The notes under the pieces were generated by a model, which made no database searches, was not told the origin of the DNA, and saw only the letters and a program-made list of their open reading frames with translations. A stretch of DNA of 61,743 nt from the IMG/VR virus record IMGVR_UViG_3300047560_001038, positions 1 to 61,743 of that record; one strand, given 5' to 3'. The DNA is from a virus (lineage: Duplodnaviria; Caudoviricetes). Position numbers and translations under genes: made by a program. Positions 1 through 61,743 of the stretch are shown in pieces (positions within the stretch are counted from its first letter, which is position 1; every line of letters starts with the position of its first letter).

Positions 1-89
1 TTGTCACAGTCGCACCAAGCGACATCGTTTTCACAAGCCATACAAACGTTTCCGTAGTATTCGTCTCGGAAGTCTTCATATTCAAACAT
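1..89 (-). CDS. Small Cys-rich hypothetical protein, truncated by the window edge (MFEYEDFRDEYYGNVCMACENDVAWCDCD...)
   Basis: Read manually; strong SD AGAAAGGA upstream of ATG at 89; CxxC and CxC motifs. Confidence 0.7.
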   Translation of the reverse strand, partial: MFEYEDFRDEYYGNVCMACENDVAWCDCD

Positions 90-116
90 TCTTTGTCCTT
101 TCTAGAAACCTGAGAT

Positions 117-171
117 TTATTTGCTCTGAGAGGCTCATACCCTTTGGGTCTTATTTGCTCTGAGAGGCTCA
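117..171 (-). repeat. 21-bp direct repeat x2 (TGAGCCTCTCAGAGCAAATAA on minus strand) in a 5' leader
   Basis: Identical copies at 117-137 and 151-171. Confidence 0.9.
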
Positions 172-206
172 CTCTCTTTGGTTTCTCTGTTTATCTTTAT
201 GTCTTC

Positions 207-228
207 ATTATAATCGAGACCACCGACA
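207..228 (-). promoter_or_regulatory. Promoter TGTCGG-N10-TATAAT (PafBC/RecA-NDp-like)
   Basis: Exact match to the TGTCGG-N10-TANNNT consensus, upstream of the leader and the ORF starting at 89. Confidence 0.7.
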
Positions 229-320
229 TATAACTAGCCAAAATGGGCTATTTTGCAACATTATTCAAAAATGTGCAAGAAATTTGCATTCTTAACGTAA
301 AGACGCAACAATCTTGCGTT

Positions 321-352
321 TTGCCCGAGCCTGTGGATAACTCTGTGGACAA
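321..352. promoter_or_regulatory. Tandem DnaA-box pair 1 (TTATCCACA and TTGTCCACA on minus strand) within a 27-bp repeat
   Basis: TGTGGATAA 332-340 and TGTGGACAA 344-352; TTGCCCGAGCCTGTGGATAACTCTGTG recurs at 853-879. Confidence 0.7.
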
Positions 353-404
353 CATTTGTTGCTGTTCACAACATTAGAGCACCCTTGTGGGGAGTGCCGA
401 TTGG

Positions 405-746
405 TTACGGCATCTCATTCACACGGAGAGGGTTACGGTCATAGTTACGAGGGCTAGACATTACCGAGAGGCAATTCACCTTGCCCTGTGCTTGGTTACG
501 AACACAAGAGGCACAAGAGTCACCGTCTACGATGATAGAACCCATACGGCTAGTGAGAGGGCTACCGTAGTAACGCTCACCATCAGTGTACATACGCTGT
601 ACATCAGTGTATCCACCAAGTGAACCATAGCCAGGACGACCGCCAGGGTGATTACGAGTTTCTGACTTGCCACAGTGTGAGCAAGTGATAACCATACTAC
701 GGAGGTTGATAATTCTTTGTACATTTTCATTCATTTTATTTCTCAT
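405..746 (-). CDS. Hypothetical Cys-rich (CxxC...CxxC) early protein; start may be 734
   Basis: ORF directly downstream of the promoter at 767-788; CSHC and CASC motifs. Confidence 0.65.
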   Translation of the reverse strand: MRNKMNENVQRIINLRSMVITCSHCGKSETRNHPGGRPGYGSLGGYTDVQRMYTDGERYYGSPLTSRMGSIIVDGDSCASCVRNQAQGKVNCLSVMSSPRNYDRNPLRVNEMP

Positions 747-766
747 TTCTTTTTCTTTATGTATTC

Positions 767-788
767 ATTGTAACATCGACCTACGACA
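767..788 (-). promoter_or_regulatory. Promoter TGTCGT-N10-TACAAT (PafBC-like)
   Basis: Same spacing as 207-228, and a similar downstream GAA(G/T)ACATAAAGA. Confidence 0.65.
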
Positions 789-852
789 TCAAACCCCTGT
801 TTTTCGGGAAAATGGAGGATTCTTGCGTAAAACGTAAAAAGACGCAAAAAAA

Positions 853-884
853 TTGCCCGAGCCTGTGGATAACTCTGTGTATAA
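853..884. promoter_or_regulatory. Tandem DnaA-box pair 2 (TTATCCACA and TTATACACA on minus strand)
   Basis: TGTGGATAA 864-872 and TGTGTATAA 876-884, followed by an almost pure A/T tract at 886-909. Confidence 0.7.
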
Positions 885-929
885 GTTTTTTATTTATTTT
901 ATTATTTATCGGCGTGTCGTGTTGTTAGA

Positions 930-951
930 TGTCAGGGGTAGCGTATAGAGT
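930..951 (+). promoter_or_regulatory. Promoter TGTCAG-N10-TAGAGT (PafBC-like)
   Basis: Same spacing; precedes SD and ATG at 985. Confidence 0.55.
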
Positions 952-984
952 ATAGACATACCAAGAGATAAGGAAACAAACAAA

Positions 985-1086
985 ATGGAAATCACAATCG
1001 TCATCATCGGAGCACTCACCGTCATCGCTGTCGGAGTAGCAATTGGAAGTCTCCTCAGCTGGTGGGTACACAAGGACATCTACTAA
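985..1086 (+). CDS. 33-aa single-TM membrane peptide (MEITIVIIGALTVIAVGVAIGSLLSWWVHKDIY)
   Basis: Read manually; SD AAGGA; hydrophobic helix. Confidence 0.7.
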   Translation: MEITIVIIGALTVIAVGVAIGSLLSWWVHKDIY

Positions 1087-1094
1087 CGGTTAGA

Positions 1095-1116
1095 TGTCTG
1101 ACCCCTACCCTATACT
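1095..1116 (+). promoter_or_regulatory. Promoter TGTCTG-N10-TATACT (PafBC-like)
   Basis: Same spacing; precedes SD AAAGGA and ATG at 1142. Confidence 0.6.
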
Positions 1117-1141
1117 GATAACAACAAACAAAGGACAAACA

Positions 1142-1303
1142 ATGGAACTCTACGCAGTAGGAATCGAATACGAAGGACTCTTCGCAGTATTCTCCACGGA
1201 GGAAAAGGCTAAGGCATATGTTGCTGAACAGGAAAAGCGTTGGGATATGGTAGGTTGCTCTGACTACTACATCGAAACAATCACGGTAGACGAAAACGAA
1301 TAA
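1142..1303 (+). CDS. 53-aa hypothetical phage protein (MELYAVG...VFSTEEKAKAY)
   Basis: SD AAAGGA; the ATG at 1094 lies inside the promoter, so 1142 is preferred. Confidence 0.75.
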   Translation: MELYAVGIEYEGLFAVFSTEEKAKAYVAEQEKRWDMVGCSDYYIETITVDENE

Positions 1304-1312
1304 GGACAAAGA

Positions 1313-1426
1313 ATGAACAACACACAACGACTCCGTTACTTGGAACTAATCACTATCGCTAAGAGTGATGTGATGACAGCAAGCGAGTTCGATGAACTGC
1401 TAGGCTTGGAAAAACTAAAGCGATAG
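1313..1426 (+). CDS. 37-aa hypothetical protein (MNNTQRLRYLELITIAK...)
   Basis: Read manually; SD TAAGGA. Confidence 0.65.
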   Translation: MNNTQRLRYLELITIAKSDVMTASEFDELLGLEKLKR

Positions 1427-1543
1427 GGGCAGTACCCCTAGCAGTGTGCTCACTATGTTTTGCGAAAATAGTACACACGATCATGCATCATTCACATTAA
1501 TAAAAAATTCAGATTTTCATCAAATTGAAAAATAAAAATTTTT

Positions 1544-1636
1544 TCAGAAATCGTACAAATGCCAACAGCCATCCCAGCATTCACAATCTAGGATTTTAGG
1601 TTTTTCGGGGGTATCTGGATCAGTCTTTGTAGTCAT
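1544..1636 (-). CDS. 30-aa Cys-rich peptide (MTTKTDPDTPEKPKILDCECWDGCWHLYDF)
   Basis: Read manually; overlaps the end of the upstream minus-strand ORF. Confidence 0.4.
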   Translation of the reverse strand: MTTKTDPDTPEKPKILDCECWDGCWHLYDF

Positions 1637-1742
1637 CAAACATATCCTGATCTAACTTAAATGCAATACCTATAGCCAATATGCCAATAGCGATAGCTGC
1701 TACAGGAGCACACAATATGATAAGAAGTGCGGTATTTGTCAA
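1620..1742 (-). CDS. 40-aa single-TM membrane peptide (TTG start)
   Basis: TTGA start/stop coupling with 1739-1918; hydrophobic segment ALLIILCAPVAAIAIGILAIGIAF. Confidence 0.55.
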   Translation of the reverse strand: MTNTALLIILCAPVAAIAIGILAIGIAFKLDQDMFDDYKD

Positions 1743-1918
1743 GGTAGATCACCAGGTTCTAACGAAGAACTCTTAATGATCCCATATTGTACAAGAAGGG
1801 CATTAATAACCTTTCTTGATGCTTTGAACTCACGAGCAATCTGTCGTGATGTCTTGCCAAGCTCAACAAACTGTGTTTGGAGCATATTCTGTGTGAGAAT
1901 TGTGTTGTAGTATGTCAT
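1739..1918 (-). CDS. 59-aa small HTH-like protein, leaderless
   Basis: TGCTATACT 6 nt upstream of ATG; GKTSRQIAREFKASRKVINALLVQYGI resembles 56096-56254. Confidence 0.7.
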   Translation of the reverse strand: MTYYNTILTQNMLQTQFVELGKTSRQIAREFKASRKVINALLVQYGIIKSSSLEPGDLP

Positions 1919-1981
1919 GTTTATAGTATAGCAAATTTTCGGAGGTAAATCAATCAGCTTCTGCTGATGGCGTAGCCGTAT

Positions 1982-2179
1982 TTACCATTTATGCTCAGGA
2001 CATCTAGCTCTCTCTAACTTAGTCTTCATACGCATAAAACACTTACATACGGTACATGTTTGAGAACTTTTGTGAAACAATGGACATTCCTGACATATCG
2101 CCAAACGCTCCTGTTGTAATTCTTTGGTACTACGCTTTTCATTTGGATTTAGTAGGTCCCAAGGTCGCACTTCGCTCAT
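1982..2179 (-). CDS. Small Zn-binding protein (DUF6171-like), leaderless
   Basis: RLAICQECP...TCTVCKCFMRMKTKL...CPEHKW pattern; TATAAT 6 nt upstream of ATG 2179. Confidence 0.75.
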   Translation of the reverse strand: MSEVRPWDLLNPNEKRSTKELQQERLAICQECPLFHKSSQTCTVCKCFMRMKTKLERARCPEHKW

Positions 2180-2281
2180 ATGTCTATTATACAACAATTA
2201 AGTTTTTCGCCGTACAACCCAGTGTTTTGCTATATTTTAAAAACCCAACATTTAAGATTTTCTACACATATTTCCCCATAT

Positions 2282-2322
2282 GGTGTTTGGTACAAAGCGG
2301 TGTTTGGGGATGGGGTGTTTGG
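2282..2322 (+). repeat. GGTGTTTGG x3 in non-coding DNA
   Basis: Copies at 2282, 2299 and 2314. Confidence 0.7.
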
Positions 2323-2430
2323 TTACTCCACGCCGCCGATTTTTCGCTTCGCTCAAATGACACTACATCTAGTTATTGTCGAAGAACTTTACATCAAGAT
2401 ATTGTAAAAGTAGTTTATAATTGAAACATC

Positions 2431-2700
2431 ATGGATTTTGCAACTTTACAAATGATCTTTGGAATCACAATTAGTATTGGTACTGTTATTACTCTTGTTG
2501 CGTCAGGTGTAAAGTGGTTAGTAAAACATTACTTTGATGATATTAAAAAAGAGCTTAAGCCCAATAGTGGTTCTTCACTAAAAGATCAAGTGACAAGACT
2601 TGAAAAGGAAATGGCTCAAGCAGAAGCACTTCGTAAAGAAATGAATACAAAAATAGATCACATGTATGAGATTCTACTTGATTTTGTATCCAAGAAGTAA
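2431..2700 (+). CDS. Holin-like membrane protein (N-terminal TM plus coiled coil)
   Basis: N-terminal TM helix; ELKPNSGSSLKDQVTRLE motif typical of actinophage lysis-cassette proteins; near the cell-wall hydrolase. Confidence 0.6.
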   Translation: MDFATLQMIFGITISIGTVITLVASGVKWLVKHYFDDIKKELKPNSGSSLKDQVTRLEKEMAQAEALRKEMNTKIDHMYEILLDFVSKK

Positions 2701-2713
2701 TATACTTGTCCTT

Positions 2714-2740
2714 AAGCCTTCGGCTTTGATTTGTTTCTTT
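2714..2740 (+). terminator. Probable intrinsic terminator
   Basis: AAGCC-TTC-GGCTT hairpin followed by a T-rich tail. Confidence 0.5.
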
Positions 2741-2803
2741 AGGGAGACTATCTTGTAGGTTGTTTTTCTTACTTCCTCTCCCCCCTACCCCCCAAGTTAT
2801 ATA

Positions 2804-2832
2804 AATATAACAAGAAAATGGAACCTTGTCAA
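2804..2832 (-). promoter_or_regulatory. Canonical sigma-A promoter TTGACA-N17-TATATT pointing towards the holin-like gene
   Basis: Perfect -35 and 17-bp spacer. Confidence 0.6.
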
Positions 2833-2840
2833 GTCCATTG

Positions 2841-2880
2841 TCGTAACTTTTCGTAAATATACGTAACATTTCGTAACAAT
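2841..2880 (+). repeat. Four 10-bp phased repeats ((T/A)CGTAA....)
   Basis: tcgtaacttt tcgtaaatat acgtaacatt tcgtaacaat. Confidence 0.8.
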
Positions 2881-2980
2881 TGGTATTTGCGTATTTCTTA
2901 AACTCTGATATACTGGTGTAACAACACCTTAACCTATAAGGTGTTTTTCTCTTTATAAAAGAGGAGGAGGTATCTGAAAT

Positions 2981-3676
2981 ATGAAAACAAATCCTAGAGT
3001 AGTAAAGAGCTTTTTAACAAGTTCTATAGTTTCATTTATATTGTTTGGCACTTCATTTTGTGGAGTGTCAAATGCAAATGCAGAGTCTGAAGACTTTAGC
3101 ATTTCTAGGTCAGTCTATAGTGAGGCTGAGGTACGAGAGGCCATCCAGTCTGCGAGGGATGAATACAACGCAGAATATAACAAAATATATAAGCAAGTAG
3201 TTCAAGACGAAATGAACAGAATTGCAGATCCAAACTCAACTCAATCAAAGTTTGTCAAATTTGCATTGCAGTTTGAAGGAACACCATATTGGTATGGGGG
3301 ATCAACTCCATCTGGTTTTGATTGTTCTGGATTTGTAGGATATGTCATTAAGCATGAACTAGGAATTGATGTTAGACACTCTGCTTCTTCACAGATGCAA
3401 TTAGGTGTTAAGGTATCAGATCCACTACCTGGCGATCTTATAGGCTGGGGATGGGGTAATTATTTTCACCACGTTGGTATTTACATTGGCGACGGTAAAG
3501 AAATAGATGCTCTGAATCCATACCGTGATCTATATGTTCGTGATGTAAAAACAATGACAGCATGGATGGGAAAACCAACCTATGTCAGAATAATTGAAAA
3601 GAACAGAAACTTCAATGCAGATAGAATTACAAAAAGAATCATGGATAATGGTTTTGCGTTTACATTTGCACAATAG
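2981..3676 (+). CDS. NlpC/P60 (C40) peptidoglycan endopeptidase with signal peptide
   Basis: GTPYWYGG...GFDCSG and HVGIYIG catalytic motifs; N-terminal signal peptide ending ANA; SD GAGGAGG. Confidence 0.9.
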   Translation: MKTNPRVVKSFLTSSIVSFILFGTSFCGVSNANAESEDFSISRSVYSEAEVREAIQSARDEYNAEYNKIYKQVVQDEMNRIADPNSTQSKFVKFALQFEGTPYWYGGSTPSGFDCSGFVGYVIKHELGIDVRHSASSQMQLGVKVSDPLPGDLIGWGWGNYFHHVGIYIGDGKEIDALNPYRDLYVRDVKTMTAWMGKPTYVRIIEKNRNFNADRITKRIMDNGFAFTFAQ

Positions 3677-3695
3677 TTTCTGATATAATATAAAG

Positions 3696-3752
3696 GACTG
3701 GTGCCTAGATATGTCTCTCATACCCACCGATCTAGGCATCAGTCTTTCTTTA
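3696..3752 (+). ncRNA. Candidate ~55-nt hairpin sRNA (may also serve as the terminator of the NlpC/P60 gene)
   Basis: TGATATAAT at 3681-3689; 15-bp stem with one G-U pair; 19-nt loop; U tract. Confidence 0.55.
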
Positions 3753-3775
3753 ATTAATCGGTGTTATAATTAAGT

Positions 3776-4144
3776 ATGCCATTATCAGAGTTTTTTGGAT
3801 CCGATCCTGCACGTATTGTTTGGAAAATTGTCCGTGGAGACACAGCAACAATTGCAGTAGATTTTCTTAATAACGATGAAACTGGCTTTGACTGCACAGG
3901 ATGGGATTATGCTTCAATTGCATATAATCTCAAGACAGATGAAGAATATGAGCTAGAGGTTTCTGCAGAAGGACACTCAGTTGCAATTACAGCACCAGCA
4001 GATATGACTGCAGAGTGGGGGAGCAACTATGGTCCTGTTGTGGCGGAACTTCTATTCGATCTTCAGGTTGACACAGGATCAGAAATCTGGACACCAGTTG
4101 TTGGAACTATTATTGTTTCTGGTGATGTCGGAGGTAGCCTGTAA
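3776..4144 (+). CDS. Virion structural protein, BppU N-terminal-like Ig fold
   Basis: IVRGDT...FDLQV...GTI pattern; paralog of 12114-12515; leaderless. Confidence 0.55.
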   Translation: MPLSEFFGSDPARIVWKIVRGDTATIAVDFLNNDETGFDCTGWDYASIAYNLKTDEEYELEVSAEGHSVAITAPADMTAEWGSNYGPVVAELLFDLQVDTGSEIWTPVVGTIIVSGDVGGSL

Positions 4145-4260
4145 TGGCTGTCGTAAAAGTATCTGATATGAATACAAGTCGTCCACCACTTGTCAGAGTA
4201 ACCATTGGAAAAACAGTCACTGACTTTAAGAAAACCAATCTATCAAAGATCTATAAATAG
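4144..4260 (+). CDS. 38-aa hypothetical protein (MAVVKVSD...)
   Basis: TAATG coupling to the upstream gene. Confidence 0.55.
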   Translation: MAVVKVSDMNTSRPPLVRVTIGKTVTDFKKTNLSKIYK

Positions 4261-4288
4261 ATTATGATATAATTTTATTGGTGACAAA

Positions 4289-4999
4289 ATGACAGAATCA
4301 ATAGGCGGAGCATACTCAGTAATCATACCATCGCTAGACGATGCTGCTGATATTCAGGTAGCCTTAAAGTACCTTCACTATGGTCAAGAAACTGCTTGGA
4401 CTACAAAGCCAGAAGGAAACACCAGTATTGCTGGATACCTTTATACAATTGAGCAAACACTAGACAACATTACTTCTGTTGGAACAATTACTTCTGGCAC
4501 TTGGAATGGTAGCGTAATTGCTGGTGCTTATGGTGGTACTGGAATTGCAAATACAGGAAAAACTATTACCCTTGGCGGAAACCTACAAACAGGTGCTGCA
4601 TTAAACATTGATACAACATCAGCAGAGAATGACGATGTTCTTGTTTATGATTCTGGAACGTCAACCTGGAAACCAGGTAAGAACAGATCAATCAACGATA
4701 TTCATGAGAATACTGATAACTATACCTTAGCACTTACAGATCAAAATGATCTTGTCAAAATGACAAAATCTGTTGCAGTTACACTTACAGTTCCAAAGAA
4801 CTCGTCTGTTGCATTCCCAATCAGAACAGAAATTAACATTGTACAATCTGGCGATGGTCAGGTGACTATTTCGCCAGTAGATGGAGACGTTACTATTCAC
4901 GGTACTCCAGGACTTAAGCTTCGTGATAAGTGGTCACTTGTTACCCTGATCAAAATTGACACTAACGAATGGATAGCGACAGGAGACCTTGCCTCCTAA
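4289..4999 (+). CDS. Fibre/adaptor protein
   Basis: ITSVGTITSGTWNG and YGGTG fibre motifs; C-terminal domain paralogous to the 14717 protein. Confidence 0.7.
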   Translation: MTESIGGAYSVIIPSLDDAADIQVALKYLHYGQETAWTTKPEGNTSIAGYLYTIEQTLDNITSVGTITSGTWNGSVIAGAYGGTGIANTGKTITLGGNLQTGAALNIDTTSAENDDVLVYDSGTSTWKPGKNRSINDIHENTDNYTLALTDQNDLVKMTKSVAVTLTVPKNSSVAFPIRTEINIVQSGDGQVTISPVDGDVTIHGTPGLKLRDKWSLVTLIKIDTNEWIATGDLAS

Positions 5000-7900
5000 T
5001 GCCTATTCTCGGAATTACTGCCAGTGCTGTAGTAGCAGCCTATAAAATGGTTGTTGCTACAATTGGGTCACGCATTTTTACATCATACAACGGAACAGAC
5101 ATTTCATATGGGAATACACCAAGTTCGTATAAGGTAGAGGCAGTTAATGGAACATGGGTAAGTGCTAATGCAGCAACCTACAAGGGTGGGACCATTGCTA
5201 ATGCACAAAACTTTATTTCTTATACTTCTGCACTATATTATCAATCAACCGACGGTGTGACTTGGAGTAGTGGGATACTTCCAAATACTGTTGGTTCAAT
5301 AATGGATATGAAATATAATTCAAATTTAGGAAAAACAGTACTATTGCAGGGATCAACATCACCACGAGCAATTTATGAATCAACAGATTTAATTACATGG
5401 ACAACAACTGTTACTGGAATAGCAAACACAACATACAAGGCTATATTACAAGACAACAATACATATATAGCTCAGCAATCTGGAAAGCTAGTTAGTTGGA
5501 TATCATCTGGTGGTACATGGGTAACACTATCATCTACAACTCTTTCTCAGACTGTAAATGAAATGCTTTATGTTAATGACGGTAATATCTATACTGTTGG
5601 ATATGCCCCACATATAGCAAAAGTACAGCATGTTGGTGGAACAATGTCATGGACAACATTTGCAGACTATCCAGGCGGTATTGGCGGAGCTGGAGTATCT
5701 AACGTACAGGTAATGTCAATAAAATATGGGAATGGAAGATATGTAGCACCATATCTTGACACATCAGAAGATGCTATTGGTGCAGTATCATCAACAGATG
5801 GCGTAACGTGGGTATCAGCATGGATTGGTGCTGGAGCAGCACTTCCTGGATCTGCAGTATCTGTTAGTAACTGCTTTGCATTTGAATTTTATAACGGATT
5901 GTTTTATTCTGCTGGTTATGACGTTAATACAGATTCCATAGCAATATTCACATCACTGGATGGAATTACATGGATTCCTGGAAACTCTTTTTCTTCATAT
6001 TTGCCTAGTTCTGGGGCAGATGCAGATGCTATGGGGTCAATTGTGTTTAAGGATAATGTTGCCCTAGCAGTATATAATCCATCTGCTGGTAGCTCACAAC
6101 TATACCTATCTAGTCAGGCAAACACAATATCTCCATCTATAGCCACAACATCTTTGTCATGGATAACAACTTCTCTAGCATCCAGTTCATCAATTGCCGA
6201 TGAAGATTATAATACTGGATGGTATGATAAATACCTAAATTCTCCAATCAGACATTTTTCTACAAGTACAACAGACTATCTCGCATATAGTAATGGATTA
6301 TCGTGGGTAACTATAATGAGTCGTGACATATCAAATATGTTTGGGACATATCTGTACAATGGTTCAAGACATGTTGTTGTATTTCAAAAAGCAAGTGATC
6401 AGCCAATATACTCAACAGATGGAATTTATTGGTTAACAGCAAGTGGATATACAGGTGCTCATTCTGTATCAACTAATTTGCCAGCATCTACCGTTAAAGC
6501 AGCAGCAAGCTCAACACACTTTATAGTTGGTTCACGTGGTTCTGGTAGCACTGGTGGCACAAGAATGGTAATAAGTACTGACGGTGCTGTATGGACAAGC
6601 CTTTCACTACCAGGAGTTACCTGGGGATTTAGCACTGAGCCCATAGATGTTATATATGCAAATGGATTTTGGACAATCCTTCTTGAGAATGGGAGGGTAT
6701 ATACTTCAACAGATACTACAACATGGACAAGCTCAGCTCCAGGACTTACTTTATCAGACACAGTATCACGCAAAAATGGACTAGTATCAGACAACTCTTA
6801 TATTTACGCAATTAGCAGAAGCTCTACTGCTGGCCTAGCTGTCCCTATGTTCAGATCAACTGATGCAATAACTTGGACAACATATGCTTCAGCTGCATAT
6901 GGTAGCTTTAGAGATATTGTAAAAGCTGGAGACACCTGGTATTCTTCGGTAACAAATAGCGGAAAACTGTATGTATCTACAGACGCAACAACATGGACAA
7001 GTGTTGGAGTTGGTGCAGATACATTTATCGATTCAACATACTCGTCTCTATTTACTGATGGAAAAGACTTATTCTTTGTTGGAGCTGACGGACTTGTAAA
7101 ACAAGCAGAAGTCTCTAGTCAGAATCAACTTACAGGCTTTAATGTAAAAGATATTCTTTATACTCCAAAAGAAACATCTGGTTTGTCAAAAGACACATAC
7201 CTTCTTTCTGGAAAAAATCTTCTTAAAGCAAATGAGGCTATGTCTTGGACAAGCGTGATTAATTCTGCGGTATTTGGAAAATATGGAGCAAATAAGGCAG
7301 AGTTTGTAAATTCTAAATTCTATGTTGGTGGAGCAGGTTCAAGAGTCATATACTCAACAGATAGTATTTCATGGTCTCCAATGAAGTCGCATTCAGTAAA
7401 AGACCTGGTGCCAATTGATCAAGCTATAAATCCAACTCCAACAGTTGGAATATCCTATGCAAACTCAACTCTTGGTATTGCAACAGCAAGCAGATTTATG
7501 GATACTGTACAGGACTCAAGATTATTTAGATACCGTTCTGGATATGAAGATACAGATACCTTACAAGAAATCCAGTCTTATAATTTTACAGTGTGGACAA
7601 CATCTGCTGTTGCATCAATTGCTATGCAAGACCTAACTTACCTTGACCACCAAAAACTTTGGGTATCTAATGGAAACTCTGGTGTAATTAAATACTCTAC
7701 CGATTTAATTACTTGGACAACCGTAACAACATCACAACTCGGAACTAATAATACTACAAAGGCAAAAATTATTGGTGGACCACAAAGAGTTAAGTATATT
7801 TATGTTGCTGGAGATTCTGGAAGAATTGTTAGATCAACAAACGGAATTGCTTGGGCTACAGCAACATCAGCAGCTACAACTGCACATGTTAATAGATTTG

Positions 7901-9780
7901 CAGTCTCTGATGATGGTGTAATTGTTGCAGCTGCAGGTGTTGCAGTTCAAGGTGTTGCACATTACGTTAGATCAACAGATGGAACAACGTGGACCACAGG
8001 ACTTATTAGTGCTGCAGGTACAAACGTTCGTACTGGATCAATTGATTATGGTCCATCATATCCAAATGGTCCAAAAGTATTTGCAGTACTAACTGGAACT
8101 GCTGCAGTACCAATTATTAAAAAGTCAACTGATGGAATTACTTGGACTACAACCACTGCAGCAGGTGGCACTACTGAATCAATTGCATACTCAAAAAACA
8201 TTAATCAGTGGGTTGCATCAAATGGATCAGACTTCAAGGCATCAACCGATCTGACAACATGGGTTACACTTATTTCTTCCGTTGGTGGTGCAAATAATCA
8301 AATTAATGAAGTTCCAGGATATATATTGCTTACAAGTGGATCTGCATTAACATATGGAAAGTACTCTACAAATGGTGTGACCTGGACAACATTCTATTTG
8401 CCAACATCTTCATCATTCAGAGGTATTGATGTTGATACTACAAATAAAACAATAGCCATGATGGATAATGTGACAACTGCATATAGAACATCTTTAACAT
8501 GGATAACCAACGTAACATCACTTTCCACAAATACTGATGGCACAAAGCACATAATTGTTGCTAGTGGAACACCATTAAGATCTAGTGATATGGTTGATTG
8601 GACAGATTATGCTTATACATCTGGAGCAATAGTAAATGCCAGAAAAATAAAGTATCTTGGTGGATTATTCATTGGTGCTGGCGGTAATGGAAAATCGTAT
8701 ATTTATAAATCAACAAATGGTTCGGCATGGACTTCTTCGCAACCATCTACTGTTGCAAACTCTGATGGTTCATCAATCGCATATGATGGAACAACATATG
8801 TTGCCACAATTGATAGTGGTGGAACAGCAAACAGTATTTATTATTCAACAAACCTTACAGCATGGACAACCATTACGCTTGCTACAACTCCTGGTCAAGT
8901 AAACGATATTCATTATGATGTAGATAAGTTTGTTTCAGTTACTTCAACTGGAAAGGTGTTCTATTCTACTAATGGAACAACTGGATGGACTGCTGGAACA
9001 TCAAATACTGCATCAGCACTTTACTTTGTTAATAATCAAAATGAACTTGGAACTGGAACAGGATGGATTGCGTCTGGAATAGTATTTAGAACTTCAACAA
9101 ATGGTGTTACTTGGACAACAAGATCTGCACCAACAGCAGGATTCTGGGGTGCAAGTGCTGATGCTATTGGTAGATTTATTTGGAAGAATCAGTTAGTTCT
9201 TGTTGATGGAACAGATAATCTTTTTGCACTAACAACAGACGGAATTACGTGGGATACAACATCGATAGTAGTTGCAAATAAAAATTATCCAGCTATAGAT
9301 AATGCTTTTGCTGCAGGTAATAAAATCTTCTCAGTAGATAAAACAACCAATCCAACTATGACACTTCTTGAGTATACAACAGATGGTACAACTTGGGTTT
9401 CAGTAAGTGCAAGTTGGAGTTCGGCTATAAATGCATCAGTTTATGGTGGAGGCATTTATGTTGGACATAATGCTGGAATTGGATCTGCAAGCAATTCAAG
9501 TTCTACAACTGTAAGATCAGTAAATCCTGGTTTTATTGCACCACAGGTAAATGACCATGCAAATGGAATATATGTTGGAAATGAAGGAATTTATTCAGAT
9601 TCTTCAACATATGGTGGATTACAAAGACTTGTATCTGGTGTATTCTCACATATCTCGTATAATGCAAAAAATGGATATGTTGCAACTGGAAATTCTGCAA
9701 TATATAAATCAACAGATGGCGTTGTGTGGACATCAACCTCAATCTCAACAGCAGGGCAATTCTCAATCGGTGGAGTTTAA
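4999..9780 (+). CDS. Large Ser/Thr-rich multi-beta-propeller (Asp-box/BNR repeat) receptor-binding or decoration protein
   Basis: Dozens of S-T-[DN]-G-x-T-W motifs; TAATG coupling gives start MPILGITASA. Confidence 0.8.
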   Translation: MPILGITASAVVAAYKMVVATIGSRIFTSYNGTDISYGNTPSSYKVEAVNGTWVSANAATYKGGTIANAQNFISYTSALYYQSTDGVTWSSGILPNTVGSIMDMKYNSNLGKTVLLQGSTSPRAIYESTDLITWTTTVTGIANTTYKAILQDNNTYIAQQSGKLVSWISSGGTWVTLSSTTLSQTVNEMLYVNDGNIYTVGYAPHIAKVQHVGGTMSWTTFADYPGGIGGAGVSNVQVMSIKYGNGRYVAPYLDTSEDAIGAVSSTDGVTWVSAWIGAGAALPGSAVSVSNCFAFEFYNGLFYSAGYDVNTDSIAIFTSLDGITWIPGNSFSSYLPSSGADADAMGSIVFKDNVALAVYNPSAGSSQLYLSSQANTISPSIATTSLSWITTSLASSSSIADEDYNTGWYDKYLNSPIRHFSTSTTDYLAYSNGLSWVTIMSRDISNMFGTYLYNGSRHVVVFQKASDQPIYSTDGIYWLTASGYTGAHSVSTNLPASTVKAAASSTHFIVGSRGSGSTGGTRMVISTDGAVWTSLSLPGVTWGFSTEPIDVIYANGFWTILLENGRVYTSTDTTTWTSSAPGLTLSDTVSRKNGLVSDNSYIYAISRSSTAGLAVPMFRSTDAITWTTYASAAYGSFRDIVKAGDTWYSSVTNSGKLYVSTDATTWTSVGVGADTFIDSTYSSLFTDGKDLFFVGADGLVKQAEVSSQNQLTGFNVKDILYTPKETSGLSKDTYLLSGKNLLKANEAMSWTSVINSAVFGKYGANKAEFVNSKFYVGGAGSRVIYSTDSISWSPMKSHSVKDLVPIDQAINPTPTVGISYANSTLGIATASRFMDTVQDSRLFRYRSGYEDTDTLQEIQSYNFTVWTTSAVASIAMQDLTYLDHQKLWVSNGNSGVIKYSTDLITWTTVTTSQLGTNNTTKAKIIGGPQRVKYIYVAGDSGRIVRSTNGIAWATATSAATTAHVNRFAVSDDGVIVAAAGVAVQGVAHYVRSTDGTTWTTGLISAAGTNVRTGSIDYGPSYPNGPKVFAVLTGTAAVPIIKKSTDGITWTTTTAAGGTTESIAYSKNINQWVASNGSDFKASTDLTTWVTLISSVGGANNQINEVPGYILLTSGSALTYGKYSTNGVTWTTFYLPTSSSFRGIDVDTTNKTIAMMDNVTTAYRTSLTWITNVTSLSTNTDGTKHIIVASGTPLRSSDMVDWTDYAYTSGAIVNARKIKYLGGLFIGAGGNGKSYIYKSTNGSAWTSSQPSTVANSDGSSIAYDGTTYVATIDSGGTANSIYYSTNLTAWTTITLATTPGQVNDIHYDVDKFVSVTSTGKVFYSTNGTTGWTAGTSNTASALYFVNNQNELGTGTGWIASGIVFRTSTNGVTWTTRSAPTAGFWGASADAIGRFIWKNQLVLVDGTDNLFALTTDGITWDTTSIVVANKNYPAIDNAFAAGNKIFSVDKTTNPTMTLLEYTTDGTTWVSVSASWSSAINASVYGGGIYVGHNAGIGSASNSSSTTVRSVNPGFIAPQVNDHANGIYVGNEGIYSDSSTYGGLQRLVSGVFSHISYNAKNGYVATGNSAIYKSTDGVVWTSTSISTAGQFSIGGV

Positions 9781-9829
9781 CAATTATTGATTTTGTGGTA
9801 TACTAGTTTTCTAGAGAGAAAGCGGTGGT

Positions 9830-10501
9830 ATGACAAAGCCTCACTACAACGTAGTTATTGCTACCCCTGGACGATCAATGGAGAGTCCTTATGTAAAGAG
9901 TTTAGTAGCTACACTTCAATACCTTAATGAAAACGGTATTTCTTCAATTTACCTTAATGAATATTCTTCACAGGTAACTGCTGCACGAGAAGCAACAGCA
10001 ATGAACTCAATGTTCCTAAACATTTTTAATTCAGAGATTGGGTCTGGAGAATTCACATACGACAAGATCATATGGATTGATTCCGACATTTCTTGGACAG
10101 TAACAGATTTTATGCGTCTATATGAATCAGATAAGGAAATTGTTTCTGGAGTATATTTTAATCACACTGGTGTTCCTATGTTTTCTATGCCAGATTGGAA
10201 TATTGGAGATATAGGAATTCTTAGAGAAAATGAAAAACCATTTGAAATTGCAGCAGCAGGTTTCGGATTCATCTGCATGAAGTCTGGAGTATTTGAATCA
10301 TTGTCAAGACCTTGGTTTGAGTCAGCCTTCTCAGAAGTAGAAGATGGTGAAGGAAACAAGGCAGTCGTTCCATTTGGAGAAGACTATTCGTGGTGTACGA
10401 AAGCTGCTTCAGCAGGACATAAACTGTGGTTAGACCCAAGGGTATTGCTGACTCACCACAAGAATGTATCTATTGACGGAAGGATGATCGTAGGTGGATA
10501 A
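9830..10501 (+). CDS. Glycosyltransferase, GT-A fold (GT2-like)
   Basis: VVIATP, WIDSD (DxD), GFGF, GEDxxWC and H motifs. Confidence 0.8.
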   Translation: MTKPHYNVVIATPGRSMESPYVKSLVATLQYLNENGISSIYLNEYSSQVTAAREATAMNSMFLNIFNSEIGSGEFTYDKIIWIDSDISWTVTDFMRLYESDKEIVSGVYFNHTGVPMFSMPDWNIGDIGILRENEKPFEIAAAGFGFICMKSGVFESLSRPWFESAFSEVEDGEGNKAVVPFGEDYSWCTKAASAGHKLWLDPRVLLTHHKNVSIDGRMIVGG

Positions 10502-11180
10502 GCCACATTTTAATATTATAATTGCTACTCCTGGAAATAATTTTACTCAGGGGTACGTTAGAAGTTTGCTTCAGACTGTATCTGCTATTAGTGCAGAGGG
10601 TCTATCCTGGAACTTCCTTAACCAGTCAAGCTCTCTCGTATCTATGGCACGAGAAATGACAATCGCTGGACCTGGTGTAAATGACCCATCAATTACAGAA
10701 CCATTTGCAGGACAGTTTACTTATGACAAGATCATTTGGATTGATTCAGACATTGAATGGACAGTTGCAGACTTCTTTAAACTATACAAGTCAGACTATG
10801 ACATTGTTTCTGGATGCTATCTAATGCAAGATCGTCACACACCCATCTACGAAGCTTATCGTGGCCCAATGATGTCGGAAGACGAAATTCTTAGTCGCAC
10901 AGAGCCATTTAAGGTTGCTGGCATTGGTTTTGGATTTGTGGCAATGAAGTCTGGAGTGTTTGAAAATATTCCTCGTCCCTGGTTTGGTCCAATTGGTATG
11001 CCAATCTCTGAGGGAAGTACAGAAATGCAAATGCTACTTATTGGAGAAGATCTTTCTTGGTCAACTAAAGCAATTCAGAGTGGATTTGAAATTTGGACAG
11101 ATCCATCAGTCCACGTAGTTCATAATAAGTCGTTTAATATTTTTTGGAAAGATCAGATCGAAAAGATGAAGAATGGATAA
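10494..11180 (+). CDS. Glycosyltransferase, GT-A fold; tandem paralog of the previous gene
   Basis: Same motifs (FTYDKIIWIDSDI, GFGF, GED). Confidence 0.8.
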   Translation: MDKPHFNIIIATPGNNFTQGYVRSLLQTVSAISAEGLSWNFLNQSSSLVSMAREMTIAGPGVNDPSITEPFAGQFTYDKIIWIDSDIEWTVADFFKLYKSDYDIVSGCYLMQDRHTPIYEAYRGPMMSEDEILSRTEPFKVAGIGFGFVAMKSGVFENIPRPWFGPIGMPISEGSTEMQMLLIGEDLSWSTKAIQSGFEIWTDPSVHVVHNKSFNIFWKDQIEKMKNG

Positions 11181-12090
11181 CTTCCCAGCTTCTGGAGGTA
11201 GTGAGTTACTCAAGAATGCACTACTTGAGAAGTCTAGCCTTTCATCAAGAGATAATATTAACTTAATTATGTCTATTCCAGACATTAAGAATATAAAATA
11301 TTCTAAGCAAAACATTCTTTGGCAACACCTTAACCACAGAGAGCCAACGCTTGGTCAGTTAACAGATCGTGCATTTGTAGACAGTGTTGATGCATTTGTA
11401 TATGTTTCAAATTGGCAATACGAAAAGTACATGTATTCGTTTGATATTCCTACAAAGAACGCACACGTTATCAAAAACGCAATTAACCCAATTGAACTTA
11501 TTGCAAAGCCAAAGGAAAAGATTAAGTTAATCTATACATCAACTCCATACCGTGGCCTTGACATTCTATTGGAAGCATTCTCAAGACTTGACAGAGATGA
11601 TGTAGAGCTAGACATTTATTCATCAACAATTATTTATGGTTCTGGATTTGCAGAGCATGTTGGAGACGAGTTCGAACCACTTTTTGAACGTGCAAGAAAT
11701 ATGAAGAATGTTAATTACATGGGATATGCAACTAATGAAGAGATTCATAAAGCACTTCAGGAAGCTCACATATTTGCATACCCAAGCATTTTTGAAGAGA
11801 CTTCGTGCCTAGCATTGATTGAGGCTGGTGCTGCTGGATGTAGCCTTGTTACAACAAACTTTGGGGCATTGTATGAAACTGGATCAGAGTATGCAAAGTT
11901 TGTAACAATGCAAAAGACGGTAGATAAGCTAGTCTCTAACTTTACAAATGCACTCAATGAAGCAATTGATTCGTATTGGGATAAGTCAAATCAAAAGCTA
12001 TTAAAAGAACAGTCAGCTTTCTATAACAAGTTCTATAGCTGGGATACTCGTATTCCTGAATGGGAAAGACTTTTCGATAAACTATCCTAG
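11173..12090 (+). CDS. Glycosyltransferase, GT-B fold (GT4-like)
   Basis: LIYTSTPYRGL and FAYPSIFEETSCLALIEA (ExxxxxxxE) motifs. Confidence 0.85.
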   Translation: MDNFPASGGSELLKNALLEKSSLSSRDNINLIMSIPDIKNIKYSKQNILWQHLNHREPTLGQLTDRAFVDSVDAFVYVSNWQYEKYMYSFDIPTKNAHVIKNAINPIELIAKPKEKIKLIYTSTPYRGLDILLEAFSRLDRDDVELDIYSSTIIYGSGFAEHVGDEFEPLFERARNMKNVNYMGYATNEEIHKALQEAHIFAYPSIFEETSCLALIEAGAAGCSLVTTNFGALYETGSEYAKFVTMQKTVDKLVSNFTNALNEAIDSYWDKSNQKLLKEQSAFYNKFYSWDTRIPEWERLFDKLS

Positions 12091-12113
12091 TATTGTGATA
12101 TAATTTAAATATC

Positions 12114-12515
12114 ATGGCAACTAGAAAAAATTATGCTGTTGGAAATGTTCCCCCTCTTGTAACATGGACGGTAGTTCGTGGAGACTCTGCATCATTTAGA
12201 GTTTATGTAACAGACGATACAAAGGCAGCATTAGATGTTTCCTTATGGACAATCGATATGGAAATTAAGCGTCCAGATGTTGCACAAACAACTCCAGAAA
12301 TGACAGATGCTGCAACTCTAATTCTTACACTTATTCCAGAGATCACAGATGCAGATGGTCCAGGAGAGTTTACTGTAACACTTGCACCAGAAGAATCTGC
12401 ACTACTTGAGACAGGAGACATCTTCGATATTGAGCTATCACAGGAGTCAACAAGCAGAGTCTGGACTGTTGCTCAGGGTAGCGTTGTAATCATTGAAGAT
12501 GTAACAAACTCCTAA
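12114..12515 (+). CDS. Virion structural protein, BppU N-terminal-like
   Basis: VVRGDS...FDIEL...QGSVVIIEDVT; paralog of 3776. Confidence 0.55.
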   Translation: MATRKNYAVGNVPPLVTWTVVRGDSASFRVYVTDDTKAALDVSLWTIDMEIKRPDVAQTTPEMTDAATLILTLIPEITDADGPGEFTVTLAPEESALLETGDIFDIELSQESTSRVWTVAQGSVVIIEDVTNS

Positions 12516-12826
12516 TGGCTAAAGCTGTAATAGTCAATACGAGTAAGTCTCGTACATCAACAGCAAAATCAACAGATTATGCAATCCCCTCTATTGAGCA
12601 AATATCCCACTCTTCATCTGTTCAAGATATTAATCACGATTCTAAGCCAGTAACAACTGATTATGGAATTGCTAAAATCACAGACATTATCCATGATTCA
12701 AAGCTTGAGTCTATCTTGCCATTCTATGTAAGATTTACAAATATTGGAATTGAGGGTGGGTATGGACCAAGTAATCCTGCCCCTATTGGCATTGCTGTTA
12801 TTGGTGTTAATAACTATATTCTTTAA
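12515..12826 (+). CDS. Hypothetical virion protein
   Basis: ORF coupled by TAATG; structural context. Confidence 0.6.
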   Translation: MAKAVIVNTSKSRTSTAKSTDYAIPSIEQISHSSSVQDINHDSKPVTTDYGIAKITDIIHDSKLESILPFYVRFTNIGIEGGYGPSNPAPIGIAVIGVNNYIL

Positions 12827-12848
12827 CATCTGATATAATTAAAGAGTT

Positions 12849-13286
12849 ATGACTAGACCTACCCTCGCACAAATCAAGTCCAACTTTGAGACTGGAGATG
12901 TTCCAAATGGTGAAAACTATGCACAGCTAATTGATGCACTTGCTGCACAGTCAACTGAGCTTGGAACTGTGGGCAACAATGAAGAGACAATCAACGGTAT
13001 TGAAAATGCAACAACCATTGATACTTTTCTTGCCACAGAGTGGAGAATGGTCAAATACTTAGTATCAATTAGATATTCAACAACTAAGTATTACGCAACA
13101 GAATTAACTATACTGATGGATACCTCTGGTGTCAATGTAAGTCAGTATGGTGTAATAGACAATGATGGGGATATTGGAACCGTTAATGTCTCAAGGTCAG
13201 GAGATAGCGTTAACTTAACTGTTACACCTAATCCTGCCATAACGCCAGTCACTGTACGATTTGCTCGTATGGGACTTAAGGCATAA
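12849..13286 (+). CDS. Virion fibre anchor/adaptor protein
   Basis: IKSNFETGDVP N-terminal motif; C-terminal domain similar to that of the 13298 protein. Confidence 0.6.
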   Translation: MTRPTLAQIKSNFETGDVPNGENYAQLIDALAAQSTELGTVGNNEETINGIENATTIDTFLATEWRMVKYLVSIRYSTTKYYATELTILMDTSGVNVSQYGVIDNDGDIGTVNVSRSGDSVNLTVTPNPAITPVTVRFARMGLKA

Positions 13287-13297
13287 GGAGATAAAAA

Positions 13298-14662
13298 ATG
13301 GCAACAGTCAATAAGAAATTTAATGTTAAGAATGGTCTTGGCGTTGATGGAAATGTTGCGGTATCCAATGCTACATCGTTTACCGTAGATGGACCATCTG
13401 CAGACAGTCTTACCTTTGCACTTACAAATGTAACTGCAGCAACAATTAATGGGTCACCAATTGCTACTCAGGGATGGGTATCAAGTCAGAGCTATCTAAC
13501 ATCTGAAACAGACCCAGTGTTCGTAGCGTCTGACGCATATGGAATCACAAGCACAGACATCTCAAATTGGGATACAGCGTATGGCTGGGGTAATCATGCA
13601 TCAGCAGGATATCTAACAACAGAGTCTGACCCAGTATTCACCGCTTCTGATGTTTATGGAGTAACTACTTCAGACATTTCGAACTGGGACACAGCCTACG
13701 GATGGGGAAACCATGCTTCTGCAGGTTATCTAACTACTGAATCAGATCCAGTCTTCACAGCTTCAGATGTTTACGGTGTAACAACATCGGATATCTCAAA
13801 CTGGGATACTGCATACGGTTGGGGAAATCACGCTAGTGCAGGTTACCTTACAACCGAATCCGATCCTGTATTCGTGGCATCAGATGTCTATGGAGTTACC
13901 TCAACAGATATCTCAAACTGGGATACAGCCTATGGTTGGGGCAACCACGCTTCGGCAGGGTATCTTACATCAGCAGTAGAATCAATTTCAAACACAGATG
14001 GAAACATTACATTTAGTGCTGCAAGTGGCACAGTAACTGCAGATCTCGCTACTGATGTTGAGATTGCTGGAGACCTTATTGTTCAGGGAGACCTCACTGT
14101 AAATGGTGATGTCACTACAATTAATACAGCAACACTTGCGGTTGAAGATAACATTGTTGTTCTAAACACAAATGTAACAGGAACACCAACTCTTGACGCA
14201 GGTATTGAGGTTGAGCGTGGAGATTACACTAATGCAAAACTTTTCTGGAAAGAGTCTGCAAATGCTTGGTATCTTGGAACTCCAGGAGACAGCAGTTCGT
14301 CAGCTACTGAAGCTCAGATTGCTACAGTTGGAAACGTCCTAACACTTGAAGATGCTGCAGTAATTAGTGCTCACGCATCTGCAACAAGTGGTGCTCCTAG
14401 TGTTTACGCTTGGGACAGTGCGGTTTATTCAACTGCAAAGTTCACAATCCAGATGAAGCAGGGTAGCGATATCCACGTACTTGAGCTTCTAGCCACAGTT
14501 GCTGGATCAAACGTATACGTCACAGAATACGCAGAAATCATTAGCAATGTTGCACTTGGAGAAACAGATGTTACACTTTCAGCAGGAACTGCAACACTTA
14601 CAGTAACTCCTGTAACTGGTACTGTTGTAACCAAGATCGCAGCAACTCTCATTGAGGCCTAA
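13298..14662 (+). CDS. Fibre protein with 39-aa tandem repeats
   Basis: GDLIVQGDLTVNG and AGIEVERG fibre motifs; SD AAGGAG. Confidence 0.75.
   Translation: MATVNKKFNVKNGLGVDGNVAVSNATSFTVDGPSADSLTFALTNVTAATINGSPIATQGWVSSQSYLTSETDPVFVASDAYGITSTDISNWDTAYGWGNHASAGYLTTESDPVFTASDVYGVTTSDISNWDTAYGWGNHASAGYLTTESDPVFTASDVYGVTTSDISNWDTAYGWGNHASAGYLTTESDPVFVASDVYGVTSTDISNWDTAYGWGNHASAGYLTSAVESISNTDGNITFSAASGTVTADLATDVEIAGDLIVQGDLTVNGDVTTINTATLAVEDNIVVLNTNVTGTPTLDAGIEVERGDYTNAKLFWKESANAWYLGTPGDSSSSATEAQIATVGNVLTLEDAAVISAHASATSGAPSVYAWDSAVYSTAKFTIQMKQGSDIHVLELLATVAGSNVYVTEYAEIISNVALGETDVTLSAGTATLTVTPVTGTVVTKIAATLIEA
13493..13969 (+). repeat. 4 x 117-bp coding tandem repeat (YLTTESDPVF...WDTAYGWGNHASAG)
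   Basis: Units start at 13493, 13610, 13727 and 13844; a fifth copy lies at 16085-16210. Confidence 0.95.
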
Positions 14663-14716
14663 TTAGTTAGTCGTCAAGTATTATTAATCTGGTATAATTT
14701 ACTAAGGTGATGATAC

Positions 14717-16555
14717 TTGGCGACTACTAATAAAAACTTTAAGGTTAAGCACGGTCTTGACGTTAATGGTGAAATAAATATATCCGCAGCAGGTGGAAGT
14801 GAAGGCGGTCAGTTAAATCTTGATAAGCCAGCATCTGGAACTACACTTGCTGGTAATGTCGCTATTGATGTTTATGAAAATAAACTACGTATATTTGAGC
14901 AGGGAGGAACTGCTCGTGGTGCATACATAGATCTAACAGGAACTGCCTCAAGCGTTGGAACCAATCTTATTGCAACATCTGGTGCAATGAACTATGCACA
15001 GCAACAATCTACGAAACAATCTGGTATTTCTGCATCTGGTACAACAATTATCAGTAAATCATTTACAACTAATGGATATCCAGTTCAAGTTTTAGTAACT
15101 GGAGATGCAGAAAACTCTACTGCTGGAGGATGGGTAAAGCTTCAACTATACCGTGATTCAACTGCAATTGGAAAAGTTGTTCACGTAGAAATGTCTTCTG
15201 GATCGGAAAATGTTCCATATGCACTTACAGTTATTGATACACCTGCTGCTGGAACATATGTTTATGCATTAAAGACTGTATCAGTTGTATCTACTGGAAC
15301 AATGAATTTTGGTGAAACTGATGGCCCAGTACTCACACTAATTGAGCTTTCTGGAAGCAAGGGGGCAGACGGTGCAGCTGGGCTATCAGACATCGTTAGT
15401 GATACTACACCACAACTTGGTGGAGACCTTGATACAAATGGTTATGATATTACAGGGCTTAATGCACTAACTCTTGATACTACTCCAACAGGAGTTCCAA
15501 CAGGTGCAGGAGTAATTTCTTGGGATACTGATTTTGATACGCCAGCAATACAGTTAAATACTGCTGTAACACTTCAAGTTGGTCAGGAACACCTGGTTCG
15601 TGTTAAAAACAATAGCAATTCTGTAGCAATTCCAAATGGGGCAGTCGTTATGTTTGCAGGTGCAACTGGTGACACAGTTAAGGTTTCTCCAGCTGTTTCG
15701 ACATCAGCCAATGAACCATATAAGCTTGTTGGTATAGCAACACAAGAAATATCTGCAGATGGATTTGGATTTGTTACACAGTTTGGATTTGTCAATGGAT
15801 TAAATACAAGCTCTTATTCGCTTGGTGACTTGCTATACTCTAATCCATCTTCCCCTGGAGAATTGACTGCTACTCAGCCAACAGCACCAAACTGGACATT
15901 CCCAATAGCAGCAGTTGCAAGAGTTGGTAGTGGTAGTAGCGGAAGAATTCTTGTACGTGCAATTCCTGGAGCACACGTTCATGACCTAATTGATGTAACC
16001 ATTGATTCACCAGCAGACAATGAGATTCTTGCGTGGAACTCTGCAACATCTACATGGATTAATCAAACTGCTGCAGAGGCAGGTCTTCTCACAGCAGAAA
16101 CCGATCCAGTCTTTACCGCTTCAGCAGCACACGGCATTAGTTCTACAGATATAGCCCATTGGAATAGTGCCTATGGTTGGGGAAACCATGCTTCAGCAGG
16201 GTATTTGACAACACTTACTGGAACACTTGATGGATATGCTAAGTATTCAATTGCAGACATTCAGCAAAAAACAACAAGCTATACTCTCGTCATTACAGAT
16301 GCAAATGACATGATTGAGGTAAGCAGTTCGTCTCCAACAACAATCACAGTTCCAACAAATGCTTCGGTAGCATTCCCAACAAAAACTGAAATACATATTC
16401 TTCAAACAGGATCAGGACAAATTACTATTGCTGGAGATACAGGGGTAACAGTAAATGGAACTCCAGGGCTCAACCTCAGAGCACAATGGTCAATGGCTAC
16501 TCTTATCAAGAGAGACACAAATACCTGGCTACTTGTCGGAGACCTTATTGGTTAG
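14717..16555 (+). CDS. Mosaic fibre protein (TTG start)
   Basis: N-terminus like the 13298 protein; DTTPQLGGDLD motif; one 39-aa repeat; C-terminal domain like the 4289 protein. Confidence 0.75.
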   Translation: MATTNKNFKVKHGLDVNGEINISAAGGSEGGQLNLDKPASGTTLAGNVAIDVYENKLRIFEQGGTARGAYIDLTGTASSVGTNLIATSGAMNYAQQQSTKQSGISASGTTIISKSFTTNGYPVQVLVTGDAENSTAGGWVKLQLYRDSTAIGKVVHVEMSSGSENVPYALTVIDTPAAGTYVYALKTVSVVSTGTMNFGETDGPVLTLIELSGSKGADGAAGLSDIVSDTTPQLGGDLDTNGYDITGLNALTLDTTPTGVPTGAGVISWDTDFDTPAIQLNTAVTLQVGQEHLVRVKNNSNSVAIPNGAVVMFAGATGDTVKVSPAVSTSANEPYKLVGIATQEISADGFGFVTQFGFVNGLNTSSYSLGDLLYSNPSSPGELTATQPTAPNWTFPIAAVARVGSGSSGRILVRAIPGAHVHDLIDVTIDSPADNEILAWNSATSTWINQTAAEAGLLTAETDPVFTASAAHGISSTDIAHWNSAYGWGNHASAGYLTTLTGTLDGYAKYSIADIQQKTTSYTLVITDANDMIEVSSSSPTTITVPTNASVAFPTKTEIHILQTGSGQITIAGDTGVTVNGTPGLNLRAQWSMATLIKRDTNTWLLVGDLIG

Positions 16556-17078
16556 CTTTTTCAATATCAGATTGAACAGCTAAGTCGTAATCTTCTTTTC
16601 TCGTTACGCACAAGATCTCATTGAATGAAAGATCTTCTGCACGATAAACAAGAATCGCCCCATCTTCCTGAGCCATTTCAAAAAGTTCGGAATCTGCAAA
16701 CCAGAAAGAATACTCTTCATTAGCAGTAAATTCATAATCAGCAGTTATTGAGAATAATCCACCATCGCTAAAATTGATAACTGGAACAAACTCATTTGCC
16801 TCAATTACAGGTATGATTGTTGAAAGATTTAGATTTTCTATATTCTTTGCAACAAGTATGTGAGTTGCACCATTAGATTTGGCATATTGAATACCCTGGT
16901 TCCAAGCCTTTGAATTATTGAATGAGTCAACCACAATGTTGTTTATGCCAGGATATTCTGTATATTCATCCTGAAAATGTGCAAAAATTGTTCTCCCTGC
17001 GTAATCGCCAAGGGATTCGACTAGAGAAGAGTAATCTGCGTTCTCTTCAAGTACGCTGTATAGAATCCAAATGTTCAT
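16545..17078 (-). CDS. Divergent GT2-like glycosyltransferase-fold protein, leaderless
   Basis: FNNSKAWNQGIQYA...THILV and FWFADSELF resemble GT2 motifs; own TGATATAAT promoter 6 nt from ATG. Confidence 0.55.
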   Translation of the reverse strand: MNIWILYSVLEENADYSSLVESLGDYAGRTIFAHFQDEYTEYPGINNIVVDSFNNSKAWNQGIQYAKSNGATHILVAKNIENLNLSTIIPVIEANEFVPVINFSDGGLFSITADYEFTANEEYSFWFADSELFEMAQEDGAILVYRAEDLSFNEILCVTRKEDYDLAVQSDIEKANQ

Positions 17079-17127
17079 ATTTAAATTATATCATGAAGCT
17101 TATATGATAAAATAAAATAGGTGAACA

Positions 17128-20121
17128 ATGACTATAGCATCAAACTTATATGCAGATAAAATCTTTGCAGAGCAACCCTCAGCCCTGTGGTCGCTTGACG
17201 ACGATCTTTCTGTTTCGGCATCAACAATATCTGGTATAGCCATTTCAGATACAAAAGGAATTCCTGCAACATCTTATGGTGTTGGTGCATATCCTGGATA
17301 CTACATTACCGATTCTTTTGGATCTTCATACTCAAATAATGATGGAGTTCCAATGGTTTATGGTGCTACTAATATCACAACAATTTACCCAAATCTTTCT
17401 AACGCAGATTCCCCATCACTGATTCTTCCAGCTTTTGGATTTATGAATGAACTAGGTAAGACAAGGCCAATCACATATGAGATGTGGCTAAGAATTAGTT
17501 CAGAGGCATCTCAGCCAAAAAAGATATTTGGTCCAATAGGTTCAGATGATGGATTATACGTTTATGGCTCATTCTTATCGCTCAGATTCAATGGAAAGAT
17601 TTACTCGCATCCAGTTGGATCGTGGGGTAGACCAATGCTTATTCAGATAACAGTAGCACAATCATCAGTAAGCCTAATGCTTAATGGCGAACAGATTCTC
17701 TCCGAGTACTACGATCCAGAAACTGTTGTTCTTGCATCGCAATATGATGATGAAGGAAATAATCAGGATTGGGTTGGTTTTTACGCATATGACGATGTGA
17801 TGCCAATTAATATCGATTGCTGTGCTGTGTATCCTTTCCAAATACCATTGCTTGTCGCAAAGAAAAGATTCGCATATGGTCAGGCAGTAAAGTCTCCAGA
17901 GTTCGGAATGTCCCTGAATTCAGATGTTCCATTTATTGCAGATTTTCAATTTGCAGAATATGCAAAAAACTATATTTATCCAGATATTGGCAAATGGGAG
18001 CAGGGTGTATTTAATAACTGCTCATTCAAGAACAACAATCTTTCTACACCAGAATATTCTTTGCCAGAGGCAGTATTCTCAAATAATCAGTCAGTAGACA
18101 CCTGGTATTTAAAACAAAATAGTTCTGGAGAATACGACAAGCTTGAGACAAACAATCTATACTTTAAGATTAATCCATTGAGCGAAGACTATTCTGGATA
18201 CTTGTTCTTTAAAAACCTGAACATGCTTGATCAGCCAATTGCATCCATTTATGGCGTGTTTGAAATCGGAAGTTCTGCTGTAAACGGAGAAGTTCTATTT
18301 GAAATAGCTGGATCAGCAGGGCAGAAGTTCTCAGCAAAGATATCTGAGTCTGGCGGAGTATATTCTCTTTCTTATGTCTTTACAAAGTCTGATTCTTCTA
18401 CAGTCAATATTGGTGGTGTGGAAAACTTAACGTTAGACACAAAGTTTGTTGCAGGTTTGAACATCCAAGATCTTCTTCTACAAACGGAGTTAGACGTATC
18501 ATTCCTAGTTCCATTCTTTAGCAACCTTAATAGTCTTTCGCTCTATATCGGCGGTACATCAAACTTTGAAAATACATTCTCTGGGAAGGTGTATCGTTTT
18601 GGATTTGACAATGCCCTCACGCACACAGAGCTATCCGAATCATATACTTTTGGAATACCAGCATTTGACGATTCAACATTGTTTATGAACCACTATGCTG
18701 CATATACTTTGTTCTCAACAAATACTTTTGGTATTTTTGGATTAGACATAGCGGTTTCTTTTATGTGGAGAGATTACATGCCACTGTCTTACTTTGGTAA
18801 AAACGTGGTAGATGCAGAAGACAATCAGACATTCGACCTTGACTTTTTGCAATTTAACATCGACTATCCAGAACCATTTAGGTACACGGTAGAAAGTACA
18901 TTTGAGCAATCGCAGGTTGACACATCAGACTCAATTGTAAAATCTTATGCCCTGCTATCCAATATAGGATCAGAAAATACTGCCTTAACAGATGTACCTT
19001 TGGGATATGGGAAATACATTTATCCATATAATGATTGGGCAACAGAAAGATACGAGCTTGTAAATGAGTCAGTTATCTACATGCCACAATATGTTGATTC
19101 AGAAACTACTACTGATGTTCCGTTTGAAGAATTACAGATTCTTATTTTGATAGAGGGAAAAGTTCCAGGTATTCTAAGAAATCCAATTGGCATAAGGTCC
19201 GTTAGATTAAGTTCACAAGCCCTTAACATAGACATAGAAACTGCTATTGGATCTAAGTTTGGAAAGAAAGCTTACCCATATACAGAAATAGACGAAGCAA
19301 AAGATTATAAGGTAGCAAATCCTGTTTCAGTTTATACAGGAAGTACGCCCTATCTTTATATGGATCACTACTCTGGTGTTAGATTGCTTGGGGACACACT
19401 ATCTGGTGAGCGAGGGGTATTGATTAAAATTAATCCAGAAGCTTCAGATTACTATAAGCTGAGTCTGATCCAGTTTGCAATTAAGACAGAAGACCTGTTC
19501 CCACTAGAGCCAACAAAAATATTTGAAATGGAAGACACATCAAATATTTATTATGTCTACGTAGATAGACTTGATGGTGGAGAAGAGGCCGTAATCTATG
19601 TCAACAAGGTAGTCGATGGAGTAGAAGAACTATTTAATGGTGTAAAAATTTACATCAACGGAAAAGAGTATTCAGACTCTCAGGACTCAGATTCCCTAAT
19701 CGACGAACAGCCAATCATTAGATATAAAGAATGGAATATCATTGGTGTTAAATTTAAATCACCACTTAACTTTAGCTATACATCAGATGGATATATTAGC
19801 TTTGTTGGCCCATTCATTTTTAATAACATCAACTCGTTCAAGGTTAATAAGATTGAAGAGGGTGCGAGAATTCTATTTAGAAAGTGGTCAGATGTAGATG
19901 GATCAGACTGGTCAGCATACTCTACTGGTTCTTGGGATAATGTAAGAGTTTTGTCGTCCACAGAAATTCCAGGTACAGATGGCACAAAAGCATATAGAAC
20001 ATATTTTGGTAGCAACAGGTTAATAATTGACAATGCAGAGTCAGTTTTAGGTTTCGGAATGTACGAATATGACGTATATCCAAACATTGTGTGGAAGACA
20101 AATTCGGTAGCTGCTGTATAG
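17128..20121 (+). CDS. Large virion protein, probably with a LamG/ConA-like domain
   Basis: 997-aa ORF; EQPSALWSLDD and ITYEMWL...SLMLNGE lectin-like pattern. Confidence 0.65.
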   Translation: MTIASNLYADKIFAEQPSALWSLDDDLSVSASTISGIAISDTKGIPATSYGVGAYPGYYITDSFGSSYSNNDGVPMVYGATNITTIYPNLSNADSPSLILPAFGFMNELGKTRPITYEMWLRISSEASQPKKIFGPIGSDDGLYVYGSFLSLRFNGKIYSHPVGSWGRPMLIQITVAQSSVSLMLNGEQILSEYYDPETVVLASQYDDEGNNQDWVGFYAYDDVMPINIDCCAVYPFQIPLLVAKKRFAYGQAVKSPEFGMSLNSDVPFIADFQFAEYAKNYIYPDIGKWEQGVFNNCSFKNNNLSTPEYSLPEAVFSNNQSVDTWYLKQNSSGEYDKLETNNLYFKINPLSEDYSGYLFFKNLNMLDQPIASIYGVFEIGSSAVNGEVLFEIAGSAGQKFSAKISESGGVYSLSYVFTKSDSSTVNIGGVENLTLDTKFVAGLNIQDLLLQTELDVSFLVPFFSNLNSLSLYIGGTSNFENTFSGKVYRFGFDNALTHTELSESYTFGIPAFDDSTLFMNHYAAYTLFSTNTFGIFGLDIAVSFMWRDYMPLSYFGKNVVDAEDNQTFDLDFLQFNIDYPEPFRYTVESTFEQSQVDTSDSIVKSYALLSNIGSENTALTDVPLGYGKYIYPYNDWATERYELVNESVIYMPQYVDSETTTDVPFEELQILILIEGKVPGILRNPIGIRSVRLSSQALNIDIETAIGSKFGKKAYPYTEIDEAKDYKVANPVSVYTGSTPYLYMDHYSGVRLLGDTLSGERGVLIKINPEASDYYKLSLIQFAIKTEDLFPLEPTKIFEMEDTSNIYYVYVDRLDGGEEAVIYVNKVVDGVEELFNGVKIYINGKEYSDSQDSDSLIDEQPIIRYKEWNIIGVKFKSPLNFSYTSDGYISFVGPFIFNNINSFKVNKIEEGARILFRKWSDVDGSDWSAYSTGSWDNVRVLSSTEIPGTDGTKAYRTYFGSNRLIIDNAESVLGFGMYEYDVYPNIVWKTNSVAAV

Positions 20122-20139
20122 TATGGTATACTGGTGTCT

Positions 20140-20535
20140 ATGAGTAATCTGAACATCGGTCCTGTTATGAAGGGACAAATCGGAAAAACAAGTGTTCGTG
20201 TTGTCGAAGAGCCATTCTCAAATGCAGGTCTTTATATTTGGGTAAAGCCAGATGGAAAAGCGTTCACTGGTGGAAACAATGATCCACTATGTATTGAGTC
20301 AATGCGTGGAGATCAGTCAAAGATTGATGAACTTACAAAGGCTGCAGCACACTACGGTCAGCCAGAAGGCAAAGCGGTATTCTTTCCAAACCAAAGAATG
20401 GTTAGCGACGAGACACACTCAGAGCAGGTAGACAAGATGTCACAAGGATTTATTCCTTCAGACAATGACCTTGGTGCTCTAATTGCTGCAAAGCAAACAA
20501 TCGATCTATATGGAGTTGACGCATACAATGCCTAA
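20140..20535 (+). CDS. Hypothetical protein upstream of portal
   Basis: ORF with TGGTATACT 7 nt before ATG 20140. Confidence 0.7.
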   Translation: MSNLNIGPVMKGQIGKTSVRVVEEPFSNAGLYIWVKPDGKAFTGGNNDPLCIESMRGDQSKIDELTKAAAHYGQPEGKAVFFPNQRMVSDETHSEQVDKMSQGFIPSDNDLGALIAAKQTIDLYGVDAYNA

Positions 20536-22135
20536 TGATGAACTAATGAGAGTTCCAATTCCAATCAAGCTTGATGATGAAATCATTAACGAAAGTCCAT
20601 TCAAAAATGCTGACCCATTTAAAAAGTCATGGGATCAACTAAAGGACCTGGCTGGACTTGACACAAACTTTAAGCGTCGCACATCTCGTATTGAAAAGGT
20701 TCAGTACACAGATAACTATATGGATTCTGCAAATGCAGTACAAAGTGGTACTAATGATGCAAAGTCAAAGAAAATCAATCCTGGTGTTGTATACCGCAAC
20801 GCATACGGACTCTTTGATGTTATTACTCCACCATACGATCTTTATGAGCTTGCAAATTACTATGACACATCCTTTGCAAACCACGCTGCTGTTGATGCAA
20901 AGGTTGAGAACACAGTTGGTCTTGGATATGACTTTATGGTTTCAGACAAGACAATGCTTAAGCTTGAGGACACAGAAGACAAGGAAGCCGTAAAGAGAGC
21001 ACGTAAGCGTATTGAACGACTTAAGATTCAGCTTCGTGATTGGATTGAAAGCCTTAACCTTGATGAAAGCTTTACCAATGTTCTTGAGAAAGTTATCACA
21101 GATTATTATTCAGTAGGTAACGGCTACATCGAAGTTGGTCGTACCACAACAGGTGAGATTGGCTACATTGGTCATATCCCTGCTACAACACTTCGTGTCC
21201 GTCGTATGCATGATGGATTCGTTCAGATTATCGGTAACAAGGTAGTCTACTTTAGAAATTTCGGGGCAAAGAATCCAAACCCCATCACACAGGATCCACG
21301 TCCTAACGAGATCATTCACATTAAGGAATACTCTCCACTAAACACATTCTATGGTGTACCAGATGTTATTGCTGCAATGCCATCGCTTCTTGGAGACGCA
21401 CTTGCATCACAATACAACATCGACTACTTTGGAAACAAGGCAGTTCCTCGTTACGTTGTAACCCTTAAGGGTGCTCAGCTTTCACAAGAGGCCGAAGACA
21501 AGATGTTTAGATTCCTTCAGGCAGGTCTCAAGGGTCAGAACCACAGAACACTTTACATTCCACTTCCTGGAGACTCAGATCTTAACAAGGTTGAGTTTAA
21601 GATGGAAGCAATCGAAAGTGGTGTTCAAGAAGGATCCTTCAGTCAGTACCGTAAGCAGACTCGTGATGATATTCTCATTGCCCACCAGGTTCCACTTTCC
21701 AAACTAGGTGGATCGGATTCTTCTCAGATTGCGGCAAGCTTGGCACAGGATCGCACATTTAAAGAACAGGTCGCTAGACCAGCCCAACGCAATCTTGAGA
21801 AGATTCTAAACAAGATCATCCGTGAAAAGACAGACATCCTTGAACTCAAGTTTAATGAACTTACACTCACAGATGAAATCGCACAATCACAGATTCTTGA
21901 GCGTTATGTTAAGACACAGATTATGCTTCCAAACGAAGCTCGTGAAAAGCTTGGTCTTCCACAGATTCCTGGCGGAGACAAGCCATTTGAAATGACATCT
22001 CGTCAGTCTACAGATGCTCGTGCTAACACAGCACAGAACAGAGGACGTGACTCTGAACGAGCAGCCAACTCTTCAGATGGACCAACCACAACAAGTGGTC
22101 GTAACCCAAAGGGCGAGGGTAGATCCTCAAACTGA
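20528..22135 (+). CDS. Portal protein
   Basis: GNGYIEV, NEIIHIK, FYGVP, YFGNKAVP and PNEAREKLGL motifs; upstream of protease and capsid. Confidence 0.9.
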   Translation: MPNDELMRVPIPIKLDDEIINESPFKNADPFKKSWDQLKDLAGLDTNFKRRTSRIEKVQYTDNYMDSANAVQSGTNDAKSKKINPGVVYRNAYGLFDVITPPYDLYELANYYDTSFANHAAVDAKVENTVGLGYDFMVSDKTMLKLEDTEDKEAVKRARKRIERLKIQLRDWIESLNLDESFTNVLEKVITDYYSVGNGYIEVGRTTTGEIGYIGHIPATTLRVRRMHDGFVQIIGNKVVYFRNFGAKNPNPITQDPRPNEIIHIKEYSPLNTFYGVPDVIAAMPSLLGDALASQYNIDYFGNKAVPRYVVTLKGAQLSQEAEDKMFRFLQAGLKGQNHRTLYIPLPGDSDLNKVEFKMEAIESGVQEGSFSQYRKQTRDDILIAHQVPLSKLGGSDSSQIAASLAQDRTFKEQVARPAQRNLEKILNKIIREKTDILELKFNELTLTDEIAQSQILERYVKTQIMLPNEAREKLGLPQIPGGDKPFEMTSRQSTDARANTAQNRGRDSERAANSSDGPTTTSGRNPKGEGRSSN

Positions 22136-22190
22136 CAATTGTTACAATAAATTAACAATTGCATAAAATATAGTGTATAATAAAAACAGT

Positions 22191-23483
22191 ATGAGTATTC
22201 AAAAGGCCCATTGGCAAACTGAAGGCGATAACGTTCGTCTTTCAATGCCGTTCTCAAAAGTTGACCAAGAGCGTAGAATCGTTTCTGGTTTCGCAACTCT
22301 TGACAACATCGACAAGCAAGCAGACGTTGTTACAACAGATGCTTCTATGAAGGCTTTTGAAAAGTTCCGTGGCAACATTCGTGAGATGCACCAACCAATT
22401 GCTGTTGGCAAGATGCTCTCATTCAAAGAAGACAAGTACTTCGATCCTGAAACAAAGAAGTTTTATTCTGGAGTTTATGTATCAGCATATATCTCAAAGG
22501 GTGCTCAGGATTGCTGGGAAAAGGTCATGGATGGTACATACTCAGGTTTTTCAATCGGTGGACGTATGAATAAGTGGGATGACGCATATGATGAAAAAAT
22601 GGATGCCCCCATTCGAATTATTAAGGATTATGATCTAATGGAACTCTCATTAGTTGATACTCCTGCTAACCAATTTGCAAACATTCTTTCTATTGAAAAG
22701 AATGATAATGGTGATACAGTTGTTACAGGTGAAATGACAGAACTTGAAACAGAAAATGTTTTCTGGGACAAGGAGTCTGGGCTAGTTATGGTTTCAGCCA
22801 ATGAGTTTGAAGCAAGCCCAGCAACTGGAGAGCCAATGCAAAATATTGGATTTGTTGAGAAGTCAGATGTTGACAAGCTTGACATGGTAAAGTTCTTAGT
22901 TGATAGTGCTAAAGGTACTAATCTTTCTAAGATGAACGAGGAGGATGAAATGACAGACGAAATCGTAAATGATGCCCCTGAAACTGCTGAGGTAGTTGAA
23001 GAGGTCGTAGCTGTTGAAGAAGTCGCTCCAGAGGCAGATGCCGAAGTCGTTACTGACGTTGAGAAGGCTGTTAAGCCTGAAGAAGAGGTCGAACCAGCTA
23101 CTCCTGAAGAGGATGCAGTTGAGGATGCCGCAGAAGGCGAAACAGAAAACGATGAAGAGGTTAAGAAGTCAGACGAGGGAGCTGCAGACGCAGTTACTGA
23201 ACTCAAGGATGCCGTTACATCAGCCTTTAGCGAACTTACAACAGTAGTTAAGTCACTCAGCGAAGAAATTGCTGAGTTAAAGAAGTCAGTTGGACACATC
23301 GATGCAAAAGTCAACGATGCAGAAAGCGACTTTAACAATCTTGGGAAGCGAATTGATGCAGTAGAAGCAGATACCGCTTTCCGCAAGTCTGGCGATCTGG
23401 GTGAGATCGTACAGGAACCAGCAATGGTTGAAAAATCAGTATGGGGTGGACGTTTCCTCAACACATCCGATCTACTGAAATAA
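22191..23483 (+). CDS. Prohead maturation protease fused to scaffolding domain
   Basis: IREMH, GFSIGG and ELSLVDTPANQ (HK97-type protease); acidic coiled-coil C-terminus. Confidence 0.9.
   Translation: MSIQKAHWQTEGDNVRLSMPFSKVDQERRIVSGFATLDNIDKQADVVTTDASMKAFEKFRGNIREMHQPIAVGKMLSFKEDKYFDPETKKFYSGVYVSAYISKGAQDCWEKVMDGTYSGFSIGGRMNKWDDAYDEKMDAPIRIIKDYDLMELSLVDTPANQFANILSIEKNDNGDTVVTGEMTELETENVFWDKESGLVMVSANEFEASPATGEPMQNIGFVEKSDVDKLDMVKFLVDSAKGTNLSKMNEEDEMTDEIVNDAPETAEVVEEVVAVEEVAPEADAEVVTDVEKAVKPEEEVEPATPEEDAVEDAAEGETENDEEVKKSDEGAADAVTELKDAVTSAFSELTTVVKSLSEEIAELKKSVGHIDAKVNDAESDFNNLGKRIDAVEADTAFRKSGDLGEIVQEPAMVEKSVWGGRFLNTSDLLK
22950..23483 (+). CDS. Nested in-frame scaffolding protein (MTDEIVND...)
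   Basis: Internal SD GAGGAGGA ahead of in-frame ATG 22950. Confidence 0.6.
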   Translation: MTDEIVNDAPETAEVVEEVVAVEEVAPEADAEVVTDVEKAVKPEEEVEPATPEEDAVEDAAEGETENDEEVKKSDEGAADAVTELKDAVTSAFSELTTVVKSLSEEIAELKKSVGHIDAKVNDAESDFNNLGKRIDAVEADTAFRKSGDLGEIVQEPAMVEKSVWGGRFLNTSDLLK

Positions 23484-23508
23484 AAAATACACTTTGGAGG
23501 TGAAAATA

Positions 23509-24612
23509 ATGTCGGAAGAAATCATTAATAAGAACCTGCCTGGTAGCTACCCTAACTCAGACGGTAGCACATTCGCAGGTGGTATTGGTGGTGTAGCAGA
23601 TCCTGCTTTCGCATACCTTGGTAACACTGAGGGTGACGCAAGCATGGGTCTTACAGACGGTCCAAACGCCGTTAACCCATCATTTACCGAAAGCCCAAAC
23701 TACCCAGGTGCTGGTATCCTACGTCCCGATCAAGCTCGTCGCTTTATCGATTACGTTTGGGACGCAACAACTCTCGCACAAGATGGTCGTCGTGTCACAA
23801 TGAGAGCCAACACTATGGAACTTGAGAAGGTTAACGTTGGAGAGCGTGTCGTTCGTGCCGCTAACCAGGGTGACGCTTCATTCACAAATGCTGGAGCTAC
23901 ATTCAGCAAGGTAGAGCTTACAACTAAGAAGCTCCGTCTTGACTGGGAAGTTTCAAGCGAAGCACTAGAAGACAACATTGAAGGAGGTGCTCTTGAGGAC
24001 CACCTTGTACGTCTTATGACTACAGCCTTTGGTAACGACATCGAAGATCTCGCTATCAACGGTGACACAGCTCAGTCAGGAGACGACTTCCTCGGAATCA
24101 TGGACGGCTTCATTGCCCACACACAGGGTGATGGATACGCACACGAGGCTGTTGTTGCTCAGGACGACGCTAACTGGACAGTACACGACATGCAGAAGCT
24201 AATTCTTGCCATGCCACGTCGTTACCGTGCTCTCCAGACTGGACTTAAGTTCTACGCAGGTACAGACACATTCGCAAACATCGTTAAGAACAACGGTACT
24301 ACATTCGATGCAATCGGTTCAACCGAAGCTGCTCGTGGTAGCTACCTTGGGGGTATCGACCAAACATTTGGTGGTGCTCGTCAGACACGTGTTCTCGGTG
24401 TGCCTGTCTTGGAAGTTCCTTACTTCCCTGCAGACTACGTTGAACTTACATTCCCACAGAACCGTATCTGGGGATTCCAGCGTGATATCACAGTCAACCG
24501 TTTCTACGTTCCCAAGAAGGACACAATCGAATACACCGTATTCGTTCGTTTCGGAATCAACTGGGAAGAGCAGGACGCAATTGCTTGGGCAACCAAGCCA
24601 GCTGCTTCCTAA
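23509..24612 (+). CDS. Major capsid protein
   Basis: GILRPDQARRFID and VELTTKKLRLDWEVSSEALEDNIEG; SD GGAGGTG; strong codon bias. Confidence 0.9.
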   Translation: MSEEIINKNLPGSYPNSDGSTFAGGIGGVADPAFAYLGNTEGDASMGLTDGPNAVNPSFTESPNYPGAGILRPDQARRFIDYVWDATTLAQDGRRVTMRANTMELEKVNVGERVVRAANQGDASFTNAGATFSKVELTTKKLRLDWEVSSEALEDNIEGGALEDHLVRLMTTAFGNDIEDLAINGDTAQSGDDFLGIMDGFIAHTQGDGYAHEAVVAQDDANWTVHDMQKLILAMPRRYRALQTGLKFYAGTDTFANIVKNNGTTFDAIGSTEAARGSYLGGIDQTFGGARQTRVLGVPVLEVPYFPADYVELTFPQNRIWGFQRDITVNRFYVPKKDTIEYTVFVRFGINWEEQDAIAWATKPAAS

Positions 24613-24629
24613 TCTATAGAAGCACTAAT

Positions 24630-24666
24630 GGGGGGCAGGGGATAAAACCTCTGCCCCTTATTTAAT
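24630..24666 (+). terminator. Intrinsic terminator after the capsid gene
   Basis: GGGGCAGGGG...CCTCTGCCCC stem followed by TTATTT. Confidence 0.75.
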
Positions 24667-24695
24667 TAAATGATATACTTATACAGGAGGTAGAT

Positions 24696-25019
24696 ATGAC
24701 TACTGAAACTACAAATAATGTTATATCCCCAACTTCCAAGAAATCTGGTAAGGGGATGGGTTCTGTTGCAGACGGAACAATTGGTAGCGTAATTGTCGAA
24801 GCAGAAGACGTTGCCAAACCAAAGGTTACAAACCGAACATCTGGCTCAGACAGCGAAAAGGTTGCAGTATATTCAACTCGCAATGTTAGTTGGCAAGATG
24901 TTGGGGTACTTAGTAAGGGATATAATATCCTAACTAAAGAGAAGGCTGATATCTGGCTCAAGAGAGACCACGTAAGACTGGCTACACCAGAAGAGCTTGC
25001 TAAGGAGTTTGACAAGTAA
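24696..25019 (+). CDS. Hypothetical head-associated protein
   Basis: SD AGGAGG; VRLATPEEL motif; position after capsid. Confidence 0.65.
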   Translation: MTTETTNNVISPTSKKSGKGMGSVADGTIGSVIVEAEDVAKPKVTNRTSGSDSEKVAVYSTRNVSWQDVGVLSKGYNILTKEKADIWLKRDHVRLATPEELAKEFDK

Positions 25020-25020
25020 A

Positions 25021-25929
25021 ATGGAAATTTTGAGGCTTCCCCCATATCCTCTAACTAGCACATGGGATTTACCAGAGGCAAATACTGATTATATTCTATA
25101 TGTTGAGGACTTGGTTGATCACTCAATTGAAACCACAGATATTACGTCAGACGACAATGCAAAATATGACTATGTTATTCCACTAGCAAAAGTACAGTAT
25201 GATCGTAAATTCTTAATTCGTTTCTACGATTCAGACTTTGAGCACATCCTCGTGGAAAGCAACTTGGACATTCTCCGTCCTTATGTTGATCCAGGTATGT
25301 ATACAGATACCCCAACAGAATATGAAGAATACAAAATGCTTGAGCTTGTTGCTCGCTCCATCATTGACAGTGTTGTTTCAGATGGATTCTATAACCACAA
25401 ACAAATTATTCAAGATACTGGACATGGAACTGACTACTTTCCTGTCTGGCTAGACGTAAACAGAGTTCTGAAAGTTTGGGAAAACAACGTCCTTGTTTAT
25501 GATTATGAAAATGAGTCGGACTATGAAAATAAGTATCTGGTTACTCTTGACAACTCTGCAATTTTAAAATATTCTGCAGATCAAATTGACAGAATGGAAA
25601 AGGCCGCTCCTCGTTTGCCACTAGCAATCGGAGACCTTGGTTTTTATGGACGATCTGGTGCTACATTCCCCAAGGGATTCGACTACATCTTCCTAATCGA
25701 TACTGGATACAAGGCAGTGCCACCAGACATTGAATATGCTACTAGGCTACTAATTGACGACATAAAGTGTGGAAAGTTAGATTACTACAAGCGATACGTT
25801 ACATCCTATAACACCGATGATTTCCAAATCAAGTTTGCTGATAGACAATTCGACGGTACTGGAAACTTTGTTGTAGACAAGATCCTTGAGAAGTATGCTA
25901 ACAGAATCACCAAGCTAGGAATCGTATAA
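25021..25929 (+). CDS. Head-to-tail adaptor
   Basis: ELVARSIID and GYKAVPPDIEYATRLL motifs; synteny. Confidence 0.7.
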   Translation: MEILRLPPYPLTSTWDLPEANTDYILYVEDLVDHSIETTDITSDDNAKYDYVIPLAKVQYDRKFLIRFYDSDFEHILVESNLDILRPYVDPGMYTDTPTEYEEYKMLELVARSIIDSVVSDGFYNHKQIIQDTGHGTDYFPVWLDVNRVLKVWENNVLVYDYENESDYENKYLVTLDNSAILKYSADQIDRMEKAAPRLPLAIGDLGFYGRSGATFPKGFDYIFLIDTGYKAVPPDIEYATRLLIDDIKCGKLDYYKRYVTSYNTDDFQIKFADRQFDGTGNFVVDKILEKYANRITKLGIV

Positions 25930-26375
25930 TGATATGCGAATCAACAGACTTTATGTATCCACTTCTAGCAGACGTATATTTTCCAATCGTCACACAAGAT
26001 GGATATGGTTCAGTTAACAAGCAATGGACACTAGATAGAACTGTCGCATGTTCTCTTGCAAGTGTTTCAAGAAAGGCTCGTGCCGAAGTCACCGTTGATG
26101 TTGAAATTCTACTTGACGGAATGCTTGTAGGTAAAGTAAAGAAAGATCTTAGAATTGATAGCACTGGTACTGAGAATGCAATTACAAATGTAATTCTTAC
26201 AAATGTGCGTGATGCAAATGGCAACATTCTTCATTTAGAGACCGCAGGTCCACGAAAAGGCAAGGGAACAATTTTTGAGGTTGCAAAGAATGAACCAATT
26301 GTTGGACCATTTGGTTCTGTAGAATACTGGAGAATTCTTCTTCGCAGATCAGAAAACCAGGGGGTTGACGTATGA
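25929..26375 (+). CDS. Head-to-tail stopper
   Basis: QDGYGSVNKQW motif; synteny. Confidence 0.6.
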   Translation: MICESTDFMYPLLADVYFPIVTQDGYGSVNKQWTLDRTVACSLASVSRKARAEVTVDVEILLDGMLVGKVKKDLRIDSTGTENAITNVILTNVRDANGNILHLETAGPRKGKGTIFEVAKNEPIVGPFGSVEYWRILLRRSENQGVDV

Positions 26376-27052
26376 TTTCGGTAACCTTTGATGATCGTGA
26401 ATTTGTTAAAAAGTTTAACAACTTAGTAAATTACTCTCTTGGATTTTTGGATGGTGTCCAGACAGGCAAGATGCAGTTTCTTTCATCTCTAGGTTTAGCA
26501 ATGAAGGAAATGCTTATGGAATACCTAGATTCGTCTGCACGAGCAAACCCAGCATCCCTACATCATGTTTACGAGTGGTATCAGACTGGCAGTCCAGATG
26601 CAAGACTATATGAGATTGATTACCGTGTAAGTAATGTAGGACTATCGTTCGACTATACATTTAGACAATCCACATCGGTTAAGCAGGGATCGTCAATACC
26701 ATTTTACGACAAGGCTAGAATCATGGAAGCTGGAATTCCTGTAGTCATTAGACCACGCAAAGCAGATGTCCTAGCCTTTGAGGTAGATGGCAAAACAGTT
26801 TTTACAAAGAACCCAGTAAGAGTTGAAAACCCTGGTGGTGCTGGAGTTGAGGGAAGCTTCTCAGAAACTTTCCAATCATTTTTCTCACGATACTTTACAC
26901 AGGCATTTTTACAGACTAGCGGAATAATGTCATACATTCAGGAAGCAAGAGACTTTAGACGATATGTTATTTCTGGAATGAATGGCGGAGGCAAGGGTCT
27001 TGGTTTTAAAGTTGGGTATCGATGGATCGCAAAGGCAGGTGAGCTTGGGTAA
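26372..27052 (+). CDS. Neck/tail completion protein
   Basis: IRPRKADVLAFEVDGKTVF...V..PG motif; synteny. Confidence 0.55.
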   Translation: MISVTFDDREFVKKFNNLVNYSLGFLDGVQTGKMQFLSSLGLAMKEMLMEYLDSSARANPASLHHVYEWYQTGSPDARLYEIDYRVSNVGLSFDYTFRQSTSVKQGSSIPFYDKARIMEAGIPVVIRPRKADVLAFEVDGKTVFTKNPVRVENPGGAGVEGSFSETFQSFFSRYFTQAFLQTSGIMSYIQEARDFRRYVISGMNGGGKGLGFKVGYRWIAKAGELG

Positions 27053-27624
27053 TGGCTATTTACTATCCCCCAGTTTTTATTAATAAATATTTGCAAGAGA
27101 AACTTGCTGTTAATGGGTTTGGAGCAATTCCAATGTTTCCAACATATCCAAGCGATTTTAATATCGCTAATGACTTTACACTAGATGTGCTTCACGGTGG
27201 TGGACCAACCAGATATAGCTTCCAGGGACAAGCTGCGGTATTTGACAGAATGTTCAGGGTACGTAGACGAGTATTCCCACACATCAAGTGCGAACAAACA
27301 CTTTACTATTTTTATGCACTTACAGAAACAGCAGTAACTAACATAATTGAGATAACTCAACACATCCAGGACCTGCTTGACGCACAAGATGAATCAGCAC
27401 AGGATCTTAATAAGTGGATTGCATCTAAAGTATCTGGCACAATTACTGTAGATGGAAAAGAACACAAGAAGGTAACATTTGATGGTACAGATTTCTTGGT
27501 TCCATATTTCCATTCCGTTAAAGCTTATCAGCTTGAAGAAACAAGAGACATTGTTGATTTTGGTACTGCTAGAACATATGCAAGCAATAAGATAATTATC
27601 GACTACGACTGGCATAAATCCTAA
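27052..27624 (+). CDS. Putative tail terminator
   Basis: Position immediately before the major tail gene. Confidence 0.5.
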   Translation: MAIYYPPVFINKYLQEKLAVNGFGAIPMFPTYPSDFNIANDFTLDVLHGGGPTRYSFQGQAAVFDRMFRVRRRVFPHIKCEQTLYYFYALTETAVTNIIEITQHIQDLLDAQDESAQDLNKWIASKVSGTITVDGKEHKKVTFDGTDFLVPYFHSVKAYQLEETRDIVDFGTARTYASNKIIIDYDWHKS

Positions 27625-27690
27625 TAAATGACCAGTATACTGGTATAGAGGAAACCCACCCATATTCTTTAGAAAAAGAGGTGAAAAAAT

Positions 27691-28365
27691 ATGGTATATA
27701 CACGTGGTACAAGTGCTAACATCATCGTTGGTGCAGCAGCACTTTTTACATACGAGGCAGGTCCAATTGGTCTTGACGCACAAGGCAAGATCACAGACAC
27801 TCAGGCAGGTACAGACCTTCCTGCATTCGCTGACGGTACAGATTACGTACAGACTCTTTCAAACGATGCAGACTTCCGTAACGTTGGTTACACCAGCAAC
27901 GGTCTTGAGCTTCAGTTCCAGCCCGACTTCGGTGAAGTTCGTGTTGACCAGGTTCTTGACGTAGCCAAGCTTTACAAGCAGGGCATGCAGGTCAACCTTA
28001 ACACAACATTCGCAGAAGCAACACTAGAGAACCTTCTCTTTGCTGTCGCAGGTCAGGGAACTGATCTTACAGACACAAAGAGTTCAAACGGCCTTAACAG
28101 CCTAAGACTCTCAGCAGGTAACATCGGTGAATGTCCTGTTGAGCGTGGTCTCGTTGCAGTCGGTCCAGGTACTGGTGACTGTGCAGATTCTCCCGATTAC
28201 GAGCGTATCTACACTGCTTACCGTGCTCTCTCAATTGAGAACGTCTCAGTATCAGCAAAGCGTGATGAAGCAACAATGTTTGAGGTTTCATTCCGTCTTC
28301 TCCCTAACGACGACGCATCCTACGGCAAGATCGTAGACCGTTACGTTCCTGGAGCAATTTCCTAA
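27691..28365 (+). CDS. Major tail (tube) protein
   Basis: NIIVGAA, NVGYTSNGLE and TTFAEATLENL motifs; SD GAGGTG. Confidence 0.85.
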   Translation: MVYTRGTSANIIVGAAALFTYEAGPIGLDAQGKITDTQAGTDLPAFADGTDYVQTLSNDADFRNVGYTSNGLELQFQPDFGEVRVDQVLDVAKLYKQGMQVNLNTTFAEATLENLLFAVAGQGTDLTDTKSSNGLNSLRLSAGNIGECPVERGLVAVGPGTGDCADSPDYERIYTAYRALSIENVSVSAKRDEATMFEVSFRLLPNDDASYGKIVDRYVPGAIS

Positions 28366-28377
28366 TTTAATAGACAT

Positions 28378-28413
28378 TACTGCCCTGGCTTCGGCTGGGG
28401 CAGTTTTGTTTTT
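28378..28413 (+). terminator. Intrinsic terminator
   Basis: ACTGCCCTGGC-TTCG-GCTGGGGCAGT followed by a T tract. Confidence 0.85.
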
Positions 28414-28427
28414 GGTACAATTGAAGA

Positions 28428-29108
28428 ATGGCAACAAGCATATATAAATCAGGATTTACAGAATTGGTAGATGGAACAGAGATCTACATGACACCACTCA
28501 AGATTAAATATCTTAGACACTTTCTTCAAGAATTTGAAAAAATTAAAGATTGTCAAAATGACATAGAATCTTTAGAGGTATTGGCAAAATGTGCGACGGT
28601 AGCAATGAAGCAATACTATCCATCTATAAAGACAGTAGAACAGCTAGAGGATAGCGTAGACCTGTCCACCATATATACGATTCTTGAATATGCAGCAGAC
28701 ATTGTATTTAACAGGAAAGACGAACAGGAGCCAGTAAAAGAATCTGTAAAAAAGAAATCTGGATCTTGGGAAGACCTAGACCTAGCAGCCCTTGAATCTG
28801 AAGTATTTATGCTTGGCATTTGGAAAGACTACGAAGAGCTTGAGACATCTCTTTCGCTACCAGAACTAACAGCCATTCTTGAGCAAAAGCGAGAAGCTGA
28901 ATATGAAGACAAAAAGTTTATGGCAGCTCTACAGGGCGTAGACCTTGACCAACAGTCTGGCAAACAGAATGCCTGGGAAGAGATGAAAGCCAGGGTATTT
29001 AGTGGTGGAGCAACAAATGACCCCAATGATATTACAGCCTTCCAGGGTGCAAATGCACAGCAAGCTGGATTTGGAATTGGCATGGGTCTGAGTTATGAAA
29101 AAGTTTAA
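28428..29108 (+). CDS. Tail assembly chaperone, long (GT-like) form
   Basis: N-terminal half paralogous to the 29161 protein; lies between tail tube and tape measure. Confidence 0.7.
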   Translation: MATSIYKSGFTELVDGTEIYMTPLKIKYLRHFLQEFEKIKDCQNDIESLEVLAKCATVAMKQYYPSIKTVEQLEDSVDLSTIYTILEYAADIVFNRKDEQEPVKESVKKKSGSWEDLDLAALESEVFMLGIWKDYEELETSLSLPELTAILEQKREAEYEDKKFMAALQGVDLDQQSGKQNAWEEMKARVFSGGATNDPNDITAFQGANAQQAGFGIGMGLSYEKV

Positions 29109-29160
29109 TTTTTAGATACTTAACTATGCTATAATAAATTGAGCCTATTAGGAGGATAAA

Positions 29161-29475
29161 TTGGCAACTACAGTAAACGAAACCCAGGAAATCACGCTTA
29201 TCGATGGAACAGTCATCGAAGTAAAGCCACTCAAGATTTCCCTTCTCCGTGAATTCATGAAGAAGTTTGAGGGTATTCAGAAGGTCGCAGAGGATAACGA
29301 CAAGTCAATGAATCTGCTCATGGAGTGCGTACAAATCGCCATGAAGCAGTACAAGCCAGAACTCGCAGGAGATCTAGCAGCACTTGAAGATAACATTGAC
29401 CTTCCTACAGTCTACAGAATTGTAGAGGTAGCATCAGGTTATAACCCAGGAGCTATCGCTAGTCTCGTAGGATAA
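29161..29475 (+). CDS. Tail assembly chaperone, short (G-like) form (TTG start)
   Basis: SD GGAGG; own promoter; precedes tape measure. Confidence 0.7.
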   Translation: MATTVNETQEITLIDGTVIEVKPLKISLLREFMKKFEGIQKVAEDNDKSMNLLMECVQIAMKQYKPELAGDLAALEDNIDLPTVYRIVEVASGYNPGAIASLVG

Positions 29476-29496
29476 TCTTTAAAGAGGTGTAAATGA

Positions 29497-32400
29497 ATGG
29501 CTGAAGCTCCAGTAAATATTCCAGTTAACATAGAGACTGGAGCTGCGATTGCAGAACTCAAAAAGCTGCAATCAGCCATTTCATCTTTTCATTCAGGTAT
29601 GGCTGCTGCTGGCAAGGCGGCAAACAACGAGCTTGCCAACATGCAGCAGAACCTGATTAACAATATCAATTCTCTCGGTGGCGGTAATGCATTCGCTGCT
29701 AGAATTGCTAAGGTACGTTCAGAGACTGAGGCATTCACCAGATCTCTTGAACGCAACGATTTTACAATGCGTCAGTTGTTCCGCAACGCTGCAGGATCGA
29801 CAAATGTGTTTGGACGTGCATTTAAGAGTGAATTTGACACAATTCAGAAGGTAGCAGAGTCACGAGTAAGAACTCTGCAGACACAGTACATCAACCTTGG
29901 TCGTGACGCTAGTGGTGCTATGCGAGCTATTGCAGTTCGTCCATTAGCACTCAATATGGATGATCTTGGTACAAGAACTCAGATTGCTGCTCAGAAGATG
30001 CAAATCTTCAATGAAAGCGTTAAACAGGGTGCAACGCAACTTCTAAACTGGGGTAAGAATACACAGTGGGCTGGTCGTCAGCTTATGGTTGGTTTTACAA
30101 TTCCGTTGAGTATGATGGGGGCTGCTGCAGCTAAATCATTCATGGAACTTGAAAAGCAGACAATTGCATTCAAGCGTGTTTATGGAGACCTAAATACAAC
30201 TACTGCACAAACAGAACAAGCTGCAAAAGCTGTACAAGATCTTGCAGTAAACTTTACTCAATATGGTGTTTCGCTAAGCGACACTATGGCACTTGCAGCT
30301 AAGGCTGCTGCTATGGGTAAAACTGGTGCAGACCTTATGGCACAAGTTTCAGAAACAACTCGTCTATCTGTTCTTGGTCAAGTAGATCAGCAACAAGCAC
30401 TTGAAACAACTATCTCTCTTACTAACGCATTCGGTACTGCAGCAGACGAACTTGCAGGAAAGATTGACTTCCTTAACGCAGTCGAAAACCAAACTGTAAC
30501 ATCTATTGACGATCTCACAGTTGCTATTCCAAAGGCTGGTCCAGTCATTCAGCAACTTGGAGGTAATGTAGAAGACCTCACCTTCTTCCTGACAGCGATG
30601 CGTGAAGGTGGCATTAATGCATCTGAAGGTGCTAACGCACTTAAGTCAGGTCTTGCATCAATTATTAACCCAACACAAAAAGCAAAAGATATGCTTGCTG
30701 GATTCGGCATTGATTTGCAGGGTATTGTAGACAAGGACAAGGGTAATGTTAAGCAGATGGTTATCGATATTGCGTCTGCACTCGACAAACTTGACCCAAC
30801 AAATAGAGCACAGGCGATTGAACAGCTATTTGGAAAGTTCCAATTCTCACGTATTTCTACTCTATTCCAAAACGTTATTGCAGAAGGTTCTCAGGCTCAA
30901 AAAGTTCTAGAGTTAACTAGTGCAACATCACAAGAACTTGCAATGCTATCAGAGCGAGAACTTAAAAAGGTTTCAGAGTCAACAACATACAAGTTTGAGC
31001 AAGCACTTGCTAAGTTTCAAACAGCACTGGCCCCTGTCGGAGAACAGTTCCTGAAGATTATCACACCACTGATTGATCTTGGAACTCAAATTCTTGAACA
31101 GTTTAATAGTTGGAGCGATGGTGCAAAGAATTTTGCCACAACTCTTGTAACAGTAATTTTTGGTGCAATGCCAGTGGTAGTTATGATGGTTGGTCTATTC
31201 GCTAACTTCGGATCATTCATTGTGAACCTGATTAGAAAGATTGTCGGATTCTTTGCCTTAGCCAAGAATGGCTTCAAGACTGTTGGTGGAACAATCAACT
31301 ACATGACACAAGAAGAGCTACAGGCAGAAGCTATGGCTGGCTCACTTGACCAGGCACATGCAAAACTTACTCAAAGATTTGATATTCAGAATGAGCACAT
31401 GCAAGCTCTAATGCTTACGTATGATCGATTTATTCAAAAGCAAAAAGATTTGATGGGTATGGTTAATGGCACAATGCCTAGCCAGGCAATTGCTGGTGGA
31501 AGAGTTGGAAACTTTAAAGATGCTCGTAAGACACCAACAACTTTCTCAGTATCTGGTGGAAATTTTGAACAAAAGAGATATTCTGGAATGGCCCTAATGG
31601 GTCCTGGAAATAATGCACAAGGTTTTGGTATTGACAAAGAATGGTTAAAGACAAGCCAGGAAGCAGTAGCATCTTGGAGAGGTGCAATCATTGCTGGAGT
31701 AAATACATCACAGACTGGGCAGAAATTTAATCAAGCTGCAACACCACTACTAGATGAACTTTTAACTACGTATAGAAGTGGAATAGATGGTGCCAAAAAT
31801 GTTGCAGATATCGGTAAGTCAACATATCCTCAAATGAAACAGCAGCTTGCCGATGCCGTAAAGCAGGGAACAATAACCTTAAGAGAAGCTGCAAGAATAA
31901 ACAATTCTTTAAGAATGCTTGTTGCACCAACAGCAAGGCAAATGACACAATATACATCTGCTCCAAGATATGAGGGCGGAATTGCTGAAGATGGATCATC
32001 ATTCCTAAAACGTGCTGGGGCCACAGAAAGAGCTGGAAAGAGTGGCAAGACAGCAAACATTCGTGAAACAAATATTCAGAGAGCATCAATGGGTCTTCCA
32101 CCACTTCTCACTGGAAGGGGTGGATTTCAGTATGCACACATGTCGGACAGTGTTTCTATGGGAACTATATACCAAGAACCAAGAATCAGAACACAAGAGG
32201 GAGAAATTGGAAAAGCATCTGCTGCAATAATTAAAAAAACTCTTGAGTCTGGCGGAACATTGAAGCAAGGACAAGTTATTGTTAATGCAGGAGACGCAAT
32301 TATTAATGATGCAACTCCAGGAACGACTGCTCCAAATCTTAATACTCAGGCTGGAAAGTATAATCCTGCACCTGGCATCTCAGATGTTCCTTATGGTCCA

Positions 32401-35145
32401 ATGACAAAGGGACAGGCACGTAAACAAAAAATTGTTGGAGGCCTTAAGTCGTTTGGATCTAAGTTTGGTAGTGGTGCAGCAGGAATGCTTGCGTATGGTG
32501 TTGGCTCAGTAGCCAGTATGATCCCTGGAGGAGAACAGGTTGCACAGCTTGCAAACATGGTTGGAACAATTGGAATGGTTGTTCAGGGTCTACAAATGAT
32601 GGGTGTTACACTAACTGGTATTCAGGCTGGGTTTGCAACATTTGCTGCAGCTCTTGGTGGACTTGCAATACCACTTACATTGCTTGTTGGAATAATTGGA
32701 GTAGTTGCATATGCTACCTGGCAAGCAAATGAAAATATGAAGCAAGCTGGTATTGAGGCAAACAATGCAGCACTACAGTTTGGTGCAAGTGCAGATTCTA
32801 TGCACAAACTTGCAGAAGAGCAGGGTAAGGTTCTAGCATCTGATGTCGTTGCCAATGAAAGAACAACAGCTATCTCTTCAATAACTGCAGGTGGACAGGT
32901 AGATACACAGGCTGGAAACACGTTCCTTACTACACAAACTGGGAAGGATCTAGCAGATCAAGTAAAAACACAAATAGATGCTGGTGCAGATCAATCCAAG
33001 ATTGGAGAACTTATTGGGCAGAAGCTTTCTCTAGCTGTTATTAATGGACTCATGGACGCTGCTACTGCACGAGGTGCTGCTGCAGAACTTGGTCAAACAT
33101 ACGGTAGTGCAATTGGAATGTCGATTAATCAATCATTAACCGATATTCTTAATTCTAAAGATGGTGCCATTAGTGGACTTGTTCAAAACCAAGTAGCAAA
33201 TGTTGGCGATTCTTTGGCAATTCTTAAAAATGATTCTACAAAAACAGTAGCAACACAGTCACAAACTGGTGGACAATCTGGAACAATGAATGTTTCAACA
33301 TATACTGATGCTGAAAGAAGAGCTGCTGGCGGAGCTGCAATTGGTCAAATGGCAAATATTCGTAATGCTCAAAATGAGGGTCTTGCACAATTAGATCTTG
33401 AATGGCAGAAGAGAAAGGCAATTCTTACACAAGCTGGTGATATGAAAAAGCTCACGGAAGAGCAGAATAAGTATGAATCAGATAGGAATACCCTTCTCGA
33501 TGCGAGCACAAGACAATACCAGCAGCAGTTACTAACTATTGGTGGTCTTACTGCAGATCAAAAGCAAAGTGCTCTATTTGCTGGTACAGATACTATTCTT
33601 AAAAATACTAAGGGTACTGCACAAGAAGGTGCTGCACAAACATCTGTAGACTCAATCCTTGGAATGACAAATCAGACTGTGGCAATTACTGCAACTGCTG
33701 CTCTACAGAGTGGATCGCTTGGTTACGAAACATTTAATAGCCTTATTAATGTCATGGGCAAGGATTCACCAACTATTAGCAAGATTCTAGCACTTGATGC
33801 AAAGCAGGGGCCAGGAACAACAGATATGATTGCTCAGCTTTCTCCAATCATTGGTACAACTGGTACAGATGAAATTACCAAATACCTTACAATTGCTTCA
33901 CATGTTGAGGGACAGGATGCTATGGACTCTGTGATGGAAGTGCTAGACGACCCAGCACTTAATGGAGATGAAAAGCAAGCAGTAATTAAATACATGTCTG
34001 AAAATGCAGATCAGGTATTTGGATTTATTAGTGATTGGGAATCTAAACCACCAAAGGATGAAAAAGAAGCACTTCAATTATTTGCACAAAACGGATACGC
34101 ACAAGTAGCATTTGACTACAATGCCTGGGCCGCACTTGATGATGAACAAAAGAAAGTCTTTACAACAATTTTCCAAGAAGTGATGCAGCAAATTAGGCAA
34201 CAGGTTGGTGAAGGACATATGACTGCAGATGCTGCAGATCGTCAAATTAGAGCTGCTGCAAATACTGCAACACAACAAGCAGCAAGATATAGTTCTACTA
34301 GCAAGACATTGCCTGGTCCATCTGGAGCACAGGATCGTCAGGGTGGTGGCACTGGTGGAGGAAGCGGTGGCGGAGGAAGCAACTCGTCTCAAGATTCTGG
34401 AACACAGGAAGATCCACAACTTGCAAAGCTTAACAAGCAAAAAGATTATGCTGATAAGCAAATGGCTGTTGTTAACCTAAAAGAAAAGGCAATTAATAAA
34501 ACATACGAAGATCGTAAAAAAGCATTGCAAGAAATATTTGATATTCAAAAGCAAATTGCTGAACAGCAGCAAAAGCAGTTGACACTTGCTGACGCACTTT
34601 CAAAGGGTGACATTGCGGCTGCTGCAAGAGCTACACAAGATTATAGAATGTCTGCTGCTGCAAGAGCACAAGATATGCAAATGAAATCACTTGATAAGAG
34701 TCAGCAAAATGCTATTGACAATATCATGGTTAATGGTAAAACAAAGAAACAACTTGAGGATGAACTTACAGCACTTGAAATGAAGATTGCTCTTAGAGAG
34801 CTTGAACTTGCCAAGAAAGATCAAACAACAAAGGCTTACGGTGGAATGATTCGTGGATATTCTGCTGGAGGATTTGTTGCAAGATTCAAGTCGATGGGAA
34901 CAGATACAATCCCTGCCATGCTTACACCAGGAGAATTTGTAGTTAAAAAGCCAGCGGTAGACAAGATTGGTATTAATAGATTAAACAACATCAACTCTGG
35001 AAACACTGGGTCCGAATCAGTGTATAATTATGGTATAACCATTAACGCTGGATATGGAACTGATGCAGATGAAATTGCTAGAGTAGTTATGCAACAGATT
35101 AAGCGTAGTGAGTCTTATGCAATTAAGGGGAACAAGATTAAATGA
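29497..35145 (+). CDS. Tape measure protein
   Basis: 1882 aa, Ala-rich helical; TP901-type core (GANALKS); C-terminal GTDTIPAMLTPGEFVV. Confidence 0.92.
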   Translation: MAEAPVNIPVNIETGAAIAELKKLQSAISSFHSGMAAAGKAANNELANMQQNLINNINSLGGGNAFAARIAKVRSETEAFTRSLERNDFTMRQLFRNAAGSTNVFGRAFKSEFDTIQKVAESRVRTLQTQYINLGRDASGAMRAIAVRPLALNMDDLGTRTQIAAQKMQIFNESVKQGATQLLNWGKNTQWAGRQLMVGFTIPLSMMGAAAAKSFMELEKQTIAFKRVYGDLNTTTAQTEQAAKAVQDLAVNFTQYGVSLSDTMALAAKAAAMGKTGADLMAQVSETTRLSVLGQVDQQQALETTISLTNAFGTAADELAGKIDFLNAVENQTVTSIDDLTVAIPKAGPVIQQLGGNVEDLTFFLTAMREGGINASEGANALKSGLASIINPTQKAKDMLAGFGIDLQGIVDKDKGNVKQMVIDIASALDKLDPTNRAQAIEQLFGKFQFSRISTLFQNVIAEGSQAQKVLELTSATSQELAMLSERELKKVSESTTYKFEQALAKFQTALAPVGEQFLKIITPLIDLGTQILEQFNSWSDGAKNFATTLVTVIFGAMPVVVMMVGLFANFGSFIVNLIRKIVGFFALAKNGFKTVGGTINYMTQEELQAEAMAGSLDQAHAKLTQRFDIQNEHMQALMLTYDRFIQKQKDLMGMVNGTMPSQAIAGGRVGNFKDARKTPTTFSVSGGNFEQKRYSGMALMGPGNNAQGFGIDKEWLKTSQEAVASWRGAIIAGVNTSQTGQKFNQAATPLLDELLTTYRSGIDGAKNVADIGKSTYPQMKQQLADAVKQGTITLREAARINNSLRMLVAPTARQMTQYTSAPRYEGGIAEDGSSFLKRAGATERAGKSGKTANIRETNIQRASMGLPPLLTGRGGFQYAHMSDSVSMGTIYQEPRIRTQEGEIGKASAAIIKKTLESGGTLKQGQVIVNAGDAIINDATPGTTAPNLNTQAGKYNPAPGISDVPYGPMTKGQARKQKIVGGLKSFGSKFGSGAAGMLAYGVGSVASMIPGGEQVAQLANMVGTIGMVVQGLQMMGVTLTGIQAGFATFAAALGGLAIPLTLLVGIIGVVAYATWQANENMKQAGIEANNAALQFGASADSMHKLAEEQGKVLASDVVANERTTAISSITAGGQVDTQAGNTFLTTQTGKDLADQVKTQIDAGADQSKIGELIGQKLSLAVINGLMDAATARGAAAELGQTYGSAIGMSINQSLTDILNSKDGAISGLVQNQVANVGDSLAILKNDSTKTVATQSQTGGQSGTMNVSTYTDAERRAAGGAAIGQMANIRNAQNEGLAQLDLEWQKRKAILTQAGDMKKLTEEQNKYESDRNTLLDASTRQYQQQLLTIGGLTADQKQSALFAGTDTILKNTKGTAQEGAAQTSVDSILGMTNQTVAITATAALQSGSLGYETFNSLINVMGKDSPTISKILALDAKQGPGTTDMIAQLSPIIGTTGTDEITKYLTIASHVEGQDAMDSVMEVLDDPALNGDEKQAVIKYMSENADQVFGFISDWESKPPKDEKEALQLFAQNGYAQVAFDYNAWAALDDEQKKVFTTIFQEVMQQIRQQVGEGHMTADAADRQIRAAANTATQQAARYSSTSKTLPGPSGAQDRQGGGTGGGSGGGGSNSSQDSGTQEDPQLAKLNKQKDYADKQMAVVNLKEKAINKTYEDRKKALQEIFDIQKQIAEQQQKQLTLADALSKGDIAAAARATQDYRMSAAARAQDMQMKSLDKSQQNAIDNIMVNGKTKKQLEDELTALEMKIALRELELAKKDQTTKAYGGMIRGYSAGGFVARFKSMGTDTIPAMLTPGEFVVKKPAVDKIGINRLNNINSGNTGSESVYNYGITINAGYGTDADEIARVVMQQIKRSESYAIKGNKIK

Positions 35146-36026
35146 GTATAACAAATGAACTCTACCTGAATAATAGACAGGCATATAAGAGACCCCAAGC
35201 AATGCTATGGTCTGAGACACCTGGCACAACATATAATTCACTATACTTTCCAATCCCTGCTGGTTACGAGTTTGGCTCAGATGTCCCCACTGGCGAATCT
35301 GCAAGCTTTTTGATCCTTTCAGACCACAATAGATCACCGCTTGACCTAAGTACGAATCGTATTGAAAAGCGTTCACGTATGGTAAATGCAAGAATGAGGT
35401 CTTACCATGTTGCAGACAAAAAGACTTTGACAGTATCTTGGCAAATGCTTCCTTCACGTTCACACAAAGAGGAGCCATCATTTGTTGCAGATGTTCCAAT
35501 GATTATTACAGGAATCAGCGTTGATAATACAAACCCACCAGTTAGCGTCATTACTGTAACAACTGAGGACGATCACAACTATGTCGCAGGAGACATCATT
35601 TCTATCGTTGGTGTAAATCCATCACAGTTTAATTTTTCCAATGTAGAGGTAAGATCGGATATAACAAGCAATACTTTCAGCTTCGAATCAACACTAGTTA
35701 CAGCAGTATATGTGGACGGTGGAGAATCGACAAGATCATCTGTTGGAACTACTGCCTTGCGTAGAACAAAAGACGAGTATACAGTTGATGGTGGAGCAGG
35801 TGGGGTAGAGATGCTGGACTGGTACGAGAATCACACAGGGTCATTCTATGTTTTCCTAGCATACGATAAATACAACAACCTTGCAAACGATGACAGGGAC
35901 GGCCTTGATGGATATAATGAAGTTCTAGAAATGTTTATAACAGATTTCAACTATACAGTGGTACAGCGAGGCACTGACCCCAAGCATGACTTCTGGAACA
36001 TATCTGTTACACTAGAAGAGGCATAA
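35142..36026 (+). CDS. Minor tail (distal tail-like) protein with an inserted beta domain
   Basis: Follows tape measure; WNISVTLEE terminus; ITVTTEDDHNYVAGDIISIVGV insert. Confidence 0.65.
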   Translation: MSITNELYLNNRQAYKRPQAMLWSETPGTTYNSLYFPIPAGYEFGSDVPTGESASFLILSDHNRSPLDLSTNRIEKRSRMVNARMRSYHVADKKTLTVSWQMLPSRSHKEEPSFVADVPMIITGISVDNTNPPVSVITVTTEDDHNYVAGDIISIVGVNPSQFNFSNVEVRSDITSNTFSFESTLVTAVYVDGGESTRSSVGTTALRRTKDEYTVDGGAGGVEMLDWYENHTGSFYVFLAYDKYNNLANDDRDGLDGYNEVLEMFITDFNYTVVQRGTDPKHDFWNISVTLEEA

Positions 36027-39000
36027 TGTTTGTAAATGATAATCTTAAATCCTATCTTGAAAACTCCCCAGTAGTTGAGGCGAGTCCATTAATCGTTGCT
36101 GAAATTAATATGAATTCGGCAGATAGAATTGCAAAGATTGGAAACTATCGCTATAGACCAAATGATATAGGCTCAGATTATCACTCAATTGCTACAACTT
36201 ACGATAGCACAGACGCTGACAATAACTACACTGGTGCAACAGATTCAGATGCACTGATCGACGGCGGTACTGATGAAAATGATAACCCAATTGCCTATTC
36301 AAGCATTCAGACTAATAAGCAACTATATTACTCACTAGAAGATTGCTTTGGAAAGTTTAGACCACGCTCTGGTATTAACAAGGCTATGTGGTTTGGTGGA
36401 CAGCCTGGCAAGTATGTTGGTTATGACAACTCAAGCATGATGCGACGACCTCGTTATTATATGGCAAGCAAAGACGATAAGTTTAAATACTGGACATCAA
36501 TGCGAACTGAAAATGGAATTGAGTATGGAGTTTCTGCCTTAGACAAGAGCATTACAGATACTGCACCTTTTGTTGTATATAATGAAAAAATTCCAACTAA
36601 CAGAATCATTCTCAAAATGCAAACAAATGTTGGCGATGTAGATCTTGGACCTTTTACACGCTCAAATTTGTCAGGAACATTTGAAGACCCATTTTATGAT
36701 GCGACAGATGAACTTGTAAATAGAACGGTCCCCACTATCTGGAGGGTTGAGTACTTAGACGCTACTAATACATGGAATACCCTGTTAGACTTTGGGTCTG
36801 AAATCTTTGATGTACCAAGAGATGGATATGTTGAGATAGGATATTCAGGTGGTAACTGGACCATCGGTGAAGAGAGCATTACTGATTCAACAGCCTTTAT
36901 GAAGGATTTCATTTCTCCAGTAGAAATTGATACAGACAAATACGAAGAGTTTCAGTATATCTATGGGCTAAGAGTTGTTGTAGATGAAATGAGTAAGTCA
37001 GACGCAGCATTTGACCTGATTGAACTTTCTCCAAGACTTGCCATCGACCTGACAGAGATTACAACAGATTTTAGAATTAGCAAGATAGCATCAGATCTTG
37101 GCGTTAGCGGTATGCCTGTAGGACAACTCCTAGCCTCTACAGGCTCTATTACAATCGCTGACTATGAAGATGCGTTCAATGCACTAAATGCAGACAGCGT
37201 AATTGCAAACTTCATTGGAAAGAACATTCAGATAAAGTTCTATGAAATAATTACAGATGCTACCACAAACTATTATGTACCAGTAAAAACTTTATACGCA
37301 CAATCATTCCCAACATTTAATGTTAATGAAAGAACTGCAAGTATCGATTTAAGAGATATGTACACATACTTTGAATCAGTTACAGCCCCACAAATTTTAT
37401 TAAAGAATGTATCATTTAGCTATGCCATAGCAATGCTGTTAGACTCAGTTGGATTTACTAATTACATTTATTATAGGGTAGATGGTGAAGACGATCCGAT
37501 CATCCCATTCTTCTTTATTTCTCCAGAAAAAACGGTAGCTGAAGTTTTGGCAGACCTAGCCATCTCAACACAAACAGCCATGTTCTTTGATGAATACAAC
37601 AATCTTGTTCTCATGAGCAAGAACTATATTATGCCAGCACTTGGAGAAAGATCTACAAATGTAGACCTAGTTCTTTATGGAACAAAAGATTTTGAAAAGC
37701 GTAATGAGCTTGCTGGATATCACGATGGAACAACTCCACTAGCAAATATTATCGATATTGCTGCTAAGGACAATACAGTTTTTAATGGCGGAACCATTAC
37801 ATACTCGGCAAGGTACATTCAGAAGAGCTACCAAAATATAAAACAGGCCAGCCTTGTTGATAGAGATAAGACCTGGATTTACAAGCCAGTTCTTCTGTGG
37901 GAGGTAGCAGGAGAAGAAACAACAAAATCAGTCAACGAAGATGATGCAAAACAAAGTTCATTCACTCTCTCTGCAATTCCACTCAACTCAGATTTGTCAA
38001 AGGATGTTCCTTATGTGGATGCCAATGGAGATGTAAAGAACAACATTCTTGATCTTGGAGATGGCGTTTACTGGATGGGTAGATATAATGGCTACTTCTA
38101 CTCTGGCTCGGAAATAATTCGTTTCGATGCCGTTGAATATAACATTAGTCAGGAAAAGGTTGTAGCTGCAGATGTACAGGCTATTTCTGTAAATGGCACA
38201 TCAAATCTAATTATTGAAGATGACACAGTAACTTCAAGCTTATTGGAAGGACAAAAGATTGTACAAACAGGTGCATATTCAAGATCTTTGTCTGGTAAAA
38301 AAATATCTGCAACTTTATCTGGGACAGACACATTAACACTTTCTTCTGCAGACAATGCCCAAGATCTTTTTATCGGTCAGAATCTTACAAAGATTTCAGA
38401 CCCAGACCTAACATTCAAGAACATTAAATTTGCCTACCCAAACTATGTGATTCTTGACAAGGACGATGATAAGGCAATAACAGAAAACCTTTATTTAGAC
38501 TGCAGCGTTTCAGCAGGAGACACAGTTCCATATCGTACTACACGAGAATATATATTTAAACTTACAAAAAATCACAATGACATAGTTGTAACCTCTGCCG
38601 AAAAAAATGCCTACAACGTTGCACTTCCAGATTTAACGCCAAAACAACTTGGTGAAATGATGCAAGAAGAACTTGATAGCGTAAACAGTGGAGAACTTAG
38701 AAAAATTGAGCCAGCAACTAGCGATAACGCAGAGGCAAAACTATACCTAGACGCATTGCCACAATCTCCAAAAGTAAAGACTGTTTATTATGATGCAAGA
38801 AAATCTACTCTAACAATAAGCTTAAAAGATAAAGCTAGAAAGACAGCAACAGTAAAAGTTAGAATTGTATCTATTCCAATTCAGTTGCCAAGTGGAGCAA
38901 GAATTGCATCATTTATGGGATCTGGAAAAGTAAAGTTAGATGGAAAAGAGTACCAGGGAAACAAGGTATTTACGATTGATAAAACATTCTCAAAAACTGG

Positions 39001-41914
39001 AACTAATGTGTTTGAAAAGACTCTAGTTGTTGGGCCAACTCAGGGGGTATTTGGATCAGGCCCAACCATTATTGAAAAGCTTTCTGACACATCCTATAAG
39101 TTAGACGTAAACCATGCATCAACAGGCTATGTTGTATTTAACGGAACAGATCTTCAAGAGGGTGAACTCAATGACAACATCGCATCGACACCACTAAGAA
39201 TCCAGTCTATTGACAAAACGAGTTCAAAGAAGATGACAATGAGTCTGCCACCAACCATAAGTGGTGGAGTTGTTTTTGATGTAAAGATTCCTTCTGGAAA
39301 TGTTTGGATTAGTTCTGTAGAAGAGTACCAAAGCTATTTTTCTAAGATTCCATTCGGCGGAAAGCTTTACCCAACAGGTCGTGTACGCATTTACTCAGAA
39401 CCGTTCATTGACGAAAACGGTCACAGAGTTCCTGGTGCTGTATCAAAGCATGGTCGTGGTCAATTTGGTACAACTATTCAAAGTCATACAGCAGGTCTGG
39501 CTAAGCACTGGTCAGACGATAATAACGTTGCTGGATGCTTTATGGAATCAAGAGAGCTATTTTCTCAGGTGGAACAGACAAGCTTTGTAATAGATACCAT
39601 TGTTCAGTCTGACGGCTACTCTTCAAATGGTGTAAATATCTATGTTGGAAATGTAGAAAATATTGTTAAGGGACAGCTTGTAACAGAAGACGATCCTGGT
39701 CCAACAGCAAAGCTTCAGGCAGACACCAAGGTTGTATCTGTTCCAAGTGATGCAAACGGAACTCCTACTGGATATATGGTTGTTGATAAAGCACCGACTA
39801 CAAGATTGCAGGGTGACGATCTTGTTGTTTCTTCAACAAAGCCAATGAGACAAATTGGAACAACTAACATAGTTCATGACGACATTGAAGAAACTCTAAA
39901 AAGAGTTAGTGTTTCTGCCTACCCATCTGCAAAATCTTATGCACAGAAAACAACCAGAAATGGAATTATGAGAAACTTCTTGTCAAGCTCATACTTTTCA
40001 GATACTGGAGCAAACAAGCTTTATTCAACACAGACTGGAACAATCCAATCATCTGCACTAATCATGAATGGTAGAGACTTCCCAGATTCTTCAGTAATTA
40101 AACCACTAGACTTTCTTTCGATGGTTACAAAAGATCTTTCCACAGAAATTGGCGGTATGTCAACTCACGTTGGAACAAGAGTTAGAATTGTTGGTAGAGT
40201 AGGAAACGATACTGATTCGCAAAGACCTGCTGGAGCAACTACATACTTTGCTGCATCAACAGCTAATGCTGATACACCAACCATTGTTGAAGGAGGTTCA
40301 GCTGGACTTGGAATCATGATTAATGATAACGGAAACCTAACAGGAATTACCAGTGGGTACTTCTATGAAATCATCGCACTTGATACAAACAATGTTAGTA
40401 AGTTTTCTAATGATGAAAACCTGGCTAATGTTGTCTTCTATAAGGTTGAATCTCCAGAAATTTATAGAGTAGTAAAGTCTGTAAAGGTAACAAAGGCTGG
40501 GAAAAAGTATAAGGCTATATACACACTTGATGATACTGGAAACTCCGTTGGCGGAAAAATGAAACTGAGAAAGAAAATGGGAGTAATCATTTCTGAAAAC
40601 GGAACATCGTCTGTTCCAGCAACACTTAGATTTGCCAAGGAAGACTTAAAGACAATTAAGAGTATTGGAAATACATCTAAGAATGTTACAACAATATCTA
40701 TTAATCTTGGAACATCTCTACCATCTGGCGTAACACTAAACACAACTTATACATTTGCTAATGGTAAGGTAGAAATTCCTGGAAAGCGTAAGGCTATCCC
40801 AAGACCAATGTGGAGTGGCTTCGCACCAATCCTTGTTGACGACGGACTCTTTACAGGACAATATAGAATTAGTGGTCAAGAAAATCAAACCGTCTATGAT
40901 CTTGCGGTTGAATACCAAGAAAATTACGAGGGTGGAACAAAGTTCTTGCTATACCTAAACAATAAAGTTATTGGTTCAGTTGTAGACCCAGAGCCATTGC
41001 CAAAGAAGAATAAGGTTGCCATGTTTGTACGTGGATCAACAAGGGCAATGTTTGAAAAGATTTATGCAATTCAGCCAAACAGTGAAGGTGACACAATTAA
41101 TCCTGCAGACACCCCATTGTCTGGATTTACAAATTTTGAAAAGCAAATGGATTCCGCATTTAGTAGCTACAAGAATCCAGAGCAGGTCTCTAGGTCGTAC
41201 CTTGAAGCGGTCAGCCCGATAAAGTCTCCAAAGAACAACATGTATCTAGATGAATTTGGATCAATCATGCGTGAGGCACACTACTTTAATGTTAAGTATG
41301 ATAAGGCTTACCCAGCATTCTATGCAACCCTTGCACCAACCTTTAATAAGCTTCAGGGGTATGCTATTGCTGGATTTACAGCAGGTGCTTATGGGGCAGA
41401 ATTCTTAATCTTCAACACAACGGATACAGTCGTCACCCTTGACTCTGAAACAGGAAACTACCTAAGAATTCTTGGGGTAACATTCACGCAGCAATCCGAT
41501 CATCAGCTAACCGTAGATGAATTCTTTAAGCAGAATAGTGATTTCTCACAGACAGAATTGGCTGGTAGTGACTTAGTGTTGGCTAAGCAGCAATATCAAG
41601 ATCTCAAGAGCAGCAGAATTACTTATGGTCTAAACGAGTTTAATATTAATGCACCATACATTCAAAGCCAGGATGCCGCAAACGCACTCATGAAGTGGAT
41701 GACATCTAAGATTATGAAGCCAAGAAAATCTGTTGGTCTAAATATATTCCCCAATCCAACAATTCAACTTGGAGATATCGTTACAATTGATTACTCAGTT
41801 GATGGTTCAGATCAAATTGTAGACAGTGCCTCAAGATTTGTTGTTTACAATATTGATTATTCAAGAAGTGCTGATGGTCCAGGAATGACGATATACTTAA
41901 GTGAGGTCAAGTAA
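36026..41914 (+). CDS. Large minor tail / tail tip protein
   Basis: 1962 aa; C-terminal NPTIQLGDIVTI hub motif. Confidence 0.75.
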   Translation: MFVNDNLKSYLENSPVVEASPLIVAEINMNSADRIAKIGNYRYRPNDIGSDYHSIATTYDSTDADNNYTGATDSDALIDGGTDENDNPIAYSSIQTNKQLYYSLEDCFGKFRPRSGINKAMWFGGQPGKYVGYDNSSMMRRPRYYMASKDDKFKYWTSMRTENGIEYGVSALDKSITDTAPFVVYNEKIPTNRIILKMQTNVGDVDLGPFTRSNLSGTFEDPFYDATDELVNRTVPTIWRVEYLDATNTWNTLLDFGSEIFDVPRDGYVEIGYSGGNWTIGEESITDSTAFMKDFISPVEIDTDKYEEFQYIYGLRVVVDEMSKSDAAFDLIELSPRLAIDLTEITTDFRISKIASDLGVSGMPVGQLLASTGSITIADYEDAFNALNADSVIANFIGKNIQIKFYEIITDATTNYYVPVKTLYAQSFPTFNVNERTASIDLRDMYTYFESVTAPQILLKNVSFSYAIAMLLDSVGFTNYIYYRVDGEDDPIIPFFFISPEKTVAEVLADLAISTQTAMFFDEYNNLVLMSKNYIMPALGERSTNVDLVLYGTKDFEKRNELAGYHDGTTPLANIIDIAAKDNTVFNGGTITYSARYIQKSYQNIKQASLVDRDKTWIYKPVLLWEVAGEETTKSVNEDDAKQSSFTLSAIPLNSDLSKDVPYVDANGDVKNNILDLGDGVYWMGRYNGYFYSGSEIIRFDAVEYNISQEKVVAADVQAISVNGTSNLIIEDDTVTSSLLEGQKIVQTGAYSRSLSGKKISATLSGTDTLTLSSADNAQDLFIGQNLTKISDPDLTFKNIKFAYPNYVILDKDDDKAITENLYLDCSVSAGDTVPYRTTREYIFKLTKNHNDIVVTSAEKNAYNVALPDLTPKQLGEMMQEELDSVNSGELRKIEPATSDNAEAKLYLDALPQSPKVKTVYYDARKSTLTISLKDKARKTATVKVRIVSIPIQLPSGARIASFMGSGKVKLDGKEYQGNKVFTIDKTFSKTGTNVFEKTLVVGPTQGVFGSGPTIIEKLSDTSYKLDVNHASTGYVVFNGTDLQEGELNDNIASTPLRIQSIDKTSSKKMTMSLPPTISGGVVFDVKIPSGNVWISSVEEYQSYFSKIPFGGKLYPTGRVRIYSEPFIDENGHRVPGAVSKHGRGQFGTTIQSHTAGLAKHWSDDNNVAGCFMESRELFSQVEQTSFVIDTIVQSDGYSSNGVNIYVGNVENIVKGQLVTEDDPGPTAKLQADTKVVSVPSDANGTPTGYMVVDKAPTTRLQGDDLVVSSTKPMRQIGTTNIVHDDIEETLKRVSVSAYPSAKSYAQKTTRNGIMRNFLSSSYFSDTGANKLYSTQTGTIQSSALIMNGRDFPDSSVIKPLDFLSMVTKDLSTEIGGMSTHVGTRVRIVGRVGNDTDSQRPAGATTYFAASTANADTPTIVEGGSAGLGIMINDNGNLTGITSGYFYEIIALDTNNVSKFSNDENLANVVFYKVESPEIYRVVKSVKVTKAGKKYKAIYTLDDTGNSVGGKMKLRKKMGVIISENGTSSVPATLRFAKEDLKTIKSIGNTSKNVTTISINLGTSLPSGVTLNTTYTFANGKVEIPGKRKAIPRPMWSGFAPILVDDGLFTGQYRISGQENQTVYDLAVEYQENYEGGTKFLLYLNNKVIGSVVDPEPLPKKNKVAMFVRGSTRAMFEKIYAIQPNSEGDTINPADTPLSGFTNFEKQMDSAFSSYKNPEQVSRSYLEAVSPIKSPKNNMYLDEFGSIMREAHYFNVKYDKAYPAFYATLAPTFNKLQGYAIAGFTAGAYGAEFLIFNTTDTVVTLDSETGNYLRILGVTFTQQSDHQLTVDEFFKQNSDFSQTELAGSDLVLAKQQYQDLKSSRITYGLNEFNINAPYIQSQDAANALMKWMTSKIMKPRKSVGLNIFPNPTIQLGDIVTIDYSVDGSDQIVDSASRFVVYNIDYSRSADGPGMTIYLSEVK

Positions 41915-42441
41915 TGAGTAATGGAAATAATTCTAACCAGGGGGCAAGCACAACAAGTGGTGTAACAACACCTGTAACACCTACCAGTCCATTCTTACCC
42001 AAGCCACTATACAAGTATGCAGAAAGTGGCATTAGAGTTGCAAGACCAGATATCATTGTTCCAAATGAAGAGCTTTCCGTTGAGGTAATGACGGATCTGA
42101 TCTTTGAAGAGATTGGTGGTCAAGAACTTCTAGAAACATCAAGAGCGGATCTGATTAATAGTTCTGCTAAAAATGTCTACTCTCCAATAACTAATCAGAA
42201 ACAGGTTAACTCACAATTCACTCCAACAAACATTCTTTCATCTCAGGGTGTCATGGCAAAAGCATCACTTGACCTTGAGCAATATATTCCAAAACTAACA
42301 AACTTTATAGAGACAAATGAGAGCGGATTTACAGTATCTTCAGAAGGAAAGCTTGAAATAAAGACAATTAATCTTGAGAACGGAGATATTGTAGAGGTAC
42401 AGGTATGGGGATACAGTGCCAATGATGCTACAATATATTAG
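41914..42441 (+). CDS. Minor tail-region hypothetical protein
   Basis: Coupled ORF. Confidence 0.65.
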   Translation: MSNGNNSNQGASTTSGVTTPVTPTSPFLPKPLYKYAESGIRVARPDIIVPNEELSVEVMTDLIFEEIGGQELLETSRADLINSSAKNVYSPITNQKQVNSQFTPTNILSSQGVMAKASLDLEQYIPKLTNFIETNESGFTVSSEGKLEIKTINLENGDIVEVQVWGYSANDATIY

Positions 42442-42449
42442 GGAGTAAA

Positions 42450-43667
42450 ATGATTACAAATACTGGAAAGTCCATTCTTGGCAAATACCTAATCGGTCAG
42501 GCACCAGCCTATGCCTCATATATTGCTGTTGGTTGTGGTGCAAAGCCATTAGCGTCAACAGATGCATTTGCAGATTATTCGTCAAAGGAAACCCTTGACT
42601 TTGAAATGTTTAGAGTTCCAATTACTTCAAGCGGCTATATCTCGGACGGTAGCACAACAAAGATTGCATTTACTGCAGAACTGCCAACAACTGAGAGATA
42701 TGACATAACAGAGATTGCTCTTTATCCAAGTAGCACAAACCCAATTGCTCAGGGATCAGACAGTAGAATGCTCTACACTTTTACCGAAGTTGAAAACTGG
42801 GAATATCATAATGCAACTGGAACAACAATTGTAACTGCTCCAGGAACTACCATTTCCACAAATAGTGTTATTGACCCTGTTGCCCTACCTAAATCATTTA
42901 TTCTATCATCAAATGATCTTTTGTTTGCAAACGAAGATAGATTAGATACTTATGAGAAACCAAGATTCCTAGAAAATACAATCCTTCTAAACGGAAGCAC
43001 ATCGTCTATTGTCCCAAATAGTGTGACTGGAGAATTTGAGGTTCAGGAAGACGATACTGATGGTCACATTCACGCAACTGGTCAGAACGTAAATTTCGAC
43101 AAGAATACAGCAAATGATGAACTAAAACTTTCTTTCTCTATTATTCCAACAGAATCAACAAACGTTCTTCCAGATAATGTTTATATAGTAATTCAATTTA
43201 CTTCGTCAGAGTCAACGTCTGTTGCTTCAGAATATGCAAAGATGCAGATCATGGTCACATCCGAAGATTTTGCAGACGGAAACTATTTTGTAAAAACAGT
43301 AAAGCTTGGTGGGGGGAAAACCACGGTAGATGGAAATGACTATTATATCGATTCACTATACAAGACATCACAGTTTAGCTGGGCTCAGGTAAGCACTGTA
43401 AAGGTGTACGCATGTGCAATTCGTGACGACGCAAATAGTGCCACCTCACCAGATGTTATTGACGAATTCTACATCGCACTTGATGGACTAAGATTTGAAA
43501 ACAAGACATCGCTCATTGCAAATCCACTCTATGGTCTTGTCGCATATTCTCCAGTTAAAAATGATATTGTTGGTGTTACTCCTGCAACTGGTGGACCAAT
43601 TGAAAAGAGCATTAATAGCAACAACATGATTGAGTTTAGATTTGGATTTGACGTTGGTGGTGCATAG
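42450..43667 (+). CDS. Minor tail protein
   Basis: MITNTGK...YIAVGCG...ITEIALY baseplate/fibre-attachment N-terminus. Confidence 0.7.
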   Translation: MITNTGKSILGKYLIGQAPAYASYIAVGCGAKPLASTDAFADYSSKETLDFEMFRVPITSSGYISDGSTTKIAFTAELPTTERYDITEIALYPSSTNPIAQGSDSRMLYTFTEVENWEYHNATGTTIVTAPGTTISTNSVIDPVALPKSFILSSNDLLFANEDRLDTYEKPRFLENTILLNGSTSSIVPNSVTGEFEVQEDDTDGHIHATGQNVNFDKNTANDELKLSFSIIPTESTNVLPDNVYIVIQFTSSESTSVASEYAKMQIMVTSEDFADGNYFVKTVKLGGGKTTVDGNDYYIDSLYKTSQFSWAQVSTVKVYACAIRDDANSATSPDVIDEFYIALDGLRFENKTSLIANPLYGLVAYSPVKNDIVGVTPATGGPIEKSINSNNMIEFRFGFDVGGA

Positions 43668-44167
43668 TGGCACAAGAAATAATCAAAAAGGCTATCGTTC
43701 TTAGAGAAGATCTCCCACCAGTTGGTCCAGAAAATAGCTATCTTGTAAGGTATCGTGTTGTGTCTGAAAAAGGTAATGCTGTGTCCGACTGGTCAATTCC
43801 TGTAGAAGTACAAGACCTACCTCTATCTTTGGTAGACGGAGACATCGATGTTTCTTCTGCAAAAACTGCAATCTCACTTACTTGGGGAGATGCAAATTTA
43901 AGACCATCCTATGATGTATATGTTAGGTTTGGAACTAACTCAGCAGTTGAGGGTGTTGATAGTGCAGAGTGGAAGTCTTGGTTCTATCACGGTACATCTC
44001 CAATCCATACCTACAAGTTCCTAATTCCTTCATCTGGAGATACTGTTCCAGGTAGTGGTGCAAAAAGGGTAGAGGTTCAAATCCAAGTAGCATCATCTGT
44101 AAAAGAACTACCAGAAACAATTATCAACGATACACTAAAAATATACCGTGGATACTCCACCATCTGA
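43667..44167 (+). CDS. Minor tail protein (Fn3-like)
   Basis: YLVRYRVV...SDWS and ISLTW motifs. Confidence 0.55.
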   Translation: MAQEIIKKAIVLREDLPPVGPENSYLVRYRVVSEKGNAVSDWSIPVEVQDLPLSLVDGDIDVSSAKTAISLTWGDANLRPSYDVYVRFGTNSAVEGVDSAEWKSWFYHGTSPIHTYKFLIPSSGDTVPGSGAKRVEVQIQVASSVKELPETIINDTLKIYRGYSTI

Positions 44168-44179
44168 TATAATTAGGAT

Positions 44180-44644
44180 ATGGCAAAACTACCAATTCCA
44201 CAAAGAGGTCAGCCTATCGACCTTTCGCTGATGTACGATATCATCAATTCAATTAACGAGCTTTATTCCACAGTAAGTCAGCGTGGATCAACATACGCAA
44301 AGCTTGCAACCTCAATGTCTGGTGTTTCTCCAGTAGATCTAAAGGTCAACAACATTAAGCTAGTTACTGGCTACACTGAAATTAGCAATCAGACAATTGC
44401 ATCAAACGCAACCCTGACATTCTCGGCACCATTTGAAACAGCAGCAGACTTCAAGACTCCACCAATTATAAGTGCGACTCTTCAGGCCAATAGCTCGTCT
44501 GCAGCATCTGCAAAGAATGCCACAGTAATTATTACAAACGTTACAACTTCTCGTGTTGAAGGACAGATCAACTTTGGAACTCTGTCACAATCAACCCAGT
44601 TCTCTGGTGCTGTACACATCATTGCTATCGGTCAACCAATGTAG
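44180..44644 (+). CDS. Minor tail protein
   Basis: FKTPPIISAT...VHIIAIG gp53-like/H-type-lectin-like C-terminus. Confidence 0.6.
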   Translation: MAKLPIPQRGQPIDLSLMYDIINSINELYSTVSQRGSTYAKLATSMSGVSPVDLKVNNIKLVTGYTEISNQTIASNATLTFSAPFETAADFKTPPIISATLQANSSSAASAKNATVIITNVTTSRVEGQINFGTLSQSTQFSGAVHIIAIGQPM

Positions 44645-44652
44645 GGCTGAGA

Positions 44653-45186
44653 ATGAAGTCTACACGAACAATGCAGGAGTACAATGCTGCTCCTATTGTG
44701 AAAGCAAATCAAAAAGTCTGGTTCCTTAACGGAGATCTTGTCAGGGTACATCACTTAAATAGATCTAACGGAATCATGTCTGTTTATAACATCATTAAAG
44801 ATCAAATTGAAAGCTGCTTAATTGCTGACTTTAAAAAGAAACGTGAAAGAGCATACACTGTTGGACAAACGGCAGATCTTGTAAACAGGAATAAAAAGTA
44901 TATGCCAGACCTTATGAAAAGAGGAGTAATTCCACATCCTCTTGGTAGCAGCAAGGGTGGGGTAACAGGATTTCAGATCCGTAGTTATTACTCAGAATCC
45001 CAAGTTAGAGACATTCGTGACATACTTGCTACCTATCACATGGGTCGCCCACGTAAAGATGGCCTGATTACAAATGACATCACTCCCTCACGACAAGAGT
45101 TGACAAGACGTATGGGAGATGGTATACTGACTTATACGATGACTGAAGACGGACGGTTCGTTCCCATTTGGTCGGAATCAATATAA
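44653..45186 (+). CDS. MerR-like HTH DNA-binding protein
   Basis: YTVGQTADLVNR...RGVIP...RSYYSESQV. Confidence 0.6.
   Translation: MKSTRTMQEYNAAPIVKANQKVWFLNGDLVRVHHLNRSNGIMSVYNIIKDQIESCLIADFKKKRERAYTVGQTADLVNRNKKYMPDLMKRGVIPHPLGSSKGGVTGFQIRSYYSESQVRDIRDILATYHMGRPRKDGLITNDITPSRQELTRRMGDGILTYTMTEDGRFVPIWSESI
45100..45128 (+). promoter_or_regulatory. Canonical promoter TTGACA-N17-TATACT (with TG extension) driving the replisome genes
   Basis: Consensus -35/-10 embedded in the 3' end of the 44653 gene. Confidence 0.7.
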
Positions 45187-45202
45187 TCCATAAGGAGAGA
45201 CA

Positions 45203-45412
45203 ATGGAAAACGAAAGCACTAAAATCAACGTTACGCTTGGTTATACACTTAACCTTGGTAACTTTCAGTCATTGCGTGTAGATTTGGGTATTGAAGACTC
45301 ACGCCGTGACGGAGAAAACATCAACGATGCCTTTGAGCGTGTATACAGCTTTGTAGAAGAAAAGCTTGCAGAAAAGGTTCGTGAAGCAGCCTCTGAAATC
45401 GAAGGCAAGTAA
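45203..45412 (+). CDS. Conserved small actinophage hypothetical protein
   Basis: LGYTLNLGNFQSLRVD motif; SD AAGGAG. Confidence 0.8.
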   Translation: MENESTKINVTLGYTLNLGNFQSLRVDLGIEDSRRDGENINDAFERVYSFVEEKLAEKVREAASEIEGK

Positions 45413-45720
45413 TGGCTGAACGCAAAGACCGTATGGCTTTGCTCAGTAGATACAACAAGTTGCACCTGCAACACTATGAAGCAAAGTCGTTGCTAAATCT
45501 AAACGTTGAGCAATGGGCTGCAGACGGACTAGTAGAGTCTTATGGTCTGCCATATTGCTACGACTTACTTGAGTATTTCTTCTCAGTAAGTCAGTCCCCA
45601 TCCTGGAAGTATTTTGCCAACAACGCAGACAAGATCATTGATGCACGAGACATGGCAAACCAAGACATTATCGATAGAGAACAACGCCGTAAAATGGCAA
45701 AGGAGTGGTTAAGTGAATGA
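45412..45720 (+). CDS. Hypothetical protein upstream of helicase
   Basis: Coupled ORF. Confidence 0.7.
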   Translation: MAERKDRMALLSRYNKLHLQHYEAKSLLNLNVEQWAADGLVESYGLPYCYDLLEYFFSVSQSPSWKYFANNADKIIDARDMANQDIIDREQRRKMAKEWLSE

Positions 45721-46933
45721 CACGGAATCGAAGCTTATATCTGCAGTCCTTGAGGACAAGCAGGTACATGTACTGTTGCAAGCCAACGTCGATACAATTC
45801 TTCGTACCCATAATGATGTATGGAATTTTATTAGGACTTACTTTGAGCATAACAGCACTGTCCCACCTGTAAGCCTCGTAGTTGAGAAGTTTCGTGACTT
45901 TGAGCCTGTCCAGGGTATTGGTGCAACAAAGTATCACCTAGAAGAACTACAGGCAGAATACATGAATGATAGCCTCAAGGATATCCTTCGTAACGCTGCT
46001 GCAGAGGTTCAGAGTGGTCAGAGTGTACAGGCACTTGAGGAACTAATCACAAAGACTTCAGAGCTTAAGAAGAATACATCTGCAATTCGTGATATCGATG
46101 TAACAGATATTGATTCAGCAGTTGCATTCTATGAGCAGGTCCAGAAACAAAATGAACTTGGATCAATCGGAATCAAGACTGGACTTCCAGGGTTTGACAA
46201 CTACCTTCCTTCTGGAATTATGCCAGGACAGCTTGGAGTATTTCTTGCATATCCAGGTATCGGAAAGTCATGGCTCTCCCTATACTTTGCGGTACAGGCA
46301 TGGAAGCAGGGCAAGTCTCCTATGGTAATCAGCCTTGAAATGAGTGAGACTGAAGTTCGTAACCGTGTGTTTACAATCATGGGAGATGGTCTTTGGTCAC
46401 ATCGAAAGCTTTCTGCTGGTCAGGTAGAACTTGATATGCTGAAGTCGTGGCACGAAAAGAATCTCAAGGGTAAGCCAGAGTTTCATATCATTTCTAATGA
46501 TTCTGGCGGAGAAGTAACTCCTTCAGTTTTGCGAGGGAAGATTGACCAGTACAAGCCAGACTTCATTATCGTAGACTATCTACAGCTCATGGCTCCTAAT
46601 CAAAAGTCAGACAATGAGACTGTTCGTATGAAGAACCTCTCACGTGAGCTAAAGCTTATGGCTATTTCTGAAGAAGTTCCAATCATTGCTATCTCGTCAG
46701 CAACACCAGACGATGTTAACAAGCTTGACACTGTTCCTACACTTGGTCAAACAGCGTGGTCACGTCAGATCGCATACGATGCTGACTGGGTTATGGCTCT
46801 TGGTCGTGGTACAAACTCAGATGTCATTGAGTGTGTCTTCCGTAAGAACCGTAACGGATTCATGGGGGAGTTCATGGTACAGGCAGATTTCGATAAGGGA
46901 TACTATAAGTACAAGGACTTTGAAGATAACTAG
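45713..46933 (+). CDS. dnaB: DnaB-like replicative helicase
   Basis: Walker A AYPGIGKS, SLEM, IIVDYLQLM, KNRNG. Confidence 0.92.
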   Translation: MNDTESKLISAVLEDKQVHVLLQANVDTILRTHNDVWNFIRTYFEHNSTVPPVSLVVEKFRDFEPVQGIGATKYHLEELQAEYMNDSLKDILRNAAAEVQSGQSVQALEELITKTSELKKNTSAIRDIDVTDIDSAVAFYEQVQKQNELGSIGIKTGLPGFDNYLPSGIMPGQLGVFLAYPGIGKSWLSLYFAVQAWKQGKSPMVISLEMSETEVRNRVFTIMGDGLWSHRKLSAGQVELDMLKSWHEKNLKGKPEFHIISNDSGGEVTPSVLRGKIDQYKPDFIIVDYLQLMAPNQKSDNETVRMKNLSRELKLMAISEEVPIIAISSATPDDVNKLDTVPTLGQTAWSRQIAYDADWVMALGRGTNSDVIECVFRKNRNGFMGEFMVQADFDKGYYKYKDFEDN

Positions 46934-46945
46934 TTATAATGGAGT

Positions 46946-47272
46946 ATGCAAAATCTTCATCACAGGTCTATCAAGAAGTTCGGTCTTGACGGTGTTATCC
47001 ACGAGGATATCGCTGTTGGTAGATTAAAAGATGAATACATTAGATTACTTACTCTGGAAATGCAACTTTCGGGGTATGCCAAGAGACTGGATATTGACCC
47101 AGACTTCACAATCAGCTATAATGAACATAACGACACATATAGTTTCATATTAACAATGTACGGTGTATATGTAGGAAAGAATAAATCACAATGGATATCA
47201 GGAATAGACGGAACAACAATAATATTTACACAAAAGAGCAAATCCAAAGAGTTCTCACAGGAGCAGGGGTAA
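46946..47272 (+). CDS. Hypothetical protein
   Basis: ORF with TATAAT 5 nt before ATG. Confidence 0.65.
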   Translation: MQNLHHRSIKKFGLDGVIHEDIAVGRLKDEYIRLLTLEMQLSGYAKRLDIDPDFTISYNEHNDTYSFILTMYGVYVGKNKSQWISGIDGTTIIFTQKSKSKEFSQEQG

Positions 47273-48135
47273 CTATTGAATCAGAGGTAGACTCTGACTT
47301 TATTATCTTCTGCCCATATCACGGTAATCATAGAACACCTGCTGGTGAAATTGATAAGAACAACGGTACGTTCTTTTGCTTTTCCTGCCACAAGATTGCT
47401 AACCTAACTGAATTTGTTATGTACATGACAAACCGTACATTCTTTGAGGCAGCACGGTATATCAAGTCGAAGGAGACTGGATCTAACATTGAGGCAGACG
47501 TTAGTCGTCAACTTATTGAGAAGCCAGATTACGTCCCATTTGACGAGCTGTTAATTCAACGCCTCAACTCACAGGCTCTTGAAGCACCTCGTGCTATGCG
47601 TTACTACGAGGGTCGTCAGATTAATGAAGATTCCGTAAACAAGTTTAAACTTGGCTTTTCTGAAAAGCAGGATATGGTAACCATTCCAGTCCACTCTCCA
47701 GATGGTATGCCAGTAGGATTTGTTGGTCGCTCAATTGAGGGTAAGGAGTTTAAGAATACTCCAGGACTACCCAAAGCAAAACTTCTGTTTAACCTGCATA
47801 GGGTCAAAACAGCAGACAGGGTATATGTAGTCGAATCATCTTTCGATGCCATACGCCTTGATCAAGTTGGAATGCCAGCCGTTGCCACACTAGGGGCAAA
47901 TGTTTCCAACATTCAAATAGACCTGCTAAAGAAGTATTTCAATAACATATACGTTATTGCAGATAACGATGAAGCAGGGGGAAATATGAAAGACAAGATC
48001 GTAGAGAAGCTTGGATCTCGTGTGACTGTCGTACAACTAGATAAACAATACAAGGATATCGGAGACATGTTGGATGAAGATATAAAAAATCTTGACACAT
48101 CATTTGACAAAACCATCATGTCTATGCTAAACTGA
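47191..48135 (+). CDS. dnaG: DNA primase (Zn finger plus TOPRIM)
   Basis: CPYH...CFSC; VVES.FDA; DNDEAG. Confidence 0.9.
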   Translation: MDIRNRRNNNNIYTKEQIQRVLTGAGVTIESEVDSDFIIFCPYHGNHRTPAGEIDKNNGTFFCFSCHKIANLTEFVMYMTNRTFFEAARYIKSKETGSNIEADVSRQLIEKPDYVPFDELLIQRLNSQALEAPRAMRYYEGRQINEDSVNKFKLGFSEKQDMVTIPVHSPDGMPVGFVGRSIEGKEFKNTPGLPKAKLLFNLHRVKTADRVYVVESSFDAIRLDQVGMPAVATLGANVSNIQIDLLKKYFNNIYVIADNDEAGGNMKDKIVEKLGSRVTVVQLDKQYKDIGDMLDEDIKNLDTSFDKTIMSMLN

Positions 48136-48161
48136 TAACCTCAACAATTAAGGAGAAAACT

Positions 48162-48812
48162 ATGAGTGCAATTAAGGGACTTAAAAATCTAAACGCCCTA
48201 CTCGAAAAACCAAAATATGAAGGCACAAAGGTTCGTTGGCTAAAGCTTGCTGACGGACAGGCTGCAACAATCCGTTTCATGGGAGAGCTTGATGCAGATT
48301 CGCCATACTATGACGAGTCTCGTGGAGAATCTGTTGCTTTCCGAGAGCACACAAATCCAAAGGATTACAAGCGTAAGGCTGCTTGCACTATGGATTCAGA
48401 AGGTCGTTGCTACGGCTGTGAAATGGACCGCAAGGAACCAAAAACAGGATGGAGATTCCGTGACCGCTTCTACTGCAACGTAATCGTTGACGACGGTCTT
48501 GAGGCTCCATACGTAGCAGTTTGGTCACAAGGAACTTCCAAGCAATCTGCATTTCCGCTATTGCTGGAATACTTCCACGACACTAACGGTATCACAAACC
48601 TTGAGTGGAAGATCAAGCGTAATGGACAGGGAACTGAAACCAGCTACACTCTTCTTCCCAAGGGTCCAGACACTGAGCCATTCAAGTGGGATGGATTTGA
48701 GGGATTTGACCTCAACTCAGTTCTTCGTGAGATTCCTTACGCTGAGCAGGAAGCATTCTACTTCGGTTTTGATGCTCCCTCAACTACCTCTGCAACTAAC
48801 GCAGACTGGTAA
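48162..48812 (+). CDS. Single-stranded DNA-binding protein (T4 gp32-like)
   Basis: H...C...CxxC Zn ligands; KIKRNGQGTETSY; acidic/aromatic tail; replisome context. Confidence 0.7.
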   Translation: MSAIKGLKNLNALLEKPKYEGTKVRWLKLADGQAATIRFMGELDADSPYYDESRGESVAFREHTNPKDYKRKAACTMDSEGRCYGCEMDRKEPKTGWRFRDRFYCNVIVDDGLEAPYVAVWSQGTSKQSAFPLLLEYFHDTNGITNLEWKIKRNGQGTETSYTLLPKGPDTEPFKWDGFEGFDLNSVLREIPYAEQEAFYFGFDAPSTTSATNADW

Positions 48813-48881
48813 AGACCATAGTGCTGGGCATCACGTTAAACTGCCCACTTTAAACTTTTCATCGCTAACGTAAGGATATTA

Positions 48882-51800
48882 ATGAGTTACGCTGGGCTTC
48901 ACGTACACACCCACTACTCGCTATTTGACGGAATTGCCACACCACAAGAATATGTGGATCGTGCCGTAGAGCTGGGAATGCCAGCAGTAGCAATCACTGA
49001 CCACGGTAGTCTCTCAGGACACCGTGAATTCTATCGCTCTGCTAAGGAAGCAGGGATTATCCCCATTCTGGGAATCGAAGGGTACATTACTAAAGACCGC
49101 TTTGACCATGAAGATAAGAAGGATAAGAACGATCCCCTAGACCTTAACTATAATCACCTTATTATTCTTGCTAAGAATGCTGAGGGTCTAGAGAACCTTA
49201 ACAAGCTTAATGAACTTGCTTGGACAGATGGGTTTTTCAAGAAGCCTCGTATGGACTGGGAAATCCTTGAGAAGTACAAGGACGGTCTCATTATTACCTC
49301 TGGCTGTTTGTCTGGCTACCTTGCCAAAGCAATTGAAGCAGACAATCTTGCTGCTGCAAAGATGCACTTGCAGTGGGCTAAGGATGTATTCGGTGACGAC
49401 TACTACATTGAGGTAATGCCACACAATCCTGCAGAGGTTAATAAGATTATTCTTGAACTTGCAGACGAGTTCGGTATCAAGCCAATCACCACTCCTGACT
49501 GCCACCACGCAGACAAGAGCCAGAAGGAAATTCAGGAACTCAAGCTTATCCTCAACTCGTATGCAAACAAGACTGAAAAGGATGTTACCTACGAGAAGTC
49601 CAAGAAGTATGACAACCTCATGGATCGTCTGGACTACCTTTATGGTGCAGACCGTCAAATGTCGTTTAATAAATTTGATATTCATTTGCTCTCTGACCAA
49701 GAGATGCGTGATGCTATGGGTGCTCAGGGCATTGACCGTGAAGACATCTATTCCAACACCCTTGAGATTGTTGGCAAGATTGAGGACTACGGCATTGAGG
49801 ACCACCGTGATCTTCTCCCTGTCCAGTATCAAGACCCTAACGGAGAGCTGCTCAGCCTCGCTATGGAGGGCTTAAAGGCTAAGGGGCTAGACCAGAACCA
49901 AGAGTATCTTGATCGTCTTAACGAAGAACTGAAGATTATTGGAGACAAGAACTTTGGTCCATACTTCCTCGTTGTACGCTCCATGATTTCATGGGCTAAG
50001 AAAGAGGGCATCCGTGTGGGTCCAGGTCGTGGTTCTGCTGCAGGTTCACTGCTTTGTTATGCACTAGAAATTACAGACATTGACCCAATCGTACATGGTC
50101 TTCTGTTTTTCCGATTCATTAATCCAGAGCGTAATGACTTCCCAGATATTGATACAGACATTCAGGATTCACGACGTGAAGAGGTCAAGGATTACCTTGT
50201 ACGTCAGTACCGTCACGTTGCATCTATTGCTACATTCTTGCAGTTCAAGGATAAGGGTGTTGTGCGAGACATTGCTCGTGTACTCAACATCCCACTTCCT
50301 GACGTTAACAAGGTTATGAAGCTTGTAGACACTTGGGACGAGTACTGCTCCTCACCATCGACTGCAGAGTTCCGTGAGAAGTATCCAGAGATTGAGAAGT
50401 ATGGAGAGCAACTCCGTGGTCGCATTCGTGGTACTGGTATCCACGCTGCAGGTGTTGTTACATCCAAGGAGCCTATCTTCAAGTTTGCACCACTAGAGAC
50501 TCGTACATCTCCAGGAAACAAAGAACGTATCCCAGTTGTGGCGGTAGACATGGAAGAAGCAGAGCGTATTGGTCTAATTAAGATCGATGCTCTGGGTCTT
50601 AAGACACTCTCTGTTATTCAAGACACTTTGGATATTATCAAAGAACGTTCTGGTAAATCACTAGACCTCAAGACGATTGACATGGAGGATGCAAATGTAT
50701 ATCGTATGCTTTCAGACGGATACACCAAGGGTGTCTTCCAGTGTGAAGCCACACCATATACTAACCTGCTTGTAAAGATGGGTGTCAAGAACTTCTCAGA
50801 ACTTGCTGCATCTAACGCTCTTGTTCGTCCTGGTGCTATGAACACCATTGGTAAAGATTACATTGCTCGTAAGCATGGTAAGCAGAACATTGCATATCAC
50901 CACCAAGTTATGAAGTCATTCACACAGGACACCTATGGATGTATTCTGTACCAGGAGCAGGTCATGCTTGCCTGTGTGGAGCTTGGCGGTATGTCAATGG
51001 CTACTGCTGACAAGGTTCGTAAGATCATTGGTAAGAAGAAAGATGCTAAAGAGTTCAAGCAGTTCCAAGATCAGTTCGTAAAGGGTGCATCACGTTTCGT
51101 ATCGCCCAACATCGCTGAGGAGTTATGGCACGACTTTGAGGCACACGCTGGCTACTCATTTAACAAGAGTCACGCTGTAGCCTACTCTACGCTCTCTTAC
51201 CAGACTGCATGGCTAAAGACATACTACCCAATTGAGTTTATGTTTGCACTTCTCAAGAACGAGAAGGATAAGGATGCTCGCACAGAATACCTTATTGAAG
51301 CCAAGCGTATGGGAATTCCAATCAAGTTGCCACACATCAACGACAGCGATGCAGACTTCAAGATTGAGGGCAAGGGTATCCGATTCGGACTGACAGCAAT
51401 CAAGTTTATTTCCGATAACATTGCTGAAAAGTATATTGCTGCTCGTCCATTTAATTCTTACAAAGAACTTGAAGAGTTCACGTTTGGCAAAGGTAACGGA
51501 GTTAACTCTCGTGCATTGTCAGCACTACGTTTAATCGGTGCTGCAACCTTCCCAGACAATCCTCGTAATGATGAAGAGGTACGTGAAAACCTCTACGAGT
51601 ACTTAAACCTACCAGAGTTCAATGCTTCTATTCCACAACACTACTACGCATTTATCAGCGATGCAGAGGAGTACGAAGAAAAGGGTGCATTCATTCTGAT
51701 GGGAATGGTTAAGGGCATCAAGCGAGGTAAGGGATGGTCACGAGTAGAGATTCTGGACAAGACTGGAGCCGTTGGTATCTTCGATGAAGAACAGTCCCAG

Positions 51801-52160
51801 ATCGAAGCAGGTAAGACATATCTTATTCTAGCCAGTGACAACAGAGTAGTCACAGCAATCCCTGCTGATGAACTCAAGGGTAATGATTCAGGAATGATCA
51901 AGATCCTTAACTACAAGATGTTGCCATACAAGGACGATGAAATGTTTGTCGTCTCATTCAAACCACGCATTACAAAGGCTGGCAAGAAAATGGCATCGAT
52001 GGTCGTTGCAGACTCCTCACGAGACCTGCACTCCATCACAGTCTTCCCGACTACATTCGCTAAGGCGTATATGAAAATTAAGGAAGGCAACGTATATAAA
52101 TTCTCTTTTGGTAAGACAAAAGACGGAACAACAATAATGGAAGAGGTATATGATGTTTGA
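48882..52160 (+). CDS. dnaE: DNA polymerase III alpha subunit (DnaE)
   Basis: PHP LHVHTHYS and TDHG; GPGRGSAAGS; PDIDTD; GYSFNKSH. Confidence 0.96.
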   Translation: MSYAGLHVHTHYSLFDGIATPQEYVDRAVELGMPAVAITDHGSLSGHREFYRSAKEAGIIPILGIEGYITKDRFDHEDKKDKNDPLDLNYNHLIILAKNAEGLENLNKLNELAWTDGFFKKPRMDWEILEKYKDGLIITSGCLSGYLAKAIEADNLAAAKMHLQWAKDVFGDDYYIEVMPHNPAEVNKIILELADEFGIKPITTPDCHHADKSQKEIQELKLILNSYANKTEKDVTYEKSKKYDNLMDRLDYLYGADRQMSFNKFDIHLLSDQEMRDAMGAQGIDREDIYSNTLEIVGKIEDYGIEDHRDLLPVQYQDPNGELLSLAMEGLKAKGLDQNQEYLDRLNEELKIIGDKNFGPYFLVVRSMISWAKKEGIRVGPGRGSAAGSLLCYALEITDIDPIVHGLLFFRFINPERNDFPDIDTDIQDSRREEVKDYLVRQYRHVASIATFLQFKDKGVVRDIARVLNIPLPDVNKVMKLVDTWDEYCSSPSTAEFREKYPEIEKYGEQLRGRIRGTGIHAAGVVTSKEPIFKFAPLETRTSPGNKERIPVVAVDMEEAERIGLIKIDALGLKTLSVIQDTLDIIKERSGKSLDLKTIDMEDANVYRMLSDGYTKGVFQCEATPYTNLLVKMGVKNFSELAASNALVRPGAMNTIGKDYIARKHGKQNIAYHHQVMKSFTQDTYGCILYQEQVMLACVELGGMSMATADKVRKIIGKKKDAKEFKQFQDQFVKGASRFVSPNIAEELWHDFEAHAGYSFNKSHAVAYSTLSYQTAWLKTYYPIEFMFALLKNEKDKDARTEYLIEAKRMGIPIKLPHINDSDADFKIEGKGIRFGLTAIKFISDNIAEKYIAARPFNSYKELEEFTFGKGNGVNSRALSALRLIGAATFPDNPRNDEEVRENLYEYLNLPEFNASIPQHYYAFISDAEEYEEKGAFILMGMVKGIKRGKGWSRVEILDKTGAVGIFDEEQSQIEAGKTYLILASDNRVVTAIPADELKGNDSGMIKILNYKMLPYKDDEMFVVSFKPRITKAGKKMASMVVADSSRDLHSITVFPTTFAKAYMKIKEGNVYKFSFGKTKDGTTIMEEVYDV

Positions 52161-52470
52161 TGAAGCAGCTAAGTTCCTTCACGCCACGGCGGTAGACAAG
52201 GGATTCTGGAATGAAGAAGTCAATGACATTTTTATTACAAAGCAGTTGATGATGATTGTATCGGAAGCTGTAGAGGTAATGGAGGCTATTCGCAAGGATA
52301 AAGGGGAGCCAGCAATTCGTGACGAGATTGCAGACATCCTGATTCGCACACTTGATCTTTATGAAGGTATGCGACAGCACGGATATGTAGATGGATCACT
52401 GGACGATGCATTTACAGAAAAGATTCAGTTTAACAAGACACGTCCAGAGAAGCACGGAGTAAAGTTCTAA
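52150..52470 (+). CDS. MazG-like nucleotide pyrophosphohydrolase
   Basis: SEAVEVMEAIRK...DEIADILIR. Confidence 0.8.
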   Translation: MMFDEAAKFLHATAVDKGFWNEEVNDIFITKQLMMIVSEAVEVMEAIRKDKGEPAIRDEIADILIRTLDLYEGMRQHGYVDGSLDDAFTEKIQFNKTRPEKHGVKF

Positions 52471-52694
52471 TGAGTGTAACAGTATACACAAAGCCTAATT
52501 GTGTACAGTGTGAGGCAACCAAGCGTCTTTTAGACAAGCTTGTTATTGAGTATGATACGGTAGATATCACTCAGGATATTGGAGCATACGATATGTTAAT
52601 TGACAAGGGGTTCCGAGCAGCACCTGTAGTCAATGCAGGAGACGACTGGTGGGCTGGATTTAACCCAGACAAGATTAATGGGTTGGTAGAGTAA
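52470..52694 (+). CDS. nrdH: NrdH glutaredoxin-like protein
   Basis: VYTKPNCVQC...APVV...WAGFNPDKI. Confidence 0.92.
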   Translation: MSVTVYTKPNCVQCEATKRLLDKLVIEYDTVDITQDIGAYDMLIDKGFRAAPVVNAGDDWWAGFNPDKINGLVE

Positions 52695-53707
52695 TGATGA
52701 CAACGCAGGACGTACTAGCACAGCTAGACCCACGAATCAGAAAGCGTCTAAGCACTGGTGAGGGCATTCAAACCGAACTTCAACCCACACCTAGCTATGG
52801 TCTAAATAAGGCTTTAAACGGAGGTCTGCCCTATGGTCGTCAGATTCTGCTATGGGGTAGCAAGTCTTCTGCCAAGTCCTCGCTATGCCTTCAGATGATT
52901 GGTATGGCACAGAAGGAAGGCAAGGTCTGTGCATGGATTGATGCTGAGATGTCGTATGACGAAGCGTGGGCTGTAAAGCTTGGGGTAGATCCAACAGAAC
53001 TTATCTACTCAGAGGCACGTACAATCAATGACATGGTAGATGTAGCCACCAGCCTTATCAATGCAGGTGTAGATATGATTGTTATTGACTCAATCACATC
53101 ACTCCTACCTGCTATCTACTTTGAGAAGGACTCTGACGAACTCAAGCAGTTGGAGAATACAAAGCAGATTGGTGCTGAGTCTCGTGACTTCAGTAACGCA
53201 TGGAAGATGATTAACTATGTTAACAACAAAGTTAAACCAACTTTGATCGTTGCAATCTCACAGGCTCGTAATAACATTAGTGCGATGTATACTCAGCAGA
53301 TTCCTACTGGTGGACAGTCAACAAAGTTCTACTCGTCAACCGTTATCAAGCTCTTCAGTTCTGAATCAGATAATCAGGCCATTAAGGGCAAGATCCAGGT
53401 AGGTGACAAGTTGATCGAAGAGAAGGTTGGTCGTAAGGTTAGATGGGAACTACAGTTCTCTAAGACCTCTCCAGGCTTCCAGAGCGGTGAATACGACTTC
53501 TACTTCCGTGGACCCAATGTAGGTATCGACACCGTTGGTGACCTTGTAGACACCGCAGAGATGTCAGGCATCGTACAGCGTACAGGTGCTTGGTATATTG
53601 TCTCTGAGGACAAGAAGGTTCAGGGTAGAGAGGCATTTATCAACTATGTCAAGGAGAACGAAGAGTTCCGTAAGAGCATTGAGGATAAGCTAAATGGCAC
53701 GTTATGA
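52694..53707 (+). CDS. recA: RecA-family recombinase
   Basis: GGLPYGR, WIDAE, IVIDS, GAWY; Walker A variant GSKSSAKS. Confidence 0.9.
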   Translation: MMTTQDVLAQLDPRIRKRLSTGEGIQTELQPTPSYGLNKALNGGLPYGRQILLWGSKSSAKSSLCLQMIGMAQKEGKVCAWIDAEMSYDEAWAVKLGVDPTELIYSEARTINDMVDVATSLINAGVDMIVIDSITSLLPAIYFEKDSDELKQLENTKQIGAESRDFSNAWKMINYVNNKVKPTLIVAISQARNNISAMYTQQIPTGGQSTKFYSSTVIKLFSSESDNQAIKGKIQVGDKLIEEKVGRKVRWELQFSKTSPGFQSGEYDFYFRGPNVGIDTVGDLVDTAEMSGIVQRTGAWYIVSEDKKVQGREAFINYVKENEEFRKSIEDKLNGTL

Positions 53708-53879
53708 AGTTCTTAGTGGACAGTTTGTTTGCCATACTTGTAAAGAGGAAGTGCCAACACTACGTTGGTACTCCTCTCTCAAGGAGCTGACATGGATGTG
53801 CAAGTCTAAACATCTAAGTAAGGTAAACTTAAATACTAAAAAGAAGAAAGAGGATTATGAGCGAGAGATCGGAGAGTAA
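53694..53879 (+). CDS. Small Zn-ribbon protein
   Basis: CHTC...CKSKH. Confidence 0.65.
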   Translation: MARYEVLSGQFVCHTCKEEVPTLRWYSSLKELTWMCKSKHLSKVNLNTKKKKEDYEREIGE

Positions 53880-54144
53880 GCGAATTGGAGCGACTCAGCA
53901 TAAGAATTCGGGCAGGAATACGCAAAAGGGTGATGCTTCTTGGGGACAGTTTGTTGTTGACTTTAAAGAGGTTGGAAAATCGTTTACTATCAACAAGGAA
54001 GTTTGGGCTAAGGCTACAACTGACGCAATTCGTAACAAGAAAGACCCAGCAATTGTTATTGTACTTGGCGAGGGTAATTCTAAAGTAAGACTAGCACTGA
54101 TTGAACTCAGTATCCTAGAACAATTGACGGATACCTCTGAGTAG
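53857..54144 (+). CDS. PD-(D/E)XK Holliday-junction-resolvase-like nuclease
   Basis: NSGR..KGD...VDFK. Confidence 0.65.
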   Translation: MSERSESKRIGATQHKNSGRNTQKGDASWGQFVVDFKEVGKSFTINKEVWAKATTDAIRNKKDPAIVIVLGEGNSKVRLALIELSILEQLTDTSE

Positions 54145-54152
54145 TGTATAAT
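54124..54152 (+). promoter_or_regulatory. Canonical promoter TTGACG-N17-TATAAT
   Basis: Consensus -35/-10 before 54179. Confidence 0.65.
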
Positions 54153-54178
54153 AGATAGAACAACAGAAATTGGAAACA

Positions 54179-54484
54179 ATGGAACAACACAAGACAACAC
54201 TGGATGCAGTCAATGGTTTAGCAGAGATTGCAGATTTCATGAATGACGAAGAACTGACTACGGCACTAACATTTATTGCCAAGGTCATTCTTAAGCCAGA
54301 CATTCCAATGAACGTCGTTACAACAGAGATTGTACGCTTACAGGCAATCGCTGCAAAGATGTCATTCAAGGCAACTTGGATGGCTAACGTAGACAAGGGA
54401 GATAGGGCGAAGAAGAACATCTACTTCACTGCTGCATCAGCCATTAATGATTTGGTTGCAGCACTCAAGTATGTTACTCGCTAA
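54179..54484 (+). CDS. Hypothetical protein
   Basis: ORF after promoter. Confidence 0.7.
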   Translation: MEQHKTTLDAVNGLAEIADFMNDEELTTALTFIAKVILKPDIPMNVVTTEIVRLQAIAAKMSFKATWMANVDKGDRAKKNIYFTAASAINDLVAALKYVTR

Positions 54485-54493
54485 GGTATCATT

Positions 54494-55297
54494 ATGGCTA
54501 AAAACCTATTACAGCAAGTTATGCTCAAGAAGGGTGACGACGTTAAGAAGACATCGTTCCTGGACACAGACGAGCTGATCGCAAAAATTCAGCACGGATA
54601 TATCATTAACCGTGTTGATAAGTTCCAAACTAAAAAGACATTCGCACCAAGCACGATTGCGTTCTCTCATGGAGAGTGTCCTCGTTATTGGTACATTGCC
54701 TTTGAGGGTGCTACCTTTACCGATAATGCAGATGCATACGGTGGAGCGAACATGACAGCAGGAACAAAGTCCCACGAACGTATTCAGCAAGCAATGAAGG
54801 ATGCTGGCGTTCTAAAGGATGCAGAGTTCAAGGTAACAAGTCAAGACCCACCTATCTTTGGGTATGGCGACGTTATTCTTGATTGGGGTGGCGAAGATCT
54901 CCTTGGTGAGATTAAGACCATGCCAAACGAGGGATTCGAATATCGTAAAGCCTCTGGTAAGGCAAAGCTTGGACACCTTGTTCAGCTTGTTATCTATATG
55001 AAGATTCTTCGCAGAGAGAGGGCAGTTCTGATCTATGAGAACAAGAACAATCACGAACTGCTTGTCATTCCAGTAGTACTGAATGACTATCTAAAAGGGT
55101 GGGTAGACAACGCTTTCGATTGGATGCGTACAGTTCGCAAGGCATGGGAAGATAAGACTCTTCCTACCAAGAACTACCGTAGCAATTCGAAAATCTGCAA
55201 GACATGTCCAGTACGTGCTACTTGCGATATTGCTGGTCCAGGGACACTACAAATCAAATCCTTGGAGCCAATCAATGAAGCATTGTCAATGGTGTGA
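54494..55297 (+). CDS. Cas4-like exonuclease
   Basis: CPR...H...GD...EIK...Q..IY...CKTCPVRATC (four Fe-S cysteines). Confidence 0.85.
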   Translation: MAKNLLQQVMLKKGDDVKKTSFLDTDELIAKIQHGYIINRVDKFQTKKTFAPSTIAFSHGECPRYWYIAFEGATFTDNADAYGGANMTAGTKSHERIQQAMKDAGVLKDAEFKVTSQDPPIFGYGDVILDWGGEDLLGEIKTMPNEGFEYRKASGKAKLGHLVQLVIYMKILRRERAVLIYENKNNHELLVIPVVLNDYLKGWVDNAFDWMRTVRKAWEDKTLPTKNYRSNSKICKTCPVRATCDIAGPGTLQIKSLEPINEALSMV

Positions 55298-55571
55298 TAA
55301 ACAATTCAAAACATCAGTTTCTTATCAGATCTACTGCTCACCTGAATGTAGAGCAGAAGCAACTCGTGAAAAGATAGCTGAGAAATATGAAATCACACGA
55401 CGAAATAACAGAGCAAAAAAGAAAAGACTCTGTAAGTCTTGTGGCATTCCACTATCAATTTATAATGACGATGTAATTTGTCAGAATTGTACAATTAAGC
55501 CACAGGATGTAGCAAAAGCAATTAAAGAAATTAGGGGGATGGCAAATGACAAAGACAATATGCACGATTGA
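55275..55571 (+). CDS. Zn-finger protein
   Basis: CQWC...YCSPEC...CKSC...CQNC. Confidence 0.7.
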   Translation: MKHCQWCDKQFKTSVSYQIYCSPECRAEATREKIAEKYEITRRNNRAKKKRLCKSCGIPLSIYNDDVICQNCTIKPQDVAKAIKEIRGMANDKDNMHD

Positions 55572-56094
55572 TGCAAGCACAAACAGTCTAGCATTTGCCA
55601 TCTTCACTGGTAAGGACCTCTCAAGGTTTGGCAAGATCAACTTTGAGGGTGTCACTGCCTACGACAAGGTTGGCGATGCCTGTAGAAAAACATTCGCATT
55701 CCTGAAGAATTTTAACATTGATGGGATTGTAATTGAACACACAGTTTTTATTAATAGTCCCAAGACTGCTGCAGACCTAGCACTTGTACAGGGTGCTTTG
55801 CTTGGGGCAGCAGCACTACACGGAATAAAGGTCTATGGGTCAGTTAGTCCCATTACCTGGCAGATCTTTATTAACAACGGAAAGCTAACCCCTGCAGAAA
55901 AGCTTGCACTCCGTAAGGATAATCCTGGCAAGTCCGATGGATGGTATAAAGGTAGAGAGCGTGAGATTAGAAAAAATAAAACAATTCATTTTGTTAATAC
56001 TTATTATGATAGGACTGTCACTGATAATGATGTGGCGGATGCTATCGGCATTGGTCACTGGGCTATTAACAATCCTGAGAAGGTCAAGGCGTGA
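55546..56094 (+). CDS. RuvC-like resolvase
   Basis: TIDAST, IVIE, DVADAIGI. Confidence 0.8.
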   Translation: MTKTICTIDASTNSLAFAIFTGKDLSRFGKINFEGVTAYDKVGDACRKTFAFLKNFNIDGIVIEHTVFINSPKTAADLALVQGALLGAAALHGIKVYGSVSPITWQIFINNGKLTPAEKLALRKDNPGKSDGWYKGREREIRKNKTIHFVNTYYDRTVTDNDVADAIGIGHWAINNPEKVKA

Positions 56095-56095
56095 C

Positions 56096-56254
56096 ATGGC
56101 AATCAAACTCTATGCAAATGAGGCATGGCTCAAAAAGCGTTTCCATGTGGACAAGAAGACACCAGAAGAGATTGCAAAGGAATGCGGTACTAGTGTCGAA
56201 ACAATTTATGTTTATCTCGCAAAATTCGGATTAAGAAAGTCAAACAGAAAGTAG
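56096..56254 (+). CDS. Small HTH protein
   Basis: KTPEEIAKECGTSVETIYVYLAKFGL. Confidence 0.75.
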   Translation: MAIKLYANEAWLKKRFHVDKKTPEEIAKECGTSVETIYVYLAKFGLRKSNRK

Positions 56255-56258
56255 AACA

Positions 56259-56558
56259 ATGGCAAGACGTAAAGTAGAGTATACTAAAACAGTGATTAAT
56301 GATCCTTTTGAGCGTGTGTACTCAATGCAGTACGAGAACTTCACAATTGAGCGTGGAGATCTAATCAAGGTTACTGGTGAGTATGGTACTCGTTTTAGAT
56401 TTGAATCAATCACAACCAATCCTAAAAACGGTGCGGTATGGGTAGACTGCTTTGAGATGCACCGTGGACAAGTGGGACCATACCGTTCATTCACTATTGA
56501 TCGTGTAAAGCGTATTCCTAAGCGTAGACCAAGAAAGGCTAAGAGCAATGTCGTTTGA
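56259..56558 (+). CDS. Hypothetical protein (SH3-like)
   Basis: ORF in operon; WVDC...RSF...RVK. Confidence 0.65.
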   Translation: MARRKVEYTKTVINDPFERVYSMQYENFTIERGDLIKVTGEYGTRFRFESITTNPKNGAVWVDCFEMHRGQVGPYRSFTIDRVKRIPKRRPRKAKSNVV

Positions 56559-57081
56559 AGACTTGACAGTAGAACACCTTGATGAAGTAAACAGGGTTGT
56601 AGAAAAATATCTACAGGGCAATGACCCAACACAAATATCTAAAGAGCTTGCCCTTCCTCGTCAGAAGGTTGTCTCTCACATTAAAGAGTGGCAGCTCATG
56701 GCTGCAGATAATGCACTCATTCGTCAACGTGCCAAGGAAGCCCTTGTTGCTGCAGACACACATTATAACTTCCTAATTAATAAAGCATATGAAGTAATCG
56801 ACGAGGCTACCACTGTTGGTAATCTTGGTGCAAAGAACGCAGGTATTAAGTTGGTTCTTGATATCGAATCTAAGCGTATCGATATGCTACAGAAAGCTGG
56901 CTTGCTTGAGAACAAGGAGTTGGCAGAAGAGATGCTTGAGATTGAACGTAAGCAAGATGTATTAAAGGATATCCTTAAAGACATTGCTTCAGAGCATCCA
57001 GAGGTACGTGACAAGATTATGCGTAGACTCTCTGATATATCCAAGAGTGGAGAAGTGATTACGGTTGTCCACGATGTTTGA
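56548..57081 (+). CDS. Putative terminase small subunit
   Basis: N-terminal HTH, helical body; directly upstream of TerL. Confidence 0.6.
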   Translation: MSFEDLTVEHLDEVNRVVEKYLQGNDPTQISKELALPRQKVVSHIKEWQLMAADNALIRQRAKEALVAADTHYNFLINKAYEVIDEATTVGNLGAKNAGIKLVLDIESKRIDMLQKAGLLENKELAEEMLEIERKQDVLKDILKDIASEHPEVRDKIMRRLSDISKSGEVITVVHDV

Positions 57082-58852
57082 TGATTTTATTGATGCTCTA
57101 AAAGATGATAACTTTGACGAGATCCCAGTAGATGCCAGAACTTTTGTAGAGGGTGAGGCTTATCTTGGTCAGCCACCACTGTCAGATATTCAGTATGACA
57201 TCGTTGAGGCTATGAGCCAGATCTATCGCCAGGAGGACCTGGAGAACCTTATGGGTCACGAGGCAGGTGCTCGTTACTATAAGAAGTACACTAAGAACGA
57301 AATTATCCTGCAGCTTGGAAAGGGTAGTGGGAAGGACTTCACATCTACTGTAGCATGTTCTTATATCGTGTATAAGCTTCTATGCCTTAAGGATCCAGCT
57401 CGCTACTTTGGAAAGCCATCTGGTGACGCTATCGATATTATCAACGTTGCTATCAACGCACAACAGGCCAAGAACGTCTTCTTCAAGGGATTTAAGACAA
57501 AGATTGAGAAGTCTCCTTGGTTTGCTGGAAAGTATTATGCAAAGGCTGAGAGCATTGAGTTTGAAAAATCTATCACTGTTTACTCTGGTCACTCAGAGCG
57601 TGAATCTCACGAGGGTCTAAACCTTATGCTTGCTGTGCTTGACGAGATCTCTGGTTTTGCTCAGGAGATTGGATCTGGTAACGACCAGGGTAAGACTGCA
57701 GATAACATCTACAAAGCATTCCGTGCATCTGTAGATTCTCGCTTCCCAGACTTAGGCAAGGTAGCCCTGCTGTCCTTCCCTCGTTATCCTGGAGACTTTA
57801 TTTCAACACAATACGATAAGGTAATTGCCGAGAAGGACGTTATTCATAAGACTCACAAGTTTATTTTAAATCCAGAGCTGCCAGATGATGCAGAAGGCAA
57901 TAGCCTAGAGATTGAGTGGGAAGAAGATGAAATTGTTTCATACAAGTATCCAGGGGTATTCGCACTTAAACGACCTACATGGGTAGTTAATCCCACTCGT
58001 AAGATCGACGACTTTAAGCTTGCATTCTTTACAGACATTGGAGATGCCATGCAACGCTTTGCCTGTATCCCCACATTCGCCTCTGACGCATTCTTCAAAG
58101 ATCGTGACAAGGTTAGAGCCTGTATGACGATACGCAACCCCATCGACACCTTTAAGCGTTTTGACGAGGCATTTAAGCCAGACCCAGACAAGAAATACTT
58201 TGTCCACGCTGACCTTGCACAGAAGCATGACAAGTGTGCTGTAGCAATTGCTCACGTAGAAAAGTGGGTAAACATTCAGGTAATTAAGGACTACCAACAA
58301 GTAGCACCTATTGTAGTAGTAGATGCTGTTGTGTGGTGGGAGCCTCGTGTAGAAGGTCCTGTCAACCTGTCAGAAGTCAAGCAGTGGATCCAAAATCTAA
58401 GACGATTAGGATTTGATATAGGAATGGTTAGCTTTGACCGTTGGAACTCTTTCGATATTCAGAATGAGCTTAAACAAGTTGGCATGAGAACTGACACTGT
58501 TTCTGTTGCTAAGAAGCACTACGAAGACATGGCAATGCTCGTGTATGAAGAGCGACTTGTTATGCCATCAATTGAGTTGTTGTTTGAAGAACTTACAGAA
58601 CTTAAGATCGTAAAGCAGAATCGTGTAGATCACCCTCGCAAGCTTTCTAAAGACCTTGCAGACGCTGTTTGTGGTGCGGTATTCGGTGCAATCTCTCACA
58701 CTCCAAAGGATATAAACACTGAAGTTGAGATCCACACCTTTAGAGACAGGCCAAAACGCCAACTTGACGAACTACCCGAAAATGTGATACACTATACTCC
58801 TAGCCAAAAAAAAGAAATCGAAGACTACCTCGCTGGCTTCGAAATAATGTAG
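57065..58852 (+). CDS. Terminase large subunit (start may be ATG 57074)
   Basis: Walker A LGKGSGKD, Walker B LAVLDE, nuclease HADLA, FDRWNS and KDLADA. Confidence 0.9.
   Translation: MSTMFDDFIDALKDDNFDEIPVDARTFVEGEAYLGQPPLSDIQYDIVEAMSQIYRQEDLENLMGHEAGARYYKKYTKNEIILQLGKGSGKDFTSTVACSYIVYKLLCLKDPARYFGKPSGDAIDIINVAINAQQAKNVFFKGFKTKIEKSPWFAGKYYAKAESIEFEKSITVYSGHSERESHEGLNLMLAVLDEISGFAQEIGSGNDQGKTADNIYKAFRASVDSRFPDLGKVALLSFPRYPGDFISTQYDKVIAEKDVIHKTHKFILNPELPDDAEGNSLEIEWEEDEIVSYKYPGVFALKRPTWVVNPTRKIDDFKLAFFTDIGDAMQRFACIPTFASDAFFKDRDKVRACMTIRNPIDTFKRFDEAFKPDPDKKYFVHADLAQKHDKCAVAIAHVEKWVNIQVIKDYQQVAPIVVVDAVVWWEPRVEGPVNLSEVKQWIQNLRRLGFDIGMVSFDRWNSFDIQNELKQVGMRTDTVSVAKKHYEDMAMLVYEERLVMPSIELLFEELTELKIVKQNRVDHPRKLSKDLADAVCGAVFGAISHTPKDINTEVEIHTFRDRPKRQLDELPENVIHYTPSQKKEIEDYLAGFEIM
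58764..58793 (+). promoter_or_regulatory. Probable promoter TTGACG-N18-TACACT for the nrdIEF operon
   Basis: -35/extended -10 inside the 3' end of terL. Confidence 0.5.
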
Positions 58853-58860
58853 GGAGACCA

Positions 58861-59259
58861 GTGGTACACATTGTATACTTTTCCAACTATTCTGGAAACA
58901 CAAAGCGATTTGTGGACAAGCTAGACGTAGATTCTACAAGAATCTCAATCAGTGATGAAAATGATCCTGTCATAATTAGGCAGGATTATGTGCTCTTTGT
59001 ACCAACATATGGTGGTGGAGCAGAATCATCAGCAATCCCAAGACAAGTAAAAGCATTTCTCAATGTAGAAGCTAACAGGAAACGACTAAAGGCAGTTGTT
59101 GGTTTTGGGAATACAAACTTTGGGGAACACTATTGCAAAGCTGCAGATTTAATTGCAGCTAAAATAGGTGTCCCCATATTGGGCAGGGTAGAGATATTCG
59201 GCACAGAAGAAGACGTAAACACTATTAAAGAAAGGCTGGCGATGCTAGATGACAAGTAA
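58861..59259 (+). CDS. nrdI: NrdI flavodoxin
   Basis: [25 protein letters not shown]. Confidence 0.93.
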
Positions 59260-61366
59260 CTACAGTTACCATGAATTAAACGCAATGCTGAATCTCTACG
59301 ACGAGAATGGTAAGATTCAGTTTGATAAGGACAAGGAGGCTGCAAGGGCATACTTCCTTGATCATGTTAATCAGAATACTGTCTTCTTCCACAGCCTACA
59401 AGAAAAGCTTGACTACCTCGTAGAAAACGAATACTACGAAAAAGAAGTACTGGACATGTATGACTTTCCATTTATTAAGTCATTGTTCCAACACGCATAT
59501 GCACAACGATTCCGTTTCCCAACATTCCTTGGGGCTTATAAGTTCTATACATCGTATGCACTAAAGACATTCGACGGCTCACGATACCTTGAGCGATTTG
59601 AGGATCGTATCTGTATGAACGCACTGATGCTTGCAAAGGGAGACAAGAAGCTTGCCATGTCCCTCGTCAGTGAAATCATCAGTGGTCGTTTTCAGCCAGC
59701 TACACCAACCTTTCTCAATGCTGGCAAGAAGCAACGTGGTGAATTTGTTTCTTGTTTTCTACTCCGTATTGAGGACAACATGGAATCGATTGCTCGTGCA
59801 ATTAACTCCTCCCTCCAGCTTTCTAAGCGTGGTGGTGGTGTAGCTCTTAACCTCACAAACCTTCGTGAGACTGGAGCACCTATCAAGAAGATTGAGAATC
59901 AGTCCTCTGGTGTGCTTCCAGTTATGAAGTTGCTAGAAGACTCGTTCTCATATGCTAACCAGCTTGGTGCTCGTCAGGGTGCTGGGGCAGTGTATCTCAA
60001 TGCACATCACCCAGACATCATGCAATTCTTAGACACCAAGCGTGAGAACGCAGACGAGAAGATGCGAATCAAGACACTATCCATTGGTGTCGTAATCCCC
60101 AACATCACACTAGAATTGGCTAGAGAGAATGCAGACATGTACCTCTTCTCGCCATATGACGTTGAGCGTATCTATGGTGTACCAATGAGCGACATCTCAA
60201 TCACTGAGAAGTACGACGAGATGGTTGACAATCCTGAGATTCGTAAGTCAAAGATCAAGGCTCGTGTCTTGTTCGAACGCATTGCGGAACTCCAGTTTGA
60301 GTCAGGGTATCCATACATTGTTTATGAAGACACAGTAAACGATGCCAACCCCATCGATGGTCGTATCAACATGTCAAACCTTTGTTCAGAGATTCTTCAG
60401 GTAAGCACACCAACCACATACAATGCAGATCTTAGTTATGACAAGATTGGTAAGGATATCTCCTGCAACCTTGGCTCACTAAACATTGCTGCAGTAATGG
60501 ATGGTAAGGACTTTGGTCACACAATTGAGACAGCCATCCGTGCTCTCACAGCAGTAGCAGACCTTTCCTACATTGAATCGGTCATGTCAATTGCTGAGGG
60601 CAACAAGAAGTCTCGTGCTATTGGTCTTGGTCAAATGAACCTACATGGCTACCTTGGTCGTGAGAAGATTCACTACGGATCTGAAGAGGGTATTGACTTT
60701 ACCAACATTTACTTCTATACTGTTCTATACCACGCTCTTAAAGCATCTAACAAACTTGCCAAAGAGACTGGTAGCCCATTCGATGGATTTGAGCGTAGTA
60801 AGTATGCTACAGGAGAATTCTTCGATAAGTACACAAGCCAGGAATGGAAACCAGCCACAAAGAAGGTTGCCAAACTATTTGCAGATGCAAAGGTAGAAAT
60901 TCCAACCCAGCATGATTGGGCTGAACTTGCCAAGTCTGTAAAGAAGCACGGCATTTACAATCAGAACCTTCAGGCTGTTCCACCAACTGGTTCAATTAGT
61001 TACATCAATAATTCAACAAGTTCTATTCACCCAATTGCATCACAGATTGAGATTCGCAAGGAAGGAAAGCTTGGTCGTGTTTACTACCCTGCACCATTCC
61101 TTACCAATGACAACCTTGAGTACTTCAAAGATGCCTACGAGATTGGACCAGAGGCCATTATTGATACCTACGCTGCTGCAACACAGCACGTAGACCAGGG
61201 ACTATCCCTTACCCTCTTCTTTAAAGATACTGCCACAACACGTGACGTGAACAAGGCACAGATCTATGCATGGAAGAAGGGTATCAAGACCATTTACTAC
61301 ATCCGTATTCGACAGCTCGCTCTTGAGGGGACTGACGTTGAGGGTTGCGTAAGCTGTATGCTTTAA
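59249..61366 (+). CDS. nrdE: Class Ib ribonucleotide reductase alpha subunit
   Basis: [28 protein letters not shown]-terminal CVSC. Confidence 0.96.

Positions 61367-61743
<377 letters not shown>

Follow-up and report, generated by a model that had tools for sequence, protein, structure and literature searches.

A promoter class resembling PafBC-dependent DNA-damage promoters in a small-gene block of uncultured, probably actinobacterial phages

Four sites near the left end of a tailed-phage genome fragment are best explained as the visible edge of a putative class of promoters governing a block of small phage genes. Judged by their sequence, they belong to a genuine class of promoters without a -35 element, and because their geometry and sequence are those of the actinobacterial PafBC '-26 element', we find it somewhat probable that they are read by the host activator PafBC together with SigA. 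The window, by which we mean the whole stretch of DNA analysed (61,743 nt, IMGVR_UViG_3300047560_001038, Caudoviricetes), is a 57%-complete fragment. Most of the block is cut off by the contig break at position 1.

Four putative promoters at the left end of the window

A sequence-only reading of this DNA had reported four TGTC-N12-TANNNT sites, each preceded by an A, located upstream of small ORFs and devoid of a -35. Positions and quoted sequences of the four were confirmed (Table 1), as were the preceding A (4/4) and the presence of a small ORF 20-110 nt downstream of each site. None of them has a TTGACA-like hexamer 16-18 nt 5' of the -10, the canonical criterion for a SigA -35, and the eight sigma-70-like sites returned by a TTGACA/TATAAT scan of positions 1-3000 all lie elsewhere. 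The spacing between TGTCnn and the -10 is N10 in every case; TGTC is followed by GG in promoter 1 only, the others having GT, AG and TG. All four share the longer pattern GTTnnATGTC-N12-TAnAnT-N4-ACA, and they account for four of the five occurrences of GTT..ATGTC in the window. Promoters 1 and 2 lie within a duplicated unit and are therefore not independent.

Orthologous sites were found in two related contigs, L001 and L002. Promoter 1 corresponds to TGTCGGTGGTCACAATTATAAT at 10485 in L001, and promoter 2 to a site at 9959 of the same contig with 21 of 22 identical bases and a diverged upstream flank. Promoter 4 has orthologs (TGTCTGACCTATCCCCTATACT) in L001 (9643) and L002 (9630), ahead of the same genes, and its 'GACC' subclass is also present in four larger relatives (G001-G004). 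Promoter 3 is the poorest consensus match of the four. The surrounding elements recur as well: the truncated first ORF has a homologue in L001 behind its own TGTC promoter (site 9806), the 37-aa ORF has one in L002 behind site 9630, and the L001 leader at 10530-10580 contains a doubled element similar to the tandem repeats of the window. A second DnaA-box-like pair lies at 862-884, between promoters 2 and 3, and the DnaA-box-like word occurs six times in L001 against 0.32 expected.

Table 1. Features at the left end of the window and location of the site block in four large relatives
Feature	Sequence	Position	Strand	Remarks
Small ORF, start MFEYEDFRDEYY...	window	3..89	-	runs off the contig's left end; first gene of the lost part of the block
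Two tandem 31-nt repeats	window	117..181	-	in the predicted 111-nt leader of transcript 1; 90% identity
Putative promoter 1	window	207..228	-	TGTCGGTGGTCTCGATTATAAT; perfect match to the clade consensus TGTCGGTGGTC-N5-TATAAT; predicted start A at 200
DnaA-box-like pair, TTATCCACAGG + TTGTCCACA	window	330..352	-	upstream of promoter 1
113-aa ORF, CxxC...CxxC	window	405..746	-	no family match; 49-52% identical to L001 and L002 proteins
Putative promoter 2	window	767..788	-	TGTCGTAGGTCGATGTTACAAT; predicted start A at 760; predicted to drive the 113-aa ORF
Putative promoter 3	window	930..951	+	TGTCAGGGGTAGCGTATAGAGT; predicted start A at 958; predicted to drive the 33-aa membrane ORF
33-aa hydrophobic ORF	window	985..1086	+	
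Putative promoter 4	window	1095..1116	+	TGTCTGACCCCTACCCTATACT, 'GACC' subclass; predicted start A at 1123; predicted to drive the DUF7336 and 37-aa ORFs
53-aa ORF, DUF7336	window	1142..1303	+	E 4.1e-06, 27 bits, cut-off 25
37-aa ORF	window	1313..1426	+	predicted co-transcription with the DUF7336 ORF; same AAGGACAAAGAATG ribosome site
59-aa three-helix HTH protein	window	1739..1918	-	head of block; leaderless, behind TTGATT-17-TGcTATACT; candidate regulator
DUF6171-like zinc-ribbon protein	window	1982..2182	-	leaderless, TATAAT-N6-ATG at 2182; first gene of the conserved head
Site block	G001	59.3-68.9 kb		14 of 14 sites; contig 91% complete
Site block	G002	58.2-68.2 kb	+	22 of 24 forward-strand sites
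Site block	G003	69.5-80.8 kb		21 sites
Site block	G004	33.3-47.5 kb	-	29 of 30 reverse-strand sites

The same promoter class fills a block of small genes in related phages

Taken by itself, the window makes a modest case. The motif had been expected to exceed background; this failed for the window as a whole, where TGTC-N12-TANNNT occurs 15 times against 12.72 expected (15 or more in 28 of 100 shuffles), but held in the small-ORF block of the relatives. The 11 other sites of the window are intragenic, 10 of them antisense. A cluster of four sites within 910 bp was reached in 9 of 1000 mononucleotide shuffles.

At the level of sequence, decisive support comes from the sites of the relatives. 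L001 contains 28 sites in 20.3 kb (3.46 expected) and L002 contains 12 in 12.8 kb (2.56 expected). An IMG/VR scan for TGTCGGTGGTC-N5-TATAAT returned 36 stretches on 30 contigs, compared to seven single matches when the same words were set at the wrong spacing N7, and 27 of the 36 stretches carry at least five TGTC-N12-TANNNT sites on the same strand. In the relatives the block extends over 10-14 kb of a single strand with 14-30 such promoters, and in contigs 83-91% complete the sites are restricted to this one block and strand. The enrichment predicted for the small-ORF region was massive.

The clade consensus reads GTTnnA-TGTCGGTGGTC-N5-TATAAT-N6-A. Over 389 kb of pooled sequence, TGTCNG and TANNNT are separated by N10 in 323 cases, by N9 in 17 and by N11 in 15. 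Positions that were not used for selection are shared by 318 unique sites (G55 G84 T78 G76 G73 T74, in percent; positions 5 and 6 are G55/A29 and G84), and TGTC is present in 167 of 168 clade sites ascertained without using TGTC. The predicted start, an A located 7 nt 3' of the -10, is conserved at 79%, and two leaderless L001 genes have their ATG at this very position. Counted from this A, TGTCGG spans -28 to -23. On the 5' side of TGTC, GTT at -34 to -32 is all that the clade logo shows. We considered that this GTT might be the U-tract of a preceding terminator, an explanation that fits in part (24% of upstream 44-mers fold at -8 kcal/mol or below, compared to 11% of shuffles) and that was not retained.

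The phage and its probable host

The nearest named relatives are Streptomyces phages of the Stanwilliamsviridae (BillNye, Paradiddles, Tomas, Gilson, Yaboi), with 54-57% amino acid identity for DnaE and 46-49% for the portal protein. WhiB was found above cut-off in all four large relatives searched and, among 14 control genomes, in Corynebacterium only. An actinobacterial host is likely because of WhiB in the relatives and because the nearest named phages infect Streptomyces. The sequencing runs that match the window are freshwater or aquatic DNA metagenomes, with no RNA run among them; most of the window is present in two runs only, possibly the source sample. The host M. smegmatis, as implied earlier, is unsupported in view of a G+C content of about 40%, the freshwater runs, and Streptomyces-phage relatives that share 46-57% amino acid identity and lack the motif. 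In these five cultured relatives, TGTCGG-N10-TANNNT occurs 0-1 times per genome of 127-134 kb, with a total of 4 matches versus 7 for the reversed control, which rules them out as carriers of the motif.

Neither a tyrosine nor a serine integrase was detected in the six contigs searched, and a prophage-induction reading was dropped on this basis. DNA search of positions 1-2400 of the window against 50,697 phage records gave no match, the NlpC/P60 protein had no relative in IMG/VR, and the window's first 36 bases, scanned against metagenomes to extend it to the left, gave no match.

The phage element matches the PafBC motif of Actinomycetota

In PMC8635444, the PafBC motif is given as tGTCgg(N10)tA(N3)T, with an element at -23 to -28, strictly conserved GTC and no -35. 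The RecA-NDp promoters of Actinobacteria are described as PafBC-dependent and read by sigma adaptation (PMC8635444, PMC6789036 and PMC11804915), and PafBC activity as requiring single-stranded DNA (PMC11804915). The resemblance claimed initially holds: sequence, spacing and position of the phage element all match the published consensus.

We then looked at bacterial genomes, so that the following tests concern Actinomycetota at phylum level rather than the phage's own host. Of 34 Actinomycetota genomes, 20 have TGTC-N12-TANNNT in the region upstream of recA, and each of three controls gave 0 of 34. TGTCRGTG-N8-TANNNT gave 13-217 matches versus 0-5 for controls in five high-G+C genomes of this phylum, all of which encode a PafC-type HTH (E <= 3e-35). 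In nine small low-G+C Actinomycetota genomes the motif stayed at control level and PafC was detected in one. Among the Actinomycetota sampled, the motif forms a regulon only in genomes with PafC. As the low-G+C small Actinomycetota sampled mostly lack both PafC and motif, the host must belong to a PafBC-bearing lineage if PafBC is the reader.

The phage consensus also occurs as exact copies in bacterial genomes, nine of them in Actinomycetota of 67-76% G+C. In most of these a leaderless ORF begins 6-7 nt past the -10, and behind several lies a sequence that we take to resemble a LexA box. A Pfam scan of eight of the ORFs downstream of these copies identified two DUF222, two WYL-only and one TetR_N proteins, and three without match. 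Both phage subclasses, GGTG... and nGACC..., are found among recA promoters; at position 10, T is present in 74% of phage sites versus C in 17 of 19 recA sites. The phage consensus is also longer and tighter than the published host motif, with additional conservation at positions -21 to -18, -29 (A) and -34 to -32 (GTT), which could reflect either an optimal site or a different reader.

No WYL gene and no PafC-type HTH was found in the window or in relatives 83-91% complete, and no Sigma70_r4 domain above cut-off was found in the phages. The lack of WYL and PafC-like genes in the relatives counts against the earlier suggestion that the phage encodes its own PafBC-like activator outside the window.

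How the block might be switched on

Each promoter would have a strong SigA-type, TATAAT-like -10, with transcription starting 7 nt 3' of it at the conserved A; the -35 is replaced by an invariant TGTC and the GGTGGTC that follows it, at -28 to -18. The host housekeeping RNA polymerase would initiate there only when the WYL activator PafBC is inserted between sigma region 4 and DNA. PafBC is there at all times and is activated by single-stranded DNA; entry, replication or nuclease processing of the phage DNA would then fire the whole block together. We infer both PafBC as the reader and its activation by infection, and we assume that infection supplies the necessary single-stranded DNA. The block itself would be early or delayed-early. 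That its genes are the earliest, as had been proposed, is doubtful: the conserved leaderless pair with extended -10 promoters at the block head looks more immediate-early.

In a broader form of this proposal, a widespread clade of lytic freshwater actinophages would hand the switch of its 10-14 kb block to host PafBC, with the sites also titrating PafBC, a scenario that we rate as plausible but slightly short of probable. Each block gene, presumably involved in host takeover, would have its own optimised copy of a DNA-damage promoter, and dozens of high-affinity sites per genome copy would pull PafBC off the host repair regulon. Observations that run counter to a PafBC reading include the clade-specific HTH gene found just upstream of the block in four of five large relatives and the five cultured relatives without motif.

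Other explanations of the sites

The possibility that a loose pattern clusters by chance in A+T-rich intergenic DNA, without common function, agrees with the lack of overall enrichment in the window but is already refuted, and we give it next to no weight: the four-site cluster is rare in shuffles, orthologous sites are kept in L001 and L002, unselected positions are common to the sites of the relatives, and TGTC recurs in nearly all sites found without its help. The main rival is a different reader. A phage-encoded factor could recognise TGTCGGTGGTC, the likeness to PafBC sites being mimicry or convergence; the best candidate is an HTH protein of 57-61 aa that would be expressed first, from a leaderless extended -10 promoter, and then turn on the block as a delayed-early class. 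In the window as in G002, G003, G004 and G005, its gene lies directly upstream of the block and has the same orientation. Its promoter needs no activator, since head-gene promoters in the relatives read TGnTATAMT-N6-ATG and that of the window is TTGATT-17-TATACT with a TG. The protein is specific to the clade, with no match among the 50,697 phage records, its AlphaFold2 model is a confident three-helix fold (pLDDT 86), and sigma region 4 and DeoR/SorC DNA-binding domains are among its fold matches, all of them weak (E about 1 or worse). These features make it a candidate phage regulator, and a consensus tighter than the host motif would also suit such a reader. Against this, G001, which is 91% complete and has 14-16 sites, encodes no homologue at E <= 0.01 and has no gene of this kind at its block head; an unrelated reader would be very unlikely to match the host motif at 8 bases with exact spacing; and a single 59-aa HTH protein has no obvious means of replacing the -35 contact. 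No family or structure match significant enough to indicate a function was obtained (none better than E 0.03 in Pfam or E 0.13 in PDB sequences, none at E <= 0.001 with Foldseek). We therefore consider this reader unlikely, yet a serious contender. The neighbouring DUF6171-like zinc protein is improbable as a specific reader, since phages of cyanobacteria and proteobacteria encode homologues of it.

It is also conceivable that host SigA alone fires these promoters through their near-consensus -10, TGTC being a shut-off operator or part of a decoy array that absorbs PafBC and would blunt the host DNA-damage response. The variable positions of the phage -10 (T77 A88 A73) are much nearer to TATAAT than the host TANNNT, G is present at -14 in 44% of sites, and basal PafBC-independent transcription in vitro is described in PMC11804915; moreover, 14-30 high-affinity sites per genome copy could titrate a constitutive factor of low abundance. 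Operators or decoys would however tolerate other positions, while the strict spacing and the presence of one site per gene fit the frame of RNA polymerase, and no site was found away from a -10. The activator-independent promoters of the head, with their TGn extended -10, are also built differently from those of the block. Transcription by SigA alone appears quite improbable to us, and reading by host PafBC with SigA is the explanation that we carry forward.

Significance

To our knowledge, the only role known for PafBC and sigma adaptation is in a chromosomal response to DNA damage, and WYL regulators are otherwise tied to anti-phage defence. In line with the initial remark that no description of such a phage early-transcription strategy was known to its author, we found no published account of PafBC-type promoters on a phage in the literature searched. 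A 2025 study by Rafique et al. in ACS Infect Dis reportedly deals with pafBC and mycobacteriophage resistance and may bear on the need of phages for PafBC. If the PafBC reading is true, a virus would for the first time be known to exploit sigma adaptation, and a WYL regulator be connected with a phage programme instead of phage defence. The PafBC sensor could then be used by viruses as a trigger of infection or replication. The clade would also supply over 300 naturally occurring, graded promoter variants with which the -26 element could be dissected. The motif would serve as a signature by which uncultured phages could be assigned to actinobacterial hosts that have PafBC, and the 14-30 small proteins of the block would be candidates for host-takeover or anti-defence functions.

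Comparison with known systems

The phage promoters resemble RecA-NDp promoters in their 22-nt tGTCgg-N10-tAnnnT architecture, with the element at -28 to -23, a SigA-type -10 and no -35, as well as in the invariant GTC and the R at position 5 followed by GTG, as in the recA promoters collected here. They differ in being carried by a lytic-looking phage, 14-30 in tandem with one per small gene, in their near-perfect TATAAT, in the additional GGTC at -21 to -18, A at -29 and GTT at -34 to -32, and in the T rather than C at position 10; binding of PafBC to the phage sites, and their dependence on it, are putative.

In T4 middle promoters, a MotA box at -30 combined with a -10 and used through AsiA/MotA sigma appropriation, the -35 is likewise replaced and an adaptor bridges sigma region 4 and DNA; the parallel with PafBC sigma adaptation is drawn in PMC8635444. 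The T4 adaptors are phage-encoded and remodel sigma, whereas here no phage adaptor is recognisable and the box is identical to the site of a host activator. The Stanwilliamsviridae, although the nearest named relatives, are without this promoter class. LexA or CI-type repressors also link phage and prophage genes to the SOS response of the host, and the present promoters would share with these systems the coupling of viral transcription to host DNA-damage sensing. Those systems are repressor-based induction switches of temperate phages; here no integrase was detected in six contigs, and the element is of the activator type and would control a whole gene block.

The promoter class and its setting in the window

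The window, the complete 61,743-base record, is a linear viral contig of about 40% G+C, 57% complete by CheckV, and is a fragment, since nrdF is cut at its right end and a minus-strand ORF continues past its left edge. Its structural genes form a module of siphovirus type (portal, protease, tape measure and minor tail proteins), and genes for a DnaE-type polymerase and class Ib NrdE are also present. Sequencing runs containing the region's DNA were mainly freshwater or aquatic metagenomes, with no RNA run listed. Among tail-fibre-like genes lies that of a 1603-aa protein with many S-T-D-G-x-T-W repeats, which by eye we take to resemble BNR/Asp-box repeats; it is probably a receptor-binding fibre.

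A pattern scan for TGTC-N12-TANNNT recovered the four promoters of the sequence-only reading at exactly the positions reported (table). As that reading had it, none shows a -35 element and all stand in front of small ORFs; the ribosome sites of these ORFs are of AAGGA type. The four sites share more than it had noticed, namely GTTnnA-TGTC-N12-TAnAnT-N4-ACA, and a duplicated unit contains both site 1 and site 2. Four sites in 910 bp were reached in 9 of 1000 mononucleotide shuffles. The expected excess over background failed for the whole window (15 sites versus 12.72 expected; the other 11 are intragenic, 10 of them antisense) but held in two IMG/VR contigs found through the 113-aa ORF behind site 2: L001, with 28 sites in 20.3 kb (3.46 expected), and L002, with 12 in 12.8 kb (2.56 expected). 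Of the promoter-bearing block the window retains the border alone, where two promoters point leftward beyond the contig edge and two more belong to a short divergent unit, a layout also seen in L001 and in the large relatives G002 and G003.

Coordinates of the promoters, blocks and neighbouring features
Feature	Sequence	Position (strand)	Remark
Site 1	window	207-228 (-)	predicted start 200 (-)
Site 2	window	767-788 (-)	predicted start 760 (-)
Site 3	window	930-951 (+)	predicted start 958 (+)
Site 4	window	1095-1116 (+)	predicted start 1123 (+)
Block	G001	59.3-68.9 kb	14 sites
Block	G002	58.2-68.2 kb	22 of 24 forward-strand sites
Block	G003	69.5-80.8 kb	21 sites
Block	G004	33.3-47.5 kb	29 of 30 reverse-strand sites
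Block	G005	78.7-86.0 kb	6 consensus-like sites, near contig end
Three-gene head	window	1739-2197 (-)
Three-gene head	L001	8530-9154
Three-gene head	L130	1153-1802
Three-gene head	L133	1474-1872
ORFs of 251, 185 and 197 aa	L143 (G001)	10684-13346	flank head of block, oppositely oriented
Tandem 31-nt repeat	window	117-147, 151-181	90% identical, contains GAGCCTCTCAGAGCAAATAA
Doubled element	L001	~10530-10580
DnaA-box-like words TTATCCACAGG	window	330-352 (-), 862-884 (-)	paired with TTGTCCACA or TTATACACA
DnaA-box-like words	L001	9866, 10358, 11069, 11090, 12719, 19880
1603-aa repeat protein	window	4969-9780 (+)
WYL-only protein	L065 (Spirillospora)	5347-5850 (-)
WYL-only protein	L080 (Actinomadura)	2929-3468 (+)

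Arrays of the promoter in relatives

Nearly all sites of L001 and L002 are on the same strand, each preceding a small ORF, and orthologues of window sites 1, 2 and 4 are recognisable among them. A scan of IMG/VR with TGTCGGTGGTC-N5-TATAAT returned 36 stretches on 30 contigs, compared with 7 single matches when N7 replaced N5; 27 of the 36 stretches carry at least five same-strand sites, and other spacings give low counts. The enrichment that the sequence-only reading expected in the small-ORF region of relatives was strong: five contigs of 90-109 kb, 83-91% complete, have their sites restricted to a single one-strand block of 10-14 kb, with almost none outside. Five cultured Stanwilliamsviridae genomes held 0-1 sites each (4 in total versus 7 in the control), and the feature therefore belongs to an uncultured clade. 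We have little doubt that the original observation is correct and that these promoters form a genuine, conserved class.

A logo was built from 318 unique sites of relatives, in which the search had set TGTC and TA...T and left the other positions free. It showed A at -29 (67%), G55, G84, T78, G76, G73, T74 and C48 (percent) after TGTC, a -10 of T-A-T77-A88-A73-T, and T/C followed by A (79%) at the seventh base downstream of the -10. In two leaderless L001 genes the ATG sits on this conserved A, which supports its being the start; the starts predicted in the window were placed by taking it as such. G/T/T at -34 to -32 (53-64%) is absent from the PafBC motif as published, and hairpins of preceding terminators account for it only partly (24% versus 11% in shuffles). 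Spacing is strict, TGTCNG-N10-TANNNT occurring 323 times in 389 kb versus 17 at N9 and 15 at N11, and TGTC was in place at 167 of 168 sites that were ascertained solely by the remaining half of the motif. A minor subclass, TGTC(A/T)GACC, includes window site 4.

Two other elements were observed near these promoters. The tandem repeat lies in the 111-nt 5' leader of transcript 1, and the doubled element of L001 is related to it and lies in the orthologous leader. Intergenic DNA at the block's head contains DnaA-box-like words, 6 in L001 (0.32 expected) and 2 in the window (1.09 expected), which could serve as a phage origin, for DnaA titration or as the site of a regulator.

In L001 the block comprises 22 promoter-ORF units of 29-340 aa. 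Ten of its proteins were scanned, with two family matches (DUF7178 and DUF932) and none for the other eight; DUF7336 was the sole match in the window's block region. By sequence, the block has the profile of a candidate host-takeover or anti-defence set. The literature treats PafBC and other WYL regulators in DNA damage and phage defence, and PMC12848934 cites a study concerning pafBC and resistance to mycobacteriophages. In agreement with the novelty suggested earlier, no account of a phage carrying PafBC-type promoters emerged from a literature search, supplements aside.

Candidate readers of the promoters

In the simplest reading, the block would be read by host PafBC with SigA-RNAP. Published work, PMC11804915 among it, describes PafBC as constitutively present and switched on when its WYL domains bind ssDNA. 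A phage-encoded PafBC-like activator, as earlier suggested, found no support: WYL domains were absent from the window and G001-G005, and PafC-type HTH from G000-G004. Likewise, in the window and G001-G005 no Sigma70_r4 exceeded the cut-off and no integrase was found. WhiB exceeded the cut-off in all four large relatives and, among 14 control genomes, in Corynebacterium only, a distribution that points to an actinobacterial host. The choice of M. smegmatis was not supported, the closest named relatives being Streptomyces phages of the Stanwilliamsviridae, at low identity (DnaE 54-57%, portal 46-49%).

Another phage factor might read the promoters. The block is preceded by a conserved head encoding a DUF6171 zinc protein, a 57-61-aa HTH protein and a small membrane protein. 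The zinc-protein and HTH genes are leaderless, behind TGnTATA(A/C)T-N6-ATG promoters, a type that needs no activator, and are probably immediate-early genes; the claim that the TGTC promoters drive the earliest genes was accordingly not upheld. The HTH protein might activate the block: its gene lies just upstream in 4 of 5 large relatives and it has no homologue among 50,697 phage records. However, it matches generic HTH only, the gene is missing from G001 although the block is present there, and one would not expect an unrelated reader to reproduce eight bases of the host site together with its exact spacing. We consider a phage factor rather unlikely, and a third reading, in which SigA alone drives the promoters and TGTC is an operator or decoy, quite improbable. 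Reading by host PafBC seems to us somewhat probable.

The zinc protein was rejected as a specific reader because homologues occur in phages of cyanobacteria and proteobacteria. In G001, three ORFs replace the HTH and zinc-protein head; by eye we take them to resemble a methyltransferase and two 2OG-Fe(II)-oxygenases.

Comparison with the PafBC motif of hosts

Of 34 Actinomycetota genomes, 20 have TGTC-N12-TANNNT upstream of recA, at a distance of 74-205 nt from the RecA domain, versus none of the 34 in each control (the same DNA read backwards, the antisense strand, inside recA). These sites favour R-G-t-G after TGTC and include GACCC variants, like the second phage subclass. In five high-G+C Actinomycetota genomes, all with a PafC-type HTH (E <= 3e-35), TGTCRGTG-N8-TANNNT occurred 51, 26, 13, 21 and 217 times, versus 5, 0, 1, 0 and 0 for the reversed control. 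Nine low-G+C Actinomycetota genomes (1.3-2.6 Mb) were at control level; PafC was present in one, which alone among the nine has the recA-upstream site. The 217 copies belong to G010, an uncultured Actinomycetota genome, at 4 to 17 times the other four counts, often in pairs 49 nt apart; they may be a repeat family carrying PafBC-type promoters.

Across 185,579 species genomes the phage consensus was matched exactly at 36 single sites, 9 of them in Actinomycetota (67-76% G+C). Behind most of these nine, a leaderless ORF begins 6-7 nt after the -10, and several then show a cGAACa..tGTTCg-like sequence, which resembles a LexA box. Pfam assigned eight downstream ORFs to DUF222 (2), WYL-only (2) and TetR_N (1), with no match for three. 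The WYL-only genes (167-179 aa) are leaderless, directly behind perfect TGTCGGTGGTC-N5-TATAAT promoters.

The in vivo PafBC consensus in PMC8635444 is tGTCgg(N10)tA(N3)T, its 3' half being the SigA -10 and its 5' half lying at -23 to -28, without a -35; conservation is strict for the GTC triplet, which the PafB HTH reads. If the conserved A is taken as the start, the phage TGTCGG likewise spans -28 to -23. The host recA sites differ at position 10, which is C in 17 of 19, whereas the phage element has T. On the basis of this motif comparison with Actinomycetota genomes, the phage element appears to be the host DNA-damage promoter in a strong form.

Follow-up and report, generated by a model that had tools for sequence, protein, structure and literature searches.

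In the lambda pR'-tR' system (6S RNA and Q), a promoter and then a terminator head the late genes, and nut/boxB is a hairpin whose loop is conserved and whose stem varies. Lambda oop, P22 sar, and the plasmid countertranscripts are RNAs of 50 to 80 nucleotides (nt) that start at the base of a stem, end at a terminator of their own, and are recognized through a loop. Rho-independent terminators close a transcription unit with a stable stem and then a U tract, usually with a loop of approximately 3 to 8 nt whose sequence is not constrained. Cluster A mycobacteriophages (L5, D29, and StarStuff) make abundant noncoding RNAs from a region of approximately 500 bp. In Actinobacteria, according to the account of the 6C small RNA (sRNA) given in PMC6486639, C-rich loops bind G-rich ribosome-binding sites without Hfq or ProQ. 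Fremin et al. (2023), in the main text of their screen of IMG/VR, report 8495 structured-RNA candidates, 1241 of which have predicted terminators (PMC10690425).

Here we describe a hairpin in a 61.7-kb stretch of viral DNA, the whole of which is referred to below as the window. Like the lambda elements, the unit consists of a promoter closely followed by a terminator-type hairpin of conserved loop and variable stem; unlike pR'-tR', it is followed by a gene with its own leaderless promoter and is dispensable in four relatives. Unlike oop, sar, and the countertranscripts, which are antisense to an overlapping gene, it has no conserved gene on the opposite strand. It resembles Rho-independent terminators in closing a transcription unit with a stable stem and then a U tract but differs from them in its conserved loop of 15 to 28 nt and in the promoter that lies 5 to 8 nt before the stem, with the hairpin as the whole predicted transcript. 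With 6C it shares an exposed C-rich hairpin loop, and its phage relatives carry actinophage hallmarks; unlike 6C, it has one hairpin rather than two or three, its loop core is UA-CCCAC rather than a run of C, and it is phage encoded.

Searches against known RNA families and phages returned no relative of the unit. No Rfam 15 family reached its gathering threshold in the whole window, and at an E value of ≤10 the window gave only generic microRNA-type hairpin noise far below threshold. An Rfam scan of the loci of eight relatives found nothing at the hairpin, and the 6C model (RF01066) matched none of five records (the window and four complete relatives) at an E value of ≤1. The only CRISPR-DR match scored 12.8 bits against a gathering score of 35 (E = 6.9), which argues against a CRISPR-repeat mimic. 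Neither positions 2900 to 4400 nor the unit itself matched any of 50,697 GenBank phage records in DNA searches (blastn). The main text of PMC10690425 does not describe the motif, which may nevertheless be an unnamed entry in its supplementary list. If the unit is expressed, it would constitute a new RNA family that Rfam 15 lacks.

A promoter box, a hairpin, and a U tract form a compact intergenic unit

The unit lies between a gene for an NlpC/P60 peptidase and a gene for a small immunoglobulin (Ig)-like protein. Its parts and neighbors, by position in the window, are as follows.

2981-3676, plus strand: upstream gene for an NlpC/P60 peptidase of 231 aa (Pfam NLPC_P60, 8.2e-20; PHROG minor tail protein)
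3681-3689, plus strand: P1, putative extended -10 promoter box TGATATAAT
3690-3695, plus strand: spacer of 6 nt between the P1 box and the stem
3696-3710, plus strand: 5' arm of the hairpin, GACTGGTGCCTAGAT (sequence and covariation)
3711-3729, plus strand: apical loop of 19 nt, ATGTCTCTCATACCCACCG, with the conserved C-rich core UCUCUCAUACCCAC
3730-3744, plus strand: 3' arm of the hairpin, ATCTAGGCATCAGTC (sequence and covariation)
3745-3751, plus strand: U tract TTTCTTT, the predicted point of intrinsic termination
3762-3770, plus strand: P2, extended -10 box TGTTATAAT, 5 nt upstream of the ATG at 3776, implying a leaderless mRNA
3776-4144, plus strand: downstream gene for a tail-tip/baseplate Ig-like protein of 122 aa (105 homologues; pLDDT 84.7)

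A reading made earlier from the sequence alone (the sequence-only reading) had described a promoter box, a 6-nt spacer, a 15-bp stem, a 19-nt loop, a U tract, and a second promoter box here, and all of these lie where it placed them. Of the inverted repeats found within 60 nt across the window, this hairpin is the longest. Its 15-bp stem (3696 to 3710 with 3730 to 3744) contains a single non-Watson-Crick pair, G-T, so that a G-U pair can form on the plus strand only. The plus-strand fold has a free energy of -30.7 kcal/mol (z = -5.45), a value equaled by none of 200 shuffled sequences, and the minus-strand fold is weaker (z = -3.93).

A G+C-containing stem followed immediately by UUUCUUU is what an intrinsic terminator has. 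The loop departs from the usual terminator pattern in its length (19 nt here and 15 to 28 nt in relatives) and in its invariant CCCAC, and a simple terminator scan missed the hairpin because it admits only loops of 3 to 8 nt. The unit is intergenic in all loci, with no conserved gene opposite it, which sets it apart from cis-antisense RNAs of the oop/sar type; the sole minus-strand open reading frame (ORF) at the unit (3530 to 3739) overlaps the clade-specific NlpC/P60 gene. Going by sequence alone, the unit has what a trans-acting sRNA is expected to have, namely, its own promoter, its own terminator, and no coding capacity.

The unit is conserved and linked to a single gene family

Relatives of the locus were collected through the 122-aa protein. 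It has 105 homologues, and an alignment-based scan yielded 331 viral stretches encoding a relative, from which 80 loci were kept, whereas scans of the viral contigs with a single protein gave no match. A tblastn search of the protein against the 50,697 GenBank phage records also found no match. In 74 of the 80 loci, a hairpin with an ACCC-containing loop lies 22 to 67 nt upstream of the tblastn match to the gene. The other six comprise one locus cut by the end of its contig with the loop still visible, one with only 19 nt of upstream sequence, three with an ordinary hairpin and an unrelated 13-nt loop, and one with a decayed remnant. The three loci with the plain hairpin lack an extended -10 box upstream of it, as they lack the conserved loop, and all four loci without the unit (these three and the one with the remnant) retain P2 and the gene.

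We built a covariance model on 60 distinct sequences; its E values are rough. The model found one plus-strand copy in each of 75 loci (one of which is truncated where its contig stops) and in the window, where it found nothing else. Five relatives are 95 to 100% complete, and in each of them there is exactly one copy, which is also the only strong promoter-hairpin-T-tract unit in that genome. A separate scan with a 14-nt word from the loop listed 80 loci, many of them chance matches. The model recognized 37 of these loci, 5 of which lie on contigs already present in the first set, and in all 37 a member of the gene family begins 14 to 62 nt downstream. The printed flanks of the 37 carry -10 boxes on both sides of the hairpin, except for two that are cut by contig ends. 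The unit is thus common to more than 100 phage contigs from freshwater metagenomes.

One further copy was seen on L120, a 9153-base scaffold binned with a Beijerinckiaceae metagenome-assembled genome, which has both the 122-aa gene and the complete P1-hairpin-P2 unit. This scaffold is probably a misbinned phage contig and so says nothing of the host.

The stem covaries and is required to pair on the plus strand

Pairing was counted in a MAFFT alignment that had not been fitted to any structure. Across the 13-pair stem, 92.1% of 772 cells can pair, compared with 32 to 50% when the partners are slid. Both sides have changed in 12 of the 13 pairs, and double changes occupy 134 cells against 26.7 in shuffled alignments, with none of 500 shuffles reaching the observed number. 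The rows of the alignment are related phages, so these shuffle controls treat them as more independent than they are; this kinship affects neither the slid-partner control nor the count of distinct pair types. RNAalifold, run on its own, recovered 8 pairs, all with compensatory changes. On these comparisons we regard it as settled that the hairpin is not a chance palindrome, and the comparative data speak strongly against an ordinary terminator. The sequence-only reading had named loop conservation together with stem covariation in relatives as a check on its proposal, and both are pronounced.

The non-Watson-Crick cells are strongly asymmetric, with 92 G-T or T-G cells and 10 A-C or C-A cells. 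This excess indicates that only the plus strand needs to pair and points to an RNA made in the direction of the genes. The hairpin finder allowed G-T on the plus strand, which may bias the count slightly; only six loci were left out of it, and in none of those open to assessment is there an intact hairpin bearing the conserved loop. The assignment of the hairpin to the plus strand, which had originally been drawn from the single G-U pair in the window, therefore holds across the relatives.

The loop has an invariant CCCAC core

The loop is conserved in sequence while varying in length from one relative to another. CCCAC, which lies within a pyrimidine-rich core, is invariant across the 60 distinct sequences, and the U-A that precedes it is nearly so. 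The commonest form of the core, TCTCTCATACCCAC, occurs in 29 of the 60, and 14, which form one subgroup, carry two copies in the arrangement CCCAC...CCCAC. Conservation of the two uppermost G residues of the 5' arm is at least 90%.

The loop had been proposed to mimic the complement of a Shine-Dalgarno sequence and a start codon. The relatives do not bear out the start codon part, for CAU (CAT in the DNA) is present in 35 of the 60 distinct loops and is replaced or deleted in the other 25. The loop core does not match the complement of a canonical GGAGG Shine-Dalgarno sequence. We also considered a coding loop, with an ATG at 3711 followed by 20 codons counted by eye, and rejected it, since the window alone has this ATG and the frame is shifted by indels in its relatives. 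The loops of different relatives are set apart by single-base indels, which excludes a conserved peptide or reading frame.

P1 lies at the foot of the hairpin, and P2 would produce a leaderless mRNA

The two promoter boxes are conserved along with the hairpin. In P1, the T, A, A, and T positions of the -10 hexamer are invariant in all 60 distinct sequences and the TG is present in 58; the hexamer reads TATAAT in 41 (including one that an alignment gap interrupts) and TATACT in 13. The distance from the P1 box to the base of the stem is 5 to 8 nt in 53 of the 60, which would place the start of transcription at the foot of the hairpin, at approximately position 3696. At the other end, 51 of the 60 have at least five T residues among the 8 nt after the stem. 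The proposal that promoter, hairpin, and U tract form a self-contained unit thus gains from the relatives an invariant -10 box, a TG in nearly every sequence, and a fixed short spacing.

A promoter belonging to the downstream gene had likewise been proposed, and P2 is conserved in all 60 sequences. It is an extended -10 box 5 to 9 nt before an in-frame start in 51 of the 60 and 14 nt before it in one more; in the other eight it is a TATAAT without TG, 10 nt before the ATG. With P2 thus 5 to 10 nt from the start in 59 of the 60 and 14 nt from it in the remaining one, the downstream gene should not depend on read-through from P1 as the lambda late genes depend on read-through from pR'. No Shine-Dalgarno-like sequence is visible between the hairpin and the start in the printed regions. 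Together with the placement of P2, this suggests that the gene is built to be translated only from a leaderless mRNA born at P2, a design that argues against P1 serving it. A role of the hairpin as DNA in relation to P2 was rejected, as the distance between the two varies from 5 to 31 nt.

Boxes of this type recur in the window. TGNTATAMT occurs 17 times against 6.5 expected, and none of 100 shuffled sequences reaches 17, so that these boxes are a real class of signal in this genome. Seven boxes of the form TGnTATAAT or TGnTATACT lie 5 to 9 nt before an ATG (3762, 12096, 12831, 20124, and 44165 on the plus strand; 17093 and 1933 on the minus strand). The phage therefore appears to make many leaderless mRNAs from promoters of the host type. 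The boxes at 24671, 29127, and 2906 are instead followed by a leader with AGGAGG.

The sequence upstream of P1 differs among subclades. In L067, L069, L071, L073, and L076, two direct copies of TGTGGATAA, which we take to be the reverse complement of the DnaA-box consensus, lie approximately 10 to 45 nt upstream of P1. Other subclades have an ATGTCC box at about -35 or repeats resembling GTTAACA or CGTAACA.

The gene upstream of the unit varies, and the gene downstream does not

Among the 80 loci, an NlpC/P60 gene stands between the conserved upstream gene (the homologue of 2431 to 2700) and the hairpin only in L002 to L008. The conserved upstream homologue is present in 68 of the other 73 loci, and in none of the 73 does an NlpC/P60 gene separate it from the unit. 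On this comparison, the NlpC/P60 gene is a clade-specific insertion upstream of P1 that left the order of P1, hairpin, P2, and gene intact. Because the upstream gene varies, the hairpin is not merely the terminator of the NlpC/P60 gene; that alternative, which the sequence-only reading had kept in reserve, fails in most relatives, where a different gene lies upstream. In L011, a weak NlpC/P60 match was seen downstream of the unit, on the other strand.

The NlpC/P60 insertion brings a promoter and a leader hairpin of its own. This second promoter-hairpin-T-tract unit (2906 to 2955) consists of TGATATACT, 8 nt, a 9-bp stem with a 5-nt loop, and finally TTTCTCTTT. It is part of the leader of the NlpC/P60 gene, where GAGGAGGAGG and the ATG come after it. 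L005, L007, and L008 retain this unit with an altered stem. A GGTGT just upstream of its hairpin could pair with ACACC in the 5' arm and form an alternative structure.

The conserved upstream protein (89 aa; 2431 to 2700) looks by eye like a membrane-anchored coiled coil and has no significant Pfam match. The downstream 122-aa protein, which always accompanies the unit, is modeled with confidence as an Ig-like domain (pLDDT 84.7), and the best structural matches to this model come from chains in the baseplate or tail tip of phages DT57C and T5 (E = 7e-07 to 3e-06). A second, distant copy of this protein (24 to 29% identity) is encoded 0.1 to 2.5 kb further downstream in L002 to L010, L021, and L053. 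On the minus strand, 1982 to 2197 encodes a 71-aa protein (DUF6171, 2.4e-06) that is 42 to 81% identical in most relatives; this gene overlaps the plus-strand ORF 2056 to 2424, which is therefore probably shorter than listed or spurious.

The genomic setting suggests an actinobacterial host

The window was judged to be 57% complete and contains portal, protease, capsid, terminase, and ribonucleotide reductase genes. The plus strand holds 35 of the 39 listed ORFs of at least 150 aa, and the 4 on the minus strand overlap them. The closest cultured relatives of the capsid are from Streptomyces phages, at approximately 45% identity. WhiB scored above the Pfam cutoff in all five near-complete relatives and nowhere in the 57%-complete window. 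Actinobacteria typically have leaderless genes and extended -10 promoters. Together, WhiB in the relatives, the Streptomyces phage kin of the capsid, the leaderless genes, and the extended -10 promoters suggest an actinobacterial host.

In the complete 101,516-base record behind L017 (G001), which has direct terminal repeats, the unit lies 4.9 kb from the end of the genome, measured in the direction of the structural genes. This position is similar to that in the window, where the unit lies 3.7 kb from the start, and the window may therefore begin near a genome end. The terminal position in G001 was the basis for comparing the unit with the noncoding RNAs of Cluster A mycobacteriophages; the two differ in showing no sequence relation (blastn) and in that the unit is a single hairpin.

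No conserved pairing partner was found within the phages

A conserved loop resembling a seed might be expected to have a conserved complement, and this was sought in the window and the five complete relatives. An ungapped complementarity score, applied to both strands, gave nothing above 200 shuffled loops except the antisense of the hairpin itself. RNAduplex, applied to G-rich windows only, gave no site common to homologous positions. Neither GUGGG nor GGUGG occurs in orthologous start regions of at least three of these six genomes. The lack of a shared complementary site in six phage sequences makes a conserved target within the phage unlikely.

The start of a glycosyltransferase gene in the window had been put forward as a target. 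This site (9823 to 9833, at the start at 9830) does pair best of 232 start regions in the window (-14.9 kcal/mol), but its lead over the next nonself site (-13.9) is only 1 kcal/mol, 4% of shuffled loops do as well, and the gene has no tblastn homologue in any of the five complete relatives, all of which carry the hairpin. Two further candidates were rejected. A 17-nt near-complement at 56425 to 56456 (-26 kcal/mol) was judged to be a chance match; relative G003, its frame read by eye, keeps the amino acids there, with seemingly synonymous differences that weaken the pairing to -19.7. A G-rich stretch on the minus strand at 2751 to 2800, which pairs with the loop at -19.8 kcal/mol, has a motif restricted to the subclade of the window.

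The spacer after the 89-aa gene contains a C-rich tract, CCTCTCCCCCCTACCCCCC (2775 to 2793), that is conserved in L002, L004, L007, and L008 and resembles the 6C loop sequence given in PMC6486639. A leftward transcript from the best promoter-like site of the first 12 kb (2832 to 2804 on the minus strand; 11 of 12 matches, with TG) would begin with the complement of this tract, whose duplex with the hairpin loop is the one at -19.8 kcal/mol. Folds of 2728 to 2812 on the plus strand and of 2700 to 2798 on the minus strand were no better than those of shuffled sequences.

Discussion

The reading that we favor, and to which we give about an even chance, is that the unit represents a new family of phage small RNAs in WhiB-encoding actinophage-like viruses, with a hairpin that insulates a leaderless gene in cis and a C-rich loop that acts in trans. 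Host RNA polymerase would start at P1, at approximately 3696, the first base of the stem, transcribe the 15-bp hairpin, and stop at the U tract. The product would be an RNA of approximately 56 nt, little more than a terminator hairpin, that would accumulate. In cis, the hairpin would end all transcription from upstream, and the next gene, which has no Shine-Dalgarno sequence, would be made only as a leaderless mRNA from P2. A terminator-type hairpin persists in loci that have lost the special loop, as would be expected if transcription from upstream had to stop ahead of a leaderless gene, and the invariant promoter at the foot of the stem keeps company with the conserved loop. In trans, the exposed C-rich loop of an abundant RNA would bind a G-rich partner (GUGGG...), by analogy with 6C most likely the ribosome-binding region of a host mRNA. 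A loop of 15 to 28 nt is atypical for an efficient intrinsic terminator, which counts against this reading, and the strict linkage to one gene would equally fit an element acting purely in cis.

Several other explanations account for parts of the evidence. The loop and the conserved AGG/CCU top of the stem could serve as an operator, or as a decoy, to which a protein of the phage or the host binds, such as a pyrimidine-binding factor (Rho, S1, or a KH protein) or a defense protein, so that the RNA would act as a sponge or regulator and not by base pairing. Such protein binding, which we consider rather unlikely, would suit a loop sequence that is conserved while the loop flanks and length vary, the two conserved G residues atop the 5' arm, and the absence of an RNA target in the phages searched; Rho prefers YC, and the loop is rich in YC dinucleotides. 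However, the neighboring 122-aa protein has an Ig-like baseplate fold rather than an RNA-binding one, no candidate protein was identified, and the duplication of CCCAC in 14 of the 60 sequences fits duplication of a seed equally well. A plain terminator or insulator for the upstream genes is quite improbable in our estimation. It would explain a stem and U tract between two transcription units, and the ordinary hairpin at the same place in three relatives suggests that this junction calls for a terminator; neither the P1 box nor the conserved loop would then have an RNA function of its own, and they would reflect, for example, a mutational cold spot or constraints on the terminator. That leaves five invariant and several near-invariant loop positions beside freely covarying stems, where the flanking proteins are only 43 to 69% identical, an invariant -10 box at a fixed short distance upstream, loops of 15 to 28 nt that terminators do not require, and the joint loss of the conserved loop and the extended -10 box in the three loci with a plain hairpin.

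The position of the unit at the head of a long block of codirectional genes (35 of the 39 ORFs of at least 150 aa on the plus strand) and its strict linkage to the first gene of that block recall a promoter-proximal attenuator of a late operon, like lambda pR'-tR' with Q or a nut site. P1 would then be a regulated late promoter whose transcripts stop unless a phage antiterminator recognizes the loop and lets polymerase continue into approximately 58 kb of structural genes. The clade-specific repeated boxes upstream of P1 would be in keeping with this, as would the second promoter-hairpin-T-tract unit before the NlpC/P60 gene, which must be read through. An attenuator is nonetheless decidedly improbable, because the first gene has its own conserved leaderless promoter and no visible Shine-Dalgarno sequence, and read-through RNA would be poorly translated; many more promoter boxes lie inside the block; and the four loci without the unit retain P2 and the gene. 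No antiterminator gene (Q- or N-like) came to notice. Rolling-circle nick sites, too, combine a conserved loop with arms that covary, and the two DnaA-box-like repeats just upstream of P1 in one set of loci are suggestive in the same direction. The hairpin would in that case act in DNA, as a hairpin or cruciform at an origin, nick, or priming site, and the loop would be the sequence recognized or cut. We think this very unlikely, since the excess of G-T over A-C cells means that only the plus strand must pair, the promoter box and T tract frame the unit in the same orientation, and the DnaA-like boxes are limited to one subclade.

A bolder version of the sRNA reading, which we put forward only tentatively and consider less probable than not, is that an entire lineage of freshwater actinophages, both abundant and uncultured, uses an sRNA consisting of nothing but a terminator to reprogram the host through its CCCAC loop, either by pairing with G-rich ribosome-binding sites, in functional mimicry of host sRNAs with C-rich loops such as 6C, or as a decoy for an RNA-binding or defense factor, while its own leaderless structural genes escape. 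If the unit is expressed, it would offer a handle on the interplay of phage and host at the level of RNA in hosts that are mostly uncultured. Its compact layout, in which a promoter, a hairpin RNA, a U tract, a second promoter, and a leaderless gene follow one another, makes it easy to test in vitro, and the same layout helps in annotating leaderless genes and host-type promoters in these phages.
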